The translations under genes and the position numbers were made by a program. A stretch of DNA of 64,000 nt from Candidatus Magasanikiibacteriota bacterium (GTDB lineage Bacteria; Patescibacteriota; Patescibacteriia; Magasanikbacterales; GWA2-37-8): the NCBI GenBank assembly GCA_963802255.1, contig CAWDHY010000001.1, positions 107,274 through 171,273 of the forward strand, written 5' to 3'. Numbering within the stretch: the first letter of the stretch is position 1; each line of letters starts with the position of its first letter. This document shows, one piece after another, positions 1 to 64,000 of the stretch. The notes beneath the pieces are model-generated. The model did not search any database. It was not told the DNA's origin and was given only the letters and a program-made list of their open reading frames with translations.

Positions 1-4
1 ATGG

Positions 5-577
5 TTGAGAGATGCGCAAAAATTTGTTGCGTCGCTAAGCATTGTCGCCGGCATCGTCGCCGTGGTTATTTCACCGAGCTGGTGGACCATATCACTGCTG
101 GCATTACAGATTATCTTGTATTATGTATTTAAACGTTTATCTGTTGCCAAAAAGCCAAAGAATTGGGGAATTGTTTATGACAAGACAGACAAGAAACCAA
201 TTAACAGAGTTGTAGCAAGATTGTTCAGTAAACAGTTTAACAAACTGGTTGCGACCGAGGTGACGGATAATAATGGGAGATATTCATTTATGGTCGGTCC
301 GAATGAGTATTTTATAACTTTCGATAAAAACGGGTATGATAAATTGGTAAGTTCCGATATCCAAATAAAACAAAAAAATGAAGTGGTAAAGGTTGATATC
401 GGAATGGAAAAAGCGGGGTTGATGCCTAAAACACCTTCGCAAGTGAATACTCCACCGGGCATGACAACATCACCTGAATCTCCGCCACAGACGCCGTCTT
501 TGCCATCTTCGCCGACAACAGCCGCCTCAGCGTCTGAAACACCACCGGCTAATTTGCCATTGGACCCGCCAGTGTAA
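5..577 (+). CDS. hypothetical exported protein with a CarbopepD_reg-like beta-sandwich segment and a Pro/Ser/Thr-rich C-terminus; probably 5'-truncated by the window edge (track start is TTG)
   Basis: ORF track frame; motif TDNNGRYSF..GYDK resembles the carboxypeptidase-regulatory-like domain; low-complexity PxSP tail; strong terminator immediately downstream. Confidence 0.35.
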   Translation: MRDAQKFVASLSIVAGIVAVVISPSWWTISLLALQIILYYVFKRLSVAKKPKNWGIVYDKTDKKPINRVVARLFSKQFNKLVATEVTDNNGRYSFMVGPNEYFITFDKNGYDKLVSSDIQIKQKNEVVKVDIGMEKAGLMPKTPSQVNTPPGMTTSPESPPQTPSLPSSPTTAASASETPPANLPLDPPV

Positions 578-587
578 AAATAATTTA

Positions 588-615
588 AAACGCCGCCATT
601 TGGCGGCGTTTTTTA
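588..615 (+). terminator. rho-independent terminator (stem cgccgcca/tggcggcg followed by TTTTTT)
   Basis: perfect 8-bp GC-rich hairpin at 591-608 followed by a T-run. Confidence 0.7.
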
Positions 616-626
616 TACATATTATC

Positions 627-654
627 TTGACAAATATTACCGGCGGAGTATAAT
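627..654 (+). promoter_or_regulatory. sigma70-like promoter for tRNA-Ala (TTGACA, 16-nt spacer, TATAAT)
   Basis: -35 TTGACA at 627-632 and -10 TATAAT at 649-654, about 14 nt upstream of the tRNA 5' end. Confidence 0.55.
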
Positions 655-667
655 ATTTTTGCATTTC

Positions 668-744
668 GGGCCGTTAGCTCAGCTGGCTAGAGCGCTTCCA
701 TGGCATGGAAGAGGCCAAGGGTTCGAATCCCTTACGGTCCACCA
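668..744 (+). tRNA. tRNA-Ala (anticodon GGC), CCA encoded
   Basis: hand-folded cloverleaf; G3:U70 alanine identity pair; anticodon loop AUGGCAU; T-loop TTCGAAT; terminal CCA present. Confidence 0.9.
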
Positions 745-791
745 GAATGTTTAAGGAGACGCATGAGAGTGCGTCTCAAGTTATTAATATT

Positions 792-1877
792 ATGTCCTTA
801 TCCGTTGGCATCGTCGGTTTGCCGAATGTCGGCAAATCAACGCTTTTTAATGCTTTGACCCGCAGTAAGCTGGCCAATGCGCAAAATTACCCTTTTTGTA
901 CAATCGATCCAAATATCGGTGTTGTTGAAGTGCCCGATGAACGTCTGACCAAGCTGGCTGAAGTGTCAAAATCACAAAAAATTATTTCGACGACGATTGA
1001 GTTTGTGGATATCGCCGGTCTGGTTGCGGGCGCCTCGAAAGGTGAAGGTTTGGGGAATCAATTTTTATCGCATATAAGGGAAGTAGATGCCATTGTTCAG
1101 GTTGTGCGGGATTTTAAAGATTCAAATGTATTACACGTCAGCAATAAGGTTGATCCCAAAGAAGACGCAGAGATTATTAACCTTGAATTATCGCTGGCCG
1201 ATTTAGGCACAGTTAGCAAGCGTCTTGACTCAGTAAAGAAAAACGCCAAGGGCGCAGCCGCAAAGGATGCGCAGAAGGCAATTGAATTATTGGAGAGAGT
1301 CTACGCATATTTGCAAAATGGTGGAGCGGCCCGTGAACTTGAATATACAGAAGATGAAAAAAATATAATGCGAGATTTATGTCTTTTGACAATGAAGCCG
1401 ATGTTGTTTGTGCTGAATGTTGACGAGGCCGGATCAGCAAATGGCGTGCCGGTGAAAATTAATGAAGGCACAGTTCAAATTGAGATATGTGCAAAGTTGG
1501 AGTCTGAATTGGCAGACCTAAATGAAGCTGAAGCAAAAGAATATCTGAAAGGTATTGGCATGGCGGAGACAGGATTGGATAAACTGATCAGAGCGAGTTA
1601 TAATTTGTTGGATTTGGTAACATTTCTGACCAGTGGCGAACCGGAGACGCGCGCCTGGACGGTGAGAAATGGCGCAAAAGCGCCTGAAGCGGCGGGTGTT
1701 ATTCATACGGATTTTATAAAGGGTTTTATTAAGGCCGACGTAGTGAATTGGGAGGATTTTGTAAAATTTGGAGGTTGGAGTAAGATAAAGGAAACCGGGA
1801 AAATGAGATTGGAGGGTAAGGAATATATAGTTAATGATGGCGATGTCATATATTTTCATATCAATACCGTTAAATAA
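792..1877 (+). CDS. ychF: ribosome-binding ATPase YchF (Obg-family GTPase)
   Basis: G1 motif GIVGLPNVGKSTLFNALT, NYPFCTIDPNxG, TGS-like C-terminus. The track ORF begins at 705 inside the tRNA; the conserved N-terminus begins at ATG 792. Confidence 0.9.
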   Translation: MSLSVGIVGLPNVGKSTLFNALTRSKLANAQNYPFCTIDPNIGVVEVPDERLTKLAEVSKSQKIISTTIEFVDIAGLVAGASKGEGLGNQFLSHIREVDAIVQVVRDFKDSNVLHVSNKVDPKEDAEIINLELSLADLGTVSKRLDSVKKNAKGAAAKDAQKAIELLERVYAYLQNGGAARELEYTEDEKNIMRDLCLLTMKPMLFVLNVDEAGSANGVPVKINEGTVQIEICAKLESELADLNEAEAKEYLKGIGMAETGLDKLIRASYNLLDLVTFLTSGEPETRAWTVRNGAKAPEAAGVIHTDFIKGFIKADVVNWEDFVKFGGWSKIKETGKMRLEGKEYIVNDGDVIYFHINTVK

Positions 1878-1936
1878 TGTACTCTGCAAATTGCCTGAAA
1901 GTGGCGCTTAACAGGGTAAATACATAAATAATATTT

Positions 1937-2929
1937 ATGAAAAAAACAATTGGCATATTGGCGTTATTTATCGTTCTTATCGCTGGGGCGATGCTGTTTA
2001 GCGGGTGCGGAAAGAAATCTGATAATTCGGATATTAAGGACGGGAATACTCAGAAAATTGAAGATCAATCTGACAATTCAGAATTTATTATCGGTAAGCC
2101 TTGGATACAAGTAGTAAAAGAAGGTGTTTTTTTAGTTGTAGCTGACGCGGAAAATAAAGTTTTGAAAACAGGGGATGAAATAGATAATGGTGCGACAATT
2201 GAAACTGACGAGCATGGCTTGGCTAATGTATTTTTTCCGGACGGATCAGTAGCCAGACTTGATTCGCAGACCAAAATTACGGTTTTAACAGGAGATTTTA
2301 ATGAAAAAACTAAAACATTAACAGTCCGGATAAAATTAGTTGCCGGAAATTTATGGTCAAAAATTATGAAGCTGGCAACGCCAGAATCTGTTTGGGAAGT
2401 TCAGACCACTAATGCAGTCGCCGCGGTTCGTGGCACAGCATTTGGCATGAGTTTTTTTGAAGGAAATACCAGAGTGATCGGATCAGAGCATAATATTGAA
2501 GTTAACCCGGTTAATCCGGAGACGGGAGATGTTATTGAAAGCCAACGCGTAGTAGTTGAGGAACAAAAATATTTGGAGATATCAGATGTTTTGGCGCTTA
2601 ATTATGCCAGTGGGGAGAAATATCTGACAGATAGCATAAAGCAAATAAATGATGTTTTACTCAGCGAAGAGTGGATAAGGAATTCGCAGGAAGCCGACCG
2701 GGAAATAAATAATCGGTTGCAGAGTTTTGAAGAAAGCGGTTTAACAAGCGATCAGGCGCTTGAAAGATATCGTGAAACAATAAAAGAATTTGAGTTGTTA
2801 AATATCGGCGATGATTCGTCTTACAGAACAATTCAAAGTGATGACAGTATTGATTTGTTAGGTGTGACTCCGACTGATACCAGTACAACGACAGAACCGG
2901 TGGTGACTGAAAGAGTGCCACAGAAATAA
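1937..2929 (+). CDS. lipoprotein with a FecR-like domain
   Basis: signal peptide plus lipobox LFSGC; segment AVAAVRGTAFGMSF is typical of the FecR/DUF4974 fold. Confidence 0.45.
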   Translation: MKKTIGILALFIVLIAGAMLFSGCGKKSDNSDIKDGNTQKIEDQSDNSEFIIGKPWIQVVKEGVFLVVADAENKVLKTGDEIDNGATIETDEHGLANVFFPDGSVARLDSQTKITVLTGDFNEKTKTLTVRIKLVAGNLWSKIMKLATPESVWEVQTTNAVAAVRGTAFGMSFFEGNTRVIGSEHNIEVNPVNPETGDVIESQRVVVEEQKYLEISDVLALNYASGEKYLTDSIKQINDVLLSEEWIRNSQEADREINNRLQSFEESGLTSDQALERYRETIKEFELLNIGDDSSYRTIQSDDSIDLLGVTPTDTSTTTEPVVTERVPQK

Positions 2930-2973
2930 AAAACGGTCCGAATGGTGGGCCGCGAAAAAACTACTGAAGACAA

Positions 2974-4170
2974 TCAATTTTTTTTGAATCGCCAAATTTC
3001 CCGTCCGACTTTTTGATTCGGACGGACATATAACAGGGAATCATTGATTCGATTCTCTGTTTTTAGTAATGCTTCAGGCGTAAAGCCGAGTGTTTTTAAA
3101 TTTTCTTTAATATTTACAGTTATCCATTCACCCCTGTCTCTGAACCTCGGAAATACAATAATAACCCGCCCGCCCTTTTTTAAAATTTTTGAAAAAGATA
3201 TAAATGCCATCCGATAAAGTACGGAGAGTTCGGATGCTTGTCTGCGTAGTTCAGTCGTGTTTTCCTTGCCGTGGAGTGGCTTTCCAAGGAATGGCTCGGT
3301 AATAATATTATCCACTAATTCAGAACCAATAATTTTTGGAAGGGACGAAACGTCGGATTCGTGCAAATCTATTTGTATATTTTCCAGCCCTACATTTTTT
3401 GAAATCAGCCAATCAATATTTGACTGTGTATCAGCAATGGCTTTTCTTGATTTATCGGCACCAATAATTTTATCTACACCCATTATCATCGCCTCAGTAA
3501 TAATGGTACCTGAACCGCAAAAAGGATCTAAAATTGTATCCCTCTTTTTGATAAATGATAAATTTAGCATTATGCGCGCCAATTTCGGCGGTAACATTCC
3601 GCTTAAGTCATCGCGTTCCGGCCGGCCAAAATCACGGTCGCCCCATTCTTTGAACGGCTGGATCACGGTTGTTTTCGCGACAAAAAAATTACTGCCTTCT
3701 TGAGAGATTAAAAATTCCCTGCCTCGTCTATCCAGACCATTTTTTTCCACAGTTACCGTTGATAAAATAGCCTCCCCATTGAAAACATAACGCGCTGAAA
3801 TCCCTGATTGTTTAAGTCGTTTTTTGACTTCTTTGCCTATTATTTCAGAAAATTTTGCGTTTCCTCCCGCACAATAGTTGCTTATTCCAAATATTACTTT
3901 TCCCGGGATAGTGTTTAAATTTTCGTAAATTTTCGTTATCAGAGATTCTTCGTCGTCTGTTGAGAAAAGGCCAGTTGCGATTTTTACTGTGCCCCCCAAT
4001 CGCTTCATTATCTCACATTCATCAAAGTTTCTTCCGCTGACAATAAAAAATGGCGGTTTGTATATACCTCCATTACCATTAAGCTCTAAAACAGCGGATA
4101 TTTCGGCGGCGGAAAGATCAGGGAACGATCCTAAAATAAACCATTTTTCATTTTCAATTGAACGCAGCAT
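2974..4170 (-). CDS. class I SAM-dependent RNA methyltransferase (UPF0020/THUMP-associated family)
   Basis: motif I LDPFCGSGT, followed by IGADKS and a downstream acidic/aromatic motif. Confidence 0.55.
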   Translation of the reverse strand: MLRSIENEKWFILGSFPDLSAAEISAVLELNGNGGIYKPPFFIVSGRNFDECEIMKRLGGTVKIATGLFSTDDEESLITKIYENLNTIPGKVIFGISNYCAGGNAKFSEIIGKEVKKRLKQSGISARYVFNGEAILSTVTVEKNGLDRRGREFLISQEGSNFFVAKTTVIQPFKEWGDRDFGRPERDDLSGMLPPKLARIMLNLSFIKKRDTILDPFCGSGTIITEAMIMGVDKIIGADKSRKAIADTQSNIDWLISKNVGLENIQIDLHESDVSSLPKIIGSELVDNIITEPFLGKPLHGKENTTELRRQASELSVLYRMAFISFSKILKKGGRVIIVFPRFRDRGEWITVNIKENLKTLGFTPEALLKTENRINDSLLYVRPNQKVGREIWRFKKN

Positions 4171-4180
4171 GAAATAGAAA

Positions 4181-4582
4181 TTAATTTATCATGTTTTCGG
4201 CCGGCTCACTTGATGTTGTCATAATAATTTCAGAAACCGGTTTTTGATCCAAATAAATATATGAATTATAAAAAAATATGTTTCTCGCTTTTTCCGGTAT
4301 TGGTGAGGTGTTATTTTTTTTATCAATAATTTCTTCTACTCGCGTTACAGCCGAAGAATTTATATCAGCTGTAACTTCTAAACCCGTTTTTTGAATGATT
4401 TTTTCATTGGTTGAATTAAACAGGCTGACTGCACGGCGATATACAGATATTCCATAAATGCAAAGACAGATGGTGATAATGATTATGACAGAAAGCGAAG
4501 AAATGAGCCAAATAATGTAATTTTTTTCGCTCGCACTTAGAGGCCTCTTTAATATGGTTTTTTTATTCTGTCGGTTGGGCAT
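4181..4582 (-). CDS. single-TM membrane protein, distal gene of the pilus operon (PilP-like position)
   Basis: one N-terminal TM helix; 4-nt overlap with the upstream pilO-like gene. Confidence 0.3.
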   Translation of the reverse strand: MPNRQNKKTILKRPLSASEKNYIIWLISSLSVIIIITICLCIYGISVYRRAVSLFNSTNEKIIQKTGLEVTADINSSAVTRVEEIIDKKNNTSPIPEKARNIFFYNSYIYLDQKPVSEIIMTTSSEPAENMIN

Positions 4583-5108
4583 ATAGAGATAAATTTAGCC
4601 GCACGTTCGCATTTATTTGTGCACTATTTTCCGCGCTTAATGAACCGGATGGTAAAAACTCAATTTTTTGGATTGATATGACATATTTATATGTTTCCAG
4701 GGCAGATAAATATTTGATCATATTAGACAGCGGACCTGACACATTTAACACAATGTCAATCCGGTTGTCGGTATAATTATCCAAATTTGAACTGACAATT
4801 TTATAAGTTACGTTATTTATTGCCGCAATGTTCTCGAAGTCTGTAATTAAGGAAAGTTCATCTCCGGTTGTGAATAAAAATTGACCGAAGCTGTCTATGC
4901 GTCCACCGACTGATTTTATCATAGCTAAACTGTCTCGCAAATTTTCAGTGCTTAAATTTCTTTTGTTTAATGACTCAATCCGGGTGGAGATAGTGTTTGA
5001 TTGAGTGCTGATTCGGTTTGAAATGTAAACTCCAGCAACAATAAGCAATATATTCGCGGTCAGCGAAATTGCGAGAAAAATAACTGTTTTTTTAACGGCG
5101 ATATTCAT
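4563..5108 (-). CDS. pilO: type IV pilus assembly protein PilO-like
   Basis: N-terminal TM helix, coiled-coil and C-terminal domain; position after pilN. Confidence 0.45.
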   Translation of the reverse strand: MNIAVKKTVIFLAISLTANILLIVAGVYISNRISTQSNTISTRIESLNKRNLSTENLRDSLAMIKSVGGRIDSFGQFLFTTGDELSLITDFENIAAINNVTYKIVSSNLDNYTDNRIDIVLNVSGPLSNMIKYLSALETYKYVISIQKIEFLPSGSLSAENSAQINANVRLNLSLYAQPTE

Positions 5109-5660
5109 TTATTTGGCGGTTAAATTATTTTCCATTTTTATCGTCAGCTGGATTTGAAATGTGACATCATTTTTTTGCAGAAGCTGGGATGTGGGCAAGT
5201 ATGTTTTTTCTACCCAAGGGAGCGCGGCTAGCCGGGCTTCATAAGCAATAAGCGCGTCTCGGGTTTTAGCCGTGCCTGGTATATTTATTGAAAAATCATT
5301 TATATCAAGAGTGATGCCTGTAATTTTTATATCCTGCGGGACTGAATTAATAATTGACCAAAAACGGGAAGTCAGCAAGCCAAAATTTTTTCCGGCAAGA
5401 TTAAGCTGCTCGGCTCGGTCATTGATTTTGCGAATTTCTTCATTATAAAATGCGTAGCGTTGGCCTGAATCCATTGATAGCTGGTTTATTATCTTAACCT
5501 GATCAAAAAATAAGAAATATATTAATCCGAGAAAACCGTCAAAAATAATTAGGATAATAAAGAGACAGCGCATAACATTGCGAATCCAGGCCGCAAAGGC
5601 GACGGTTTTGACCACTCGTCGGTCTTCGTCTTTTAAAAAATTTAGATGAATTGGCATCAT
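5109..5660 (-). CDS. pilN: type IV pilus assembly protein PilN-like
   Basis: short cytoplasmic N-terminus (binds PilM), TM helix and periplasmic domain; immediately downstream of pilM. Confidence 0.55.
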   Translation of the reverse strand: MMPIHLNFLKDEDRRVVKTVAFAAWIRNVMRCLFIILIIFDGFLGLIYFLFFDQVKIINQLSMDSGQRYAFYNEEIRKINDRAEQLNLAGKNFGLLTSRFWSIINSVPQDIKITGITLDINDFSINIPGTAKTRDALIAYEARLAALPWVEKTYLPTSQLLQKNDVTFQIQLTIKMENNLTAK

Positions 5661-5661
5661 A

Positions 5662-6753
5662 CTATTTAATAAGCGGCCATTCGGTAGCTCTCAAGGCAAG
5701 CCCGATTGCCGAAGCCATTGCCAAGCTGTCTCCCTTTTCATTATTCAAATTTGGATTAAATAAATTTTTCCACACATTACCAGGGGCGGATTCAATTTTC
5801 AGCTTGTCTGACAAAAATTTGTCCAGATTAAACATCCCGGAAAGCCCCCCGGACATAGTAATGTGAGTGACCGGGTTTGGCTCGAAGAAATGGTCGCGGT
5901 AAAAAGCTGTCGCCTGATAGATACTATCAACCAATTTTTCGCTAAGTTCAGTTATGATTTTTAAATATGCTGGATATTTGTCGCAATAGTTTAGACCGTT
6001 ATTATCTTTTAGCGCCGTTGCCGCGGCTAACTCGATTTTGAACTGCTGCATGATGGAAGTATCAATTAAATCTCCGGAAAAATTTAGTAGTGAACTGAAC
6101 TGTATGGAACCTTTGTCATAAATTATCAAGCTTGAACGGGACCCGCCCAAGTCGAGGACCGCCCTGGCTTCGCCTGAGTATTCTTTGTCTGCGGTAATCA
6201 TTGACCGAGCAATGGAGAGGTCTTCGATTTCCAAAGCTAATGGCGATAAGGAAGCTGATTTTAACAGATTTGAGTATGATTCAACAATTGTTTTCGGCGT
6301 TGCGCCGAGAAGGGCGAAGGTGGCACTGGGTTTAAGTGTTTGTCCGCGGATTATCTGCCAGTCAATATTCATTTCATTAATATCCATCGGCAAATGCTTC
6401 GCTGCTTCAAATCGTATTGTTTCGTCGCTGATTTCATTTTCCGGAGCGCTGATGCGGATTAGCTTTAGAAATGTTTTTGTAATAGGCAGGTTAGCGACTA
6501 CCCATGGCGTATGAATTGCCGGAGCGTCTTTTTGTCTGCTTAACAAAATTTTAATTTTTTCCTTGGCTAATTCAGCCTGTAAAATTTCTCCGTTTGAAAT
6601 ACAACCGGCCGGTAAAGATATCTTTCGGATATCGCGTACCGCATATCGTGGTACACGTCCAATTCTGGTTTCCTTTTCAAGGCGTACAAGTTTGAGCGAT
6701 GAATCACCGATATCAAGCCCGAAGGCGTCATTGAATGGACTATTGATAAACAT
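5662..6753 (-). CDS. pilM: type IV pilus assembly ATPase-like protein PilM (actin fold)
   Basis: actin-like ATPase motifs (LDLGGSRSSLIIYDKG, GGLSG) and operon context. Confidence 0.75.
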   Translation of the reverse strand: MFINSPFNDAFGLDIGDSSLKLVRLEKETRIGRVPRYAVRDIRKISLPAGCISNGEILQAELAKEKIKILLSRQKDAPAIHTPWVVANLPITKTFLKLIRISAPENEISDETIRFEAAKHLPMDINEMNIDWQIIRGQTLKPSATFALLGATPKTIVESYSNLLKSASLSPLALEIEDLSIARSMITADKEYSGEARAVLDLGGSRSSLIIYDKGSIQFSSLLNFSGDLIDTSIMQQFKIELAAATALKDNNGLNYCDKYPAYLKIITELSEKLVDSIYQATAFYRDHFFEPNPVTHITMSGGLSGMFNLDKFLSDKLKIESAPGNVWKNLFNPNLNNEKGDSLAMASAIGLALRATEWPLIK

Positions 6754-6757
6754 AAGT

Positions 6758-7858
6758 CTAAATATTTTGTGCCAATGAATACATTGGCATGATGACCGCT
6801 ACAGCGATGCCGGCTACTCCAAAACCAAGCAATAAAATAATTACTGGTTCAATAATGGCAGTAAAATTATTCATGGTTGTCTCCACTTCATTATTATAAT
6901 ATTCCGATAATTCCACAAGCATATTTTCCATTCGGCCTGATTGTTCGCCGACCATTATCATTTCAATTACCATAGGCGGAAAAGTTACCGGAAAACGCGA
7001 CAGCACTTCAGATAGCGCTTCGCCCCGCTTCAATGCTTCTGATGTAGCGAGCAGATTATTCCTGAATACTACATTGCCCAAAACCTCTGATGAAATTCTG
7101 ACAGCTTCGACAACCGGGATGGTTGATGCCAGAAGAGATGAGAGTGTCAATGTGAATCGCGCCAAATTAATTTTTTTTATTATGACCCCGGCGATTGGAA
7201 GACGCAAATTTAAAGAATGTACAGCGTATTTAAATGATGGAAGTTTCATCAGGCGTGCGAATGAAGCGATAATTATACCGACAATGATCAATACCAGCCA
7301 CCAATAATTCTGAGCAAATTTTGTGAGACTGATTAGAAAACGAGTGGCTAACGGGAGCTCTGCATCCATCTCGTCAAACATAACCATGATTTTTGGCAAA
7401 ATATAGAAGACAACAAATATGGAAATGCCGACCATGGCAATAATAATAATGAGCGGATAAATCATGGCGCCACGCACCTTTGATGATATTTGTTGACTTT
7501 TTTTCATCTGGTTGCTGATTTGCGTAAGCGCTTCTTCCATTTTTCCGGCTACTTCGCCGGCCGCAATCATGCTGACATAAATTTTCGGAAAAATCTTGGG
7601 ATAGTGCGCAAGTACTTCGCTCAACTGTTTCCCGGTTTCTACCTGAGCTTTAATTTCAGAAATAATTTTTTTAAGTTTTTTATTTTTTACTTCCTGACTA
7701 AGCACGTGTAAACTGGCCACAATTGAAAGTCCGGCTTTTGTCATTATCTGCAGGTGATGAACAAATAGATATTTTTCAACAAAAGGCACGCTGGTCAGGT
7801 TGTCCGTGAGCCAGAATTCTATTTTTTTCCAAAAAGTTAGCTTATTTTCGCCCTCCAT
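6758..7858 (-). CDS. pilC: type IV pilus platform protein PilC (GspF family)
   Basis: two T2SSF repeats, polytopic membrane protein; follows pilB. Confidence 0.85.
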   Translation of the reverse strand: MEGENKLTFWKKIEFWLTDNLTSVPFVEKYLFVHHLQIMTKAGLSIVASLHVLSQEVKNKKLKKIISEIKAQVETGKQLSEVLAHYPKIFPKIYVSMIAAGEVAGKMEEALTQISNQMKKSQQISSKVRGAMIYPLIIIIAMVGISIFVVFYILPKIMVMFDEMDAELPLATRFLISLTKFAQNYWWLVLIIVGIIIASFARLMKLPSFKYAVHSLNLRLPIAGVIIKKINLARFTLTLSSLLASTIPVVEAVRISSEVLGNVVFRNNLLATSEALKRGEALSEVLSRFPVTFPPMVIEMIMVGEQSGRMENMLVELSEYYNNEVETTMNNFTAIIEPVIILLLGFGVAGIAVAVIMPMYSLAQNI

Positions 7859-7864
7859 AAATAT

Positions 7865-9592
7865 TTAGTCCTTGGTTACGCGTAAAATTTCGCTAATTGT
7901 GGTGATTCCCATTTTTGCCTTAATTAAGCCGTCCTCGGACATGGTTAGCATTCCGAATTTCTGGGCAATCGTCTTAAGATCGGCTGCTGTGGCGTGTTCA
8001 TTAATTTTCTTAGTTATTTCATTATTAATTTCCAGCACTTCATATATGCCAAGACGCCCTTTATATCCTGTTTGGTTGCATTTTGTGCAACCGGTACCGC
8101 GATAAAAAGTAATTTCTTCAAGAGTTTTTTCTCCCTCGTCTAAGACGCCAGCTTGTTTAAATAAATTAATAATTTTCTCTACGCCGAATACTTTGGATAA
8201 TTCATTTAAAGAATTTTTGTCCAATTTAAATTCGGATTTGCAAAATGTGCAAATTTTTCTTAACAACCTTTGTGCGACGATCAGGTTTACGGTATAAGCA
8301 ACGAGAAATGGGGGCACCCCCATGTCAATCAAACGCGGTAGCGTGGTAGGTGCATCATTGGTGTGTAAAGTTGAGAGCACCAGGTGTCCGGTCATGGCCG
8401 CATGAACAGAAATTTCAGCTGTTTCTTGGTCTCGGATTTCTCCGACCATGATTATATTTGGATCTTGTCGTAAAAAAGAACGCAACCCGGTGGCAAAAGT
8501 GAAGCCAACTCTGGGGTTAATCTGACTTTGGTTGATACCCTTTATACGGTATTCAATCGGGTCTTCAATAGTGGAAATGTTCACACCAGGCTGGTTAAGT
8601 ATGCTTAATACGGAGTAGAGCGTGGTGGTTTTACCGGAACCAGTTGGGCCCGTAACAAGAATCATGCCGTTTGGTTTTTTTATGGCGCGTTCAAGCGCTT
8701 CTTTTGGCCCTTTAAGAAAACCAAGCTGGTCTAATGTCAGGGATTTAGCGCCCTCCGGTAAGAGACGCATTACGATTTTTTCGCCGTCGTACACCGGGAT
8801 GATGGAAACCCGGAAGGCGGTTTTTTCATTTTGAATTCTAATTTTAAAACGGCCGTCTTGCGGAGCCATATGCTCATCAAGTTTGAGGTTCGCCAGAATT
8901 TTTATTCTGGCGACAATTCCGTTTTGTAAGCTTTTTGGCAGAGTCATTATTGGTTTCAACACACCATCAATGCGATAACGAATTCCTAATTCCATTTCAC
9001 TCGGTTCGATGTGTATATCTGAAGCACCTTCATAAATGGCATGTTCCAGGATACTATTAACAACATTAACAATCGGCAGTTCTTCAGCTACTTTTTTTAG
9101 GTCTCCGCTGGAAGCGGCTTCGGCCGATTTTTCCTGAATAATTTTAAACTCCTCTTCAAAACCCGTCCGATACATGCGCAGCGCCCCTTTCATTTCAGTC
9201 GGAGATGTTACCGCAATTTTTGGTTCTAATCCGGTTTTTCGGCGGATAAACTCGGCGGCTTCAATATCCGTCGGATCTGTCATCGCGAGCAAAACCTCAT
9301 TTTTTGTCTTGTCGTAAGCAACCACATTGTGCGTCAGCGCTAGAGGATTGGGGACAAGATTGATAACATCCTGCGGGATATCGCGGCCTTTGAAGGTTAC
9401 GAATTCCAGGCCGAGATATTCAGCTATCTTCAAAAAAAGCGCGTTTTCATCTAAAATATTTGCGCCTATGGCGATCTCAACTAAGTCCTTATTTTGCGCG
9501 GTAGCGTCTTTTTTTGCCTGTTCCCATTTCTTTTCATCGCTTAAAAGACCAAATTTTTTTACAACCTCCTCTAATATATTTATTGGTAGCAT
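7865..9592 (-). CDS. pilB: type IV pilus assembly ATPase PilB (GspE family)
   Basis: N-terminal GSPII domain, Walker A GPTGSGKTTTLYS, Asp/His boxes, C-terminal CxxC...CxxC. The track start at 9631 is TTG; the first ATG is at 9592. Confidence 0.9.
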   Translation of the reverse strand: MLPINILEEVVKKFGLLSDEKKWEQAKKDATAQNKDLVEIAIGANILDENALFLKIAEYLGLEFVTFKGRDIPQDVINLVPNPLALTHNVVAYDKTKNEVLLAMTDPTDIEAAEFIRRKTGLEPKIAVTSPTEMKGALRMYRTGFEEEFKIIQEKSAEAASSGDLKKVAEELPIVNVVNSILEHAIYEGASDIHIEPSEMELGIRYRIDGVLKPIMTLPKSLQNGIVARIKILANLKLDEHMAPQDGRFKIRIQNEKTAFRVSIIPVYDGEKIVMRLLPEGAKSLTLDQLGFLKGPKEALERAIKKPNGMILVTGPTGSGKTTTLYSVLSILNQPGVNISTIEDPIEYRIKGINQSQINPRVGFTFATGLRSFLRQDPNIIMVGEIRDQETAEISVHAAMTGHLVLSTLHTNDAPTTLPRLIDMGVPPFLVAYTVNLIVAQRLLRKICTFCKSEFKLDKNSLNELSKVFGVEKIINLFKQAGVLDEGEKTLEEITFYRGTGCTKCNQTGYKGRLGIYEVLEINNEITKKINEHATAADLKTIAQKFGMLTMSEDGLIKAKMGITTISEILRVTKD

Positions 9593-9851
9593 ATTGTATA
9601 AGCAAAAAATCACCGTGAAGGTGTAATTCAAGTGTATTATAGCATATAAATTGGATATTTGCGAGAGTTATGAACCTGCTTGTTAAATATTCTTGTTTTA
9701 TCAAATTTTTGTCATTATTTAGAGAGGATTATTTGAATTACATGCAATATTTTATGGGGTTAAACTGACAAAATCCGCTAAAATGTGTGGGTTTGGCACA
9801 GTTAAAGGAAGTCTGTAATAGATGATGCTATTTGGCTGGAATTTATCAGGG

Positions 9852-9879
9852 TTGACTAATTTTACGCTTATGCTATATT
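9852..9879 (+). promoter_or_regulatory. candidate promoter for rpsF operon (TTGACT, 16-nt spacer, TATATT)
   Basis: sequence match only, in the AT-rich divergent intergenic region between pilB and rpsF. Confidence 0.35.
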
Positions 9880-9936
9880 AAATGCGCTAAAAAGGTAAAC
9901 ATTTCAGATTTACCGTAATTTGTAAAAACGTATATT

Positions 9937-10515
9937 ATGAGAAAATATGAGCTATTGCTAGTTTTGCCTGGAACGCTTGATGAAAAAGAAGCGGAGGCCA
10001 AAACAAAAGAAGTAATGGACATTGTCAATGAATTCGGTCAGGAGGCGGACGTGAATGTGATGGGAAAAAATCGTTTGGCGTATCCGATAATGCAAGTACG
10101 TTATGGCTATTTTTATACAGTTGTCTTTTCCGCTGAACCGGAAAATGTGAAGAAGATTGAAGAGAAATTAAAATTGAGTCGCGGGTTACTTCGTGGGATC
10201 GTTACTCATTTTAATAAAGCGGTAGTCGGGTCTCAAAAAATTACATATTTTAATAATGAAGTGCCGCAGGATGAACAGGCACGGACTATTGTTATTGACA
10301 AGACGGAAGAGCAGGATATGGAATCGGAGCCAGTCCTAGAGTCGACGCCGGAGAACGCCACTGAGACGGTAGAACCAATTAGTGAAAATCCGGCTGAAAT
10401 TGAGCAGGAAATGATTGAGAAACCGAAACCACCAGTGAGAGCGAAAACACTTGATTTGAAAGACATTGATAAAAAATTAGATGAAATTTTGGCCGACGAT
10501 AGTATAAATATCTAA
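9937..10515 (+). CDS. rpsF: 30S ribosomal protein S6 with a long acidic C-terminal extension
   Basis: N-terminus MRKYELLLVL..DEKEAEA; classic rpsF-ssb-rpsR synteny. Confidence 0.85.
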   Translation: MRKYELLLVLPGTLDEKEAEAKTKEVMDIVNEFGQEADVNVMGKNRLAYPIMQVRYGYFYTVVFSAEPENVKKIEEKLKLSRGLLRGIVTHFNKAVVGSQKITYFNNEVPQDEQARTIVIDKTEEQDMESEPVLESTPENATETVEPISENPAEIEQEMIEKPKPPVRAKTLDLKDIDKKLDEILADDSINI

Positions 10516-10585
10516 ATAAACTAATGTTATTACCGCGAATTTTTCTTCGCCGGTTGGCGGAGTAAATTCAGAACTATATATTTCT

Positions 10586-11023
10586 ATGGATTTAAATAAA
10601 GTGATGATCATCGGCAATATGACCCGTGATCCGGAAGTGCGTACCACTCCAACTGGCCGTTCAGTAGCTTCTTTTAGTATTGCGACCAATCGTATCTGGA
10701 CGGACGCTAATGGGCAAAAACAAAAGCAGGCAGAATTTCATAATATTGTATTTTGGGCGAAATTAGCAGATATTGCCGGGCAATATCTGAAAAAAGGACA
10801 GAAAGTTTATGTGGAGGGGCGTCTGCAGACTCGCGAATGGACGGGCCAAGATGGCATCAAGCGATATCGCACGGAAATTATCGGTGAAAATATGATAATG
10901 CTTTCGGCTAAACAAGGCGGTGGTGGTGAATGGAGCGGAGGCGGAAATACACCGGCCACGGCAGAAGAGCCAATGGGGGAAGTGTCTGAAGAAGAGATAA
11001 AAGTTGAAGATATTCCTTTTTAA
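10586..11023 (+). CDS. ssb: single-stranded DNA-binding protein
   Basis: OB-fold N-terminus, Gly-rich linker, acidic tail ending DIPF. Confidence 0.9.
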   Translation: MDLNKVMIIGNMTRDPEVRTTPTGRSVASFSIATNRIWTDANGQKQKQAEFHNIVFWAKLADIAGQYLKKGQKVYVEGRLQTREWTGQDGIKRYRTEIIGENMIMLSAKQGGGGEWSGGGNTPATAEEPMGEVSEEEIKVEDIPF

Positions 11024-11046
11024 TCAATATTTATTTTTGTTCAATT

Positions 11047-11271
11047 ATGAATTCTACGAAAGTACAAGTAAGCAAGGCATGTCATTACTGTGTGAACAAC
11101 AAGACTGCGGTTGATTATAAGGATGTCGTCAATCTTCGTCGTTTTGTTTCTTCATATATGAAGATAGCGCCCAGACGAAGAAGCGGATTGTGCGCTAAAC
11201 ATCAGCGACAGGTGTCAAGCGCGATAAAGCGCGCGCGACAGGCCTCGCTTATGCCTTTTATACCAAAGTAA
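11047..11271 (+). CDS. rpsR: 30S ribosomal protein S18
   Basis: conserved S18 core (YKDV..LRRF..KI.PRR.SGLC.KHQR). Confidence 0.9.
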   Translation: MNSTKVQVSKACHYCVNNKTAVDYKDVVNLRRFVSSYMKIAPRRRSGLCAKHQRQVSSAIKRARQASLMPFIPK

Positions 11272-11277
11272 AAAAGA

Positions 11278-11305
11278 TTACCCCGCACCTGCGGGGTAAT
11301 TTAAT
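11278..11305 (+). terminator. hairpin attaccccgc-acct-gcggggtaat after rpsR (weak T-tract)
   Basis: 10-bp perfect stem; downstream tract TTAATAAT is only partly U-rich. Confidence 0.4.
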
Positions 11306-11308
11306 AAT

Positions 11309-12346
11309 ATGTCAACCTGGTCTGATTTAAAAAATAATCCGCGTCTTCACGAAATTTACAAAAAGCGTTTAGAAATAACCCATCTAATACGCAATTTTTT
11401 TTGGTCTGAAGATTTTCAGGAAGCGGAAACACCAGTCGCCTTAAGATTACCCGGACAGGAGCCGTATTTAAATCCTATTCAGGTTCTGATTCATGATCCG
11501 CACTGTGTTGAGAATAAATTTTATCTGCAAACATCCCCTGAATTTGCCATGAAAAAATTATTGGCCGCGGGTTATGACAAAATTTTTCAGATATGTAAAT
11601 GCTTCCGGGATTTCGAACAATTCGGCGGCAATCACAACACTGAATTTACTATGATTGAATGGTACCGCGCGCCGGGAACTTTTGAAGAAATAATGGATGA
11701 TACGGAAAAATTATTTAAATATGTGGCAGCTGAGTTAAAGGTGAAAAGTGTGAAGTACAAAGATAGAGAAGTCGATATTTCAGGTGGATGGGAAAGGATG
11801 AGTATGCGTGAGGTATGGAAAAAATATTTAAATGTTGAATTAGATGAATATTTGAAAAGTGAAACGATAGCGGAGTTGGCGCGAGAGCAAGGGTATGTGG
11901 CCGAAGAAAAAGAGGCGTATGAAGACTTATTTTACAAATTATTTTTAAATGAAATTGAACCAAAGCTTGGAGTGGAAAAGCCGATAATGATTTATGATTA
12001 TCCTGAACAGATGACGTCGCTTTCACGAATATCAAAAAATGATTCACGTTATGCTGAGAGATTTGAACTGTATATTGCAGGTTTGGAATTGGCCAACGCA
12101 TTCGGTGAAATAGTTGACCCGATCGAACAAAAAAAACGGCTTGAAGCAGACAAAAATAAGCGAAAAGAGCTGGGTAAAGAGATTTGGCCGGTAGACCCAG
12201 ATTTTATTTCCGCTCTTGAATCAGGTATCGTGAGTGCCGGTGGAATCGCCCTTGGTCTTGATCGGATGATAATGCTTTTTACCGGGGCAAATGACATAAA
12301 TGAAGTGATTTTTCAGGCCGTGGGCGACCTGATAGGAAATGAGTAA
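11309..12346 (+). CDS. epmA: EF-P lysine34--(R)-beta-lysine ligase EpmA (PoxA/GenX, truncated class II LysRS paralog)
   Basis: class II aaRS catalytic core (motif 2 FTMIEWYRA, motif 3 region) without an anticodon-binding domain; about 345 aa; located next to efp. Confidence 0.65.
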   Translation: MSTWSDLKNNPRLHEIYKKRLEITHLIRNFFWSEDFQEAETPVALRLPGQEPYLNPIQVLIHDPHCVENKFYLQTSPEFAMKKLLAAGYDKIFQICKCFRDFEQFGGNHNTEFTMIEWYRAPGTFEEIMDDTEKLFKYVAAELKVKSVKYKDREVDISGGWERMSMREVWKKYLNVELDEYLKSETIAELAREQGYVAEEKEAYEDLFYKLFLNEIEPKLGVEKPIMIYDYPEQMTSLSRISKNDSRYAERFELYIAGLELANAFGEIVDPIEQKKRLEADKNKRKELGKEIWPVDPDFISALESGIVSAGGIALGLDRMIMLFTGANDINEVIFQAVGDLIGNE

Positions 12347-12465
12347 TTGGATGGCGTATAATTAGTTGTTCTTTTTATAAATACAATATATTTGGATCAG
12401 AGTTTATAACTAACAAGTGGCCCGTGACTAATATGGTTGCGGCGTCTGCAACGAAGGAGGCCTTT

Positions 12466-12654
12466 ATGGAAACTATTATTGCTATTATAATATTTTTGGT
12501 CATAATTGGATCGTTGGCCGACAGCTCGAGTAAGAAGAAAAATACCTGCAGGCGGCCCTCTATACCTGCCCCCAAAAATCGTGAATATCGCCCTGATCCG
12601 AAGTGTGACATTTGCCATGATTCACCGTGTAGTTGTAGTGCCCTGGATAGCTAG
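12466..12654 (+). CDS. small membrane-anchored Cys-rich peptide (62 aa)
   Basis: strong SD AAGGAGG 6 nt upstream of ATG 12466; TM helix IIAIIIFLVIIGSL; tail with CRRP...CDICHDSPCSCS; hairpin plus T-run downstream. Confidence 0.4.
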   Translation: METIIAIIIFLVIIGSLADSSSKKKNTCRRPSIPAPKNREYRPDPKCDICHDSPCSCSALDS

Positions 12655-12688
12655 CAGGATCAATAAGGTGGTCGTTGGTAACTTCAAC

Positions 12689-12727
12689 AGGCGAGCGCGC
12701 TTCTCAACGCCCGCCTTTTTTCTTTAA
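12689..12727 (+). terminator. GC-rich imperfect hairpin followed by TTTTTTTCTTT
   Basis: ggcgagcgcgc...gcccgcc then T-tract. Confidence 0.3.
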
Positions 12728-12767
12728 AATATAGATCGGTTTCAATTTGCATGGGTCTTACGTCTGA

Positions 12768-12796
12768 TTGACATCTTTGTAAATTTTCGCTAAAAT
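12768..12796 (+). promoter_or_regulatory. sigma70-like promoter for efp (TTGACA, 17-nt spacer, TAAAAT)
   Basis: -35 at 12768-12773 and -10 at 12791-12796, about 30 nt upstream of the efp ATG. Confidence 0.55.
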
Positions 12797-12826
12797 CCCG
12801 CTGTCTTGAATTTTAATTAAAGATAT

Positions 12827-13387
12827 ATGGCCTCAACATCAGAAATAAGAAAAGGCGTGGTTATCCGCCACCAAAATAATTTATTCGTTGTCGTTGAATT
12901 TCAACATGTTAATCCGGGCAAGGGTGCAGCTTTTGTACGCACTCGCATGAAGTCTCTTGCCACCGGCAAGGTGATGGAAATTACCTATAAAACTGTTGAA
13001 TCAGTGGATATTGTATCGGTTGATTTTATGACTATGCAGTATCTTTACAAAACCGGCGACAATTATGCGTTTATGAATATGCAGTCATATGAACAGATTG
13101 AAATGAACGGAGATTTGGCCGGCGATGACGCAAAATATTTAAAAGAAGGACTGGAGGTAATTGTCGGTATGTATAATGGCCAGCCGGTTAGTATCCAACT
13201 CCCGAAAAAAGTTCAATACAAAGTGGTTGAAGCGCCACCTGCGGTAAAAGGAGACAGTGCCTCAGGAAATGTTACCAAGGAAGTTATTTTGGAGAACGGT
13301 TTGCATGTCGCGGCTCCGATATTTATTAAAGAAGGTGAAGATATTTTGGTTAATACTGAGACAGGTGAGTATTCGGCCAGAGCGTAA
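12827..13387 (+). CDS. efp: translation elongation factor P
   Basis: N-terminal KOW domain with loop NPGKGAAFVRT (the modifiable Lys in PGKG); three-domain length. Confidence 0.9.
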   Translation: MASTSEIRKGVVIRHQNNLFVVVEFQHVNPGKGAAFVRTRMKSLATGKVMEITYKTVESVDIVSVDFMTMQYLYKTGDNYAFMNMQSYEQIEMNGDLAGDDAKYLKEGLEVIVGMYNGQPVSIQLPKKVQYKVVEAPPAVKGDSASGNVTKEVILENGLHVAAPIFIKEGEDILVNTETGEYSARA

Positions 13388-13395
13388 AGTTTTAA

Positions 13396-13431
13396 TAAAA
13401 AACACCCCGACTATTTTCGGGGTGTTTTTTA
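13396..13431. terminator. bidirectional intrinsic terminator (acaccccga / tcggggtgt, A-tract and T-tract on either side)
   Basis: 9-bp stem flanked by AAAAA and TTTTTT; placed between convergent genes. Confidence 0.65.
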
Positions 13432-13438
13432 AATTTTT

Positions 13439-13645
13439 CTACCAATCATTTTTTGCACTATCGTCGTCATCATCATCATCATCATCTTCCTCCTCGTCGT
13501 CTTCTTCGAGGGCGGTGATTTCTTCCTCTTCCTCTTCATCTTTTTCTCCGGCTGTTTCATGGAACCCCACCATTTCCTCTTCTTTCTCATCTTCAACTAA
13601 GCCGTCATTTTCGCTGTCAAACTCGTCGATGTTGTTACTCGTCAT
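13439..13645 (-). CDS. small extremely acidic protein (68 aa, about 55% Asp/Glu, poly-D/E tail)
   Basis: ATG start; ends at the bidirectional terminator; the overlapping + strand ORF is a poly-Ser antisense artefact. Confidence 0.4.
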   Translation of the reverse strand: MTSNNIDEFDSENDGLVEDEKEEEMVGFHETAGEKDEEEEEEITALEEDDEEEDDDDDDDDDSAKNDW

Positions 13646-13724
13646 AGCTTGTATAAAAGCTTAAAAATAATTAATAAATTTTTCCAGCATAATAGCATGG
13701 AAATAAAAAATTGTCAATATTATA

Positions 13725-14018
13725 TTAGCGGAAAAATATATACCAGACAAGAAATATCTGAATAGCCAGAATTGCGGCAAGTGGCGCCTGAAAACTTATT
13801 TTTTTAGTTTTATGACGAAAAATTTTCATGCCGGCAAGGGCGCCCAATGATCCGCCTATTAGTGCTAAAATAAGGAGTGTTTTTTCGCTGATACGCCTGG
13901 CGCCGGTGATGCCTGATTTGGATTTATCAAGACCATATATTAAGAAGGCCGTCAGATTAAGGGCCGCAAGATAGGCTATTATTACCCAATGATAAATAGT
14001 GAATGTTATCTGATTCAT
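13725..14018 (-). CDS. DUF1294-family small membrane protein
   Basis: pattern LIYGLDKSKSG..RISEKTLLILALIGGSLGALAGMKIFRHKTKK matches DUF1294. Confidence 0.55.
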   Translation of the reverse strand: MNQITFTIYHWVIIAYLAALNLTAFLIYGLDKSKSGITGARRISEKTLLILALIGGSLGALAGMKIFRHKTKKISFQAPLAAILAIQIFLVWYIFFR

Positions 14019-14207
14019 ATTGATACCATTATATCAAAATATTCGTTGTTTATAAATATTGACTAATTATTTGTATTTTTGTAATATATCTCCACAATAA
14101 TACTGCCAGAGATGTTATCTGGTAATGCGGGTATCATATATGGCAAAAAGCATATATGACACCCTCGTTCGGAAATGTAAAAACTTTGTTTTTCCATTTC
14201 GCTCGTT

Positions 14208-14279
14208 GCGGGTATCATATAACGGCTATTATCCCAGTTTTCCAAACTGGTGACAGGGGTTCGACTCCCCTTACCCGCT
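14208..14279 (+). tRNA. tRNA-Gly (anticodon TCC)
   Basis: cloverleaf with acceptor GCGGGTA/TACCCGC, anticodon loop UUUCCAA, T-loop TTCGACT; a 14-nt copy of its 5' end (gcgggtatcatata) lies 81 nt upstream at 14127-14140. Confidence 0.85.
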
Positions 14280-14280
14280 C

Positions 14281-14314
14281 AAAAATAATCAGGGCTGAAA
14301 GCCCTGATTATTTT
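14281..14314 (+). terminator. hairpin aatcagggc-tgaa-gccctgatt followed by ATTTTT
   Basis: 9-bp perfect stem plus U-tract directly after the tRNA. Confidence 0.55.
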
Positions 14315-14320
14315 TGAATG

Positions 14321-14486
14321 TAGTGAAGGGAGTCGAACGGGCAGAAGCGAGACGCGAAGTTTTTGCGGAAGCAAAAACAAGTTGGCGAGAGTCGTCGGAC
14401 TGCCAGTGGCAGTCCGACGCTGCCCAGGACAAGGAGACGAGACGGTTGCGGCCGGCGAGGCGACGAGGAACTCCCCTTACCGCTCA
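14321..14486 (+). repeat. family-A tRNA-appended structured element, copy 1 (candidate ncRNA or miniature mobile element)
   Basis: roughly 80-90% identical by eye to the reverse complement of 24536-24698; 5' end gggagtcgaac is the reverse complement of the tRNA-Gly(TCC) T-loop region; 3' end ctccccttaccgctca copies the tRNA 3' end; internal hairpins show compensatory changes between copies; flanked by terminators. Confidence 0.6.
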
Positions 14487-14488
14487 AA

Positions 14489-14517
14489 ACACACAGACGC
14501 CAGACTGTGTGTTTTTA
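14489..14517 (+). terminator. hairpin acacacag-acgccaga-ctgtgtgt followed by TTTTT
   Basis: 8-bp stem plus T-run directly after the element. Confidence 0.55.
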
Positions 14518-14548
14518 TTCGTCGTTTAGTGATATTATATATCATAAT

Positions 14549-17074
14549 ATGCAGTTATCTATTACATCTCAAACAATTGATTGGCTATATAAGCGTTTTG
14601 AAACTTCAGAGCAGGGATTGTTGCCGACTGAAGCCGAACTCCGCCGAAAAAAATATGGCTTGAATGAATTATCGGCTAAAGAGATAAAGTGGTGGCATAT
14701 TTTAGGCCGTCAATTTAGGTCGCCTTTTATTTATTTGTTAATTTTTGCCGCAAGTTTGGCGCTTGTGATGAGAGAATTAATTGATGGTTTAATGATTTTG
14801 GTCTTCGTGATGATAAACGCTACCTTAGGGTTTGCGGAAGAATATCATTCAGAAAGATCTTTGCGCCTGTTAAAAAAGTTTGTAGTAACGAAAGCGCGCG
14901 TCAGGCGCCACGGCCATGAAATGCTGGTTGATTCATGTCTTCTTGTACCCGGCGATGTCGTTCTTATTGAAACGGGCGATGTGGTGCCGGCAGATTTACG
15001 TTTTATTATTACAAATGGGCTTTCAATTGACGAGTCGGTTATTACAGGAGAGTCGGCACCTCAAAATAAATCTGTTGCGACTTTAAAGCACGAAGCTAAA
15101 CAATTGAGTGATGCGACAAATTTTGGTTTTATGAGTACAGTTGTTTCTGCCGGAAAGGGTGTCGGTGTGGTTGTTAACACCGGAAAAGATACCGCGGTTG
15201 GGGGAATGGCAAAATTGACATCGGAAACTGAACGTAAAAGTTCTTTTGAAAAAGGTATCGCCAGATTCAGTTCATTCATATTGCGAATGGTTGTTCTAAT
15301 AATCGTATTGTTATTCGCGGCCAATATCATTATTAAAGGGCCGGAAGCTGATTTGGGTAATTTATTATTGTTTTCTATAGCACTTGCGGTTAGTGTTATT
15401 CCGGAAGCATTACCTCTAGTTACTACATTATCTCTCTCCCGGGGAGCTTTACGTATGGCAAAAGGAAGCGTTGTAGTTAAACGCTTGTCTGCGGTTGAAG
15501 ATCTGGGTAGCATAGAAGTTTTGTGTACTGATAAAACCGGAACAATAACGGAAAATAAATTGGTGGTGAAAGAAGTGTATTCCAAGGACGAAAGAGCGTG
15601 TTTGTTGAGCGCTGGTGCGGCATCGTCATTTATTGGTGAGGGGAAGCAGGAACCAAATAATGCATTTGATTTGGCCATCTGGAATAATTTAATTGCCACG
15701 GAGAAGAAAAGCGTACTGAAGTGTGGCCGGATAAATGAAATGCCGTTTGATCCTGCCAGGCGCAGAAATAGCGTGGTGGTGAAGAACAATGGCGGCTGCC
15801 GGTTAATTGTACGGGGCGCCGCTGAATCGGTACTGCCTCTTTGCGAACATTTAGGGAATGGGGAATTAAAAAGGATACTGAAATGGGTTGCGGATAAAGG
15901 TGTGGAAGGTTGCCGCACAATAGTTGTGGCTGAGAAAAAATGTGAAGAGATGATTTCCTATGATGACGGGGCTGAAAAAAAATTGATATTTATCGGAGCA
16001 ATCGCTTTTGACGATCCGATAAAGTCGTCAACAATTTCCGCTATTGAAAAAGCTAGACGCCTGGGCGTTCAAGTTAAAATACTAACCGGCGATAGCCGGG
16101 AAGTGGCCGGCGCCGTGGCGCTAAAAGTTGGTTTAATTGATGACGCAAGCAAAATTATCACAGGAGAAGAAATTGATGTTTTACCGGAAAAAAAGCGTGC
16201 CGCGGTGATATTCGAAAATAGCGTTTTTGCCAGAGTTTCTCCGGAGCAGAAATACCGGATTATTGAAGTACTCCAAAGCAAACATGAAGTTGGCTTTTTA
16301 GGAGAAGGTATCAATGACGCGCCGGCGCTAAAATTGGCCAATGTTGCCTTAGCGGTTAACAGTGCGTCGGATATCGCGCGGGAAGCATCAGACATAGTAT
16401 TGCTTCATTCAAGTTTGGCGGTAATTATTGACGGGATAAAAAATGGCCGGGAGGTTTTTGCTAATACGGTGAAATATTTAAAGGTCACTTTAGTTTCAAA
16501 TTTTGGAAATTTTTATGCTATTGCCGCCGCGTCTCTGATCGTGCCTTTTCTGCCGATGTTGCCGGTTCAAATATTGCTTCTTAATTTGCTGTCTGATTTT
16601 CCGATGGTTGCAATCGCCACTGATAAAGTGGACAAAGAGGAACTGCGGCGGCCACGTTCGTATAATATCCGCGAGGTTGTTCTGATGGCTATTATTTTAG
16701 GTTTAGTCAGTACGATATTTGATTTTATATTTTTTGCAATATTTTTTCACCGCGAACCAGCTGTACTGCAAGCAGGGTGGTTTATCGGCAGCGTATTAAC
16801 CGAATTAATTTTAATATATTCTATTCGAACGCGGCTGGCTTTTTGGAAGGCAAAAATGCCCTCTTGGCCGCTTCTCATATTAACTGTTTCGGCTGTAATA
16901 TTCTCCGTGTTTTTACCACTTTCACATTTTGGCCGGTCCATTTTTAAATTTGGCATATTGTCACTGCGGGATATTTTCACGATATTAATCGTTGTTTTTA
17001 TCTACTTTATTATCACCGAACTATTGAAGCGTATATATTATGCAAAAATAGGTAACGGAAAATTAGCCGCTTGA
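14549..17074 (+). CDS. cation-transporting P-type ATPase (P2/P3-like, Mg2+/Ca2+ type)
   Basis: phosphorylation motif CTDKTGTITENK, TGES-like region, hinge GEGINDAPAL, ten predicted TM helices. The track ORF begins at 14363 inside the element; the first ATG with the conserved N-terminus is at 14549. Confidence 0.85.
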   Translation: MQLSITSQTIDWLYKRFETSEQGLLPTEAELRRKKYGLNELSAKEIKWWHILGRQFRSPFIYLLIFAASLALVMRELIDGLMILVFVMINATLGFAEEYHSERSLRLLKKFVVTKARVRRHGHEMLVDSCLLVPGDVVLIETGDVVPADLRFIITNGLSIDESVITGESAPQNKSVATLKHEAKQLSDATNFGFMSTVVSAGKGVGVVVNTGKDTAVGGMAKLTSETERKSSFEKGIARFSSFILRMVVLIIVLLFAANIIIKGPEADLGNLLLFSIALAVSVIPEALPLVTTLSLSRGALRMAKGSVVVKRLSAVEDLGSIEVLCTDKTGTITENKLVVKEVYSKDERACLLSAGAASSFIGEGKQEPNNAFDLAIWNNLIATEKKSVLKCGRINEMPFDPARRRNSVVVKNNGGCRLIVRGAAESVLPLCEHLGNGELKRILKWVADKGVEGCRTIVVAEKKCEEMISYDDGAEKKLIFIGAIAFDDPIKSSTISAIEKARRLGVQVKILTGDSREVAGAVALKVGLIDDASKIITGEEIDVLPEKKRAAVIFENSVFARVSPEQKYRIIEVLQSKHEVGFLGEGINDAPALKLANVALAVNSASDIAREASDIVLLHSSLAVIIDGIKNGREVFANTVKYLKVTLVSNFGNFYAIAAASLIVPFLPMLPVQILLLNLLSDFPMVAIATDKVDKEELRRPRSYNIREVVLMAIILGLVSTIFDFIFFAIFFHREPAVLQAGWFIGSVLTELILIYSIRTRLAFWKAKMPSWPLLILTVSAVIFSVFLPLSHFGRSIFKFGILSLRDIFTILIVVFIYFIITELLKRIYYAKIGNGKLAA

Positions 17075-17081
17075 TCGTTTC

Positions 17082-17110
17082 TTGACAAAATGGAGTTATT
17101 TTTGTACAAT
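17082..17110 (+). promoter_or_regulatory. sigma70-like promoter (TTGACA, 17-nt spacer, TACAAT) driving the tRNA-Gly(GCC)/tRNA-fMet cluster
   Basis: -35 at 17082-17087 and -10 at 17105-17110, just after the ATPase stop. Confidence 0.5.
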
Positions 17111-17138
17111 GTTGACACAAATACAGAGTAAATATCGC

Positions 17139-17360
17139 GCGGGTATGCTCAGGTATAGCCGCGTCGCTCGGAAACAATGAACGAGCTAGCTTATTCATTG
17201 TGTTCCTCACTCGCGGGTATACTCAGGTATATCCGCTCATTCGGAGAAAGTATACGAGTTTGCTCGTCTACTCTGCTCCTCATTTCGCGGGTATACTAAG
17301 GTATACCCACTCATTCGCGGAAAATGTCAAAATAAATTTTGCCACTTTGCCGCTCATTTC
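17139..17360 (+). repeat. three degenerate ~74-nt tandem pseudo-copies of the tRNA-Gly(GCC) 5' region
   Basis: gcgggtat(g/a)ct(c/a)aggtata recurs at 17139, 17213 and 17287 with a 74-nt period, each preceded by ctca(t)ttc as at the real tRNA; each unit begins with a hairpin gggtatac..gtataccc. Confidence 0.6.
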
Positions 17361-17432
17361 GCGGGTATAGTACAACGGTTAGTATACGTCCTTGCCAAGG
17401 ATGAGATGGCGGTTCGATTCCGCTTACCCGCT
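17361..17432 (+). tRNA. tRNA-Gly (anticodon GCC)
   Basis: cloverleaf; anticodon loop UUGCCAA; T-loop TTCGATT; acceptor GCGGGTA/TACCCGC. Confidence 0.85.
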
Positions 17433-17472
17433 CTGAATATTATTGCGGATACTTGTCCGCGATAATATTCAG
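17433..17472. other. 17-bp inverted repeat hairpin (ctgaatattattgcgga / tccgcgataatattcag) between the two tRNAs
   Basis: near-perfect 40-nt palindrome with no U-tract; likely a processing or spacer structure. Confidence 0.5.
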
Positions 17473-17482
17473 GGGAAAATAT

Positions 17483-17555
17483 AGCGGGGTAGAGCAATTG
17501 GCAGCTCGTCGGGCTCATAACCCGAAGGTTCCCGGTTCAAGTCCGGGCCCCGCAA
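17483..17555 (+). tRNA. initiator tRNA-fMet (anticodon CAT) with an A1xA72 mismatch
   Basis: three consecutive G:C pairs 29-31:39-41 in the anticodon stem, loop CUCAUAA, unpaired 1:72, discriminator A; no encoded CCA. Confidence 0.8.
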
Positions 17556-17915
17556 CAAAGTTGCGAAGGGGCAGTAACCACTGCTCTTTTGTATTTGTGC
17601 CGCGCAGGGACGCTTTGCGTCCCGTAGGCGGCTAACCATGTTTTGCGTGAATCGGTTCAAGTCCGGGCCCCGCAACAAAGTTGCGAAGGGGCAGTAACCA
17701 CTGCTCTTTTGTATTTGTGCCGCGCAGGGACGCTTTGCGTCCCGTAGGCGGCTAACCATGTTTTGCGTGAATCGGTTCAAGTCCGGGCCCCGCAACAAAG
17801 TTGCGAAGGGGCAGTAACCACTGCTCTTTTGTATTTGTGCCGCGCAGGGACGCTTTGCGTCCCGTAGGCGGCTAACCATGTTTTGCGTGAATCGGTTCAA
17901 GTCCGGGCCCCGCAA
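17556..17915 (+). repeat. 3 x 120-nt tandem array; each unit is a 94-nt structured spacer plus a 26-28-nt copy of the tRNA-fMet T-loop/acceptor 3' end
   Basis: period 120 (ggttcaa at 17534, 17654, 17774, 17894); units virtually identical; internal hairpins gcagtaaccactgc and gggacgc-ttt-gcgtccc; the track ORF 17469..17918 is a translation of this repeat. Confidence 0.85.
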
Positions 17916-17958
17916 CAACTAAAAACATCTCCGCATAAGCGGAGATGTTTTTAGTTGT
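17911..17958. terminator. bidirectional terminator with a 22-bp perfect inverted repeat (caacaactaaaaacatctccgc / gcggagatgtttttagttgttg)
   Basis: long perfect stem with U-tracts on both strands; closes the tRNA array and the convergent perM-like gene. Confidence 0.6.
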
Positions 17959-17968
17959 TGCAATGAAA

Positions 17969-19024
17969 TTATTTATTTTTATCCAAATTCTTTCGGAAAG
18001 AGTTTTCGTACATATCCCAAAATGCCATCATCAGCGCGGCAATAATCGGACCGATGATAAAACCAGAAATTCCAAATACAGCAATGCCGCCTAATGTGGA
18101 GAGTAATACTAGCAATGGGTGCATCTGCGAGTCTTTCCCAACCAATATTGGTCGTAAAAAATTATCAATAGTGCCGATTACCAGTCCGCCAAAAAGTATC
18201 ATGCCGATGCCGGTCCAAGTGTGCCCGGTGATAAGCATAACGATAGCGACCGGCAACCAAATAAAGTATGGGCCGACGCCAGGGACTGAAGACGCGAGAA
18301 CCATCAGAATGCCCCAGATAATAGCTCCGTCGATTCCGACAACAGCAAACATTAAACCGCCCAGCGCGCCCTGTATTAATCCGACAATCAGCGATCCTTT
18401 TATTGTTGCTCTTGCCGTTGAAGTGAATTTATCATAAAGCATTTTTTCATGTTCATCCCCAAGCGGGCACAGATGCATCATCTTTTTGAGAATTTTTTCT
18501 CCGTCTCGTATAAAAAAGAACAGGGTATAAAAAGAAACAAATAACATTATTAAAAATATAATAGTGTTTTGAGTGAACGACTTTGCGCTGCTGATAAGAA
18601 ATGTCGTCACGCCTTTTGTTAATTCTGAAAATTTTGCCGCCCAAAAAGCTTCGTCGATATTTAATCTTGTGGTATAAGGGTTATTTTTCACCCACTCTAT
18701 AGCATTGTGTATGCTATTGTTAATCTCTCCTCCATTTGAGGCGAGGGATGAATATAAATTAATTGATTCTTTTACGACCAGAGAGCTGACTAAAATAAGC
18801 GGAATTATTATAATGAAAAAAATGACCGTCATTGTAATGGCCGTACTTAAATTTGGGACATTCAATTTTTTATTTACTATGCGGTAGAGCGGATAAAAGA
18901 TACCGGCGATAATTGCCGCCCAGAAAATTGGATAGGCAAATGTTTTTATTATCCAAAGAAAAGCGATTGATACAATCGCGAGTAATGTTAAGAAAAGAAA
19001 GTTGCGGATTTTAGCAAAGTCCAT
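17969..19024 (-). CDS. AI-2E family transporter (PerM/UPF0118)
   Basis: about 8 TM helices with the characteristic AI-2E layout and a conserved C-terminal block. Confidence 0.55.
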   Translation of the reverse strand: MDFAKIRNFLFLTLLAIVSIAFLWIIKTFAYPIFWAAIIAGIFYPLYRIVNKKLNVPNLSTAITMTVIFFIIIIPLILVSSLVVKESINLYSSLASNGGEINNSIHNAIEWVKNNPYTTRLNIDEAFWAAKFSELTKGVTTFLISSAKSFTQNTIIFLIMLFVSFYTLFFFIRDGEKILKKMMHLCPLGDEHEKMLYDKFTSTARATIKGSLIVGLIQGALGGLMFAVVGIDGAIIWGILMVLASSVPGVGPYFIWLPVAIVMLITGHTWTGIGMILFGGLVIGTIDNFLRPILVGKDSQMHPLLVLLSTLGGIAVFGISGFIIGPIIAALMMAFWDMYENSFRKNLDKNK

Positions 19025-19074
19025 ATTAGATTATAAATAAATGATCGTGTGTTTATTGTATCAAAATGTCGGCA

Positions 19075-20496
19075 TTACATCAATTTATTTAAAAAGGGGA
19101 ATGCTTCATAAAGGGTCTGCTTTGAAATTACACGAAGAACAAGAATTAAGGCGGCGTAGATAAATATGCCCAACAATATTGAAATAAAAAGGTTTAATGG
19201 TTGCATGAAATAGACTGAAAACCCCATAATGGCGCTGGCAAATAGGATTTTTGTAAATGCTGACAAACGAGGCCAAAAACCGGAGAAAATACCGGTAATT
19301 ATCATAAGTCCGGCGCCGGCAAAAATTTCTGAACCGACGCGTACCCAGGCGGCGCCAAAGCCGCCGAATTTTGGGATTAATATGAAATAGGCGATAGTCG
19401 CGAGAATAGCGGCCGGCGCGTATATCCAAAGAGCATGTTTTTGCCGTCCGATAGCAAGATTTATGTGCCCGAAAACCATGCCAAAACAAAACCCGAAAAT
19501 CGTTAGAATTTGAATTTTAAGATATGGCCCGGATAAGATAAAATCAGGGCCTGCGACAAAGCGCATAATTGGTTCGGCGAGAACAAATGTGCCCACAGCA
19601 ATAGGAATTAAAAATAGGGCCATCAGGTCGAAACCCCGCTGTGATTGTTTTACAAAATCTTGCCGGATATTTCTTGAATATGCGAATGTGATAAGAGGCA
19701 GAAGCATTCCTATTAGCATTGAAGAAATTTGTAGGGCGATATCAATTATTCTATAGGCGGCGCCATACAAACCAACTTCTGTTTGTGTCACATAAAGAGG
19801 CAGGATAAGACGGTCACCCTGCAAATAAAAACAATTAAAAATGACCGCAAGAGCGACCGGCCATATTTTTTTGAATATGGCGCGACTGATAACACGGTCA
19901 ATCTCAATTTTTATCGGTTCGGCTTTATACCACAAAAAGCCTGTGTAGGCGATAGAGCCCAGAGTAATGACGGCCATCATAGGGAGAAAACCGGCGTTTC
20001 CGAGAGCAATGAGCGAAAGTCCGGATACGAGTACAATCCTGCCAATTACTTCGCCGATAGCCTGAATGTGAAGAGCCAGTCTGGTTTGATAAAAAGCAAC
20101 AAAAATTTGGTTGAGAGATACACCGATAAACGATATGGACATGATCACTGCGGCCCATTTAATTGGCGCGGGATAAGGGAAGAAGAAAATTGTTAACGGC
20201 ACTAAACCTTGTGTCAGCACAGCGGTGATAAGTCGCCAAGTAAAAAGATTATTCAGCAGTTTCTTCTTATCGTGTTCCGGTTCGGAAAGCATGTTGGCGG
20301 TTACAACGTGAAAACCAAAATCCGTAAATATGCCAATGAATTGCAAAAAACCGATGGCAGTAGTGTACCAGCCAAATTTTTCAACACCGAGGCTTCTGGT
20401 CATGATAGCGACGGCGGCGAGACCAAGTAAAGTGCTGACAATTTTTCCGCCCAGTTGCCAGATTGTATTATTTGCGATTTTTCTTATTTCGGACAT
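19075..20496 (-). CDS. oligosaccharide/polysaccharide flippase (MOP superfamily, Wzx/MurJ-like)
   Basis: about 12-14 TM helices; N-terminus IWQLGGKIVSTLLGLAAVAIMTRSLG is typical of Wzx-type flippases. Confidence 0.55.
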   Translation of the reverse strand: MSEIRKIANNTIWQLGGKIVSTLLGLAAVAIMTRSLGVEKFGWYTTAIGFLQFIGIFTDFGFHVVTANMLSEPEHDKKKLLNNLFTWRLITAVLTQGLVPLTIFFFPYPAPIKWAAVIMSISFIGVSLNQIFVAFYQTRLALHIQAIGEVIGRIVLVSGLSLIALGNAGFLPMMAVITLGSIAYTGFLWYKAEPIKIEIDRVISRAIFKKIWPVALAVIFNCFYLQGDRLILPLYVTQTEVGLYGAAYRIIDIALQISSMLIGMLLPLITFAYSRNIRQDFVKQSQRGFDLMALFLIPIAVGTFVLAEPIMRFVAGPDFILSGPYLKIQILTIFGFCFGMVFGHINLAIGRQKHALWIYAPAAILATIAYFILIPKFGGFGAAWVRVGSEIFAGAGLMIITGIFSGFWPRLSAFTKILFASAIMGFSVYFMQPLNLFISILLGIFIYAALILVLRVISKQTLYEAFPFLNKLM

Positions 20497-20644
20497 ATTA
20501 GGCGAATTATATCATAAAAAAGTATAAATAGTAAGAAAAATCACACAATAAAATATCTATATAATTAGCAATATAATGATTTTTTTGATATAATATTTTA
20601 GGCTGGTTACGTTTTTTGATTTGATCCGTTATTCATTACTGAAT

Positions 20645-22528
20645 ATGTTAAAAAAGCATACAATTATTTTTTCTCTGGCAGCCATTGGCGCTCTGTTTTT
20701 TGGCGTTCAAAATGCATCGGCAATTGATTTTACGCCGCCTCCATTTAGAGATTTAAATTATGCGGGGTCCTATGTCAGCCAAACAGTAGCTGACCCGGTG
20801 ACAATTGAGGCGGGGAAAAGCCGGGAGGTTACAGTAAAGATAAAAAATACCGGCAAGGCCACATGGTATAACACCGGCGCAAATTATATTTCTGTTTATA
20901 CGGTTAATCCGAATTACAGAAACAGCGCGTTTGCTTCAAGCAACTGGATGTCAAAAAATCAGGTGACAAAAATATCAGCAACAACAAAACCAGGCGAGGT
21001 CGCTGAAGTAAAAATAACTTTAACCGCACCAAGTAAAATCGGTGATTATCGCGAGGATTTTTATTTGGCCGCCGAGAATAAAACATGGATAAAAAGCAGT
21101 TATTTCTTTTTAAAAATTAAAGTCGTTCCGTCAACCGGTGCAGTTAGTGTAAACAGTGGCTCAACAGATACAGCGCAGGAAACGGCCGGGAATTCTACTG
21201 AGGGCGTAAATGATCAGGCGCAGGAAGTTGTTAATGAATATCAGGCCAACCTAGTCGCTTTTTCCTCCCGCCAAGTCACGGCACGAGGCGGTGATTTAAT
21301 TAACTTTAAGGTGAGGTACCGAAACAATGGCACTATTGCGTGGAACAATTATCTTTGGCAGGAAGCCGGAAGCAGCCGGAAAGGAGCTGATTCGGCGCGA
21401 GTAATTTTAGCCGATCAAAGCTGGGTTAATGAAAAAAAGATTTATGAAAAAACCGGTGCCGTTGTACCGGGCGGGGTAATGGAAATTAGTTACGCATTCC
21501 GGGCTCCGGCTGAGCAGGGTGAGTATGTAGCTCGTTTTCAACTGACCGCAGATGGGCATACTTTAGATGGCGGGACTTTGGAGATGCCGGTGACAGTTAC
21601 TGCCGATGCTCCGGTCGGCTATACTTCGCCGACATTCACAAATAATGCTACAAGAGCTCTGGTCCCAGAGACGAAAATACGGGTTGGTTTGTACAAGGTG
21701 GAAAAACCGGTTAAATTCCAGTCTACATATAATTACCAAATTTGGGCTGGTCTGATTTTAAAAGGAATATTGCCGGCAAATGAACTCGCCGAAATTAAAT
21801 ATTTTGATGGGATATATACTTTTACCGCCGCATCTTTGAGTTTTACCGCACGAGATTTGGTTCGGTTTGTCCCTGAAGATGCGAATGGATATTTTACGCT
21901 GACAAATTACGAACGTTATGTCAGCTGGAAGGGCGCTAAGAATTTTAATGCCTATCGCGGAACCATGGAATTTAAGTATTCGAATAATAGTGCTGCGCCA
22001 TGGGTGGTAAATGAATTACCGCTCGACACTTATGTTGCAGGTATCGCTGAAACATCAAATGGTGCGGCCATGGAATATATTAAGGCATTACTTGTTGCCG
22101 CGAGAAGTTACGCTTATTATCATATTAATAATGGCACGCCGGCTGACCAGCGAACTTTCGATGTTGTAGCAACAACGGCCGATCAGCTTTATTTGGGATA
22201 TAATTCAGAAGTGTTAATGCCACGAGTGGTTCAGGCGGCGAGGGCGACATATGGTGAAATGGTAACATATGGCGGTACACCGGTAGTGACTCCATATTTT
22301 GGCCATTCAGACGGGCGCACCAGGACATGGAAAGAAGTTTGGGGTGGTACTGATAAACCTTGGCTTATAAGTGTAGAATGCAAATATGATGCCGGACAAA
22401 GTATGTTCGGGCACGGTGTCGGGATGAGCGCGCAAGACGCTGCTTATCGCGCAGATAAAGACGCGTGGACTTATGAGCAACTGTTGAAGCATTATTATAC
22501 CGGTGTACAAGTGGAGAGAATATTTTAG
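20645..22528 (+). CDS. secreted SpoIID/LytB-domain protein (peptidoglycan lytic/amidase-enhancer family) with N-terminal Ig-like repeats
   Basis: signal peptide; C-terminal block AMEYIKALLVAARSYAYYH..FDVVATTADQLYLGYN matches the SpoIID/LytB domain. The track start at 20621 is TTG; ATG is at 20645. Confidence 0.6.
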   Translation: MLKKHTIIFSLAAIGALFFGVQNASAIDFTPPPFRDLNYAGSYVSQTVADPVTIEAGKSREVTVKIKNTGKATWYNTGANYISVYTVNPNYRNSAFASSNWMSKNQVTKISATTKPGEVAEVKITLTAPSKIGDYREDFYLAAENKTWIKSSYFFLKIKVVPSTGAVSVNSGSTDTAQETAGNSTEGVNDQAQEVVNEYQANLVAFSSRQVTARGGDLINFKVRYRNNGTIAWNNYLWQEAGSSRKGADSARVILADQSWVNEKKIYEKTGAVVPGGVMEISYAFRAPAEQGEYVARFQLTADGHTLDGGTLEMPVTVTADAPVGYTSPTFTNNATRALVPETKIRVGLYKVEKPVKFQSTYNYQIWAGLILKGILPANELAEIKYFDGIYTFTAASLSFTARDLVRFVPEDANGYFTLTNYERYVSWKGAKNFNAYRGTMEFKYSNNSAAPWVVNELPLDTYVAGIAETSNGAAMEYIKALLVAARSYAYYHINNGTPADQRTFDVVATTADQLYLGYNSEVLMPRVVQAARATYGEMVTYGGTPVVTPYFGHSDGRTRTWKEVWGGTDKPWLISVECKYDAGQSMFGHGVGMSAQDAAYRADKDAWTYEQLLKHYYTGVQVERIF

Positions 22529-22582
22529 GAACTGATTAATTAAAAATACCGGCTTTTTCGAGCCGGTATTTTTAATTATAGA

Positions 22583-23137
22583 TTATTTTTTTATTACTAC
22601 CTGTTCGCTATGATATTTTTTGTCTTCCGCCGATAAATCCAGAATCATCTCCCGTATATTATGCGGTCTTGGAATATTGTGCAGAGTAAATTTTGGTAAA
22701 GCACCTGCCGTCTGGATAATCACGCTTCCATAATTAAAAAGAGTTGCGAATACACCTTTTACTTCAGAGGTTGCGTCTTGTACTTGGTATAAATCCACCT
22801 CGGCCACCGTTCGGGAAAACAAGCTATTCTGATCAATATCGACTAGGCGATCATTTGTCATTATTAAGACATCAAGATAAAAAGTAACAAAATACGTAAA
22901 AAAATAAAGGATGACGGAAAGGTAGTAAATGCTTGCGAATAATACCAGTAATGGATATACAGTTGAACTTGTTAACCAGCTGGAAAAATTGGAACTTATC
23001 ATCCAGTATAAGCCAAAAGGCACGGCTAATAAAATGATAAGAAAACCGATTGCTGGAAGAAATGTAAACCAATGCCGGCGAAGACGGCAAATGACTTTTT
23101 CGTATGATTTTGCATGTATAAAAGAATCAATTCCCAT
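22583..23137 (-). CDS. membrane-anchored bacterial PH-domain protein (bPH_2/YdbS-like)
   Basis: two N-terminal TM helices followed by a soluble domain consistent with bPH_2. Confidence 0.4.
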   Translation of the reverse strand: MGIDSFIHAKSYEKVICRLRRHWFTFLPAIGFLIILLAVPFGLYWMISSNFSSWLTSSTVYPLLVLFASIYYLSVILYFFTYFVTFYLDVLIMTNDRLVDIDQNSLFSRTVAEVDLYQVQDATSEVKGVFATLFNYGSVIIQTAGALPKFTLHNIPRPHNIREMILDLSAEDKKYHSEQVVIKK

Positions 23138-23146
23138 ATCGTAAGA

Positions 23147-23461
23147 TTATTGAAATTTTTTAAATGACAGCAAATCACCAAACCAGGCGGTGTCAAAAAT
23201 AGTAACGCTTTGTTGCCAATCTATATCTGATAGCAGATACCAAGTCCCCCAGAGTACCAGAAGAGACACAACGATCAACATGATTGCCACTAAAATACTG
23301 GTAAATGTTAGAGCCGCAGTTTGAAACAAGTGGCCGACATTAATTAAGAAAAAAAGCCCGAATATGATTAAAAAAAGTAAAAAAATTATCAGGAAGATGT
23401 AAAGTGGAATTGATATCATATAAACAAATTCTTTATAAAAGAGTATTATTTTTTGGCTCAT
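23147..23461 (-). CDS. small polytopic membrane protein (hypothetical)
   Basis: three TM helices; ATG at 23461 (the track start is TTG at 23470). Confidence 0.3.
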
Positions 23462-24461
23462 CAAATCCAAGATGGCGATAGGCGAGAGAAGTCGCTTTTC
23501 GGCCGCGCGGAGTTCGCTCTAAAAAGCCAGTTTGCAAAAGATATGGTTCATAAACATCTTCAATCGTATCCATCTCCTCGGCTGCAGCAGCTGCAAGCGT
23601 ATTTAAACCGACCGGTCCTCCGCTAAATTTTTCAATCATGGTCGCAAGAATGCGGCGGTCGATATCGTCTAAACCATGTTCGTCGATAGAGAGAAGGGCT
23701 AAAGCGCTTTTTGCCGCAGACAAATCGATTAGGCCTTCATTGTGCACTTCGGCAAAATCACGCACGCGCTTGAGAAGACGATTTGCCACTCTTGGTGTTC
23801 TTCTGGCGCGTCCTGCAATCAGAGAGGTAGAATCCGAATCAATTTCAACATTTAAAATTGTCGCATTTCGAGAAAGGATTTTCTCAATGTCAGATGGTTC
23901 ATAAAAATTTAAATGAAAACTGTGACCGAAGCGGTCGCGGAGAGGTCCGCTGATCATACTCATTTTTGTAGTTGCGCCAATCAAGGTGAATCGATTTAGA
24001 GGCATGCGGATAGTGCGTGCGGCCGGGCCGGAACCGATAATGATATCCAAAGAATAATCTTCCATTGCCGGATATAATATTTCCTCAATCGTTTTGTTTA
24101 ATCGGTGAATTTCATCAATAAATAATATTTCACCCTCTTCCAAATTTGAGAGAATGGCGGCTAGATCACCAACTTTTTCTAAAGCCGGGCCAGAAGTCAC
24201 CTTCACGTTGGAATTCATTTCTCTGGCGATGATATGCGCAAGAGTTGTCTTGCCGAGGCCGGGATTGCCATACAATAAAACATGTTCCAGCGGTTCATTG
24301 CGCTTTTTAGCCGCCTGAATAGAAATATTTAGATTCTGTTTTATCTGCTCTTGGCCGACAAAATCTTTTAATTCGGAAGGTCGCAGTGTATTTTCGAATA
24401 CCGTTTCTTCCGGCCCGGCAGACGGTCCTGTTAAATTTTCATTATCGAATTCTTCATTCAT
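23433..24461 (-). CDS. ruvB: Holliday junction branch-migration helicase RuvB
   Basis: AAA+ Walker [16 protein letters not shown], sensor motifs and a winged-helix C-terminus. Confidence 0.9.
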
Positions 24462-24497
24462 AATGCAGGTATTGTAGTATATGCAGGACTAAAAGTC

Positions 24498-24535
24498 CAT
24501 AAAAAAATACCCCGAAGAAAGCGGGGATTTTTTTG
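24498..24535. terminator. hairpin ccccgaagaaagcgggg with U-tracts on both strands
   Basis: 5-bp GC stem with 7-nt loop; T-run on + strand, A-run on + strand (= T-run on minus strand). Confidence 0.5.
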
Positions 24536-24698
24536 TGGTCCGGGTGGGAATTACTCGTCGTCTCGCCGACCACAATCGGCTCGACTCCTTGCCCTGGGCA
24601 GCGACGGACTGCCACGGGCAGTCCGTCGACTCTCGCCAGCTCGTTTTTGCTTCCGAAAAAACTTCGCTTCTCGCTTCTGCCCGTTCGATTCCCTCGTC
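24536..24698 (-). repeat. family-A tRNA-appended structured element, copy 2 (downstream of tRNA-Leu-TAA)
   Basis: homologous to 14321-14486; 5' end (minus strand) gggaatcgaac is the reverse complement of the tRNA-Leu(TAA) T-loop region; 3' end attcccacccggaccac at 24536-24552 copies the tRNA 3' 17 nt. Confidence 0.6.
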
Positions 24699-24699
24699 T

Positions 24700-24737
24700 G
24701 ACATTTAAAAATACGGCTCCAACAAAAATTGGAACCG
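24700..24737 (-). terminator. hairpin acggttccaa-ttttt-gttggagccgt followed by ATTTTT (minus strand)
   Basis: 10-bp stem with one mismatch, directly after tRNA-Leu. Confidence 0.5.
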
Positions 24738-24748
24738 TACTATTAAAG

Positions 24749-24830
24749 TGGTCCGGGTGGGAATCGAACCCACACGCCTTGCGGCAAGGGATTTTAAGTC
24801 CCTCGTGTATACCAGTTTCACCACCGGACC
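24749..24830 (-). tRNA. tRNA-Leu (anticodon TAA)
   Basis: cloverleaf with a long variable arm (13 nt), anticodon loop CUUAAAA, T-loop TTCGATT. Confidence 0.85.
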
Positions 24831-24832
24831 AT

Positions 24833-25120
24833 TTATTGATTTTTAAATAAAACACTTGTTATTTTGTCCTTTTCTTCCTGTAATACTTGTAATTGATTTA
24901 TTAATATCGAAATTTGTTTTTTTATTTTATCTTCCTCATGAATCTGGTTAATTATTATCAAATCGTCAGTATCTGCTGTTGTGCCGGCTCTATGTTCCAA
25001 CTCCATTTTATGCGCGTTTTTTTTGGTTTCTACGATGAGCTTCTCTAAATCAATAATTTGCCGATTCACTTTTTCAAGCTGCGGTTTCATCGTTTCAAAT
25101 TGGGGCGTTCTTTCTCTCAT
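24833..25120 (-). CDS. small coiled-coil protein (hypothetical; cell-division/ZapB-like architecture)
   Basis: SD GAGGAA upstream of the ATG; heptad-rich sequence. Confidence 0.3.
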   Translation of the reverse strand: MRERTPQFETMKPQLEKVNRQIIDLEKLIVETKKNAHKMELEHRAGTTADTDDLIIINQIHEEDKIKKQISILINQLQVLQEEKDKITSVLFKNQ

Positions 25121-25191
25121 ATGGTTTCCTCATATTTTACCAGAAGCCGCGCCGTTAATCAAAACGGGTCTATGTGATATAATATATCCGC

Positions 25192-26997
25192 ATGAATGTC
25201 AAGAGGAAAAAAAATGGCGATAGCGGCTTTACATTGGTTGAAGTGATTGTGGCAATAGCCGTCTTTACATTATTCGCGCTCGGCGTTTACGAGGGCGTTC
25301 GTTATATTTACAAAATTGTTTATATGTCCAGAGTGAGAATCCTGGAAACAGCGATTTTGACCGAGGAACTGGAAATAGCCCGTAATTTGCCGTATGCAAG
25401 CGTAGGAATTTCAGGTGGCATTCCAAGTGGCCTTCTTACTCGTTCGAAAACAGTAAACCGCAACGGGATAATTTTTGATATTATCACAACTGTTAGAAAT
25501 ATTGATGATCCCTTTGACGGAATGGCCACCGGAACTGTTCCGCTCGATACATCGCCGGCAGATTATAAATTGGTAGAAATTTCTGCAATTTGTGACAGTT
25601 GTTTGCAAGGTGAACCTGTAATATTAAATACCATTATCGCTCCAAAAAATCAGGAAGGTGCAACGGAAAATGGTTCGTTGTACATTAATGTTTTTGATTC
25701 AATCGGTCTGCCGGTGCAGGGCGCAACTGTTTATATTTATAATCCCTCGACCACCCCGCCCCTTTCATTTGATGATGTAACCGATAATGATGGCTGGTTG
25801 CGTATTGTTGATCTTCCTACGAGCACTGTAAATTATCACATACTAATCTCAAAAGACGAATACTCTTCCGATTATACGGTAACTTCCACTATTCTATTGC
25901 CAAGTCCTGTAAAACTCCCGGCAACGGTTACGAGCCAAAATGTTACTGAAATATATTTTTCCATTGATCGGCTGGGGTCGCTTATGTTCCACACAATCAA
26001 CTCTAGCTGTGGAGTTTCTGGAGGTAAAGCCGTTTCTGTGCAGGGCGAAAAAATTATCGCCCGTGAGCCGGATGTATTTAAATATGACATGACACATACT
26101 ACAGACGGCAATGGAGACTATTTAATATCCGGTGCTGAGTGGGATAAATACTGGTTTAGCGCGTCCGGTACAAACTGGACCTTGGGCGGTACTGTCCCAA
26201 TGATGCCGTCGGATTTAAATGCCGGCGCAAGCCAAGAGATTTTCTTAATTGTACGTCCGTATTCTGAAAATTTTTTATTAGTAAATGTTCAGGATTCAGC
26301 CACAAAATTGCCACTGTCAGAAATTAGCGTGCGTCTGTATAAAGCCGGGTATGATAGGACGTTGGTGACCGGTCTTGGATATTCGCGCCAAACAGATTGG
26401 TCCGGTGGAGGCGGACAAGTCGATTATTTGGACGAAACAAAATATTATAGTGGTGATGGGAACCTGGAAACTTATATGCCGGCAGGGGATATCAAATTAA
26501 CAAAGATTGGGTCGGATTACCTGATGAACGGCTGGCTGGAATCATCAACTTATGATTTGGGTAGTTCTGTAAATTTTCAAAATATTATTTTTGAACCGAT
26601 TAATCAACCGTCGGAAACAGGCAACGACCCGGTCCGCTTTCAAATAGCGACAAGTAATAGCAGTACGCCTGAAGTATGGGATTTTATCGGCCCTGACGGC
26701 TCTTCGGCATCATTTTATACTGCGACCAATACTTTGATTCACGACAGCCATGACGGACAGCAATATTTAAGGTACAAAGTATTTTTGTCAACGGAAGATA
26801 CGTTGTTTACGCCAATTTTATCAGAGCTGTCATTCACTTATACGAATTTATGCGTGCCACCCGGACAAAGTTATTTTGACGGGCTGGAAGCGGCCGATTA
26901 TTATTATGATATTTCACGGACCGGCTATACAACGGTATCAGGAATCGTGACCGTAACAAGCACGCCGGTAATAAGAGTTTTAATGTCTGTTGAATAA
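25192..26997 (+). CDS. large type IV pilin-like protein (minor pilin with prepilin N-terminus, 601 aa)
   Basis: class III signal peptide KKNGDSG|FTLVEVIVAIAVF with Glu at +5; large beta-rich C-terminal region. Confidence 0.6.
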   Translation: MNVKRKKNGDSGFTLVEVIVAIAVFTLFALGVYEGVRYIYKIVYMSRVRILETAILTEELEIARNLPYASVGISGGIPSGLLTRSKTVNRNGIIFDIITTVRNIDDPFDGMATGTVPLDTSPADYKLVEISAICDSCLQGEPVILNTIIAPKNQEGATENGSLYINVFDSIGLPVQGATVYIYNPSTTPPLSFDDVTDNDGWLRIVDLPTSTVNYHILISKDEYSSDYTVTSTILLPSPVKLPATVTSQNVTEIYFSIDRLGSLMFHTINSSCGVSGGKAVSVQGEKIIAREPDVFKYDMTHTTDGNGDYLISGAEWDKYWFSASGTNWTLGGTVPMMPSDLNAGASQEIFLIVRPYSENFLLVNVQDSATKLPLSEISVRLYKAGYDRTLVTGLGYSRQTDWSGGGGQVDYLDETKYYSGDGNLETYMPAGDIKLTKIGSDYLMNGWLESSTYDLGSSVNFQNIIFEPINQPSETGNDPVRFQIATSNSSTPEVWDFIGPDGSSASFYTATNTLIHDSHDGQQYLRYKVFLSTEDTLFTPILSELSFTYTNLCVPPGQSYFDGLEAADYYYDISRTGYTTVSGIVTVTSTPVIRVLMSVE

Positions 26998-27000
26998 TTT

Positions 27001-27639
27001 ATGAGAAAATCGGGGAAGAAATTCAGAAAAAATTTATTGTCATTTTCAGAAGGATTTTCTTTGCTGGAAGTTATTATTTCAGTCAGTATTTTTTTGTTAG
27101 TGATGGGCGGCATAACAGCCCTTTTCATTTTTGGTTTTCGCTCAAGAGCAATTATTATGGAACAGCTTCTGACTCAGACTGAAGGGCGGGCTATCGTTCA
27201 AAATCTGGTAAATGAGTTAAGAAGCGCCAGGCAGTCGTCTATCGGCGCTTACTCGATTGAAAAGGCGGTTAATAATGAAATAATATTTTTTTCAAATATT
27301 GACGCCGATTCATATCGCGAACGGATAAGGTATTTTCTGGATGGGACAGATTTAAAAAAAGGGGTGACCAAACCTACAGGCAACCCGATGTCGTATAATA
27401 CTAGCACAGAATCGGTTGTGATTATTGCCCATGATGTGATTAATCCGACTTCAACGCCAGTTTTTAAATATTATGACCAGTCTTACACCGGTACACAGGA
27501 TCCATTGACGATGCCGGTAAATATTACACAAATTCGTATTGTTAATGTTCATCTGATCATGGAGGAAGACCCAAATATATCGCCGGAACCGTTCGTTGTT
27601 CAGGCGAAAGCTGAAATACGGAATTTAAAAAATAATTGA
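27001..27639 (+). CDS. type IV minor pilin-like protein
   Basis: prepilin motif SFSEG|FSLLEVIISVSIFLLV with Glu at +5. Confidence 0.6.
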   Translation: MRKSGKKFRKNLLSFSEGFSLLEVIISVSIFLLVMGGITALFIFGFRSRAIIMEQLLTQTEGRAIVQNLVNELRSARQSSIGAYSIEKAVNNEIIFFSNIDADSYRERIRYFLDGTDLKKGVTKPTGNPMSYNTSTESVVIIAHDVINPTSTPVFKYYDQSYTGTQDPLTMPVNITQIRIVNVHLIMEEDPNISPEPFVVQAKAEIRNLKNN

Positions 27640-27640
27640 T

Positions 27641-29032
27641 ATGAAAAAAAGTTTTTTCGAAAAACATAAAAGAAAAATATTCACCAATAATCGCGGGACA
27701 GTATTGTTATACGCAACTGTATTTGGTTTTATAGCTTTTTCCATTGTTGTGGGGGCGATTTCCGGATATGCCATCTCCGAGCACCGAGCTTCAGTATATA
27801 AACATGGCAGGGAAATGGCCTTTCAGATTGCCGAAGCGGGTATCAATTATTATCGTTGGCATCTGGCCCATAATAAAGAGGACTTTCAAGATGGTACCGC
27901 CACGTCCGGACCGTACATTCATATATATGAAGATAAAGATGGAACAGCGATCGGACATTTTTCTCTAAATATTATTCCACCACTGATTGGTTCCAGCATT
28001 GTTACGGTTGAGTCAACCGGCTGGTTGGATAAACAGCCAAATAGCCGACGATCAATACGTGCTTTAATTGGCTTTTCTTCTCTTACTGATTTCTCCATAT
28101 TAACAGATTCCGATATTTGGATTGGCGACGATGAAACAGTGCATGGAAATTTTCATTCAAATGGCGGCGTTCGTTTTGATGGAGTTGGTGATGCCCCGAT
28201 TACAAGCGCGGTTCCCACTTATATTTGTAAAGAGCATATTGGTTGCGGCAATATTGAAAAGCCCGGTATTTGGGGAACTGGCGGCCCTAAAGATTTTTGG
28301 GAATTTCCTGTACCGGCAAAAGACTTTGACGCAGTGACATCAAAATTGTCTGATATCAAAACCGGGGCCCAGCCGGAAAACGGCGGTTTATATTTGACAT
28401 CATCCGGTAAATCAGGCTGGAGAATACGGTTCCGTTCTGATGAAAAAATTGATGTGAATAAGGTTAAAAGCGTAAATTGCTATAATGGTAAAGATATTGG
28501 TTCAAATAAATATGTAAATTATTGCATTGATATTAAAACAGTTGATACTACCGAGACATATGATATGCCGACCAGCAGTTTTATTTATGTTGAAGATACG
28601 GTTTGGGTTGATGGAGTGGTAAGAGGAAGGGTTACTATTGGCACGGCTGAAGGAAAATCAATCATTATTAATGACAATCTAACATATTCGTCAAAGGACG
28701 GAAGCGATACTCTGGGTCTAATTGCCGATCAAAATGTATTATTGCCATATAATTCACCAAATAATTTGGAAATAAATGCCGCCATGTTAGCTCAAAATGG
28801 TGCAGCAAAGCGCTATTATTACCCTGGCAATAAGAGAGATAATTTGATTGTTTATGGTTCGGTAATTTCTTCAGGCATTTGGACTTGGACTTGGGTTTCA
28901 GGAGGCGGACAAGTCATGTCCGGCTACTCCAGCACTTCAATGATATATGATACCAATCTCACATATGGGCCGCCGCCGGGATTTCCGGTTGGTTCGGATT
29001 ATAAGCTGATCAGTTGGGAAGAAATTGACTGA
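27641..29032 (+). CDS. pilus-associated protein with a pilin-like hydrophobic N-terminus (PilX-like position)
   Basis: N-terminal basic segment plus hydrophobic helix but no Glu at +5; translationally coupled to the upstream minor pilins. Confidence 0.35.
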   Translation: MKKSFFEKHKRKIFTNNRGTVLLYATVFGFIAFSIVVGAISGYAISEHRASVYKHGREMAFQIAEAGINYYRWHLAHNKEDFQDGTATSGPYIHIYEDKDGTAIGHFSLNIIPPLIGSSIVTVESTGWLDKQPNSRRSIRALIGFSSLTDFSILTDSDIWIGDDETVHGNFHSNGGVRFDGVGDAPITSAVPTYICKEHIGCGNIEKPGIWGTGGPKDFWEFPVPAKDFDAVTSKLSDIKTGAQPENGGLYLTSSGKSGWRIRFRSDEKIDVNKVKSVNCYNGKDIGSNKYVNYCIDIKTVDTTETYDMPTSSFIYVEDTVWVDGVVRGRVTIGTAEGKSIIINDNLTYSSKDGSDTLGLIADQNVLLPYNSPNNLEINAAMLAQNGAAKRYYYPGNKRDNLIVYGSVISSGIWTWTWVSGGGQVMSGYSSTSMIYDTNLTYGPPPGFPVGSDYKLISWEEID

Positions 29033-29035
29033 TTA

Positions 29036-29066
29036 TTTGCTTATACAGGAGATTTTTTGGTATAAT
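29036..29066 (+). promoter_or_regulatory. candidate extended -10 promoter (TGgTATAAT) for galU
   Basis: TGGTATAAT at 29058-29066, about 30 nt upstream of the galU ATG. Confidence 0.4.
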
Positions 29067-29095
29067 GCAACAAATATTATTATTAAATTTCAGAT

Positions 29096-29959
29096 ATGCC
29101 TATCAGAAAAATTGTTATTCCTGTAGCCGGAGTCGGCACTCGTTTTTTGCCTGCCACAAAAGCACAGCCAAAAGAAATGTTACCTGTTGTAGATAAACCG
29201 ATTATTCAATATGTGGTTGAGGATGCCGTGCGGGCGGGAATTACTGATATTATTTTTATTACCGGGCCGTCAAAACGGGCGGTTGAAGACCACTTCAGCC
29301 CAAATTATGAGTTAATTAGTTTATTAAAAAAAACAGGTAAAGAAGATGTAGCTGAAGAAGTAAAAAAAATTGCGGACATGGCTAATTTTATTTTTATCAG
29401 GCAAAAAGGTCCGTATGGCAACGGCACACCCGTCCTTTGTTCAAAACCTATTATTGGCGATGAGCCGTTTGCGGTGATGTGGGGAGATGAGTTTTTTTAC
29501 ACGCCAAAAAAATCCCAGCTAAAGCAATTGATTGATGTATTTGATAAGTACGGCGATCCGGTACTGACCGCGCATCAGGTAGATGCTGAAGGCACAAGAA
29601 AATACGGTATCATTGACGGTATTAAACTGGAAAATAATGTATATCAGGTAAAAAATATTGTGGAAAAACCTGGGCCGGAAAATGCACCGTCCCGTTTGGC
29701 CAGTTTAGGTGGGTATATTTTAACGCCGGATATTTTTGAGGCATTAGAAAATACAAAACTTGGGAAAGGGGGAGAGCGGTGGTTGGTAGATGCAATTTTT
29801 AAGCTTTTAAAAAGGCGGCCGATTTATGCCCGTCAGATAGATGGAGAATACTATGATACGGGATCAAAACTGGGTTATTTAAAAGCGAATGTTGATTTTG
29901 CTTTACGCGATAAAAAATTGGGAAAAGAGTTTAGAAAATACCTGAAAAGTGTGATATAA
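29096..29959 (+). CDS. galU: UTP--glucose-1-phosphate uridylyltransferase GalU
   Basis: N-terminus RKIVIPVAGVGTRFLPATKAQPKEMLPVVDKPIIQY is the canonical GalU signature. Confidence 0.85.
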   Translation: MPIRKIVIPVAGVGTRFLPATKAQPKEMLPVVDKPIIQYVVEDAVRAGITDIIFITGPSKRAVEDHFSPNYELISLLKKTGKEDVAEEVKKIADMANFIFIRQKGPYGNGTPVLCSKPIIGDEPFAVMWGDEFFYTPKKSQLKQLIDVFDKYGDPVLTAHQVDAEGTRKYGIIDGIKLENNVYQVKNIVEKPGPENAPSRLASLGGYILTPDIFEALENTKLGKGGERWLVDAIFKLLKRRPIYARQIDGEYYDTGSKLGYLKANVDFALRDKKLGKEFRKYLKSVI

Positions 29960-29996
29960 TTATATTACCAATATTTGTTTGGTAATTTAGCCATAA

Positions 29997-31412
29997 ATGT
30001 CTATGGCACATAAAAAATATATAAATATTTTTGCCACCATGTTGCTTGTGGCGTTTTTGGTATTTACAGGTTTTGGCTGTAAAGGGTTAACTGCAGAGCA
30101 ACAATCAGCCACCAAACCGGTGTCCTTGGAATATTGGACAGTTTATGATGACGTTGATGCAATAAATGAATTAGTTTCAAGATACAAAGCGGAGCGTCCA
30201 TATTTAAGCATTACTGTTAAACAGTTGCGGTCGGAAGAGCTTTACGATCGTTTGCTTGAGGCGCTGGCTGAAGACAAAGGTCCGGATATTATTTCCGTGC
30301 ATGTGCGTGAACTGAAAAAATTTCAGAGTAAGCTGGCGACAATGCCGCCCAGCGTTTCAGACACGACTATGGTAAACCAGAAAAATGTTATCGGGCAAGT
30401 TGAAACGATTGTTAATATCCGGCCGGTTGCTATGCCAACTGCATTTAATATTGACAGGGAATATTTAAAGACGGTAAAAACGGACGTCATTCTTGATAAT
30501 AAGATATATGGGCTGCCCCTTTCACTTGATACGATGGCTATTTTTTATAATAAAGATTTACTAGACAGATCGCAAATAGCTGAGCCGCCGACAACATGGG
30601 CGGAATTTCAATCAGCGGTTAGAAAAATATCAAAATTTAATGCAGAGACAGGCCAAATAGTGCAATCCGGCGCCGCGTTGGGAAGTGCAAGCAATATTGT
30701 TGGGATTGATGATATTTTGTATATTTTGTTCAAACAGAGCAACGTAGAAGTAGTCAATCGGGATAATCGGGCGGTTTTTAATATCGCTCCATCAGGCTTG
30801 GGCAGTGGAGTGGAATCACCGGCCGCATCTGTCATGACTTTTTATTCTGATTTTGCCAATCCGACGCGTGACACTTATTCTTGGAACGAATCGATGGATG
30901 ATTCTTTAGAAAGTTTTATTCAGGGGAAAGTCGCATTTTTTATCGGCTATAGCTATCACAATTCGCAAATAAAAACACGGGCGCCACAACTTAATTTTGG
31001 CGTATTGCCTATGCTTCAGCTTGATCCTGAAAAACCCGCGAATGCGGCAAATTATTGGATACAAACAGTGGTGGGTAAATCAAAACATCCTGGTGAGGCG
31101 TGGGGATTGATAAATTTTTTAACGCACACAAAAGCAACCGAAGATTATTTAAATAAAACTAAACGCCCGACAGCCCTTAGGAGTCTTGTTGATAAACAAA
31201 AAGAAGATATTGATTTAAGCCCGTTCGTTTCACAGTTGTTGATTGCGGAAAATTGGTACAGGGGCACGGATTATGAAGCGGCGGTTCAGGCGTTTAAGGA
31301 CATGACGACCGAGTGGCAATCAGTGCCGCCGAATTATGCCGGCAGAGAAGCACAGTGGGGGCAGGAAGTACTGAACCGCGCTGCAGCAAAAATTAACCAG
31401 ACGCTGAAATAA
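29997..31412 (+). CDS. extracellular solute-binding lipoprotein (ABC transporter substrate-binding protein, family 1-like)
   Basis: signal peptide plus lipobox FTGFGCKG; about 470 aa; SBP-like composition. Confidence 0.5.
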   Translation: MSMAHKKYINIFATMLLVAFLVFTGFGCKGLTAEQQSATKPVSLEYWTVYDDVDAINELVSRYKAERPYLSITVKQLRSEELYDRLLEALAEDKGPDIISVHVRELKKFQSKLATMPPSVSDTTMVNQKNVIGQVETIVNIRPVAMPTAFNIDREYLKTVKTDVILDNKIYGLPLSLDTMAIFYNKDLLDRSQIAEPPTTWAEFQSAVRKISKFNAETGQIVQSGAALGSASNIVGIDDILYILFKQSNVEVVNRDNRAVFNIAPSGLGSGVESPAASVMTFYSDFANPTRDTYSWNESMDDSLESFIQGKVAFFIGYSYHNSQIKTRAPQLNFGVLPMLQLDPEKPANAANYWIQTVVGKSKHPGEAWGLINFLTHTKATEDYLNKTKRPTALRSLVDKQKEDIDLSPFVSQLLIAENWYRGTDYEAAVQAFKDMTTEWQSVPPNYAGREAQWGQEVLNRAAAKINQTLK

Positions 31413-31413
31413 T

Positions 31414-32400
31414 ATGAAGAATATTTTTAGAATATTAATTGCATCGGTTATTTTCAGTTGTTTGTTTTTGGTTGCGCAGAGCCAAGCGGCTGCTCTTTAT
31501 TGTCACGATGGCGATAACTGCTACGAAGTAAATGAATCAAATTTGGCAGATTGTGCCAATATTAGTGAGACGCCATGTTCGACTAGCAGTTCTTCCGGTG
31601 CGTCAGCACAACCGACAAGTAAAATAATTCCGGCATGTCTTTTGGGGAATAATATAGACGGAAGTTGTGATAACATAAATATTTTTATCACATTTGCCAT
31701 AAATATCGGCATATATATTTTTGGCTTTATCGGGGCATTGGCTCTTCTGATGTTTGTTTATGGCGGTTTTATTTTGATAATGTCACAGGGCAACCAGGAA
31801 AAAGTTAAAAAAGGGACGGGCGCAATCACTGCGGCGGTTATAGGGTTAGTAATTGCATTTAGCGCTTACGCGCTGATTACATTCCTGAGTAATACTATTG
31901 GTGTAAAATCAGGGAAGAGCATAAATTTTGTGGAGACAGTATTTGCACAATCTTCAGAAGAAGGTAATGGCTGTATCATTGATGGAAAATGTATAATTTT
32001 GTCTGATCCGGGTGAATTTTGTGGCGATCCATGCAATTACGATTTAGAATTATTAACCCCGGTGGAATTAAATGAAATGCAGGACGTGCTCGAAGGCGGG
32101 CAGACAAAGCCGGCACAAAAGGGTATCTCTTCACTGGTAGCGGGCGCAAAAAAATTAAATCCAATGCAAATCAGCTCTCCGTATAGTCTGCTTGCGGGTG
32201 GAGTAAATATTTTGCTTGCGTTCATGGGTTCTATTGCATTATTGTTGTATATTTATGCCGGTTTTATCTGGATGTCTGCGGGAGGATCGGCAGACAAGAT
32301 TACTAAGGCCAAAAAAATTCTCATCTGGACAACTTTCGGGATTCTCGCGATGACCGGTAGTTACATGGTTGTTAATACTATACTCAAGCAAATAGGCTAA
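31414..32400 (+). CDS. two-TM pilin-like protein (TrbC/VirB2-like), double-domain paralog 1
   Basis: signal peptide; two copies of the core (LLMFVYGGFILIMSQGNQEKVKKG..IGLVIAFSAYALITF and LLYIYAGFIWMSAGGSADKITKAKKIL..GILAMTGSYMVVNTIL) separated by a Cys-rich segment. Confidence 0.6.
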   Translation: MKNIFRILIASVIFSCLFLVAQSQAAALYCHDGDNCYEVNESNLADCANISETPCSTSSSSGASAQPTSKIIPACLLGNNIDGSCDNINIFITFAINIGIYIFGFIGALALLMFVYGGFILIMSQGNQEKVKKGTGAITAAVIGLVIAFSAYALITFLSNTIGVKSGKSINFVETVFAQSSEEGNGCIIDGKCIILSDPGEFCGDPCNYDLELLTPVELNEMQDVLEGGQTKPAQKGISSLVAGAKKLNPMQISSPYSLLAGGVNILLAFMGSIALLLYIYAGFIWMSAGGSADKITKAKKILIWTTFGILAMTGSYMVVNTILKQIG

Positions 32401-32406
32401 ACAAAT

Positions 32407-32805
32407 ATGAGACTACTTAAACAGATACTAATTTTTACACTACTGTTGAATGGCGTTATGATACTTGCACCGGTCGTATGTTTTTCAAGTGAAGTAAAAA
32501 CAGTAGATCTTGAAAACCCGATACAGTTAAAAGATAGTAAGGGTAAAGTGCTGAAAGATGAAGCGATTACCCCGGCTGTAATAATAGGTACGGTAATAAA
32601 GTCGTTTTTAGGGGTTGTCGGCGGCTTATCATTGGTAATGATGGTTTATGGAGGTTTTCAGTGGCTCACCTCTGCCGGGAATGACGAAAAGGTTAAGCGC
32701 GGCACACAAACGATGATGTGGTCAATAATCGGATTAGTGGTGGTTTTAGCCAGTTATTTACTGGTCAATACTGTTCTTAGATTTTTGGCTGGTGCAAAGT
32801 CTTGA
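32407..32805 (+). CDS. two-TM pilin-like protein, paralog 2
   Basis: core LVMMVYGGFQWLTSAGNDEKVKRGTQTM..IGLVVVLASYLLVNTVL. Confidence 0.6.
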   Translation: MRLLKQILIFTLLLNGVMILAPVVCFSSEVKTVDLENPIQLKDSKGKVLKDEAITPAVIIGTVIKSFLGVVGGLSLVMMVYGGFQWLTSAGNDEKVKRGTQTMMWSIIGLVVVLASYLLVNTVLRFLAGAKS

Positions 32806-32896
32806 TGATTGCGTAAAATATCATTTTAAGATAAAATATTTTTAAGTAATGATTATCCGGCACATAAGTGCCAATTCCTTGAAAGGGGGTGAAATT

Positions 32897-33310
32897 ATGA
32901 AAAAATTAGTAGTATTTGCAGCTTCATTTGCCTTGTTATTGGGTGGTTTTATGAGTTTCAATGTAGCTCCGGCATATGCCAGCGAAGGCGTTCTCGGTAC
33001 AGATGATTTAGGCATTGGATATGCAGCTGATACAGGTCTCGGTAGTGAAGATGTTCGTGCCACAGTTGCACGTATCATCCGAGTGGCCATGGGCCTGCTA
33101 GGTATCGTCGCTGTTGTTATTATTTTGATCGGTGGTTTTAAATGGATGACTGCCGGCGGTAATGAAGAACAGGTCGGAGAAGCTAAAAAATGGATATTCT
33201 CCGGTGTGATTGGTTTGGCTATTATTTTGTCAGCATATGCGTTAGCCAGCTTTATTATTTCTCAATTAGTCACGGCAACAACCGGGACGGGTTCCGGTAC
33301 GGGACTATAA
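32897..33310 (+). CDS. two-TM pilin-like protein, paralog 3
   Basis: SD GGGGGTG upstream of ATG 32897; core IILIGGFKWMTAGGNEEQVGEAKKWI..IGLAIILSAYALASFII. Confidence 0.6.
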   Translation: MKKLVVFAASFALLLGGFMSFNVAPAYASEGVLGTDDLGIGYAADTGLGSEDVRATVARIIRVAMGLLGIVAVVIILIGGFKWMTAGGNEEQVGEAKKWIFSGVIGLAIILSAYALASFIISQLVTATTGTGSGTGL

Positions 33311-33398
33311 GTTTTTTCTGTCAGGGGGTTCGCGCGCGCAACCCCCTGACAGAAATTCCGGTTTGGTTTTTTTAAAAAGAATCCAGACCAGAATAAAT

Positions 33399-33818
33399 AT
33401 GGCCATTAAAAGGCTTTTTCTAGTGTTGATATTAACGGGGGCATTTTTTTTGCCTGTGTTTGTTGGCGCTCAAGGAGAAATGAATGATAAATATGGTCTT
33501 GATAAAACAGCGAATAAGACTAAATTACCAACTCTTGGTATAAGCAAACAAACACCGGAAACGCTGGCTAATACTATTGTAACGACAGTTTTAATGTTCG
33601 TCGGAACGATTTTTTTCTTGTTGGTTTTGTATGCAGGATTATCCTGGATGACGGCCGGCGGATCTTCTGAAAAAGTTAATAAAGCTAAAATGATGCTGGA
33701 AACAGCGGTAATTGGCTTGTTAATTGTTGCTGCCTCATATGCTATTTCAATATTTGTATTTGAAAGGCTGACAACCCCGCCGGAAGTAACTGCTCCGGCA
33801 ACCTCAACAGCGCAATAA
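33399..33818 (+). CDS. two-TM pilin-like protein, paralog 4
   Basis: core LLVLYAGLSWMTAGGSSEKVNKAKMML..IGLLIVAASYAISIFVF. Confidence 0.55.
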   Translation: MAIKRLFLVLILTGAFFLPVFVGAQGEMNDKYGLDKTANKTKLPTLGISKQTPETLANTIVTTVLMFVGTIFFLLVLYAGLSWMTAGGSSEKVNKAKMMLETAVIGLLIVAASYAISIFVFERLTTPPEVTAPATSTAQ

Positions 33819-33821
33819 TGT

Positions 33822-34811
33822 ATGATTAAAAATTTTACAAAATTAACCGCAGCAGTTGTGGCCGCCTCGATCATGGTTGCATCATTGTGGATGGCGATAA
33901 ATGTTGTGAAGGCTCAAGGCGACGCGACATATGGCCTGCAAACAGCCGGCCAACAATCAGGTTTGGCATCAAATCAAATTTCCGCGGGTGCAGCGGGTGG
34001 AAGTATCCCGAAAGTTTTGGGTAATTTAGTATCAATTGCGTTGTCTTTAGTTGGCGTTTATTTTTTTATTTTGATTTTATACGCCGGACTTACATGGATG
34101 ACTGCCGCCGGTTCGCAGGAAAAGGTGGCATCGGCAAAAAGTCGTCTGCAGTCGGCGGCGATCGGCTTAGTTATTGTGCTTTCTGCTTATACTATTACCA
34201 GCTTTGTTTTTGATACTTTTATTCAAGAATCAGGAGAAGTATGCGCGAATACCCCGGATGGAGTATATGCTGCGGAATGTGCGGCTAAGGGCCTAAACCA
34301 AGTATGTAAAAGTCAAAAATGTGTAAGTGAGTGTGAATATGCCTTTAAAGATGCCGGAGGATCTTGTATTGATATCAATACAAAGTCATGCGAAGACAAA
34401 AAAATTATTTCAGGATTATGCAGTACTGAAGGTTTTGAATGTTGTATTCCTACTGAAGCATACGCCGCATGGGTTAGTTCTGGGGCTTCAGCGCCGGAGT
34501 CTGTGGAAAGCGGTACCTCGGAAAAAACCGCCTGTGAGAAGCAGCCGGGTTTCCAATGTGCGGAAAAATTTACTTGCGAGGACATTTTAAACGGGAAATC
34601 TTCCGACCCGCAAGGTTGCCCCACCGGGCAAGTTTGTTGTAAGAATTGTATGAAATTGGGGGGGCATTGTATTGATACTACAAGATTTGTCTGCAATAAT
34701 GAGCAAAAAAATCAGAAAAGCGGTTTTTGCTACGGAGCATATCAGGCCGCTGATTTTAAGTGTTGCATCGGCACATATGAATCGCAAGTCAGTGATATAT
34801 ATTTTAAATAA
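33822..34811 (+). CDS. two-TM pilin-like protein, paralog 5, with a ~190-aa Cys-rich C-terminal domain
   Basis: core ILILYAGLTWMTAAGSQEKVASAKSRL..IGLVIVLSAYTITSFVF; more than 20 Cys in the C-terminal region. Confidence 0.6.
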   Translation: MIKNFTKLTAAVVAASIMVASLWMAINVVKAQGDATYGLQTAGQQSGLASNQISAGAAGGSIPKVLGNLVSIALSLVGVYFFILILYAGLTWMTAAGSQEKVASAKSRLQSAAIGLVIVLSAYTITSFVFDTFIQESGEVCANTPDGVYAAECAAKGLNQVCKSQKCVSECEYAFKDAGGSCIDINTKSCEDKKIISGLCSTEGFECCIPTEAYAAWVSSGASAPESVESGTSEKTACEKQPGFQCAEKFTCEDILNGKSSDPQGCPTGQVCCKNCMKLGGHCIDTTRFVCNNEQKNQKSGFCYGAYQAADFKCCIGTYESQVSDIYFK

Positions 34812-34817
34812 TACTTT

Positions 34818-35291
34818 ATGAAAAAAATTATTGTATACATAATTGTCTCTCTGGCTATTTTGGCTCCGCAGTTTGTTTTTGCTGACGCATTGGGGACAAG
34901 TTTATTAAATAAATCAGTTGGGGGAGTTGGCCTTGAATCCAGTCTTGAGACAAGCACCGCGAATGTAATAATCGCAGTTTTGGCAGTAGTTGGGACAGTA
35001 TTTTTAGTTTTAACGGTTGTTGCCGGAATTATGTGGATGACCGCTTCCGGCAATGAAGAAAAAATTACAAAGGCAAAAAAAATTATAATTGGTGCGATTA
35101 TCGGCTTGGCAATTACGTTATTTGCCTACACCATTACCGCCTTTGTTTCTTCGCGATTAGTCCAAAGCGGCAATGTTGAAGGAACGAGTAATTGTAATCA
35201 AATGGGAGGAACTTGTGTGAGCGTCAGTACATGCCCTTCGGGTAATGTTATCGGTTCATGTCCGTCAGGAGATGTTTGCTGCAGTTTATAA
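34818..35291 (+). CDS. two-TM pilin-like protein, paralog 6, with a short Cys-rich tail
   Basis: core VVAGIMWMTASGNEEKITKAKKII..IGLAITLFAYTITAFV; tail CNQMGGTCVSVSTCPSGNVIGSCPSGDVCC. Confidence 0.6.
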   Translation: MKKIIVYIIVSLAILAPQFVFADALGTSLLNKSVGGVGLESSLETSTANVIIAVLAVVGTVFLVLTVVAGIMWMTASGNEEKITKAKKIIIGAIIGLAITLFAYTITAFVSSRLVQSGNVEGTSNCNQMGGTCVSVSTCPSGNVIGSCPSGDVCCSL

Positions 35292-35296
35292 TAATT

Positions 35297-35830
35297 ATGA
35301 AATTGCATAAAAAAATATTGGTTATTTTATTTGCACTGATTATTTTTCCTGTTTGCGTCGGCGCAGCCGATGAACCGAGAGGCCTTCAGACAGCAGGATC
35401 AAAACTCGGGAGCATACAATCATCAGTCGGTTTGTCATCAGATATATCTTCATTCACTGAAAATGCTTTGAAAGGTTTTTTCTATTTATTAGGCACGGCC
35501 TTTCTTATTTTGACCATATACGGTGGATTTGTCTGGATAAAAGCGGCCGGACGCGATGAAGAAGTAACCCGGGCAAAAAAAATTATCACCACGGCAGTTA
35601 TTGGCTTACTAATTTTGCTTTCATCATACGCCATTACTTTCTTTGTTTTATTGCGGATAGCGGGCGCACCAGTCAGCGGCGAACCTATAAGCGGGCCATC
35701 CGGCGGTAGTACCGCAGGCTTGGGGTGCTGTATGTCAACTGAAAATCCGGCTAATATTACGCCGATGTCAAAAGAGGCTTGCGTTGCAAAAGGCGGGGCA
35801 TTTATGTGGACGTCTTCACCATGCAAATAA
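35297..35830 (+). CDS. two-TM pilin-like protein, paralog 7, with a Cys-rich tail
   Basis: ATG at 35297 (the track begins at 35258); core LTIYGGFVWIKAAGRDEEVTRAKKII..IGLLILLSSYAITFFVL; tail GCCMSTENP..CVAKGG..SSPCK. Confidence 0.6.
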   Translation: MKLHKKILVILFALIIFPVCVGAADEPRGLQTAGSKLGSIQSSVGLSSDISSFTENALKGFFYLLGTAFLILTIYGGFVWIKAAGRDEEVTRAKKIITTAVIGLLILLSSYAITFFVLLRIAGAPVSGEPISGPSGGSTAGLGCCMSTENPANITPMSKEACVAKGGAFMWTSSPCK

Positions 35831-35855
35831 TCTATTAATATTTATCAGGGAAAAT

Positions 35856-36425
35856 ATGTTTAAAAAAAGATTACTGTTTATCGCAATGCTCGGTCTTTTT
35901 ATTTTTCCGATAATTGCTTATTGTGCTCCGAATATAGGGCTTGGACAGAGTGGAATGGCGCAAAATATTGCCGGTCAAGCTGGCTATGACACGAGTGGAG
36001 ATGAATACGCTTTATCGCGGACCATTGGCGGAATAATACGTGGTGTTTTATCTTTAGTTGGTGTAATTTTTTTGGTTCTAACTATTTACGCTGGCCTTCT
36101 TTGGATGACGGCATCGGGAGCGGAAGATAAAATCTCTAAAGCAAAAGATATTTTAAAATCGTCGGTTATCGGTTTAGCCATTGTTGCTTCGGCGTATGGT
36201 ATAACCGCATTGGTTATGAGTTTTGTCATCGGCGCATCGGCTCCAAGCACGGATACCGGCCAATACGGGCCAGAATCAACAATGGGCTGTTGTTATTGGG
36301 AGGCAGAAAAGAAGTGCGCCCAAACTACATCGGCGGCGACATGCGGACAAAAATGGGAAGATGCGAGGTGGTATGCCGGAGAATCATGCACTCCATATTT
36401 TGATTGTGAACATATTGAATATTAA
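35856..36425 (+). CDS. two-TM pilin-like protein, paralog 8, with a Cys-rich tail
   Basis: ATG at 35856; core LTIYAGLLWMTASGAEDKISKAKDIL..IGLAIVASAYGITALVM; tail GCCYWEAEKKC..CGQKWEDARWYAGESCTPYFDCEH. Confidence 0.6.
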   Translation: MFKKRLLFIAMLGLFIFPIIAYCAPNIGLGQSGMAQNIAGQAGYDTSGDEYALSRTIGGIIRGVLSLVGVIFLVLTIYAGLLWMTASGAEDKISKAKDILKSSVIGLAIVASAYGITALVMSFVIGASAPSTDTGQYGPESTMGCCYWEAEKKCAQTTSAATCGQKWEDARWYAGESCTPYFDCEHIEY

Positions 36426-36429
36426 TTTT

Positions 36430-36861
36430 ATGAATAAATTAAAAACAATCCTTATTTGCGGGATGTTATTATTTGGAGGTTTTTTATTTGCCAATCAAGC
36501 GACGGCAAGCCTTTCGGAAATGGAGGGTCAGTTATCGGCGGCCGCAGAGGAAGGCGCCGGTTATAGTTCACCGCAAGACCCGCGCGTTACCATAGCGACA
36601 ATTATCCGCGCCGCTCTTGGGGTGATTGGCATTATTTTTTTAGTACTGACTCTATATGCCGGCGGATTATGGATGATGTCAGGTGGCAATGAAGAACAAA
36701 TTACAAAGGCAAAAAATACCTTAAAAGCATCGATAATAGGTTTAATTATTGTAATTAGCGCTTATTCTATTACAATTTTTATTTCTTATCTGGCTATTGG
36801 CGGAAATCGCGATGCGATAAAAGTTAATCCGCCGTCAAGCCAAAATCAGCCGTTTAATTAA
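36430..36861 (+). CDS. two-TM pilin-like protein, paralog 9
   Basis: ATG at 36430; core LTLYAGGLWMMSGGNEEQITKAKNTL..IGLIIVISAYSITIFI. Confidence 0.6.
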   Translation: MNKLKTILICGMLLFGGFLFANQATASLSEMEGQLSAAAEEGAGYSSPQDPRVTIATIIRAALGVIGIIFLVLTLYAGGLWMMSGGNEEQITKAKNTLKASIIGLIIVISAYSITIFISYLAIGGNRDAIKVNPPSSQNQPFN

Positions 36862-37943
36862 TCGTTAAACGCCAGCCGCAATATTGACTCAGCAGCGTTC
36901 ATTGGAAGAATAGGAGAAGAAAATTTTAATGAACCGTTAAGGGTAAGGTCAATCAAATCAGCAATTTTATTATGGTCGGCTACCAGCCGGCCATAATTAT
37001 TTTTTTCAATAAAGCGGATGTTAGCCTTTTCTTGTCCAGGTATAGGGCTTATCAGCAATAGTGGTTTGCGCAAATGCATGCATTCGGTAATTGTTAATCC
37101 TCCCGGTTTAGTGATTACCAAATCCGCCACAGTCATAAGTTCATCAATGCGTTCAGTAAAATCAATTAAACGATAATTGATATTTTTTGGAGCTATAAGA
37201 CGGTTTAATTTTCCATAAAGGCGCCGGTTATTTTTACCGGAAATTACAATTAAATTAACATTTTTTTTATTTTTAAATATTTTTTTTACCAATGATGCGG
37301 TGTCGGCAAGTCCTGTGCCGCCAGACATAACCAGGATCGTCGGGTATTCGTTTATTAATCCAAAATCCTTTATCGTTTGATTGATATTTTTTTCTTCAAA
37401 AAATTGCGGATGTATGGGAATACCCGTAGCGAAAGCTTGGCGTCCAAGTTTTAAAATTTCTTCCGCAATGCTATTTTCCGGAGTAAAAAAATATCTGATT
37501 TTAGGATCAAGCACAATCCTGTTTAGCTCATAATCAGTAATTAGCATGTCGAGAGGGATGGTCTTGGCAAAAGATTTCAAAAATGGAGAAGCTAAAAAAT
37601 GCGTGCAAATAATCCTGTCCGGACTAAATTGTTTGACAAAGCGATGCAATTTTTTGGTATTTATCTGAAAAATTGAAGAAAAATAATTCAAAAATTTTGC
37701 CGCCATGGCTGAATCCGAACCGTCATAAAGCAAGCCATAAACATCCGGAAGATGCTTCGCTAAAAAATGATAGCTAGAAGCTGTTTTTTTGACTATACCG
37801 TCAGAATAGTCGATTAAATCAATATGACTGGCTTCAATATCCGGGTGGAATTTTACGCAAGTTAAACGCAAAGCTTCAGCAGCGCGTTTGTGTCCGGCGC
37901 CGGCTGAACAGGAAACGAAGAGAATTTTTTTTGGAGTGGCCAT
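36858..37943 (-). CDS. glycosyltransferase of the MGDG-synthase/UgtP (GT28-like) family
   Basis: N-terminus KKILFVSCSAGAGHKRAAEAL matches the MGDG_synth domain; GT-B C-terminal half. Confidence 0.55.
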   Translation of the reverse strand: MATPKKILFVSCSAGAGHKRAAEALRLTCVKFHPDIEASHIDLIDYSDGIVKKTASSYHFLAKHLPDVYGLLYDGSDSAMAAKFLNYFSSIFQINTKKLHRFVKQFSPDRIICTHFLASPFLKSFAKTIPLDMLITDYELNRIVLDPKIRYFFTPENSIAEEILKLGRQAFATGIPIHPQFFEEKNINQTIKDFGLINEYPTILVMSGGTGLADTASLVKKIFKNKKNVNLIVISGKNNRRLYGKLNRLIAPKNINYRLIDFTERIDELMTVADLVITKPGGLTITECMHLRKPLLLISPIPGQEKANIRFIEKNNYGRLVADHNKIADLIDLTLNGSLKFSSPILPMNAAESILRLAFND

Positions 37944-38084
37944 AATGTATAAATTACATTACCAAAAAAGATGTCTCTTGGCAATTTGCTTTGTTAAACC
38001 CGTTTGTCGGTGCGCAGATCATAGTTCATTTCCCGGTGAAATAAAAAAACAAGCCCAGGCATAAAGCCGGAACTTATTTTTTAG

Positions 38085-38156
38085 GGCGACTACTGGGAAT
38101 TGAACCCAGGTATCTGGTGCCACAAACCGGTGTTCTACCATTGAACTATAGCCGCC
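38085..38156 (-). tRNA. tRNA-His (anticodon GTG) with encoded G-1
   Basis: extra 5' G opposite the discriminator C; anticodon loop UUGUGGC; T-loop TTCAATT. Confidence 0.85.
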
Positions 38157-38255
38157 ATGTAATCAAAAAAGGTGAAATGATTATATCAAACTTGTTATCT
38201 TAAAGCAATAATCATTGTGCGGCGCTCAGCGTCTCAATTACAACGCTTAGCGTTG

Positions 38256-38327
38256 TGACCCCGCTAGGAATCGAACCTAGGTCCACAGCTTAGAAGGCTG
38301 TTGTTCTATCCATTGAACTACGGGGCC
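38256..38327 (-). tRNA. tRNA-Arg (anticodon TCT)
   Basis: cloverleaf; anticodon loop CUUCUAA; T-loop TTCGATT. Confidence 0.85.
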
Positions 38328-38411
38328 GATTAAGAAAACATAGCCATTTTAGCATATTTTGCCCGAAAAATCAAGATGAGGTATAATATATACTATTAAT
38401 TGATATTTTAT

Positions 38412-38888
38412 ATGTATAGAATAGTACTACTGATAGTGGCGATAGCCAGTTTGCTATTTATCGGTGTTCAAGTGCAGGCGTCTGGTTTTGGTTTAAAGGA
38501 TACGGCGACAAAAGCCGGTTATGAGACGAGTGGAGAAGCGGCATCTGTCACCGGCCGAATTCAAACTATCGTTTCAGCAATTCTTGGTTTTGTAGCCTTA
38601 TTATTTTTTGGTCTTACTTTGTATGGTGGTTTAACTTGGCTAACCGCGAGAGGCAAGGAAGACAAAATTACTGAAGCTAAAGGCATACTTGAGGCCGCAG
38701 CCATTGGTTTGGTAATAATTGCCGCATCATACGCAATAGCAAATTTCATATTAGGACGGATATCACAATCTGCTGTCGGCTGTTGTAGCTATACTACAGA
38801 AGCAGGTATGGAATTTACAAATATTTCAAAAGAAGAGTGCGACACTCACAGCGGTGATTGGTCTGCCGGAGACTGCGGTGCCATATAG
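38412..38888 (+). CDS. two-TM pilin-like protein, outlying paralog 10, with a Cys-rich tail
   Basis: TATAAT box at 38382; ATG at 38412 (the track TTG is at 38400); core LTLYGGLTWLTARGKEDKITEAKGIL..IGLVIIAASYAIANFIL; tail GCCSYTTEAGMEFTNISKEECDTHSGDWSAGDCGAI. Confidence 0.55.
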   Translation: MYRIVLLIVAIASLLFIGVQVQASGFGLKDTATKAGYETSGEAASVTGRIQTIVSAILGFVALLFFGLTLYGGLTWLTARGKEDKITEAKGILEAAAIGLVIIAASYAIANFILGRISQSAVGCCSYTTEAGMEFTNISKEECDTHSGDWSAGDCGAI

Positions 38889-39006
38889 TATCCCATTGAC
38901 AAATCGCATCATCCCTGCTATCCTGTAAGTACTTAAATAGGGGTTAAAAACCCTCCGAACCGGCAAAGCACATGCCTTTTCTGCGCTCGGTAAATGATAT
39001 GCATGT

Positions 39007-39372
39007 ATGTTAGAAACAAGAAAAAAGCAGACACTTATTAAAAAGTACGCCACTCATGACGGTGATACCGGGTCAAGTGAGGTACAAATCGCTATTTTGA
39101 CAGCGGAAATAGAGGAGTTAATTAGCCACCTAAAGACGCATCCGAAAGATCATTCGTCCAGGCGCGGTCTTTTGCGTAAAGTAAGCTCCCGCCGGCGTTT
39201 AATGAGATATTTGAAAAAGGAAAATCCGGAATCTTATGAAGTGCTTGCGAAGAAATTGAAGATCAAGCAGGCAAGATTGGCGAAAAATCCACGTCAGGCA
39301 GGTGATGAAAATGAAGACGAATCTGTTGTGGACGAAGCAGTAATTGCAAATGAAGATGAAACCCAGTCTTAA
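39007..39372 (+). CDS. rpsO: 30S ribosomal protein S15 with a ~30-aa acidic C-terminal extension
   Basis: S15 core (TGS.EVQIAILT..I..L..H...H.KDHHSRRGLL..V..RR.LL.YL); rpsO-pnp synteny. Confidence 0.85.
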   Translation: MLETRKKQTLIKKYATHDGDTGSSEVQIAILTAEIEELISHLKTHPKDHSSRRGLLRKVSSRRRLMRYLKKENPESYEVLAKKLKIKQARLAKNPRQAGDENEDESVVDEAVIANEDETQS

Positions 39373-39922
39373 TAAAAAGATAAGCTCGCTTAAGCACCCC
39401 GATCAAAGAGTTGGGGTGTTTATTGATGTTCAAAACATGTACTACAGCGCGAAAAATCTTTTTAGTTCAAAAGTTAATTTCGGTAATATTTTGAAAGAGG
39501 CTGTTGCTGGCAGAAAATTAATAAGAGCTATCGCCTATGTAGTACGGACTGAAACAAAGGAAGAGCAGCCATTTTTTGACGCACTAAACAATCTGGGTAT
39601 GGAAACCAAAGAGCGCCCGCTTCAAATCTTTTGGGGTGGAGAGAAAAAAGCTGATTGGGATGTCGGCCTGACCGTCGATGCCATTCGTCTATCAAACAGC
39701 CTAGATGCGATTGTATTGGTCTCCGGCGATGGGGATTTTTTGCCATTGATTGAATATCTGAAATATAATCAAGGCAAACAGGTTGAAGTGATGGCCTTCG
39801 GGGAAACCTCATCCGGTAAATTGCGGGATGTGGTAGATAATTTTACTGATTTAAGCGCAGATAAGGGTAAGTATTTGATTCAAGACAGAAGGTATCCGAG
39901 AGCAACCGCTAAGCCGAGATAA
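39344..39922 (+). CDS. NYN-domain (LabA-like) putative ribonuclease
   Basis: motifs VGVFIDVQN and LVSGDGDF are typical of the NYN/PIN-like fold; the start may be an internal Met (39350/39356), since the track ORF overlaps the rpsO tail. Confidence 0.55.
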   Translation: MQMKMKPSLNKKISSLKHPDQRVGVFIDVQNMYYSAKNLFSSKVNFGNILKEAVAGRKLIRAIAYVVRTETKEEQPFFDALNNLGMETKERPLQIFWGGEKKADWDVGLTVDAIRLSNSLDAIVLVSGDGDFLPLIEYLKYNQGKQVEVMAFGETSSGKLRDVVDNFTDLSADKGKYLIQDRRYPRATAKPR

Positions 39923-40019
39923 TTAATTTATTATTTATTAATGAAGCTGGTACGCGGACAGATAGACTCTTCGCAAGAGGTGTCTGCAGCTCGCGAGTCA
40001 GCTTCGGAAAGGCATTCAT

Positions 40020-42248
40020 ATGAATGTAAAAAATTGGTCCATGGAATGGGGTGGCCGCACTTTATCTGTGGAGACTGGAAAGCTTGCTTTATTAACACAA
40101 GCTTCTTGTACAGTACGCTATGGTGATACTGTTATTTTAGCAACTGCAGCTATGAGTAAGACGACCCGTGATGGGATAGATTTTTTTCCTCTGATGGTAA
40201 ATTTTGAGGAAAAACTTTATGCTGCAGGAAGAATTAAGGGTAGTCGTTTCATCAAACGTGAGGGACGTCCAAGTGAAGAGGCAACTTTATCCGGACGGAT
40301 GGTTGATCGGGCTATCAGACCTTTATTTGATAGTGATATGCGTAATGAAGTGCAGGTTATTTTAACTGCTCTATCATGGGATGGTGAAAATGATGCTCAA
40401 GTACCGGCTTTTGTCGCCACATCAATTGCATTAGCTATATCAGAAATTCCATGGAATGGCCCAATTTTTGGTGCTCGAGTCGGCAAAGTTGATGGTAATT
40501 TAATCATTAATCCAACCTTTTCTGAACGAAAAGCAGGTACATTAGATGTAGTAGTGGCTGGTACACCGGATAAGGTGGTAATGGTAGAGGCTGAGATGAA
40601 AGAGGTCCCAGAAGATGAGGTAATTTCTGCTATGGAATTTGGTGCCAAGGAATCAGCTAAAGTTTTGGATTTTATCAAAAAAATTCAGGCCGAAATTGGC
40701 CAACCAAAGATAAATTTACACGATAATCTGCCTGAAGATGAAACTAAATTACGTGAGACAGAAAAGCAAGTTAGAGATTTCATCGCGTCTCATGTAGATG
40801 ATTGGATTTTTAATACCCCTAAGGTTAGCCGGAAAGAACGGGTGATTATGGTGGAAAGATTTGAAGAAGCTATTAAGGAAAAATTAGTAGCCGAAGAGAC
40901 TGATGAAAAAATAATGAATATTATTCTCGGACGAGTCAAGATTTATGTGGAAGAATTTATTACCAAAAGAATTTTGGATAAAGATCAACGTCTTGATGGT
41001 AGAAAATTGAATGAAATTCGTGAATTATACATTGAGATCGGTCTTTTACCACGAACTCATGGTACCGGCTTGTTTCAACGTGGTGATACTCAGGTGCTTT
41101 CAGTAGTTACTCTTGGTTCACCTGGTGATGTGCAGACTTTAGATACAATGGAAACGGAAGGAAATAAGCGTTACATGCACCACTACAATGATACTCCGGC
41201 CACTTATGGTGAAACCGGACCTATTCGGGGCCTGGGGAATCGGGCTATCGGACATGGTGCCTTAGCCGAAAGAGCATTAATACCGGTATTACCGGCTGAA
41301 GCAGATTTTCCTTATGCTATTCGTGTCGTTTCTGAAGTTTTTGGTTCCAATGGTTCAAGTTCAATGGCTTCAACTTGTGGTTCATCCCTTGCTTTAATGG
41401 ATGCCGGTGTGCCAATTAAAAAACCAGTCGCCGGTATTGCTATGGGTTTAGCATCTGACAAATCAGGTAATTGGAAAATTTTGACCGACTTACAGGATAT
41501 TGAAGATGGTCCGGGTGGTATGGACTTCAAGATTACTGGTACAGTTGATGGTATTACTGCTATGCAGATGGATACTAAGACTGATGGTTTGAGCTGGGAG
41601 ATTGTCAATCAAACTTTTAAACAGTCTCGCGAAGCCAGATTAAAAATTCTTGAGGCGATGAAAAAAGTTATTGCTGAACCAAAAAAAGAAATGTCGCCGT
41701 ATGCTCCACGCATTGTGACGGTTGTGATTGACCCGGAAAAAATTCGCGATGTCGTTGGTCAGGGCGGTAAAGTAATCAACAAGATTATAGAAGAAACTGG
41801 CGTTCAAATAGATATTGAACAGGATGGTCGGGTGATTATTACTTCAAACAATGCTGAAGGATTACAGAAAGCTGTGAAAATTGTGGAGAACATTACTCAC
41901 GAAGTCGTAGCCGGTGAAGTGTATGATGGTACTGTAGTTCGAATTGAAGATTTTGGTGCTTTTGTGAACATCTTGCCAGGTAAAGACGGGTTAGTTCATG
42001 TGACTGATATGGCTTGGGGATACACTAGTAAACCTAGTGATGTGATAAATATGGGTGATATTGTAAAAGTTGTGGTAAAAGAAATTGACAGTATGGGTCG
42101 GGTTAATCTGAGTATGAAAGCTCTGTTACCAAAACCTGAAGGTTATGTTGAACGACCGCCAATGGAACGTAGAGGTGGATTCAGTGGCGGACGAGGCGGA
42201 GGCGGGCGCGACCGAAAAAGTGGCGGAGGTTTTAGAGGCGGAAGATAA
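40020..42248 (+). CDS. pnp: polynucleotide phosphorylase
   Basis: two RNase PH domains, KH and S1 domains, Gly/Arg-rich C-terminal tail. Confidence 0.95.
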   Translation: MNVKNWSMEWGGRTLSVETGKLALLTQASCTVRYGDTVILATAAMSKTTRDGIDFFPLMVNFEEKLYAAGRIKGSRFIKREGRPSEEATLSGRMVDRAIRPLFDSDMRNEVQVILTALSWDGENDAQVPAFVATSIALAISEIPWNGPIFGARVGKVDGNLIINPTFSERKAGTLDVVVAGTPDKVVMVEAEMKEVPEDEVISAMEFGAKESAKVLDFIKKIQAEIGQPKINLHDNLPEDETKLRETEKQVRDFIASHVDDWIFNTPKVSRKERVIMVERFEEAIKEKLVAEETDEKIMNIILGRVKIYVEEFITKRILDKDQRLDGRKLNEIRELYIEIGLLPRTHGTGLFQRGDTQVLSVVTLGSPGDVQTLDTMETEGNKRYMHHYNDTPATYGETGPIRGLGNRAIGHGALAERALIPVLPAEADFPYAIRVVSEVFGSNGSSSMASTCGSSLALMDAGVPIKKPVAGIAMGLASDKSGNWKILTDLQDIEDGPGGMDFKITGTVDGITAMQMDTKTDGLSWEIVNQTFKQSREARLKILEAMKKVIAEPKKEMSPYAPRIVTVVIDPEKIRDVVGQGGKVINKIIEETGVQIDIEQDGRVIITSNNAEGLQKAVKIVENITHEVVAGEVYDGTVVRIEDFGAFVNILPGKDGLVHVTDMAWGYTSKPSDVINMGDIVKVVVKEIDSMGRVNLSMKALLPKPEGYVERPPMERRGGFSGGRGGGGRDRKSGGGFRGGR

Positions 42249-42258
42249 AAAATGTAAT

Positions 42259-42295
42259 AATACAACGGGCTAACGCCCGTTGTATTGATTTATAG
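42259..42295 (+). terminator. hairpin tacaacgggc-taa-cgcccgttgta followed by TTGATTTAT
   Basis: 11-bp stem after the pnp stop. Confidence 0.5.
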
Positions 42296-42313
42296 AGGAT
42301 TTTGTGTTATATT
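42285..42313 (+). promoter_or_regulatory. candidate promoter for tRNA-Leu(TAG) (TTGATT, 17-nt spacer, TATATT)
   Basis: sequence match; overlaps the 3' side of the pnp terminator. Confidence 0.35.
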
Positions 42314-42322
42314 GTGCTGTAC

Positions 42323-42406
42323 GCCGGGGTGGTGAAATTGGTAGACACGCAGGCCTTAGGAGCCTGTTCCCGCAAGGGATTGGAGGTTCGAGTCCTCTCT
42401 CCGGCA
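42323..42406 (+). tRNA. tRNA-Leu (anticodon TAG)
   Basis: long variable arm; anticodon loop CUUAGGA; T-loop TTCGAGT; acceptor GCCGGGG/CTCCGGC. Confidence 0.85.
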
Positions 42407-42436
42407 CAAAACGAGCCAATAGTTTGGCTCGTTTTT
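42407..42436 (+). terminator. hairpin aacgagcc-aatagtt-tggctcgtt followed by TTTT
   Basis: 9-bp stem plus U-tract right after the tRNA. Confidence 0.55.
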
Positions 42437-42556
42437 AGGACGAGAACGCCGGAGCGATGTTTGACGAACTTGCAGGTGAGGCAAACCGCGAGGCGGTGAC
42501 TAGCCCGAGTAGGCGGAAGCCAACGAGAGGCGAGGTCGAGTCCTCTCCCCGGCACC
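42437..42556 (+). repeat. family-B tRNA-appended structured element, copy 1 (downstream of tRNA-Leu-TAG)
   Basis: shares cores acgccggagcgatgt and accgcgaggcggtg(a/g)ctag with the element at 56351-56506 (minus strand); 3' end ggtcgagtcctctccccggcacca at 42534-42556 copies the tRNA 3' end; 5' end aggac-gagaac resembles an inverted T-arm. Confidence 0.55.
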
Positions 42557-42577
42557 AGTAGCAACTAAATATTTTAT

Positions 42578-42606
42578 AAAAATGGCCGTAATGGTCATTT
42601 TTATTT
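42578..42606 (+). terminator. weak hairpin (atggcc/ggtcat) flanked by A-tracts and T-tracts
   Basis: imperfect stem with TTTTTATTTT downstream. Confidence 0.3.
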
Positions 42607-42710
42607 TGTGAGTCACGGGGACTTGACCTATTCGTTAATTTGTAGTATAGTTTGAGGTTCAAGAAAGTAGAAAGTTGGCTGAAAAACGTTCTTTAACAAA
42701 GGAGAAAGCG

Positions 42711-43268
42711 ATGCAAAAAGCATTATTTTTATTCATATTCGCCATGTTTGTCGGCTGTGGGGCATCTGACCGTTTTGAAGTGATTGATGGTGGTGGTAGT
42801 GATTCTGACTCGGATAACGACACCGACACAGACACCGACACAGACACCGACACAGACACAGACACCGACACAGACACCGACACAGACACCGACACCGAGA
42901 CGGAGACTGAGGCTGATGCTGGCCCTCAGACGTGTGAAACGGCTTCTGACTGCGATGAAGACGAGGTCTGTGGTTATGAAACGCAAACTTGCTATCTGCA
43001 GCCAGAGCCCGGTGCGGACCAGTATTGGTACTGCTGGGATGATGGTCCGGACAGCGAAGGCCCTAGCTGTGACTCCTTTGATTTCGGCGGTTGCGATTAT
43101 TGGTCGCCAGAGGAGTGGCATTGGACCGATGTCCATCCCGCTTGCGGCTCTAACTATCCGCCGCCAGCTTGCCCGACGCATTATCCGACCACTCCAGCCT
43201 GTTGCCTCAAAAACAACGGTGAGGATGAGGACTGCATCGGCCAGGCCTTTTTTCCCCCTATTGTATAG
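42711..43268 (+). CDS. acidic Cys-rich lipoprotein with a (DT)12-(ET)2 repeat; GC-rich and compositionally atypical
   Basis: SD AAGGAG 6 nt upstream of ATG 42711 (the track start is 42675); lipobox FVGC|G; 18 Cys; local GC well above the window background. Confidence 0.55.
   Translation: MQKALFLFIFAMFVGCGASDRFEVIDGGGSDSDSDNDTDTDTDTDTDTDTDTDTDTDTDTDTETETEADAGPQTCETASDCDEDEVCGYETQTCYLQPEPGADQYWYCWDDGPDSEGPSCDSFDFGGCDYWSPEEWHWTDVHPACGSNYPPPACPTHYPTTPACCLKNNGEDEDCIGQAFFPPIV
42819..42902 (+). repeat. hexanucleotide simple-sequence repeat (GACACN)n encoding (DT)12
   Basis: gacaccgacaca... tract inside the lipoprotein gene. Confidence 0.9.
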
Positions 43269-43384
43269 ACCTAGGTCTGCTCTTTCCCTGCCATACGCCC
43301 GGCTATCCATGCCGGGTTTTTTTTCGCTATTTTTGCATATTTATTTGGTTATTATTTATCCACATTTTGTCCCATTTCATGCTC

Positions 43385-43413
43385 TTGACAACTTTTTTAT
43401 ACTCTGTTAATAT
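43385..43413 (+). promoter_or_regulatory. sigma70-like promoter (TTGACA, 17-nt spacer, TAATAT), candidate rRNA promoter
   Basis: -35 at 43385-43390 and -10 at 43408-43413, about 360 nt upstream of the 23S 5' end. Confidence 0.45.
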
Positions 43414-43769
43414 GTGCCTACGATTAAAACCCCTTTGGGGACCACGTCCAATCTCATGGATACAAATCGTATCCGCCTGGACCTCTGGGTAAGACTTTTA
43501 CTCAATTGTAAAAGACAGGTAATGTTAACCATTATCAAACAACTCAAATCTTACTCATAGTATCCAAGCGGTTCAAACTCACAAAAATTGAGTCGCTTGT
43601 CGCGGCTCATTTTTTTATCTCACACTCCGGCCAATATATTGGCAGGAGCAATGAGACAAGAAATGGATTGCACGTTGACAATTTAAATAGTTCAACAAAA
43701 AAAGCAGATTTATATCTGCTGGGTAGAACGCAACAAAACACTGTTTGGTGTTTTCGTTGTGTGCAATTT

Positions 43770-46870
<3,101 letters not shown>

Positions 46871-46957
46871 AAGTAGTGTTTTCTCACAGAATTTTCTGTT
46901 TTACAATTGAACTATATATTAAATCCGACCAGTGTCGGAACGAACTGAGTACAGAGT

Positions 46958-47064
46958 TCAGGTGCCTTAAGCGACAGGGTCACACCCGATCCCATCCCGA
47001 ACTCGGCAGTTAAGCCTGTCAGCGCCGATGATAGCGTGACCCGCAAAAGTAGGCCGGCGCCTGA
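46958..47064 (+). rRNA. rrf: 5S ribosomal RNA
   Basis: helix I tcaggtgcc/ggcgcctga; internal cccatcccgaactcggcagttaagc; flanked by a long processing stem gaactgagtacagagttcagg/cctgaaccttgtactcagtt. Confidence 0.8.
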
Positions 47065-47188
47065 ACCTTGTACTCAGTTTTTTTGTACCTGTACATAAGA
47101 ATAAATGACGCCGGTCGCTTCTAAGATGAATGCTTCATTTTTTAGCAAGAAAATGATAAAATAGACATATAAATTAACCCGCAAATAT

Positions 47189-47848
47189 ATGCGTATTGAG
47201 AAGGGTTTAATTGAGAAGACTGCCGCTTATGTTAAAGCTAAAATGTCAGATGAACATACCGGGCATGACTGGCATCATATTCAGCGCGTCAGGAAAATGG
47301 CGAAGAGGATTCAGGAAAAAGAGGGTGGTGAACGTGATCTGATAGAACTGGCAGCCTTGTTGCACGAGTTGGGAGATTATAAATTACATGAATTCAATAA
47401 AATTAAAGGTTCTTTTGTCTTGCTTGGGATGATGGATGTGCTGGGGATTGAAGACAATTTGAAGGACCGACTTGTGAAGGTTATTGAAGAATCAAAATTT
47501 TTGGGGGACGAAACCGTCAAACCGAGGTCAATTGAAGGATGTATTTTACAGGATGCCGACTGGCTGGATAATATTGGCGCGATAGGCGTGGCCAGAACAT
47601 TTGCGACAGGTGGCAGTATGAAACGCATGATGCACAATCCTTCAAAGAAGCCCAGAGGGCATTTAAGCAAGGCGGATTATCAGTTTAGAAAAAAAGACGG
47701 CACAAGCATTAATTTTTTCTATGAAAAAGTGCTGAAATTACCGGGTATGTTTAATACGGAAACGGCAAAAAAAATTGCCAGGCATCGCGTCAAATTTCTT
47801 GAACAATTTATTAAAGAATTTTTAGCCGAATGGAGCGGCGAAAAATAA
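47189..47848 (+). CDS. HD-domain metal-dependent phosphohydrolase
   Basis: HD motif H..HI.RV..MAK...EKEGG...LIELAALLHELGD. Confidence 0.6.
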   Translation: MRIEKGLIEKTAAYVKAKMSDEHTGHDWHHIQRVRKMAKRIQEKEGGERDLIELAALLHELGDYKLHEFNKIKGSFVLLGMMDVLGIEDNLKDRLVKVIEESKFLGDETVKPRSIEGCILQDADWLDNIGAIGVARTFATGGSMKRMMHNPSKKPRGHLSKADYQFRKKDGTSINFFYEKVLKLPGMFNTETAKKIARHRVKFLEQFIKEFLAEWSGEK

Positions 47849-47849
47849 A

Positions 47850-47893
47850 CCCGGCCTCGGGGCTTGACCCGAGGCATCCGGGCGGATTTTTTA
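47850..47893 (+). terminator. GC-rich hairpin cctcggg-gcttga-cccgagg followed by TTTTTT
   Basis: 7-bp stem nested in an outer ccgg/ccgg stem, then a T-run. Confidence 0.5.
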
Positions 47894-47934
47894 GACAAGG
47901 TGTCGGCTCCGCCGACGAATATCTATACATATTG

Positions 47935-47970
47935 CCCGCTTATCCCGCGACACGTCGCGGGATAAGCGGG
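47935..47970. repeat. 36-nt perfect GC-rich palindrome (cccgcttatcccgcgac-ac-gtcgcgggataagcggg)
   Basis: 17-bp perfect inverted repeat in an AT-rich context; it is the third consecutive GC hairpin between the HD gene and lacD-like gene. Confidence 0.8.
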
Positions 47971-47987
47971 CTCCTAATAACATATAT

Positions 47988-48800
47988 ATGCTTAAATCAT
48001 TTCAAAAAGACGGCAAATATTTAATGCTTGCCCTTGATCACCGGGGCAGTTTTAAAAAATTTATTAATAAAAGCGACCCGGAATCTGTTACCGATGAGGA
48101 AATTATTAAAGTTAAAAAAATGATTATAGATGCGACAAGAGATGATTTCTCAGGCGTGCTTGTGGACCCGGACTTGGGGTTGAAGGCGTTTGAGAATCCG
48201 GACAAGCCATATCTTCTTTGTATTGAAAAAACCGGGTACAGCGAAGAAAAAGGCGAGAGGACAACACAGCTTGAATACACCGTAGAACAACTTAAAGAAA
48301 AGGGCGCGAGTGGTGTTAAAATTTTACTTTATTTTAATCCGGAAGCATCCAATTGTTCTGCTCAACTGGAAACGGCGAGAATTGTATTGAATGATTGTCG
48401 TGCATTAGATATGCCTTTATTTTTGGAAATCGTAACCTATGGCAATGAAGCAATAGCCAAAGACAGGTCAGAATGGGTTCTACGTTCAGTTGATGATTTT
48501 TTAAGAGAAAATATTGTTCCCGATGTCTTCAAATTGGAATATCCGGGTGATGCAATAGCGTGCAAGAAAATCACCTCAATGTTAGGTCGAACACCATGGA
48601 TTCTTTTAACGAGAGGTGAACCATATGAAGTATTTTTGGAACAATTAATGACTGCGTACGCGAATGGAGCTGTCGGTTTTTTGGCAGGAAGGGCGATTTG
48701 GCAGGAGGTAGCAAATTACGAAGATGATGATGAACGAGAGCGCTTTTTAAACACGATTGCGAGTGAGAGATTTAAAGAAATTTGTGATGTTGTCGCATAA
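47988..48800 (+). CDS. class I aldolase of the tagatose-1,6-bisphosphate aldolase (LacD) family
   Basis: blocks LALDHRGS, LVDPDLGL, EKTGY, VKILLYFNPE and LFLEIVTYG parallel LacD conserved blocks. Confidence 0.55.
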   Translation: MLKSFQKDGKYLMLALDHRGSFKKFINKSDPESVTDEEIIKVKKMIIDATRDDFSGVLVDPDLGLKAFENPDKPYLLCIEKTGYSEEKGERTTQLEYTVEQLKEKGASGVKILLYFNPEASNCSAQLETARIVLNDCRALDMPLFLEIVTYGNEAIAKDRSEWVLRSVDDFLRENIVPDVFKLEYPGDAIACKKITSMLGRTPWILLTRGEPYEVFLEQLMTAYANGAVGFLAGRAIWQEVANYEDDDERERFLNTIASERFKEICDVVA

Positions 48801-48891
48801 TATTTGTTTTTGTACACAGCTTGTCCACAGATCAAAAATAGATCAGAAAATAGCTAATTTTAGCGCTAATTATATTGAAATTTGAGATGTT

Positions 48892-49533
48892 ATGAGAAAT
48901 TTCGATGTCGTTTTCATTGATTTGGATGATACCGTCTATGATACCCGAAAATTGAAAGAGGATATCTATAAATTGTTTCGACCTTCGGGAATTAATCATG
49001 AGCAATTTATTCGCGCTTATCGGTTGGCGGCTGAATTGCCGACACCCGGATATTTTCATTATACTTTTGAAAAACAAATTGAGGCGGTGAAAGAATTAGG
49101 GTATAAGCCGCCTAATAATATATTGAACGATTTGAATTCTTTGCTGGATGATAACTATCTAGTGCCTGACACCAAAAATTTTATTAATTTTTTAAAAATA
49201 ATTTGCGGAAAAGTTATTTTATTAACTGCAGGAACAATAGAGTTCCAAAAAAGAAAAATTGAAGCTTCCGGGGCAGACAAATTGGTTGATGAAGTGATAC
49301 AAATTCCTGGAGGGAAAGATAAAGTATTGTCTGCATTTGTTAAAAAAAATAAAAAAATATTATTTATCAATGATAACCTGGATGAAAATATAATGATAAA
49401 TAATCTCTTTTCAGATGTTTTTGTTTTAACATTGTTTAATTTTTCATATTGGAAGGAAGAAGATTGCGAAGCAAGCGGCATTCCTTGGTTCAAATCATTG
49501 AATGACATTAAAAAATATTTGCAGTCAAATTAA
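48892..49533 (+). CDS. HAD-superfamily hydrolase
   Basis: motif I VVFIDLDDTVYDT (DxDxT). Confidence 0.6.
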   Translation: MRNFDVVFIDLDDTVYDTRKLKEDIYKLFRPSGINHEQFIRAYRLAAELPTPGYFHYTFEKQIEAVKELGYKPPNNILNDLNSLLDDNYLVPDTKNFINFLKIICGKVILLTAGTIEFQKRKIEASGADKLVDEVIQIPGGKDKVLSAFVKKNKKILFINDNLDENIMINNLFSDVFVLTLFNFSYWKEEDCEASGIPWFKSLNDIKKYLQSN

Positions 49534-49535
49534 TT

Positions 49536-50282
49536 ATGTTTAATACAAAAAAAATTGGCGTAGTTATTCTAGCTGCCGGCAAGGGAAAAAGGATGCAAAG
49601 CGAATTACCGAAAGTTATGCACCCATTGCGCGGGAAGCCTCTAATCAATTATGTAGTAAAAGCTGTTGAAGGTATAAAAATTAAACCAATTGTGATAGTG
49701 CCGGATGACAGCGATTTGGTTCGGGAATATTTAGGTAAAAGAGCGGATTATGCCGTTCAGACAGAGAGATTAGGCACTGGTCATGCTGTCCAAATGGCCG
49801 AAGAAAAACTTAGCGGTAAAGCTGATCATGTCGTAGTATTATATGGCGATATGCCTTTTATTACTGTCAGGTCCTTGCAAAATATTATTGATGACCATAT
49901 AGCCAGAAGTAACATGGTAACGCTCGCAACTGTAACAGTTCCGGACTTTCGGGATTGGCGTACGCAGTTTTATGATTTTGGGCGAATTATAAGAGATAAA
50001 AATGGCGATATTATCAAAATCGTAGAAAAAAAAGATGCGAGCCCTGCGGAATTAAATGTTAAAGAACTGAACTCGGCCTTTTTTTGCTTTAATGGAGAAT
50101 GGCTCTGGGATAATTTAAGAAATTTAAAAAATAATAATGCGGCTGGGGAATTATATTTAACCGATCTTGTAAAAATTGCCTTTGATACAGGAGCGCCGCT
50201 GTCTTCGGTAAATATAGAAGCACGTGAAGCTGTTGGTATTAACACAAAAGAGCATCTGACTAAGGCTCAGGAGATTTATTAA
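49536..50282 (+). CDS. sugar-phosphate nucleotidyltransferase (GlmU N-terminal-like, NTP_transferase)
   Basis: VVILAAGKGKRM..LPKVMHPL..KP signature of nucleotidyltransferases. Confidence 0.6.
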   Translation: MFNTKKIGVVILAAGKGKRMQSELPKVMHPLRGKPLINYVVKAVEGIKIKPIVIVPDDSDLVREYLGKRADYAVQTERLGTGHAVQMAEEKLSGKADHVVVLYGDMPFITVRSLQNIIDDHIARSNMVTLATVTVPDFRDWRTQFYDFGRIIRDKNGDIIKIVEKKDASPAELNVKELNSAFFCFNGEWLWDNLRNLKNNNAAGELYLTDLVKIAFDTGAPLSSVNIEAREAVGINTKEHLTKAQEIY

Positions 50283-50283
50283 T

Positions 50284-51240
50284 ATGGCGAAGAAAAAGAA
50301 AATTGTTGTATTAGGCGGAGGTAACGGGTCTGCAGTGGCATTGGTCTCATTAAAAAAATATATAAAAGCATTCGATATCTCAGCTGTTATTTCCATGAGT
50401 GATTCAGGTGGGTCATCCGGAAGATTGCGTAAGGAGCTTAAGACATTGCCACCGGGCGATATTTTACGCGCAGTATTGGCTCTTTCAGGATATGATTATC
50501 CGATGCTTCGCAAAATTTTTTATCAGCCTCGTTTTTCTTGCTCCGGAAAATTAAAGGGACATAATTTAGGTAATTTATTTTTAACTTTAATTGCCAAATA
50601 TTGCGGCAGTTTTACCAAAGCGTTAGAAGTACTTTCTCAAAGTGTCGGCGCGGTCGGGAAAATTTTTCCGGTAACGACAAAACCGGTAGACTTGGTAGCT
50701 GAATTGGTTAATGGAGAGATTGTCAGAACGGAGGCTTTTATTGATGAGCCAAAATATAATCACGGATCAAAAATTAAGAGAATTTGGCTTGAGCCGAAGT
50801 GCACGCTTAACCCCGAAGCCGCGAAAGCCATTAAATCAGCTGATTATATTATTTTGAGTCCGGGAAGTTTGTATACCAGTATTATTGCCACGCTTTTGCC
50901 AAAAGGGATGTTTGAGGCGATAAAAAAATCAAAAGCAAAATTGATATATGTTGCGGGGAACGCCTATCGCCTGAATGGTGAAACCGGGCCGGAACGTTTG
51001 AGTGATTTTATCTGGCAACTTGAGCAATATTTGCCTCGGCAGATTATGCTTATCGTGCATAATAGTCATGTCCCCAAAGGTCCGGAGAAAAAGTTTTATA
51101 AAGACAGAAAATGGGGAATTTTTGATTTTGACCGCAAATATTTAAAAAATCACAAAATTATAAGCAGTGATTTAGAAAGAACCGGCGGCGGGCTGTGTGA
51201 TATTAAATTAGGAAAAATATTTAAAAAAATATTAATATAA
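50284..51240 (+). CDS. YvcK/CofD-family (UPF0052) protein
   Basis: IVVLGGGNGSAV..SDSGGSSGRLR matches the YvcK gluconeogenesis-factor/CofD fold. Confidence 0.65.
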   Translation: MAKKKKIVVLGGGNGSAVALVSLKKYIKAFDISAVISMSDSGGSSGRLRKELKTLPPGDILRAVLALSGYDYPMLRKIFYQPRFSCSGKLKGHNLGNLFLTLIAKYCGSFTKALEVLSQSVGAVGKIFPVTTKPVDLVAELVNGEIVRTEAFIDEPKYNHGSKIKRIWLEPKCTLNPEAAKAIKSADYIILSPGSLYTSIIATLLPKGMFEAIKKSKAKLIYVAGNAYRLNGETGPERLSDFIWQLEQYLPRQIMLIVHNSHVPKGPEKKFYKDRKWGIFDFDRKYLKNHKIISSDLERTGGGLCDIKLGKIFKKILI

Positions 51241-51244
51241 GAAT

Positions 51245-52138
51245 ATGCTTTGTCAGCGCATCAAAATGAAAAATCCGAATATTCTTGCGGTCTGTCCTGA
51301 TGGTCATTATTCTCTTTTAGATTCCGGTGAAGGCGAAAAATTGGAGCAGTATGGAGAATATGTTTTGTCCCGTCCGGATCCGCAGGCCTTGTGGCGAAAG
51401 CGATTGCCGGTAAAAGATTGGTCACGGGCGGACGCGGTATTTCTTCGTGACGGCCGTTCCACTGAATGGAAATTAAAACCGAATTTACCTAAGCGCTGGA
51501 TTGTGGAAGTACAGGATTTAAAATTTTGGGTCAAGCCAACTTCATTCAAACATACCGGTCTTTTCCCTGAGCAGTCCAGCAATTGGTATTGGTTGACCGG
51601 TATGATTATGGCTGCCAAGAAAGAGCTGGAAGTTTTGAATTTGTTTGGCTATACTGGCGGTGCAACTCTTGCCTGCGCCAAGGCGGGCGCCAGGGTGTGT
51701 CATGTGGATGGGTCAAAAGTTGCCGTCACTTGGGCTCGCGAGAACGCTGAATTAAATGGTTTACAGAATAAACCGATCCGCTGGATAATTGATGATGCGG
51801 TAAAATTTGTTAAGCGTGAAATAAAGCGGGGGCATAAATATGACGGAATAATTATGGATCCGCCGGCATATGGGCATGGACCGGATGGAGAAATGTGGAA
51901 AATCGAAGAAAATTTTTTAGATCTACTCGATTTATGCAAACAGCTTTTGTCTGAAAAGCCGTCATTTTTTATCGTTAACGGTTATTCTTCCGGTTACTCG
52001 GCGATAGCTTATGAAAATTCATTGGGAGACCTGCTGGGGGCAGGCGGTGAGATTGAAAAAGGAGCGCTAACCATTCGCGAACGCGATACCGAACGCATTT
52101 TACCCTGTGGGATTTTTGCCCGCTGGCATGCCAAATAA
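51245..52138 (+). CDS. class I SAM-dependent methyltransferase (RlmI-like)
   Basis: motif I NLFGYTGGATLACA, motif IV IIMDPPAYG. Confidence 0.6.
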   Translation: MLCQRIKMKNPNILAVCPDGHYSLLDSGEGEKLEQYGEYVLSRPDPQALWRKRLPVKDWSRADAVFLRDGRSTEWKLKPNLPKRWIVEVQDLKFWVKPTSFKHTGLFPEQSSNWYWLTGMIMAAKKELEVLNLFGYTGGATLACAKAGARVCHVDGSKVAVTWARENAELNGLQNKPIRWIIDDAVKFVKREIKRGHKYDGIIMDPPAYGHGPDGEMWKIEENFLDLLDLCKQLLSEKPSFFIVNGYSSGYSAIAYENSLGDLLGAGGEIEKGALTIRERDTERILPCGIFARWHAK

Positions 52139-52140
52139 TT

Positions 52141-52785
52141 ATGCAGTTAAGAGTGCTTTATGAAGATAATCATCTTATTGCCGTATATAAACCGGCCGGT
52201 GTTTTAACTCAAGGAGATAAAACAGGCGATACGTGTCTGATGGATGATGTTAAAAAATATCTGAAAGAAAAATATAAGAAATCAGGAAATATTTTTTTAG
52301 GCCTTCTTCACCGGCTTGACCGGCCGGTATCAGGAATTGTGTTGTTTGCAAAAACAAGTAAAGGCGCCTCTCGTTTGTCGGAGCAGATTAGAAATCATGA
52401 ATTTAAGAAAGAATATCAGGCGCTTGTTGAGGGCGAACTCATAAAAAAAGCGATGCTAAAAAATTATCTGTTGCACGATAAAAAAACCAATAAGGCAAAA
52501 ATATTTGATTCCAAATATGAGGGGGCTTTACCGGCGGAACTATTTTATGAAGTAATTGAAAACCGCGGTAATAATACTTTGATAAAAATTAATTTAAAAA
52601 CCGGCCGGCACCATCAAATCAGATCGCAATTGGCACACATTGGACATCCGGTCGTGGGCGATATTAAATATGGTGCCAAAGCACCGCTGTCAGATCAGTC
52701 AATCGCTTTATGCGCGACTATAATAATATTTCAAACTGCCACGGGTGGTGAAAAGAAGCGGATATCAATAAATGCGCTTTTTTAA
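52141..52785 (+). CDS. RluA-family pseudouridine synthase
   Basis: catalytic motif HRLDRPVSGIVLFAKT. Confidence 0.75.
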   Translation: MQLRVLYEDNHLIAVYKPAGVLTQGDKTGDTCLMDDVKKYLKEKYKKSGNIFLGLLHRLDRPVSGIVLFAKTSKGASRLSEQIRNHEFKKEYQALVEGELIKKAMLKNYLLHDKKTNKAKIFDSKYEGALPAELFYEVIENRGNNTLIKINLKTGRHHQIRSQLAHIGHPVVGDIKYGAKAPLSDQSIALCATIIIFQTATGGEKKRISINALF

Positions 52786-52804
52786 TTTGTCTATATACAA
52801 TGTA

Positions 52805-54079
52805 ATGATTGAACAAATTATTGATTTACACATTCATTCAAAATATTCGCGTGCTTGCTCGCGTGATTTGGAGTTGCCGAATATTGCGGTAGCGTGTGAA
52901 AAAAAGGGGATTGATATTTGTGCCACAGGTGATTTTACGCATCCCGGGTGGTATGAACATATTAAAAATATTCTTACTGAAGATAAGCCTGGTATATTCA
53001 AACTAAAGGACAATAGCTCAAAAACTCGGTTTATTCTTTCAACCGAAATATCCTGCATATACAAGCATAAAGACGCCACCAGGCGTCTGCATTTGGTTAT
53101 ATTGGCTCCGAATATTGAATCAGTAGGCAAACTTAATGGCATTTTAGAGAAAAAAGGAGCAAATTTGCGTTCAGACGGGCGTCCTATTTTAGGGCTATCC
53201 GGTAAGGCAGTCCTTCAGATCATTCTGGATATTGATAAGCGTTTTATGCTAATTCCGGCTCATGCCTGGACGCCATGGTTTTCTATTTTTGGATCAAAGT
53301 CCGGTTATAATAAATTGGATGATTGTTTTGAAGAACTTACACCATATGTGCGGGCCTTAGAAACAGGTTTGTCAAGCGACCCGATTATGAATCATATGTG
53401 GAGCGCGCTGGATAATTTCACGCTTGTTTCAAATTCTGACGCGCATAGCTTGGGAAAACTTGGGCGCGAAGCAAATGTATTTGAATTTAATAATGAAAAA
53501 GAAATTACTTACGACGAGATTTGTCGGGTGATTAAGGAAGGAGATAAGAAAAAATTTAAATATACGATAGAATTTTTTCCTGAAGAAGGAAAATATCATT
53601 TTGACGGACACGCCGATTGTTGTATTTCATTTGATCCTGAAAAGACAAAAAAAGAAAATTTTTCATGTCCGAAATGCGGTAAAAAATTAACTATCGGAGT
53701 ATTAAGTAGAGTAATAGAACTGGCCGACAGAAAGGAAAGTGAAATTCCAAAAAATAAATTCATACCGCATCGTTACATTGTGCCATTAAGTGAATTGATT
53801 TCTTTTGTGCTCGGTGTGGGAGAAAAAAGTAAAAAGGTTAATAGCGAATACGAAAAATTGATAAAAATTTTTGAAAATGAGTTTAATATATTGTTGAAAA
53901 CTCCTGTGGATGAATTGGAAAGTCATGTTAGTGATAAAAATATAGCATTAGCAATTTCAAATATGAGGCAGGGGATTATTAAGGTAAGTCCCGGTTATGA
54001 TGGGGTGTTCGGCACTTTTGATTTATTGTTAAACGAAAGTAAAAAAAGCATTCTTCAAGACAGATTATGGCAGGATTAA
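52805..54079 (+). CDS. PHP-domain protein with a C-terminal Zn-ribbon (endonuclease Q-like, TIGR00375 family)
   Basis: LHIHSKYS PHP signature; CPKCGKK Zn-ribbon. The track start at 52772 overlaps the rluA-like gene; internal ATG at 52805. Confidence 0.45.
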   Translation: MIEQIIDLHIHSKYSRACSRDLELPNIAVACEKKGIDICATGDFTHPGWYEHIKNILTEDKPGIFKLKDNSSKTRFILSTEISCIYKHKDATRRLHLVILAPNIESVGKLNGILEKKGANLRSDGRPILGLSGKAVLQIILDIDKRFMLIPAHAWTPWFSIFGSKSGYNKLDDCFEELTPYVRALETGLSSDPIMNHMWSALDNFTLVSNSDAHSLGKLGREANVFEFNNEKEITYDEICRVIKEGDKKKFKYTIEFFPEEGKYHFDGHADCCISFDPEKTKKENFSCPKCGKKLTIGVLSRVIELADRKESEIPKNKFIPHRYIVPLSELISFVLGVGEKSKKVNSEYEKLIKIFENEFNILLKTPVDELESHVSDKNIALAISNMRQGIIKVSPGYDGVFGTFDLLLNESKKSILQDRLWQD

Positions 54080-54123
54080 ATAATTAAAAAATCACCCTGA
54101 TATACAGGATGATTTTTTTAAGA

Positions 54124-54243
54124 CTATTTGCGTTTTTTCGCTTTTTTAGTCTTTTTAGCTTTTTTCTTTGTGACTTTCTTGGCTACTTTCTTCTTTGTCA
54201 CTTTCTTGGCTACTCTCTTTTTTGCGACTTTCTTCTTTGCCAT
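54124..54243 (-). CDS. 39-aa lysine-rich basic protein (AKKV/TKK repeats, histone H1-like)
   Basis: perfect SD AAAGGAGGTG 7 nt upstream of ATG 54243; sequence MAKKKVAKKRVAKKVTKKKVAKKVTKKKAKKTKKAKKRK; the + strand ORF 54128..54331 is its Phe-rich antisense artefact. Confidence 0.5.
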   Translation of the reverse strand: MAKKKVAKKRVAKKVTKKKVAKKVTKKKAKKTKKAKKRK

Positions 54244-54526
54244 AGTAGACACCTCCTTTCAACTTCGCATAAATGCGAAGAAGGATGAAAATTTTTTCAA
54301 ACTCGCGATCGCGAGAAAAAATTTTTTTTAAAAAGTTTCTGCTAACAAGCATGCAGCACAAACTTCATCGACCTATATTTATTATAGAACGGTTTTTTAA
54401 ATAAGGGAAGAGTGTTAAGTAAAGTTATACACAGGTTGATGCTTGAGCAATTTATTGAGAGGCCGGAATTGACGGATTAATTTTTTTTTGTTTAAATATA
54501 GATATATATTATTGATAATTATATAT

Positions 54527-55369
54527 ATGATTACTGAAAATCATGAGCCAAATCATGATCAGGCAAAAAATTTAGCGTTCGAAATGGAAAACTCGGATAT
54601 AAGAGACATAGTTGCGTTGGGGGCGGTGGAATATTTCAAACGTGAATTTCCGGATATTAAACATTCGTTTGCAAAAAATCAAAATTGCGTCTGTTGTATT
54701 GACGAAGGAACTGCCCATAAAGATATCAATGGTGAAATGAAATTTGCCTTAGCCGGTTCTGGGATGCTATTCCCCGCCGTGAGTGAACAAGAACGGCTGG
54801 AAGCGGTGGCAAAAATTTTAATTGAACGCGGAGTAACGGATATTACGAGTCATGGAGGCTGTGGAGCAGCCGGCCTGGCATACCATCGCGATTTTCCTGA
54901 TGCTGATACGCATGATAACTTAAAAGAGAAAATTGAAAATTACTCAAAAAGCTGGGCGGACAAGTTAGCAAATAAAATTAAAGAACTTGGTCATCCGGCG
55001 GAGCGTACTCACATATTGGCGGAAGATATGGAACGTCCGGTAGAATTTCATAACGCGCGCGTGGTGTATTATGATGGTGTTGGCGGATTTAATCCGAATA
55101 AAGAAATTGGTTTACCAATGGGTTTTGTAATTGAGCGGACATACTTGCCGGTCAGTTACGCTGTTGAAGAATCAAAGGTGGCGATTAGTATTGCGTTCGG
55201 AGCTCATGGTTTTGGAGAATTATTTTCTTCCGATTTACCTTTTGTAATTATTGTTCTGGCAAAAAATGAAGAAGACCTCACCGGTTTAAAAAATGAAATT
55301 TTGGATATTTTATCGGATAATGAAAATTTCATCGCCGGGAAAATTAAAATTGACGGGTTAGTAATATAA
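54527..55369 (+). CDS. hypothetical protein (Cys/His-containing motifs CVCCIDEGTAH and TSHGGCGAAG)
   Basis: ORF track; first ATG at 54527 (the track TTG is at 54488). Confidence 0.4.
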   Translation: MITENHEPNHDQAKNLAFEMENSDIRDIVALGAVEYFKREFPDIKHSFAKNQNCVCCIDEGTAHKDINGEMKFALAGSGMLFPAVSEQERLEAVAKILIERGVTDITSHGGCGAAGLAYHRDFPDADTHDNLKEKIENYSKSWADKLANKIKELGHPAERTHILAEDMERPVEFHNARVVYYDGVGGFNPNKEIGLPMGFVIERTYLPVSYAVEESKVAISIAFGAHGFGELFSSDLPFVIIVLAKNEEDLTGLKNEILDILSDNENFIAGKIKIDGLVI

Positions 55370-55460
55370 ATTTTTTTGTATTAAACAGCTGTATATTTAT
55401 GGCTGTTTTTTTTATTAAAAAACCCGCCAGCGGTTGATGGCATGGCGGGTCGTAACGAGC

Positions 55461-56048
55461 TTAATCTTTTTTCCGCGTTAAGCGGCGGCGGAACAAAACC
55501 AGAAAAGTGATTATGCCACAGCCGATAAATAAATATATCGGATAGGTGGCAATAGCGAAATTCCATTTTTCAATGGCAAAAAGATTTAGCGTATTGCCAA
55601 GGAAAAAAAGAATCCAAGCGATGCGGTCTTCATCTTCCGGCTTCTTGTATGTCTTCCGTATGGTGGGTAAAGCGCCGGCGCAGTCTATTGTTATATTAAT
55701 AAACAGCGCGAGTAAGGGGGAATCAAATATAAACCAGAGCGCACCGCTCATTGCGGCGCAGCCAATGCATGCCCGGTCAAACCGCGTCCAGCCGCCTTCG
55801 CCAAATTTTAATGCCAGAAGAGCAGTAATAAAAGGCCCGATAACATAGCTAATAGCCACCCAAATCGTGTCTTTAGCGCCCGAAGCACTGTAGCTTGAAG
55901 CCAACATCAACCCTACAACGGTCCAAATCCACCAGGAAGCTCGGTTCGGTTTGGTTTTACCGCGCAAAATGGAAATGATGTAGGGGATAAAGGCGGCAAG
56001 TGATATAACACCAGCCACCATTCCAAATGTGGCTGTGTCAAATGTCAT
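55461..56048 (-). CDS. polytopic membrane protein, putative small-molecule transporter (7 TM)
   Basis: SD AAAGGAGAG upstream of ATG 56048; hydrophobic profile of a 7-TM transporter; the track ORF extends to 56099. Confidence 0.35.
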   Translation of the reverse strand: MTFDTATFGMVAGVISLAAFIPYIISILRGKTKPNRASWWIWTVVGLMLASSYSASGAKDTIWVAISYVIGPFITALLALKFGEGGWTRFDRACIGCAAMSGALWFIFDSPLLALFINITIDCAGALPTIRKTYKKPEDEDRIAWILFFLGNTLNLFAIEKWNFAIATYPIYLFIGCGIITFLVLFRRRLTRKKD

Positions 56049-56176
56049 CTTACTCTCCTTTTTTTGTTTAGATTTTAAAGAACGGATTAATCTAATCATA
56101 AAGCGCTGGTCTTGTCAATTATTCGGTCTGCAATCTTGATTATTTATCAATTTTGTGATATACTGTTTTGTGCTGC

Positions 56177-56248
56177 GCCCCTATAGTTTAATGGATAGAA
56201 TATCAGGCTTCGAACCTGAAGATGGGAGTTCAATCCTCTCTGGGGGCA
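56177..56248 (+). tRNA. tRNA-Arg (anticodon TCG)
   Basis: cloverleaf; anticodon loop CUUCGAA; T-loop TTCAATC. Confidence 0.8.
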
Positions 56249-56249
56249 C

Positions 56250-56281
56250 AAAAAAATAAGGGTCATGCCTTATTTTTTTTG
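56250..56281. terminator. bidirectional terminator (aaaaaataagg-gtcatg-ccttatttttt)
   Basis: palindromic hairpin with A-tracts and T-tracts. Confidence 0.5.
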
Positions 56282-56350
56282 CATCTTTAATTATTTGGTC
56301 GCTTCGCCCCAACAAAACAAAAAAGCCCCCAAAGGGGTTCTTTTGTTTTT

Positions 56351-56506
56351 GTGGGTCGCCAGGGATTCGGCTTCAACTAAAATTTTCTTCCAAAAATTTT
56401 GTCTAGCCACCGCCTCGCGGTCGCGCTCGCTCTTTTGCATCGCGCGACATCGCTCCGGCGTCCGAATCCCTGTCGCGACCAAAACTGTTTGGTCGCTTCG
56501 CCCAAA
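56351..56506 (-). repeat. family-B tRNA-appended structured element, copy 2 (downstream of tRNA-Lys-CTT)
   Basis: minus-strand 3' end ccgaatccctggcgacccac (56351-56370) copies the tRNA-Lys 3' 20 nt exactly; 5' end cagggattcggac is an inverted copy of the Lys T-arm; family-B core motifs; the box tttggtcgcttcgccc plus a terminator module is duplicated at 56294-56345 and 56488-56537. Confidence 0.55.
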
Positions 56507-56539
56507 CAAAAAAATCCCTGACGGGACTTTTTTGTTTTG

Positions 56540-56612
56540 TGGGTCGCCAGGGATTCGGACCCTGGACCTTGTCCTTAAGAGGGACCTGCTCTACCAACTG
56601 AGCTAGCGACCC
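56540..56612 (-). tRNA. tRNA-Lys (anticodon CTT)
   Basis: cloverleaf; anticodon loop CUCUUAA; T-loop TCCGAAT; acceptor GGGTCGC/GCGACCC. Confidence 0.85.
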
Positions 56613-56625
56613 ATGAGAGCTTTTT

Positions 56626-57390
56626 TTACAAAGCATCTCCAGGCTTTCGATTAATTATTTTCACTTTTGGCCCTTTCCATTCCTTAACTTTTAAACCCAT
56701 TTCCGCGGCTTCTGTCTGTGCTTCTTGCTTGCTCATACCTTCTCCTGACGCGATCAGTTCTTTTCCAAGATATACACCAACTTTAAAATTTTTTGCATGA
56801 TCGGGTCCAACCTCTCCGAGCACTTTATATGACGGAGTTACGCCGGCCAATTCTTGCGCTGATTCCTGAAAACGGCTCTTTGCATCCATATATAAACCAT
56901 TTTCTAAAATATACGGCAGCTTGGAAATGACGGTGCGTAAGATAAATTCTTTTGCCGTTTCATATCCCCGGTCCATGTATATCGCACCGGTTACTGATTC
57001 CATAGTATTAGCCATAATATAATCACGCGCTTTTGTGCCGGCGTCTTTTGATTCTCCATGGCTTAAAAAAAGATACGGTTCCATTCCAAGTTCATAGGCG
57101 ATACTTGCCAATGTTTTGGCGTTAACCAGCGCCGCCCGCCAGTTTGTCAATTCGCCTTCGGGATTGCCGAAATGGGTGAATAAATATTCGGTGACAATCA
57201 GTTCAACCACGGCGTCGCCCAAAAATTCTAAACGCTCATTATGAGCAAGCGGAAACTCACGATGTTCATTAAGATATGAGCGGTGCACGAACGCCTGTAC
57301 GAGAACATCAGGATTAATAAATTTAACGCCAAGTTTTTTTTCAATGGCGGTAAAATCCTTACTGTTAACTTCGGGATTATCGATAACCAT
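56626..57390 (-). CDS. rnc: ribonuclease III
   Basis: signature ERLEFLGDAVVELIVTEYLF plus a dsRBD C-terminus. Confidence 0.9.
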   Translation of the reverse strand: MVIDNPEVNSKDFTAIEKKLGVKFINPDVLVQAFVHRSYLNEHREFPLAHNERLEFLGDAVVELIVTEYLFTHFGNPEGELTNWRAALVNAKTLASIAYELGMEPYLFLSHGESKDAGTKARDYIMANTMESVTGAIYMDRGYETAKEFILRTVISKLPYILENGLYMDAKSRFQESAQELAGVTPSYKVLGEVGPDHAKNFKVGVYLGKELIASGEGMSKQEAQTEAAEMGLKVKEWKGPKVKIINRKPGDAL

Positions 57391-57484
57391 ATGAATTAAT
57401 GATTACCGTGAAAGCGAGTATTCAATCATTATTGTTCTTTTGGATACCCTGTTTCACGGGGCGGCTTTTTGCCGCCCAATATAA

Positions 57485-57937
57485 TTATTTTTTTGTTTCT
57501 TTTAATGTGTCACCGCTTGTTTCCGGTGACATATTTTTGTAAATTGCTCCTAGTACGCCGTTTACAAATTTTCCGGAAGAAGGCCCGCCAAATCCCTTTG
57601 CCAATTCGATGGCCTCATTGATTGCCACTTTTGGAGGTACCTCTTTGGAAAAAGCCAGTTCGTAGATGCCTATTCGCAGAATGTTTCGGTCGATGACAGT
57701 GATTTGGTCAATTGGCCAATCAGGCGCGTATTCAGAAATAATTATGTCAATTTTTTTTAAATTTGCGATGACGCCGTTGATTAAGCTAACCGAAAATTCT
57801 TTTTCCGTCAGGTCTTCGCCAAATTCAGATAAATTGTGTTCCAGGATTGCTGTTAATCGGTCATTATCTTGTCCACGAAAATCCCACTCAAACATTGTTT
57901 GCATGGCGATACTGCGCGCCAGATGGCGGTTGGACAT
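57485..57937 (-). CDS. nusB: transcription antitermination factor NusB
   Basis: NusB fold signature (AR..A.Q.L...D) and length. Confidence 0.8.
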
Positions 57938-58033
57938 ATGTTTTTTAAATTTACCCTGTTAAATAAAATTTTGTTTTGCAAAATTTCCACCCCTAAATTT
58001 AACTTGGTTTATCCTATTGAATATTCCCCTAAA

Positions 58034-58246
58034 TTATTTTTTTGCTTTTTTTGCGGCGCGCGCGGTTTGTCGTTTTACGCTAATAACCTGTGCTCCTCGA
58101 TATGTGCCGCAAAATCCGCAGGCACGATGAGGCCTGACCGGTTTGCCGCATTTTGGGCAGAGGTTATATGTTTTTTCTGATAATGCAAAATGCGCTGCTC
58201 GGCGTCGTTTATGTGACGATGTCCGTCGATGACCTGGTAATCCCAT
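58034..58246 (-). CDS. rpmF: 50S ribosomal protein L32
   Basis: LPGHRRTSSHKRRRAAHF..CPKCG...HRACGFCGTYRG matches the L32 consensus with a CxxC...CxxC Zn ribbon. Confidence 0.75.
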   Translation of the reverse strand: MGLPGHRRTSSHKRRRAAHFALSEKTYNLCPKCGKPVRPHRACGFCGTYRGAQVISVKRQTARAAKKAKK

Positions 58247-58431
58247 ATAAATATTTCTAATTTCTCCCGGCTTAAAGCCGGGGTCCCGCCAAAGTGTCGG
58301 GATAATTTCTAATGTCTTAATCCTATATGATAGGAAAATTGGCCTCTATTGTACAATAAAACCGTATTTTTTGCAAGTTGAGTATTCTTTTGGCTTATTT
58401 TAGGTAAAAAATGTATTTTATCGCCTTACTC

Positions 58432-58460
58432 TTGACAAAAGGGTAAAAATATGCTATACT
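58432..58460 (+). promoter_or_regulatory. sigma70-like promoter (TTGACA, 17-nt spacer, TATACT) reading into the high-GC insert
   Basis: -35 at 58432-58437 and -10 at 58455-58460. Confidence 0.55.
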
Positions 58461-58492
58461 AATCCGTTATGATAATAAATGCTTTATTTCCT

Positions 58493-58551
58493 GAGAGAGG
58501 GATATAGGGCATATACGAATAGTTTTGGCCTCTCTCAAACAGAGGTTTTTT
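58493..58551 (+). promoter_or_regulatory. leader with mutually exclusive helices: GAGAGAGG/CCTCTCTC versus terminator CCTCT-ctcaaac-AGAGG followed by TTTTTT
   Basis: the sequence allows either an 8-bp antiterminator-like pairing or an intrinsic terminator at 58529-58551; about 150 nt of leader remains before the downstream ATG. Confidence 0.3.
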
Positions 58552-58702
58552 GTTCCTTACAAGAGTTTAAACGCTGAATAAAGGGTTGTAGTGTAGAGAT
58601 AGAATCTGATTGATCTGTCTAATGAATAATAATTTAACACCAACCTTTTATTGAGCGCTAAAGCTCACAAAAAACGTCCGCGTAGCGGGCAGGAGGTATG
58701 CA

Positions 58703-59125
58703 ATGAATCCGAAGATCGAAGTGGCCTGCTGCGTGTGCCAGAAAAACAAGTGCAAGGCATTCGAGGCCAGCACCTTCTCCCGCGTGAAGATCGCGGAGTC
58801 GCTCGGGCGGAAGCCCGAGGTGAAGGACCTGGTCGAGAAGTTCGCCATCTGCCCCAAGTGCCGCGAGAACGCGTTCGAGCGCTTCGAGGCGGAGGCGCAG
58901 GCCGAGAACCAGAAGTACGAGCCGCGCAACGAGCGCCGGATCGGCTGGCTCTGCCACGCGGCGAGCTGCCTCGAGGAGGAGGCGGCGTCCGTGAAGGCCA
59001 TGGCCAAACTCGGCGACCTCTTCGACTTCAAGTCGGTCGCGCCGGAGCCGGCCCCCGTGACCAAGCTGCCGGTCAAGCCGGCGGCCCCCAAGGTCCGCGG
59101 CAAGAAGGCGGTCAAGACGGGCTAA
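58703..59125 (+). CDS. foreign high-GC gene encoding a 140-aa Zn-ribbon-like protein (CCVCQKNKC ... CPKCREN)
   Basis: SD GGAGG upstream; GC3 near 90% against a genome-wide AT-rich codon bias; Cys pairs; C-terminal Pro/Ala/Lys-rich tail. Confidence 0.55.
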   Translation: MNPKIEVACCVCQKNKCKAFEASTFSRVKIAESLGRKPEVKDLVEKFAICPKCRENAFERFEAEAQAENQKYEPRNERRIGWLCHAASCLEEEAASVKAMAKLGDLFDFKSVAPEPAPVTKLPVKPAAPKVRGKKAVKTG

Positions 59126-59338
59126 CCATCGGTGGCGCCCGTCAGTGTCTCAGACAAATGAAGAAATGGAGGATCCGAATGCCCTTTCCCTAACGCTATC
59201 GCACCAAGACAGCGATACCCCCGTGTACGGGGTGAGGAGATCACATACCTCAGCCGGCAAGTTGTGAGAATCCACGCTGTGGACGCGAAGCCGAGTAACG
59301 CGTGAATCTCGGTGTTTCAACCTCAACATGTCGTACTT

Positions 59339-59372
59339 TTGCCCCCGCACAGAAATGTGCGGGGCTTTTTAT
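59339..59372 (+). terminator. hairpin gcccccgcac-agaaat-gtgcggggc followed by TTTTTATTT
   Basis: 10-bp GC-rich stem plus U-tract closing the high-GC block. Confidence 0.65.
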
Positions 59373-59379
59373 TTAGATA

Positions 59380-59408
59380 TTGACAATTTTTAAAAAAACG
59401 CGTATTAT
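59380..59408 (+). promoter_or_regulatory. sigma70-like promoter (TTGACA, 17-nt spacer, TATTAT)
   Basis: -35 at 59380-59385 and -10 at 59403-59408; downstream SD GGAGGAGG before ATG 59453. Confidence 0.5.
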
Positions 59409-59452
59409 GATGTTTCGAGAAAAAAGCAGGAAAGCAATCGGAGGAGGAATAG

Positions 59453-59737
59453 ATGTGTTCTTTAAAAAACCTGTTCACATTAGGAAAATTGGTCTTGTTG
59501 GTCCAGTCGGCCATCGCCGGCGTGATATTTTTGGCTATATCCATAACTGCGTTGGTAAATCCGGCTTTTGTTGAAACAGTGAGTTCATTTGACTGTTTCG
59601 CCCGATCCTGGATAATCGCTCAGTATTGGCTGCCAAATATGTCAACTCATGCAGTAGTTGTTTGTGCTTCGTTTTTGCTTGGAGCATTTAACACCATCAT
59701 CGTATTGGCTACATCCTGTTCCAGGATTCGCCGATAG
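59453..59737 (+). CDS. small membrane protein (94 aa, 3 TM)
   Basis: strong SD GGAGGAGG 5 nt upstream; hydrophobic helices. Confidence 0.4.
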   Translation: MCSLKNLFTLGKLVLLVQSAIAGVIFLAISITALVNPAFVETVSSFDCFARSWIIAQYWLPNMSTHAVVVCASFLLGAFNTIIVLATSCSRIRR

Positions 59738-59750
59738 AAAGGGGTAGACT

Positions 59751-60017
59751 GTGACAAATTTGATCAAAAAAATTTTTTTAACGGTTCTTTCATTATTGCT
59801 TACATTCAGTGTTGCGGTGATACAGTCAGTTGCCGTTATTTTTTTTCTGATTCTCGGTATTTGGCTTCTGAATGAAGCCTTTCAACAACCGCCCTGGATT
59901 TCCGCATTTATCACTTTCGGAAGCATGGCATGTTTTTACGGCTCTTATGCATTGTCCGATATCGATTTGCCAATGTTTCAACGGTGGCAGCATTTTGTAC
60001 AAACTCGTTTGAGATGA
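59751..60017 (+). CDS. small membrane protein (88 aa, 3 TM)
   Basis: tandem with the previous gene; hydrophobic helices. Confidence 0.35.
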   Translation: MTNLIKKIFLTVLSLLLTFSVAVIQSVAVIFFLILGIWLLNEAFQQPPWISAFITFGSMACFYGSYALSDIDLPMFQRWQHFVQTRLR

Positions 60018-60126
60018 TACGAATACTGTCCTGCATCACCGAGCGCGACTCTTCATGGAGGCGCGCTTTTTTATTTGCAATTGCTAAAATTCATCTAATA
60101 AGATAAGATTATTAAGATATATTAAT

Positions 60127-61119
60127 ATGCTTCGGATTGAAACAAAATTTGACATGGCGAATAGCTGGCTAAAAGAAAACGCGGAAAACGCGCCTTTTTG
60201 TCAGTCTTTTGAATGGGAAGAAATATTATCGCGTGAACTCAAAAATATTGAACGGCTGGTTATTTTTGATGATGAAAAACCGGTTGCTATGGCGCTTATA
60301 GAATATCATAAAATACTCTTTGGCTGGTCATACGCATTTTGTCCAAAAGGACCTGTGTACAGAACAGGTATTGAAGAAACAACTTTTAATCTGATTAATG
60401 AGGAATTGCAAAAATATTTTTCTGATAAAAAATGCGTTTTTTTCAGGATTGAACCGTCAAAGAAAATTTTTGGGTCGGAGAAGGTAAATGATTTCAATCC
60501 TCGCGCAACCATGGTTTTGGATTTGCGGATAACACCGGAAGAATTACTGAAAGGAATGCATCAGAAAACCCGGTACAATATAAATTTGGCGCAAAAAAAA
60601 GATTTGAGAGTGAGTGATGCGAAAGATGCGGACAGTTTTATTGAATTAATGAAACAAACCGGCAGGCGTGACAATTTTCGCTTGCACGCAGTCAGACATT
60701 ATCATGAAATTATTTTTTCATCGTTTTCGCATCAGCTTACCATATATTATGGGCCGAAAGCGATTGCGACTGCGGTGTTTATCGGATTTGGCGATACCTT
60801 TACATATTTATTCGGCGCATCCGACTATCAAAGCCGATCTTTAATGGCGCCATATCTGATTCAGTGGGAGGGCATCAAAATGGGGCAAAGATACGGATAC
60901 AAATATTATGATTTTTTTGGTGTTGCTCCGAAAATAGCCGGGCAGGATAATATTGAATCATATCAATATGACCTCAAGCATCAGTATGCCGGAGTGACCA
61001 GATTTAAGCAGGGTTATGGCGGTCATTATCACGAAGACCCGGGAACATTCGATCTGGTTATCGTGCCGTGGAAATATAATTTATATAAGTTTTTGCGTTT
61101 GTTGCGGCGACTGATTTAA
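60127..61119 (+). CDS. FemAB-family aminoacyltransferase (peptidoglycan cross-bridge formation)
   Basis: length and blocks typical of FemX/FemAB (N-terminal FCQSFEWEEIL, central GNAT-like fold). Confidence 0.55.
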   Translation: MLRIETKFDMANSWLKENAENAPFCQSFEWEEILSRELKNIERLVIFDDEKPVAMALIEYHKILFGWSYAFCPKGPVYRTGIEETTFNLINEELQKYFSDKKCVFFRIEPSKKIFGSEKVNDFNPRATMVLDLRITPEELLKGMHQKTRYNINLAQKKDLRVSDAKDADSFIELMKQTGRRDNFRLHAVRHYHEIIFSSFSHQLTIYYGPKAIATAVFIGFGDTFTYLFGASDYQSRSLMAPYLIQWEGIKMGQRYGYKYYDFFGVAPKIAGQDNIESYQYDLKHQYAGVTRFKQGYGGHYHEDPGTFDLVIVPWKYNLYKFLRLLRRLI

Positions 61120-61131
61120 GTAAGGTCATCA

Positions 61132-61203
61132 GTCCTCATAGTTTAATGGATAGAATATCTCCCTCCGAAGGAGACGGTCCAGGTTCGATTCCTGGTGAGG
61201 GCA
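61132..61203 (+). tRNA. tRNA-Arg (anticodon CCG)
   Basis: cloverleaf; anticodon loop CUCCGAA; T-loop TTCGATT; its D-arm is nearly identical to tRNA-Arg(TCG). Confidence 0.85.
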
Positions 61204-61220
61204 CATAACAATAATGATAT

Positions 61221-61652
61221 ATGCCGGCAAAAATAGGACAATCAAAACAAGGCCATCTGATGCATTTTACTTCAGCCGCTGTTATTAGGCGTGATGGAAA
61301 AATTTTAATGATTGACAGAAAAATATTTCCATTGGGTTTTGCCTGTATCGCCGGTCATATTGAAGAAGGCGAAACGCCTGAAGAAGCTTTGACCAGAGAA
61401 GTTGGAGAAGAAAGCGGTTTGAAAATAATTAAAAGCAAAAAAATATTTGAAGAGGAAGTTGATGAAAATGTCTGCAGCCGGGGCGTGACCGTTCATTACT
61501 GGCATGTATATGAATGCATATGCGAAGGCGAACCGGTATTGTTTCCTTTGGAAGAGAAATCAATAGGATGGTTTTCACCTGAAGAAATTCAAGTAATGAC
61601 TCTTGAACCGGTTTGGGATTATTGGCTGAAAAAAATGAAAATTATCAGTTGA
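61221..61652 (+). CDS. NUDIX hydrolase
   Basis: Nudix box GHIEEGETPEEALTREVGEESGL. Confidence 0.7.
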   Translation: MPAKIGQSKQGHLMHFTSAAVIRRDGKILMIDRKIFPLGFACIAGHIEEGETPEEALTREVGEESGLKIIKSKKIFEEEVDENVCSRGVTVHYWHVYECICEGEPVLFPLEEKSIGWFSPEEIQVMTLEPVWDYWLKKMKIIS

Positions 61653-61714
61653 AGATTATCTAAAAAACTGCCGGTTGTAAACGGCAGTTTTTTAAGTTAG
61701 AAAATTTTTATGTT

Positions 61715-64000
61715 TTATGCCAGCGTATCTCCATTGATCTCCATTACAGTTACGCTCGCAACTTTGTCATTTTCTTCTTTAAAGCGCATTAAGCGCACTC
61801 CTTGGGTGGCTCGCCCTGAAACAGAGACAGCTTTAAGAGGCATTCTGATGACTTGGCCCTTCGAGGACATCAATAATAAATCATATTTATCTTCTTTAGA
61901 CCCGTCAACCAGTCTGGCATGAATTAAATTGCCGGTTTTTTGCGTAATTTCCGCTGTTTTGATTCCACTGCCACCGCGTCCCTGCACCTTGTATTGTGAT
62001 AAAGCAGTACGTTTGCCGATTCCGTTTTCCCCGACGATCAAAAGTTCCAGATTTTTATTATTCGGGTCGACTATATCCATAGAGATAACTTCATCTTTGT
62101 CGTGCAGACGCATGCCCCGCACACCGGCCGCGTTTCTCCCCATTGGGCGTACATCGCCTTCTTCAAAACGAATGGCCTGGCCTTTAAGCGTGATAATACT
62201 GATTTCATCGTGACCGGTTGATGGTTTAACCCATTCCATAGAATCCTCGCCTTTCAATTTTAAGGCGATTAAACCGCTCCGGCGCACATTAGAAAAATCC
62301 GAAAGCGCTGTTTTTTTGATCAAACCCTTTTGGGTGACCATCACCAGATATTTAATTTCAGACAAATTGCCCATAGTTAACAGAGCAGTAACTTTTTCAT
62401 TTGGCGCAAGCTGTAGGAAATTCACCAATGCTTGCCCTTTGGCGGTCCTGCTTCCTTGCGGAATATCATAGGCAAAAAGCTGAAAAACCCGCCCGCGATT
62501 GGTAAAAAACAAGACATTGTCATGCGTGTTGGTCATTTGAAGCTGGTCAACCGATTCTTCTTCTTTTGTTGTCACACCTATTACGCCTTTTCCGCCGCGC
62601 GATTGCTGGCGAAAAGTATCCGGAGGCAAACGTTTTACATAGCCGTCGGTTGTGGTCATAATAATTGTCGGCTCATTTGGCACAAGGTCTTCAACAGTAA
62701 ATTCTTTAATACCATGAGCGACAATTTGAGTCCGGCGCGGTTGAGAATATTTGGTTTTGATTTCTTCGGTTTCAGTTTTTACAATTTTTAATATTTTCGT
62801 TTCTGAAGCAAGGATTGATTCCAATTCCTTGACTAACGACTTTTTTTCTTTCAGCTCATCTTCTATTTTTTGTCGTTCTAAGTTCGCGAGTTGCTGCAGT
62901 TTCATCTCCAAAATTGCCGTTGCCTGGCGGTCGGTAAATTTAAATTTTTTGATTAAGTTTATTTTTGCCTCTTCTTTGTCTTTTGAAGCGCGGATTGTTT
63001 TTATTACCAGTTCAATTTTATCCAATGCCATGGCGAGACCCTCTAAAATGTGCGCCCGGTCTTTGGCTTTTTCCATATCATATTCGGTGCGGCGGCGGAT
63101 GACCACTTGGCGGTGCTTGATAAATTCTTCAAGGATGGTTTTTAAATTAAGAATACGCGGTTGTATCCCGTCAACTAATGCCAGCATGTTTGAATGAAAG
63201 GTTGTCTGCAATTCGGTCATTTTAAACAACTGATTCAGAATTTTTTTCGGGTAGGAATCTTTTTTCAGTTCAATCACCACGCGAACACCGTCTTTATTTG
63301 ATTCGTCACGGAGATCTTTTATACCTTCAATTTTTTTCTCCTGCACCAAGTCGGCGATTTTTTCCAAAAGGGTCGCCTTGTTAACCTGATACGGGACTTC
63401 GGAAACTATTATCTGAAAGTGGCCGGTTTTCGTTTCGTTGATTTCTGCTTTTGCTCTAAGCACAATACCGCCTTTGCCGGTTGCATACATGGCGGCTATG
63501 TCTTTTTTATTGTAAATAATACCACCGGTGGGAAAGTCCGGGCCTTTTATTACTTCGGCCAATTCTTCAACAGTTGATTTTGGTTTTTCGATTAATAACG
63601 ACACGCCGTCGCAAAGTTCCCCCAAATTATGTGGCGGAATGGAAGTCGACATACCGACAGCAATGCCCATGGTGCCGTTTAAAAGCAAGTTTGGCACTTT
63701 GGAAGGCATTACAGTTGGTTCTTGGTGTGAACCGTCATAAGTTGGAATGTAATCAACGGTATTTTTATCAATATCTACAATCATTTCTTCAGCAAGCGAG
63801 GTGAGTTTGGCTTCGGTATAACGCATGGCCGCGGCCGGGTCACCGTCCATGGAGCCGAAGTTTCCTTGCCCGTCCACAAATACTTGCCGCATGGAGAAAT
63901 CTTGCGCCATACGAACCATAGAATCGTAGATGGCGGCGTCGCCGTGCGGATGATATTTGGCCATTACCTCACCGACCACGTGCGCCGATTTTCGGAACTT
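61715..64000 (-). CDS. gyrA: DNA gyrase subunit A (5'-partial; the N-terminus lies beyond the window end)
   Basis: [18 protein letters not shown], the GyrA-box region and C-terminal beta-pinwheel repeats; the ORF continues past position 64000. Confidence 0.9.

What the first reader, a model, noticed from the sequence alone, without database searches (positions are those of the whole stretch)
58660..59375. About 0.7-kb high-GC block with foreign codon usage embedded between host promoters and terminators
Between the rpmF region and the small membrane-protein genes, GC content jumps to ~65%. The 140-aa ORF (58703-59125) uses almost exclusively G/C-ending codons (gag, aag, gcc, ctg, cgc), completely unlike the surrounding genes. 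It encodes a Zn-ribbon-like protein (CCVCQKNKC ... CPKCREN) with a Pro/Ala/Lys-rich tail, and is followed by ~250 nt of GC-rich hairpin-forming sequence and a strong terminator. It is driven by a consensus host-type promoter (58432-58460) with a long structured leader. This is a recent horizontal acquisition from a high-GC organism. Some CPR lineages live as epibionts on high-GC hosts. The alternative is a chimeric contig.
Basis: seen in the sequence. Interest (0 to 1): 0.7.

Follow-up and report, generated by a model that had tools for sequence, protein, structure and literature searches.

The report
Persistently GC-rich, swappable small-gene locus
A small zinc-ribbon protein gene written almost entirely in G/C-ending codons sits in an AT-rich CPR (Magasanikiibacteriota-like) genome; it is not a recent import or an assembly error, because the same locus, framed by two conserved RNA structures, is found in at least seven related genomes, where the coding part stays GC-rich and has been swapped between lineages.

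Summary
Window 58650-59370 is the most GC-rich stretch of the 64 kb (0.70 against a mean of 0.415). The 140-aa ORF 58703-59125 has GC1/2/3 of 0.60/0.43/0.96, against a pooled GC3 of 0.385.

"Recent HGT from a high-GC organism" is not supported, and a chimera is excluded. Two independent run assemblies carry the ORF next to nusB and rnc. At least seven related Patescibacteria/Magasanikiibacteriota loci share the layout: rpmF(-), an invariant promoter, a structured leader, a GC3 0.85-0.94 zinc-ribbon ORF, a GC-rich 3' UTR, then small membrane-protein genes. No homologue turned up in any high-GC organism, phage or plasmid.

The ORF is an orphan 4-Cys family and diverges far faster than its neighbours (19-55% aa against 70-100%). 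Between two loci whose flanks are 90-100% identical, the ORF is only about 30% identical, so it has been exchanged as an allelic cassette.

Two new covariation-supported RNA elements frame it: a 104-nt leader hairpin and a 163-nt 3' multi-stem element.

My best reading is a clade-specific, vertically held transcription unit whose GC-richness is actively maintained at nucleotide level. Why it is maintained remains unresolved.

The parts
58432..58460 (+). Sigma-70-type promoter: -35 TTGACA at 58432-58437, 17-nt spacer with an extended -10 TG, -10 TATACT at 58455-58460
   Evidence: One search gives 11 of 12 matches. CTTGACAAA and TGCTATACT are invariant or nearly invariant in all related loci.
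58492..58551 (+). Attenuator-like module. The hairpin UGAGAGAGG(58492-58500)/CCUCUCUCA(58529-58537) has a 3' strand that overlaps a weak intrinsic terminator (58527-58547 plus a U-run).
   Evidence: One search finds the terminator-like site. The same mutually exclusive arrangement is conserved in L001, L003, L004, L006, L007 and L009, and the whole module is missing in L005. The loop sequence is not conserved, and Rfam gives no match.
58563..58666 (+). Conserved 104-nt AT-rich leader hairpin (38 bp) with an invariant 31-nt apex at 58591-58621 (GUGUAGAGAUAGNAUCUGAUUGAUCUGUCUA)
   Evidence: RNAalifold on 8 sequences predicts 38 pairs, 7 with compensatory changes. 96.3% of cells are paired, against 31-45% when partners are slid, and 0 of 500 shuffles reach the observed covariation. 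The leader MFE has z = -6.1. It is more conserved than the rpmF coding sequence.
58678..58696 (+). Small GC hairpin (CCGC-GUA-GCGG, 58678-58688) followed by the Shine-Dalgarno AGGAGG at 58691-58696, 6 nt before the ATG
   Evidence: Read directly from the sequence. An SD at the correct spacing and a GC hairpin upstream of it are present in all 7 homologous loci.
58703..59125 (+). 140-aa ORF. It has a 4-Cys zinc-ribbon-like N-terminal domain (CxxC, about 37 aa containing LGR...DL, then CxxC), a helical middle, a GDLF and APVxxLPV motif, and a Lys/Ala/Pro tail. GC3 is 0.957. The segment from about 58672 to about 59060 corresponds to the exchangeable cassette.
   Evidence: - Composition and codon usage.
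- Family alignment and invariant residues.
- AlphaFold2 model: pLDDT 60.6 overall, about 75 for residues 1-70.
- Cassette breakpoints were inferred from L009 against L010.
- L003 against L010 differ by 8 synonymous and 16 non-synonymous changes.
59163..59325 (+). Conserved 163-nt multi-stem RNA element in the 3' UTR (core 59178-59312). It begins with GGAGG-N6-AUGCCCUUUCCCUAA (59168-59193).
   Evidence: - Identity is 97% to L001, 84% to L004 and 77% to L009.
- RNAalifold predicts 37 pairs, 8 of them compensatory in 4 sequences.
- On 5 sequences, 92.6% of cells are paired against 30-49% when slid, and 0 of 500 shuffles reach the covariation score.
- Covariance model R1 hits only these five loci, at 170-186 bits, and nothing else in the window, L005 or L006.
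- No Rfam family matches.
59343..59374 (+). Intrinsic terminator CCCCGCACAGAAAUGUGCGGGG plus a U-run, marking the end of the GC-rich transcript. The next promoter is at 59380-59408.
   Evidence: The same terminator closes the much longer 3' UTRs of L009 and L010. Relative to those loci, the window therefore lacks about 700 nt between the 3' element and the terminator.

Best explanation
**What is shown**
- This is a clade-specific transcription unit of a small group of Patescibacteria (Magasanikiibacteriota and relatives). It sits at a fixed place between rpmF and two small membrane-protein genes.
- A strong, invariant promoter drives an RNA of about 0.9 kb (up to about 1.7 kb in relatives).
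- The RNA contains, in order: (i) an optional hairpin/terminator attenuator; (ii) a 38-bp conserved hairpin with an invariant apex; (iii) a Shine-Dalgarno and a 135-170-aa ORF for an orphan 4-Cys zinc-ribbon protein with a basic tail; (iv) a GC-rich 3' UTR that in most members starts with a conserved 163-nt multi-stem element; (v) an intrinsic terminator.
- The ORF evolves very fast and has been replaced by divergent alleles between nearly identical flanks. It behaves as an exchangeable cassette.
- Every allele keeps GC3 at 0.85-0.96 in genomes of 41-49% GC.

**What is inferred**
- Alleles that are saturated at synonymous sites all stay GC-rich, so the GC-richness is actively maintained rather than being a fading foreign signature.
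- G- and C-ending codons are used about equally within each codon box, and GC1 and GC2 are raised too. The force therefore acts on base composition, not on particular tRNAs.
- I think the most likely cause is selection on the transcript: a very stable, compact mRNA that resists nucleases specific for AU-rich RNA, bracketed by structured 5' and 3' elements.
- I infer that the protein binds nucleic acid (zinc ribbon plus Lys-rich tail). It may recognise the invariant leader apex or the 3' element to control its own expression.
- The fast, allele-swapping evolution suggests diversifying selection, meaning some form of conflict or specificity function.
For: **Locus conservation**
- Leader pattern hits in 3 GTDB species genomes and 3 metagenome contigs, plus Logan and ENA contigs found through protein homologues.
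- All show rpmF(-), leader, high-GC3 ORF, GC-rich UTR, then membrane genes.

**Not a chimera**
-.

**The ORF is coding**
- GC123 periodicity.
- A conserved SD.
- Invariant Cys4, G35, R36, D42 and L43.

**Fast evolution and exchange**
- RNase III is 79-87% identical, NusB 80-88%, FemAB 70-76% and rpmF 79-100%, against 19-55% for the ORF.
- L009 against L010: flanks 90-100% identical, ORF about 45% nt and 30% aa.
- ORF groupings disagree with rpmF and leader groupings.
- dN/dS is roughly 0.5-0.7 between close relatives.

**RNA elements**
- leader; 3' element.

**A composition-level force**
- Both C- and G-ending codons are used in every four-fold box, while A/T-ending codons are nearly absent.
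- A weak extra-structure signal: the native ORFs fold better than synonymous-codon permutations in 6 of 7 homologues (z from -0.5 to -2.8, and one at +0.4).

**No external donor**
-.
Against: - The reason for the GC-richness is not demonstrated.
- ORF folding is only marginally better than composition-matched controls (z = -1.6 against dinucleotide shuffles; a mean of about -1.4 against codon permutations).
- A GC3 of 0.96 is far above what structured RNAs need. The rRNA here is about 0.55 and the 3' UTR 0.54. GC1/2/3 look exactly like a gene from a 65-70% GC genome, so an unsampled high-GC reservoir cannot be excluded.
- No expression or proteomic data were available.
- The protein's function is inferred from motifs alone. 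The AlphaFold2 model is weak (pLDDT 60.6) and matches no known fold.
- Only about 7-8 distinct sequences exist, so covariation and recombination inferences rest on few events.
Confidence: 0.5

Rival explanations
1. Repeated import into a conserved landing pad. The alleles evolve in an unsampled high-GC reservoir, such as a host organism or its mobile elements. They are recombined again and again into the slot between the conserved leader and the 3' tail or element, so each allele looks freshly foreign.
For: - GC1/2/3 of every allele (0.60-0.68 / 0.40-0.52 / 0.85-0.96) match genes of 65-70% GC genomes.
- Cassette replacement between identical flanks is shown.
- The amino-acid composition (Ala/Pro/Arg/Gly, PAKK-like tail) is typical of high-GC bacteria (the comparison is from my own knowledge).
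Against: - No relative exists outside these CPR loci in 1.84 billion representatives read by HMMER, 5.8 billion clusters searched with a profile, 185,579 species genomes, INPHARED phages, PLSDB plasmids or IMG/VR.
- Close relatives (L003, L007, L010) differ in the ORF about as much as in rpmF. That fits in-situ descent.
- No integrase, direct repeats or inverted repeats lie at the boundaries.
Confidence: 0.15
2. GC-biased gene conversion at a recombination hotspot. Frequent homologous exchange, anchored on the conserved flanks, drives AT-to-GC fixation in the ORF regardless of function.
For: - Recombination at this locus is demonstrated.
- From my own knowledge: GC enrichment of recombining cassette loci in AT-rich genomes has a precedent in the Borrelia vls locus, and bacterial gBGC was proposed by Lassalle et al. 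2015.
Against: - A second recombinationally replaced block, in the 3' UTR (L009 1296-1594), has only about 0.44 GC.
- Non-coding parts of the same tract are 0.50-0.60 GC, not about 0.9 like the third codon positions.
- A GC3 of 0.96 in a 41% GC genome would be far beyond reported bacterial gBGC effects (my own knowledge).
Confidence: 0.12
3. Codon-biased translational control. The gene is deliberately written in the codons that are rare for this genome (NNG/NNC). Its translation then depends on C34/G34 tRNA isoacceptors and is decoupled from bulk translation, for example under starvation, tRNA-modification loss or anticodon-nuclease attack.
For: - AAG 17/AAA 2, GAG 15/GAA 1 and CAG 3/CAA 0, against genome fractions of 0.22, 0.22 and 0.45.
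- tRNA-Lys(CUU) and tRNA-Arg(CCG) genes lie within 2.5 kb.
- The bias is conserved in all alleles.
Against: - Within four-fold boxes, C- and G-ending codons are used about equally (GCC 8/GCG 11, GTC 5/GTG 6, CCC 4/CCG 6). Adaptation to particular tRNAs would not produce that.
- GC1 and GC2 are also raised, so the pressure is not confined to synonymous choice.
Confidence: 0.12
4. One reading: a single recent horizontal acquisition from a high-GC organism (or, as the alternative, a chimeric contig).
For: The compositional contrast is extreme and the boundaries are sharp.
Against: - The locus is present in the same synteny in at least 7 related genomes, with deeply diverged ORFs.
- No donor homologues were found.
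- Independent assemblies span the left junction. Relatives show both junctions, and L009 and L010 carry the window's terminator.
Confidence: 0.03
5. The ORF is spurious and the whole GC-rich block is a large structured non-coding RNA.
For: - GC-rich islands in AT-rich genomes are often ncRNAs (my own knowledge).
- Long ORFs are open in four frames.
- Relatives carry 300-950 nt of clearly non-coding GC-rich sequence downstream.
Against: - GC3 0.96 against GC2 0.43 is a strict three-base periodicity in one frame, repeated in every homologue.
- The SD and start are conserved.
- The protein-level motifs and four Cys are conserved even though nucleotide identity is at the level expected from composition alone.
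Confidence: 0.03

Closest known systems
Compositionally atypical genomic islets acquired by HGT (foreign GC3 or codon usage)
   Same: The GC and codon-usage contrast with the host genome is extreme. The boundaries are sharp and the ORF is small and orphan.
   Different: It is present in the same synteny across a clade. The signature has not ameliorated despite saturated divergence. There is no donor, integrase or repeats. The flanks are conserved functional RNA structures.
Allelic specificity cassettes flanked by conserved sequence, such as the staphylococcal agr hypervariable region or the streptococcal comC/blp pherotype loci (my own knowledge)
   Same: A short, highly divergent segment lies between nearly identical flanks. 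Allele types do not follow the species or flank phylogeny.
   Different: There is no signalling-peptide or receptor architecture. The product is a cytoplasmic-looking zinc-ribbon protein. The alleles share an anomalous base composition.
Borrelia vls antigenic-variation locus, a GC-rich cassette region in an AT-rich genome (my own knowledge)
   Same: A GC-rich, recombining coding segment that persists in an AT-rich genome.
   Different: There is no array of silent cassettes and no surface lipoprotein. Only a single copy was seen in the 64-kb window. The scale is different and the flanks are RNA structures.
FmdB/CxxC_CxxC_SSSS family zinc-ribbon proteins (TIGR02605) and other small bacterial Zn-ribbon regulators
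   Same: A small protein with two CxxC pairs and a low-complexity C-terminal tail.
   Different: Only 1 of 7 members gives a sub-threshold hit (E = 0.0026). The spacing between the CxxC pairs is about 37 aa and contains a helix-LGR-helix insert. It is not a member.
Autoregulatory or attenuator mRNA leaders (ribosomal-protein leaders, terminator/antiterminator attenuators, RNase III-processed long hairpins)
   Same: A mutually exclusive hairpin and terminator, then a long conserved helix with an invariant apex upstream of the SD.
   Different: No Rfam family matches. The attenuator loop is not conserved, so a ligand aptamer is unlikely. The binding partner is unknown.

Membership tests
Recently acquired horizontal-transfer islet | Base composition and codon usage atypical for the host | tested here: met
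   GC3 is 0.957 against 0.385 for pooled genes. The 300-nt GC reaches 0.70 against a mean of 0.415.
Recently acquired horizontal-transfer islet | Absent from close relatives (patchy distribution, empty site) | tested here: not met
   Every related locus recovered carries it at the same position: L001, L003, L004, L005, L006, L007, L009, L010.
Recently acquired horizontal-transfer islet | Homologues in a plausible donor lineage | tested here: not met
   Only CPR loci were found in 1.84 billion and 5.8 billion protein searches, 185,579 species genomes, phages, plasmids and viral contigs.
Recently acquired horizontal-transfer islet | Mobility signatures at the boundaries (direct repeats, inverted repeats, integrase or transposase) | tested here: not met
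   No flanking direct or inverted repeats. The neighbours are rpmF, nusB, rnc, membrane-protein genes and FemAB.
Assembly chimera | Junctions not reproduced in independent data | tested here: not met
   Two Logan assemblies from different runs carry the identical ORF with nusB and rnc. The right-hand architecture and the same terminator occur in L009 and L010. The original reads were not available.
FmdB family zinc ribbon (TIGR02605) | Score above the NCBIfam cut-off | tested here: not met
   One of 7 members hits at E = 0.0026, and the window protein gives no hit.
Any Pfam, NCBIfam, PHROG or PADLOC family, or any solved structure | Significant profile or fold match | tested here: not met
   - Profile searches. 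The best E-values are 0.005-0.2 and differ between members.
- Foldseek against PDB and BFVD: E > 1.
Any Rfam 15 RNA family (riboswitches, leaders, large ncRNAs such as OLE, GOLLD, ROOL, HEARO, ribozymes) | Covariance-model score at or above the gathering threshold | tested here: not met
   Nothing in 58240-59460 passes. The best hit scores 23 bits against a threshold of 50 and covers only the terminator. Nothing was found in the related loci either.
Terminator/antiterminator attenuator | Mutually exclusive helices, one of which is a hairpin followed by a U-tract | tested here: met
   58492-58500 pairs with 58529-58537, and that strand overlaps the terminator-like hairpin 58527-58547 plus U6. 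The arrangement is conserved in six relatives.
Riboswitch | Conserved ligand-binding aptamer core | tested here: not met
   The roughly 30 nt enclosed by the attenuator hairpin are not conserved between loci, and the module is absent in L005. No Rfam hit.
Integron gene cassette | An attC recombination site after the ORF, and an IntI integrase or cassette array nearby | tested here: not met
   There is no array and only a single ORF. No integrase lies within the 8-11 kb of the related loci. The 3' element is a multi-stem RNA motif, not an imperfect attC palindrome.
Diversity-generating retroelement target | A template-repeat copy, adenine-specific differences and a nearby reverse transcriptase | tested here: not met
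   The block has no second copy in the window. Differences between alleles cover the whole N-terminal 125 codons and involve all bases.
Allelic cassette locus (hypervariable segment between conserved flanks) | Flanks nearly identical while the central segment is highly divergent, with allele types incongruent with the flank phylogeny | tested here: met
   - L009 against L010: flanks 90-100% identical, ORF about 30% aa.
- The L009 ORF groups with L004 (44%), while its rpmF and leader group with L003, L007 and L010 (91-98%).

The most novel reading that the evidence does not exclude
The gene is kept in the codon dialect of a high-GC organism because it is decoded there. On this reading the highly structured, nuclease-resistant mRNA (or the DNA cassette) of this presumably epibiotic CPR bacterium is delivered to a high-GC partner cell and translated by it. 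The fast, allele-swapping evolution of the protein would then reflect an arms race with that partner. A less radical version is that the locus is a selectively maintained 'anti-genomic' recoding used as a regulatory or RNA-stability device. Either would be a previously undescribed reason for a persistent compositional island.
Probability: 0.04. Interest if true: 0.95.

Novelty: new variant of a known kind. Interest (0 to 1): 0.62.

Why it matters
Atypical GC and codon usage is the standard proxy for recent horizontal transfer. This locus is a clean counter-example. Its foreign-looking signature, at the extreme end of what is seen (GC3 0.96 in a 41% GC genome), persists across a clade and through allele replacement. 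It must therefore be maintained by selection or biased conversion.

The work also defines three things:
- an orphan zinc-ribbon protein family;
- two new covariation-supported RNA motifs in Patescibacteria, organisms with almost no characterised regulation;
- a hypervariable, exchangeable cassette, which points to a conflict or specificity function in bacteria thought to live attached to other cells.

If the cause of the GC maintenance were found, it would show what can hold base composition far from the genomic equilibrium.

Tried and rejected
- **Known RNA families.** Rfam was run at gathering and permissive thresholds on the block and on all related loci. Only terminator-shaped sub-threshold hits came up.
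- **Donor search.** I used blastn and tblastn against phages and plasmids, DNA patterns and protein patterns in IMG/VR, and protein patterns in GTDB species genomes. All were negative. A profile scan of viral contigs failed because no column block was conserved enough.
- **Transposon, integron or DGR readings.** There are no flanking repeats and no second copy.
- **The ORF as mainly an RNA-structure scaffold.** Dinucleotide-shuffle and synonymous-permutation tests give only a weak signal.
- **The 3' element in L005 and L006.** The covariance model finds none.
- **The mini-ORF MPFP\*.** The SD plus 'MPFP*' mini-ORF at 59168-59193 looked like a leader peptide. In the consensus structure, however, its SD and AUG are base-paired within the covarying element, so I treat it as structural.
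- **Literature.** Searches on CPR with GC-rich ncRNA or codon usage returned nothing.
Full report
**1.

The window averages 41.5% GC. In 300-nt windows the sd is 0.053, and the maximum of the whole 64 kb, 0.703, falls at 58801-59100, above the 23S rRNA. The rise starts at about 58650 and ends at the terminator at about 59365.

The 140-aa ORF 58703-59125 has GC1/GC2/GC3 of 0.596/0.433/0.957. Seventeen pooled genes of the window (8610 codons) have GC3 0.385. Lys is AAG 17 / AAA 2 and Glu is GAG 15 / GAA 1, and a single codon ends in T. That periodicity identifies a genuine coding frame. The other long ORFs over the block are the usual by-product of high GC3. There are no tandem repeats or low-complexity runs.

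**2. It is neither a chimera nor a recent import**

The identical protein is encoded next to nusB and rnc on short contigs assembled independently from two sequencing runs, ERR15459710 and ERR12035938.

HMMER against 1.84 billion representatives found one true relative, P0002 at 36-40% identity. Profile searches of 5.8 billion clusters added P0004 to P0007. Their contigs (L001-L003, and L010 through P0008) carry the locus, as do the contigs found with a 23-25-nt pattern from the leader. Those are three GTDB species genomes annotated as Candidatus Magasanikiibacteriota or Patescibacteria (L004-L006) and the metagenome contigs L007-L009.

All of them show the same layout:
- rpmF on the minus strand;
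- an invariant TTGACA/TGnTATACT promoter;
- a structured leader;
- an ORF of 135-170 aa with GC3 0.85-0.94;
- a GC-rich non-coding stretch of 300-950 nt;
- a terminator, then the two small membrane-protein genes and FemAB.

Nothing related exists in phage, plasmid or viral collections, nor in any high-GC genome. No repeats or mobility genes bound the block.

**3. The protein**

Seven distinct members align with invariant C9, C12, C50 and C53 (window numbering). G35-R36 (the LGR motif) and D42-L43 are invariant in the six-member alignment; R36 and L43 also hold when the seventh member, from L009, is added. They also share a GDLF-like motif, an APVxxLPV motif and a Lys/Ala/Pro-rich tail that usually ends K-x-G.

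No Pfam, NCBIfam, PHROG, PADLOC or PDB sequence match is consistent across members. The AlphaFold2 model is moderate for residues 1-70 (pLDDT about 75: two beta-hairpin-like knuckles plus helices) and poor beyond. It has no significant structural neighbour.

I read it as an orphan zinc-ribbon protein with a basic tail, probably binding nucleic acid. That is inference.

**4. Fast evolution and cassette exchange**

| Protein | Identity, window vs L004/L005/L006 |
|---|---|
| RNase III | 79-87% |
| NusB | 80-88% |
| FemAB (L004, L006 only) | 70-76% |
| rpmF (L32) | 79-97% |
| The ORF | 25-35% |

Across all pairs of loci, ORF identity ranges from 19% to 55%.

Between the close relatives L003 and L010 the ORF differs by 8 synonymous and 16 non-synonymous changes, a dN/dS of roughly 0.7.

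The decisive comparison is L009 against L010. Their rpmF, promoter, leader and most of the about 900-nt 3' UTR are 90-100% identical. From the small hairpin before the SD to the C-terminal tail, however, the ORFs are about 45% identical in nucleotides and 30% in protein, and they belong to different allele types.

The L009 ORF groups with L004 (44%), although its flanks group with L003, L007 and L010. The ORFs of L001 and L003 group together (55%), although the L001 flanks are nearer to L004 and the window.

The coding segment is therefore exchanged between lineages across conserved flanks.

**5. Two conserved RNA structures frame the ORF**

*(a) The leader hairpin, 58563-58666.*
- It is a 38-bp hairpin whose 31-nt apex is invariant in eight sequences.
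- Seven pairs show compensatory changes.
- 96% of cells pair, against 31-45% when partners are slid, and no shuffle reaches the observed covariation.
- The leader's MFE z-score is -6.1.
- Upstream, a hairpin (58492-58537) overlaps a weak terminator (58527-58551) in a mutually exclusive arrangement. This is conserved in six loci and absent in L005, and its loop is not conserved.

*(b) The 3' element, 59163-59325.*
- It is 97%, 84% and 77% identical in L001, L004 and L009.
- It folds into a multi-stem structure with 6-8 compensatory pairs in only 4-5 sequences.
- A covariance model finds it only in these loci.

Neither element matches Rfam. Relative to L001, L009 and L010, the window lacks about 700 nt between this element and the shared terminator.

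**6. Why is it GC-rich?**

The alleles are saturated at synonymous sites yet all keep GC3 at or above 0.85 in genomes of 41-49% GC. The signature is therefore maintained rather than decaying.

- *Against adaptation to specific tRNAs.* C- and G-ending codons are used about equally within each box, and GC1 and GC2 are also raised. The force acts on composition.
- *Against simple gBGC.* A second exchanged block in the 3' UTR is not GC-rich, and the non-coding parts sit at 0.50-0.60 rather than 0.9.
- *Weak support for RNA-level selection.* Native ORFs fold better than synonymous-codon permutations in 6 of 7 homologues, with z down to -2.8. Against dinucleotide shuffles the window ORF gives only z = -1.6.

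I therefore favour selection on the transcript, for stability or compactness between two structured ends. My confidence in that step is only modest. I keep three rivals open: repeated import from an unsampled high-GC reservoir, gBGC, and codon-biased translation.

**7. Verdict**

Its explanation (recent HGT from a high-GC donor, or a chimera) is not supported.

What is there is a clade-specific locus that combines:
- an orphan, fast-evolving, laterally exchangeable zinc-ribbon gene;
- an actively maintained codon usage opposite to that of the genome;
- two new structured RNA motifs.

The reason the composition is maintained, and the protein's function, remain open and can be tested experimentally.

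Noticed in passing
window 17533-17918: A perfect tandem array of 3.2 copies of a 120-nt unit. It starts inside the 3' end of tRNA-Met(cat) (17483-17556), so each unit ends with the tRNA's T-arm and acceptor 3' half (CGGTTCAAGTCCGGGCCCCGCAAC). ARAGORN and Rfam do not call the extra units. It may be repeated integration-site duplication or an unusual tRNA-derived array.
   Followed up: partly
window ~42440-42560: A tRNA-like 3' end (GAGGTCGAGTCCTC T-arm, then CCCCGGCACCA) with a long internal insert. It lies just after tRNA-Leu(tag) and a terminator. Neither ARAGORN nor Rfam recognises it.
   Followed up: no
window 42710-43270: An ORF with a lipoprotein-like N-terminus and a long (Asp-Thr)n repeat encoded by (GACACC/GACACA)n. 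This explains the moderate GC rise upstream of the 23S rRNA. It is not related to the finding.
   Followed up: partly
window 56290-56612: A roughly 190-nt block of 0.53-0.57 GC between tRNA-Arg(tcg) and tRNA-Lys(ctt). It is bracketed by a duplicated fragment of the tRNA-Lys end and its upstream sequence (TGGTCGCTTCGCCC...GTGGGTCGCCAGGGATTCGG occurs twice). This looks like a remnant of integration at the tRNA.
   Followed up: no
L001 1340-1905; L009 1284-2029; L010 1900-2560: The long 3' UTRs of relatives contain conserved Shine-Dalgarno sites, each followed by a mini-ORF of 6 codons. The length is conserved but the peptide varies: MDPPER or MDPPAM, and MKRLKR, MFRRKI or MSKKYF. These are rich in motifs that my own knowledge associates with ribosome stalling (DPP, and +x+). 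The window lacks this segment.
   Followed up: partly
window 59168-59193: GGAGG-N6-AUG CCC UUU CCC UAA (MPFP*) is conserved as MPFP, MPFL or MMPFY in L001, L004, L009 and L010. In the covarying consensus structure its SD and AUG are base-paired. I do not know whether it is ever translated. The BamHI site at 59171-59176 is incidental.
   Followed up: partly
window 58542-58553 with 58667-58678: The U-tract of the attenuator terminator is complementary to the A-rich run just after the long leader hairpin (12 nt, 92%). This could extend the hairpin base and link attenuation to leader folding.
   Followed up: no
L007 ~1195-1290 (reverse-complement orientation): The end of this contig departs abruptly from its near-identical relatives L003 and L010 in the middle of the ORF. 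This is probably a contig-end misassembly, or otherwise a structural variant.
   Followed up: no
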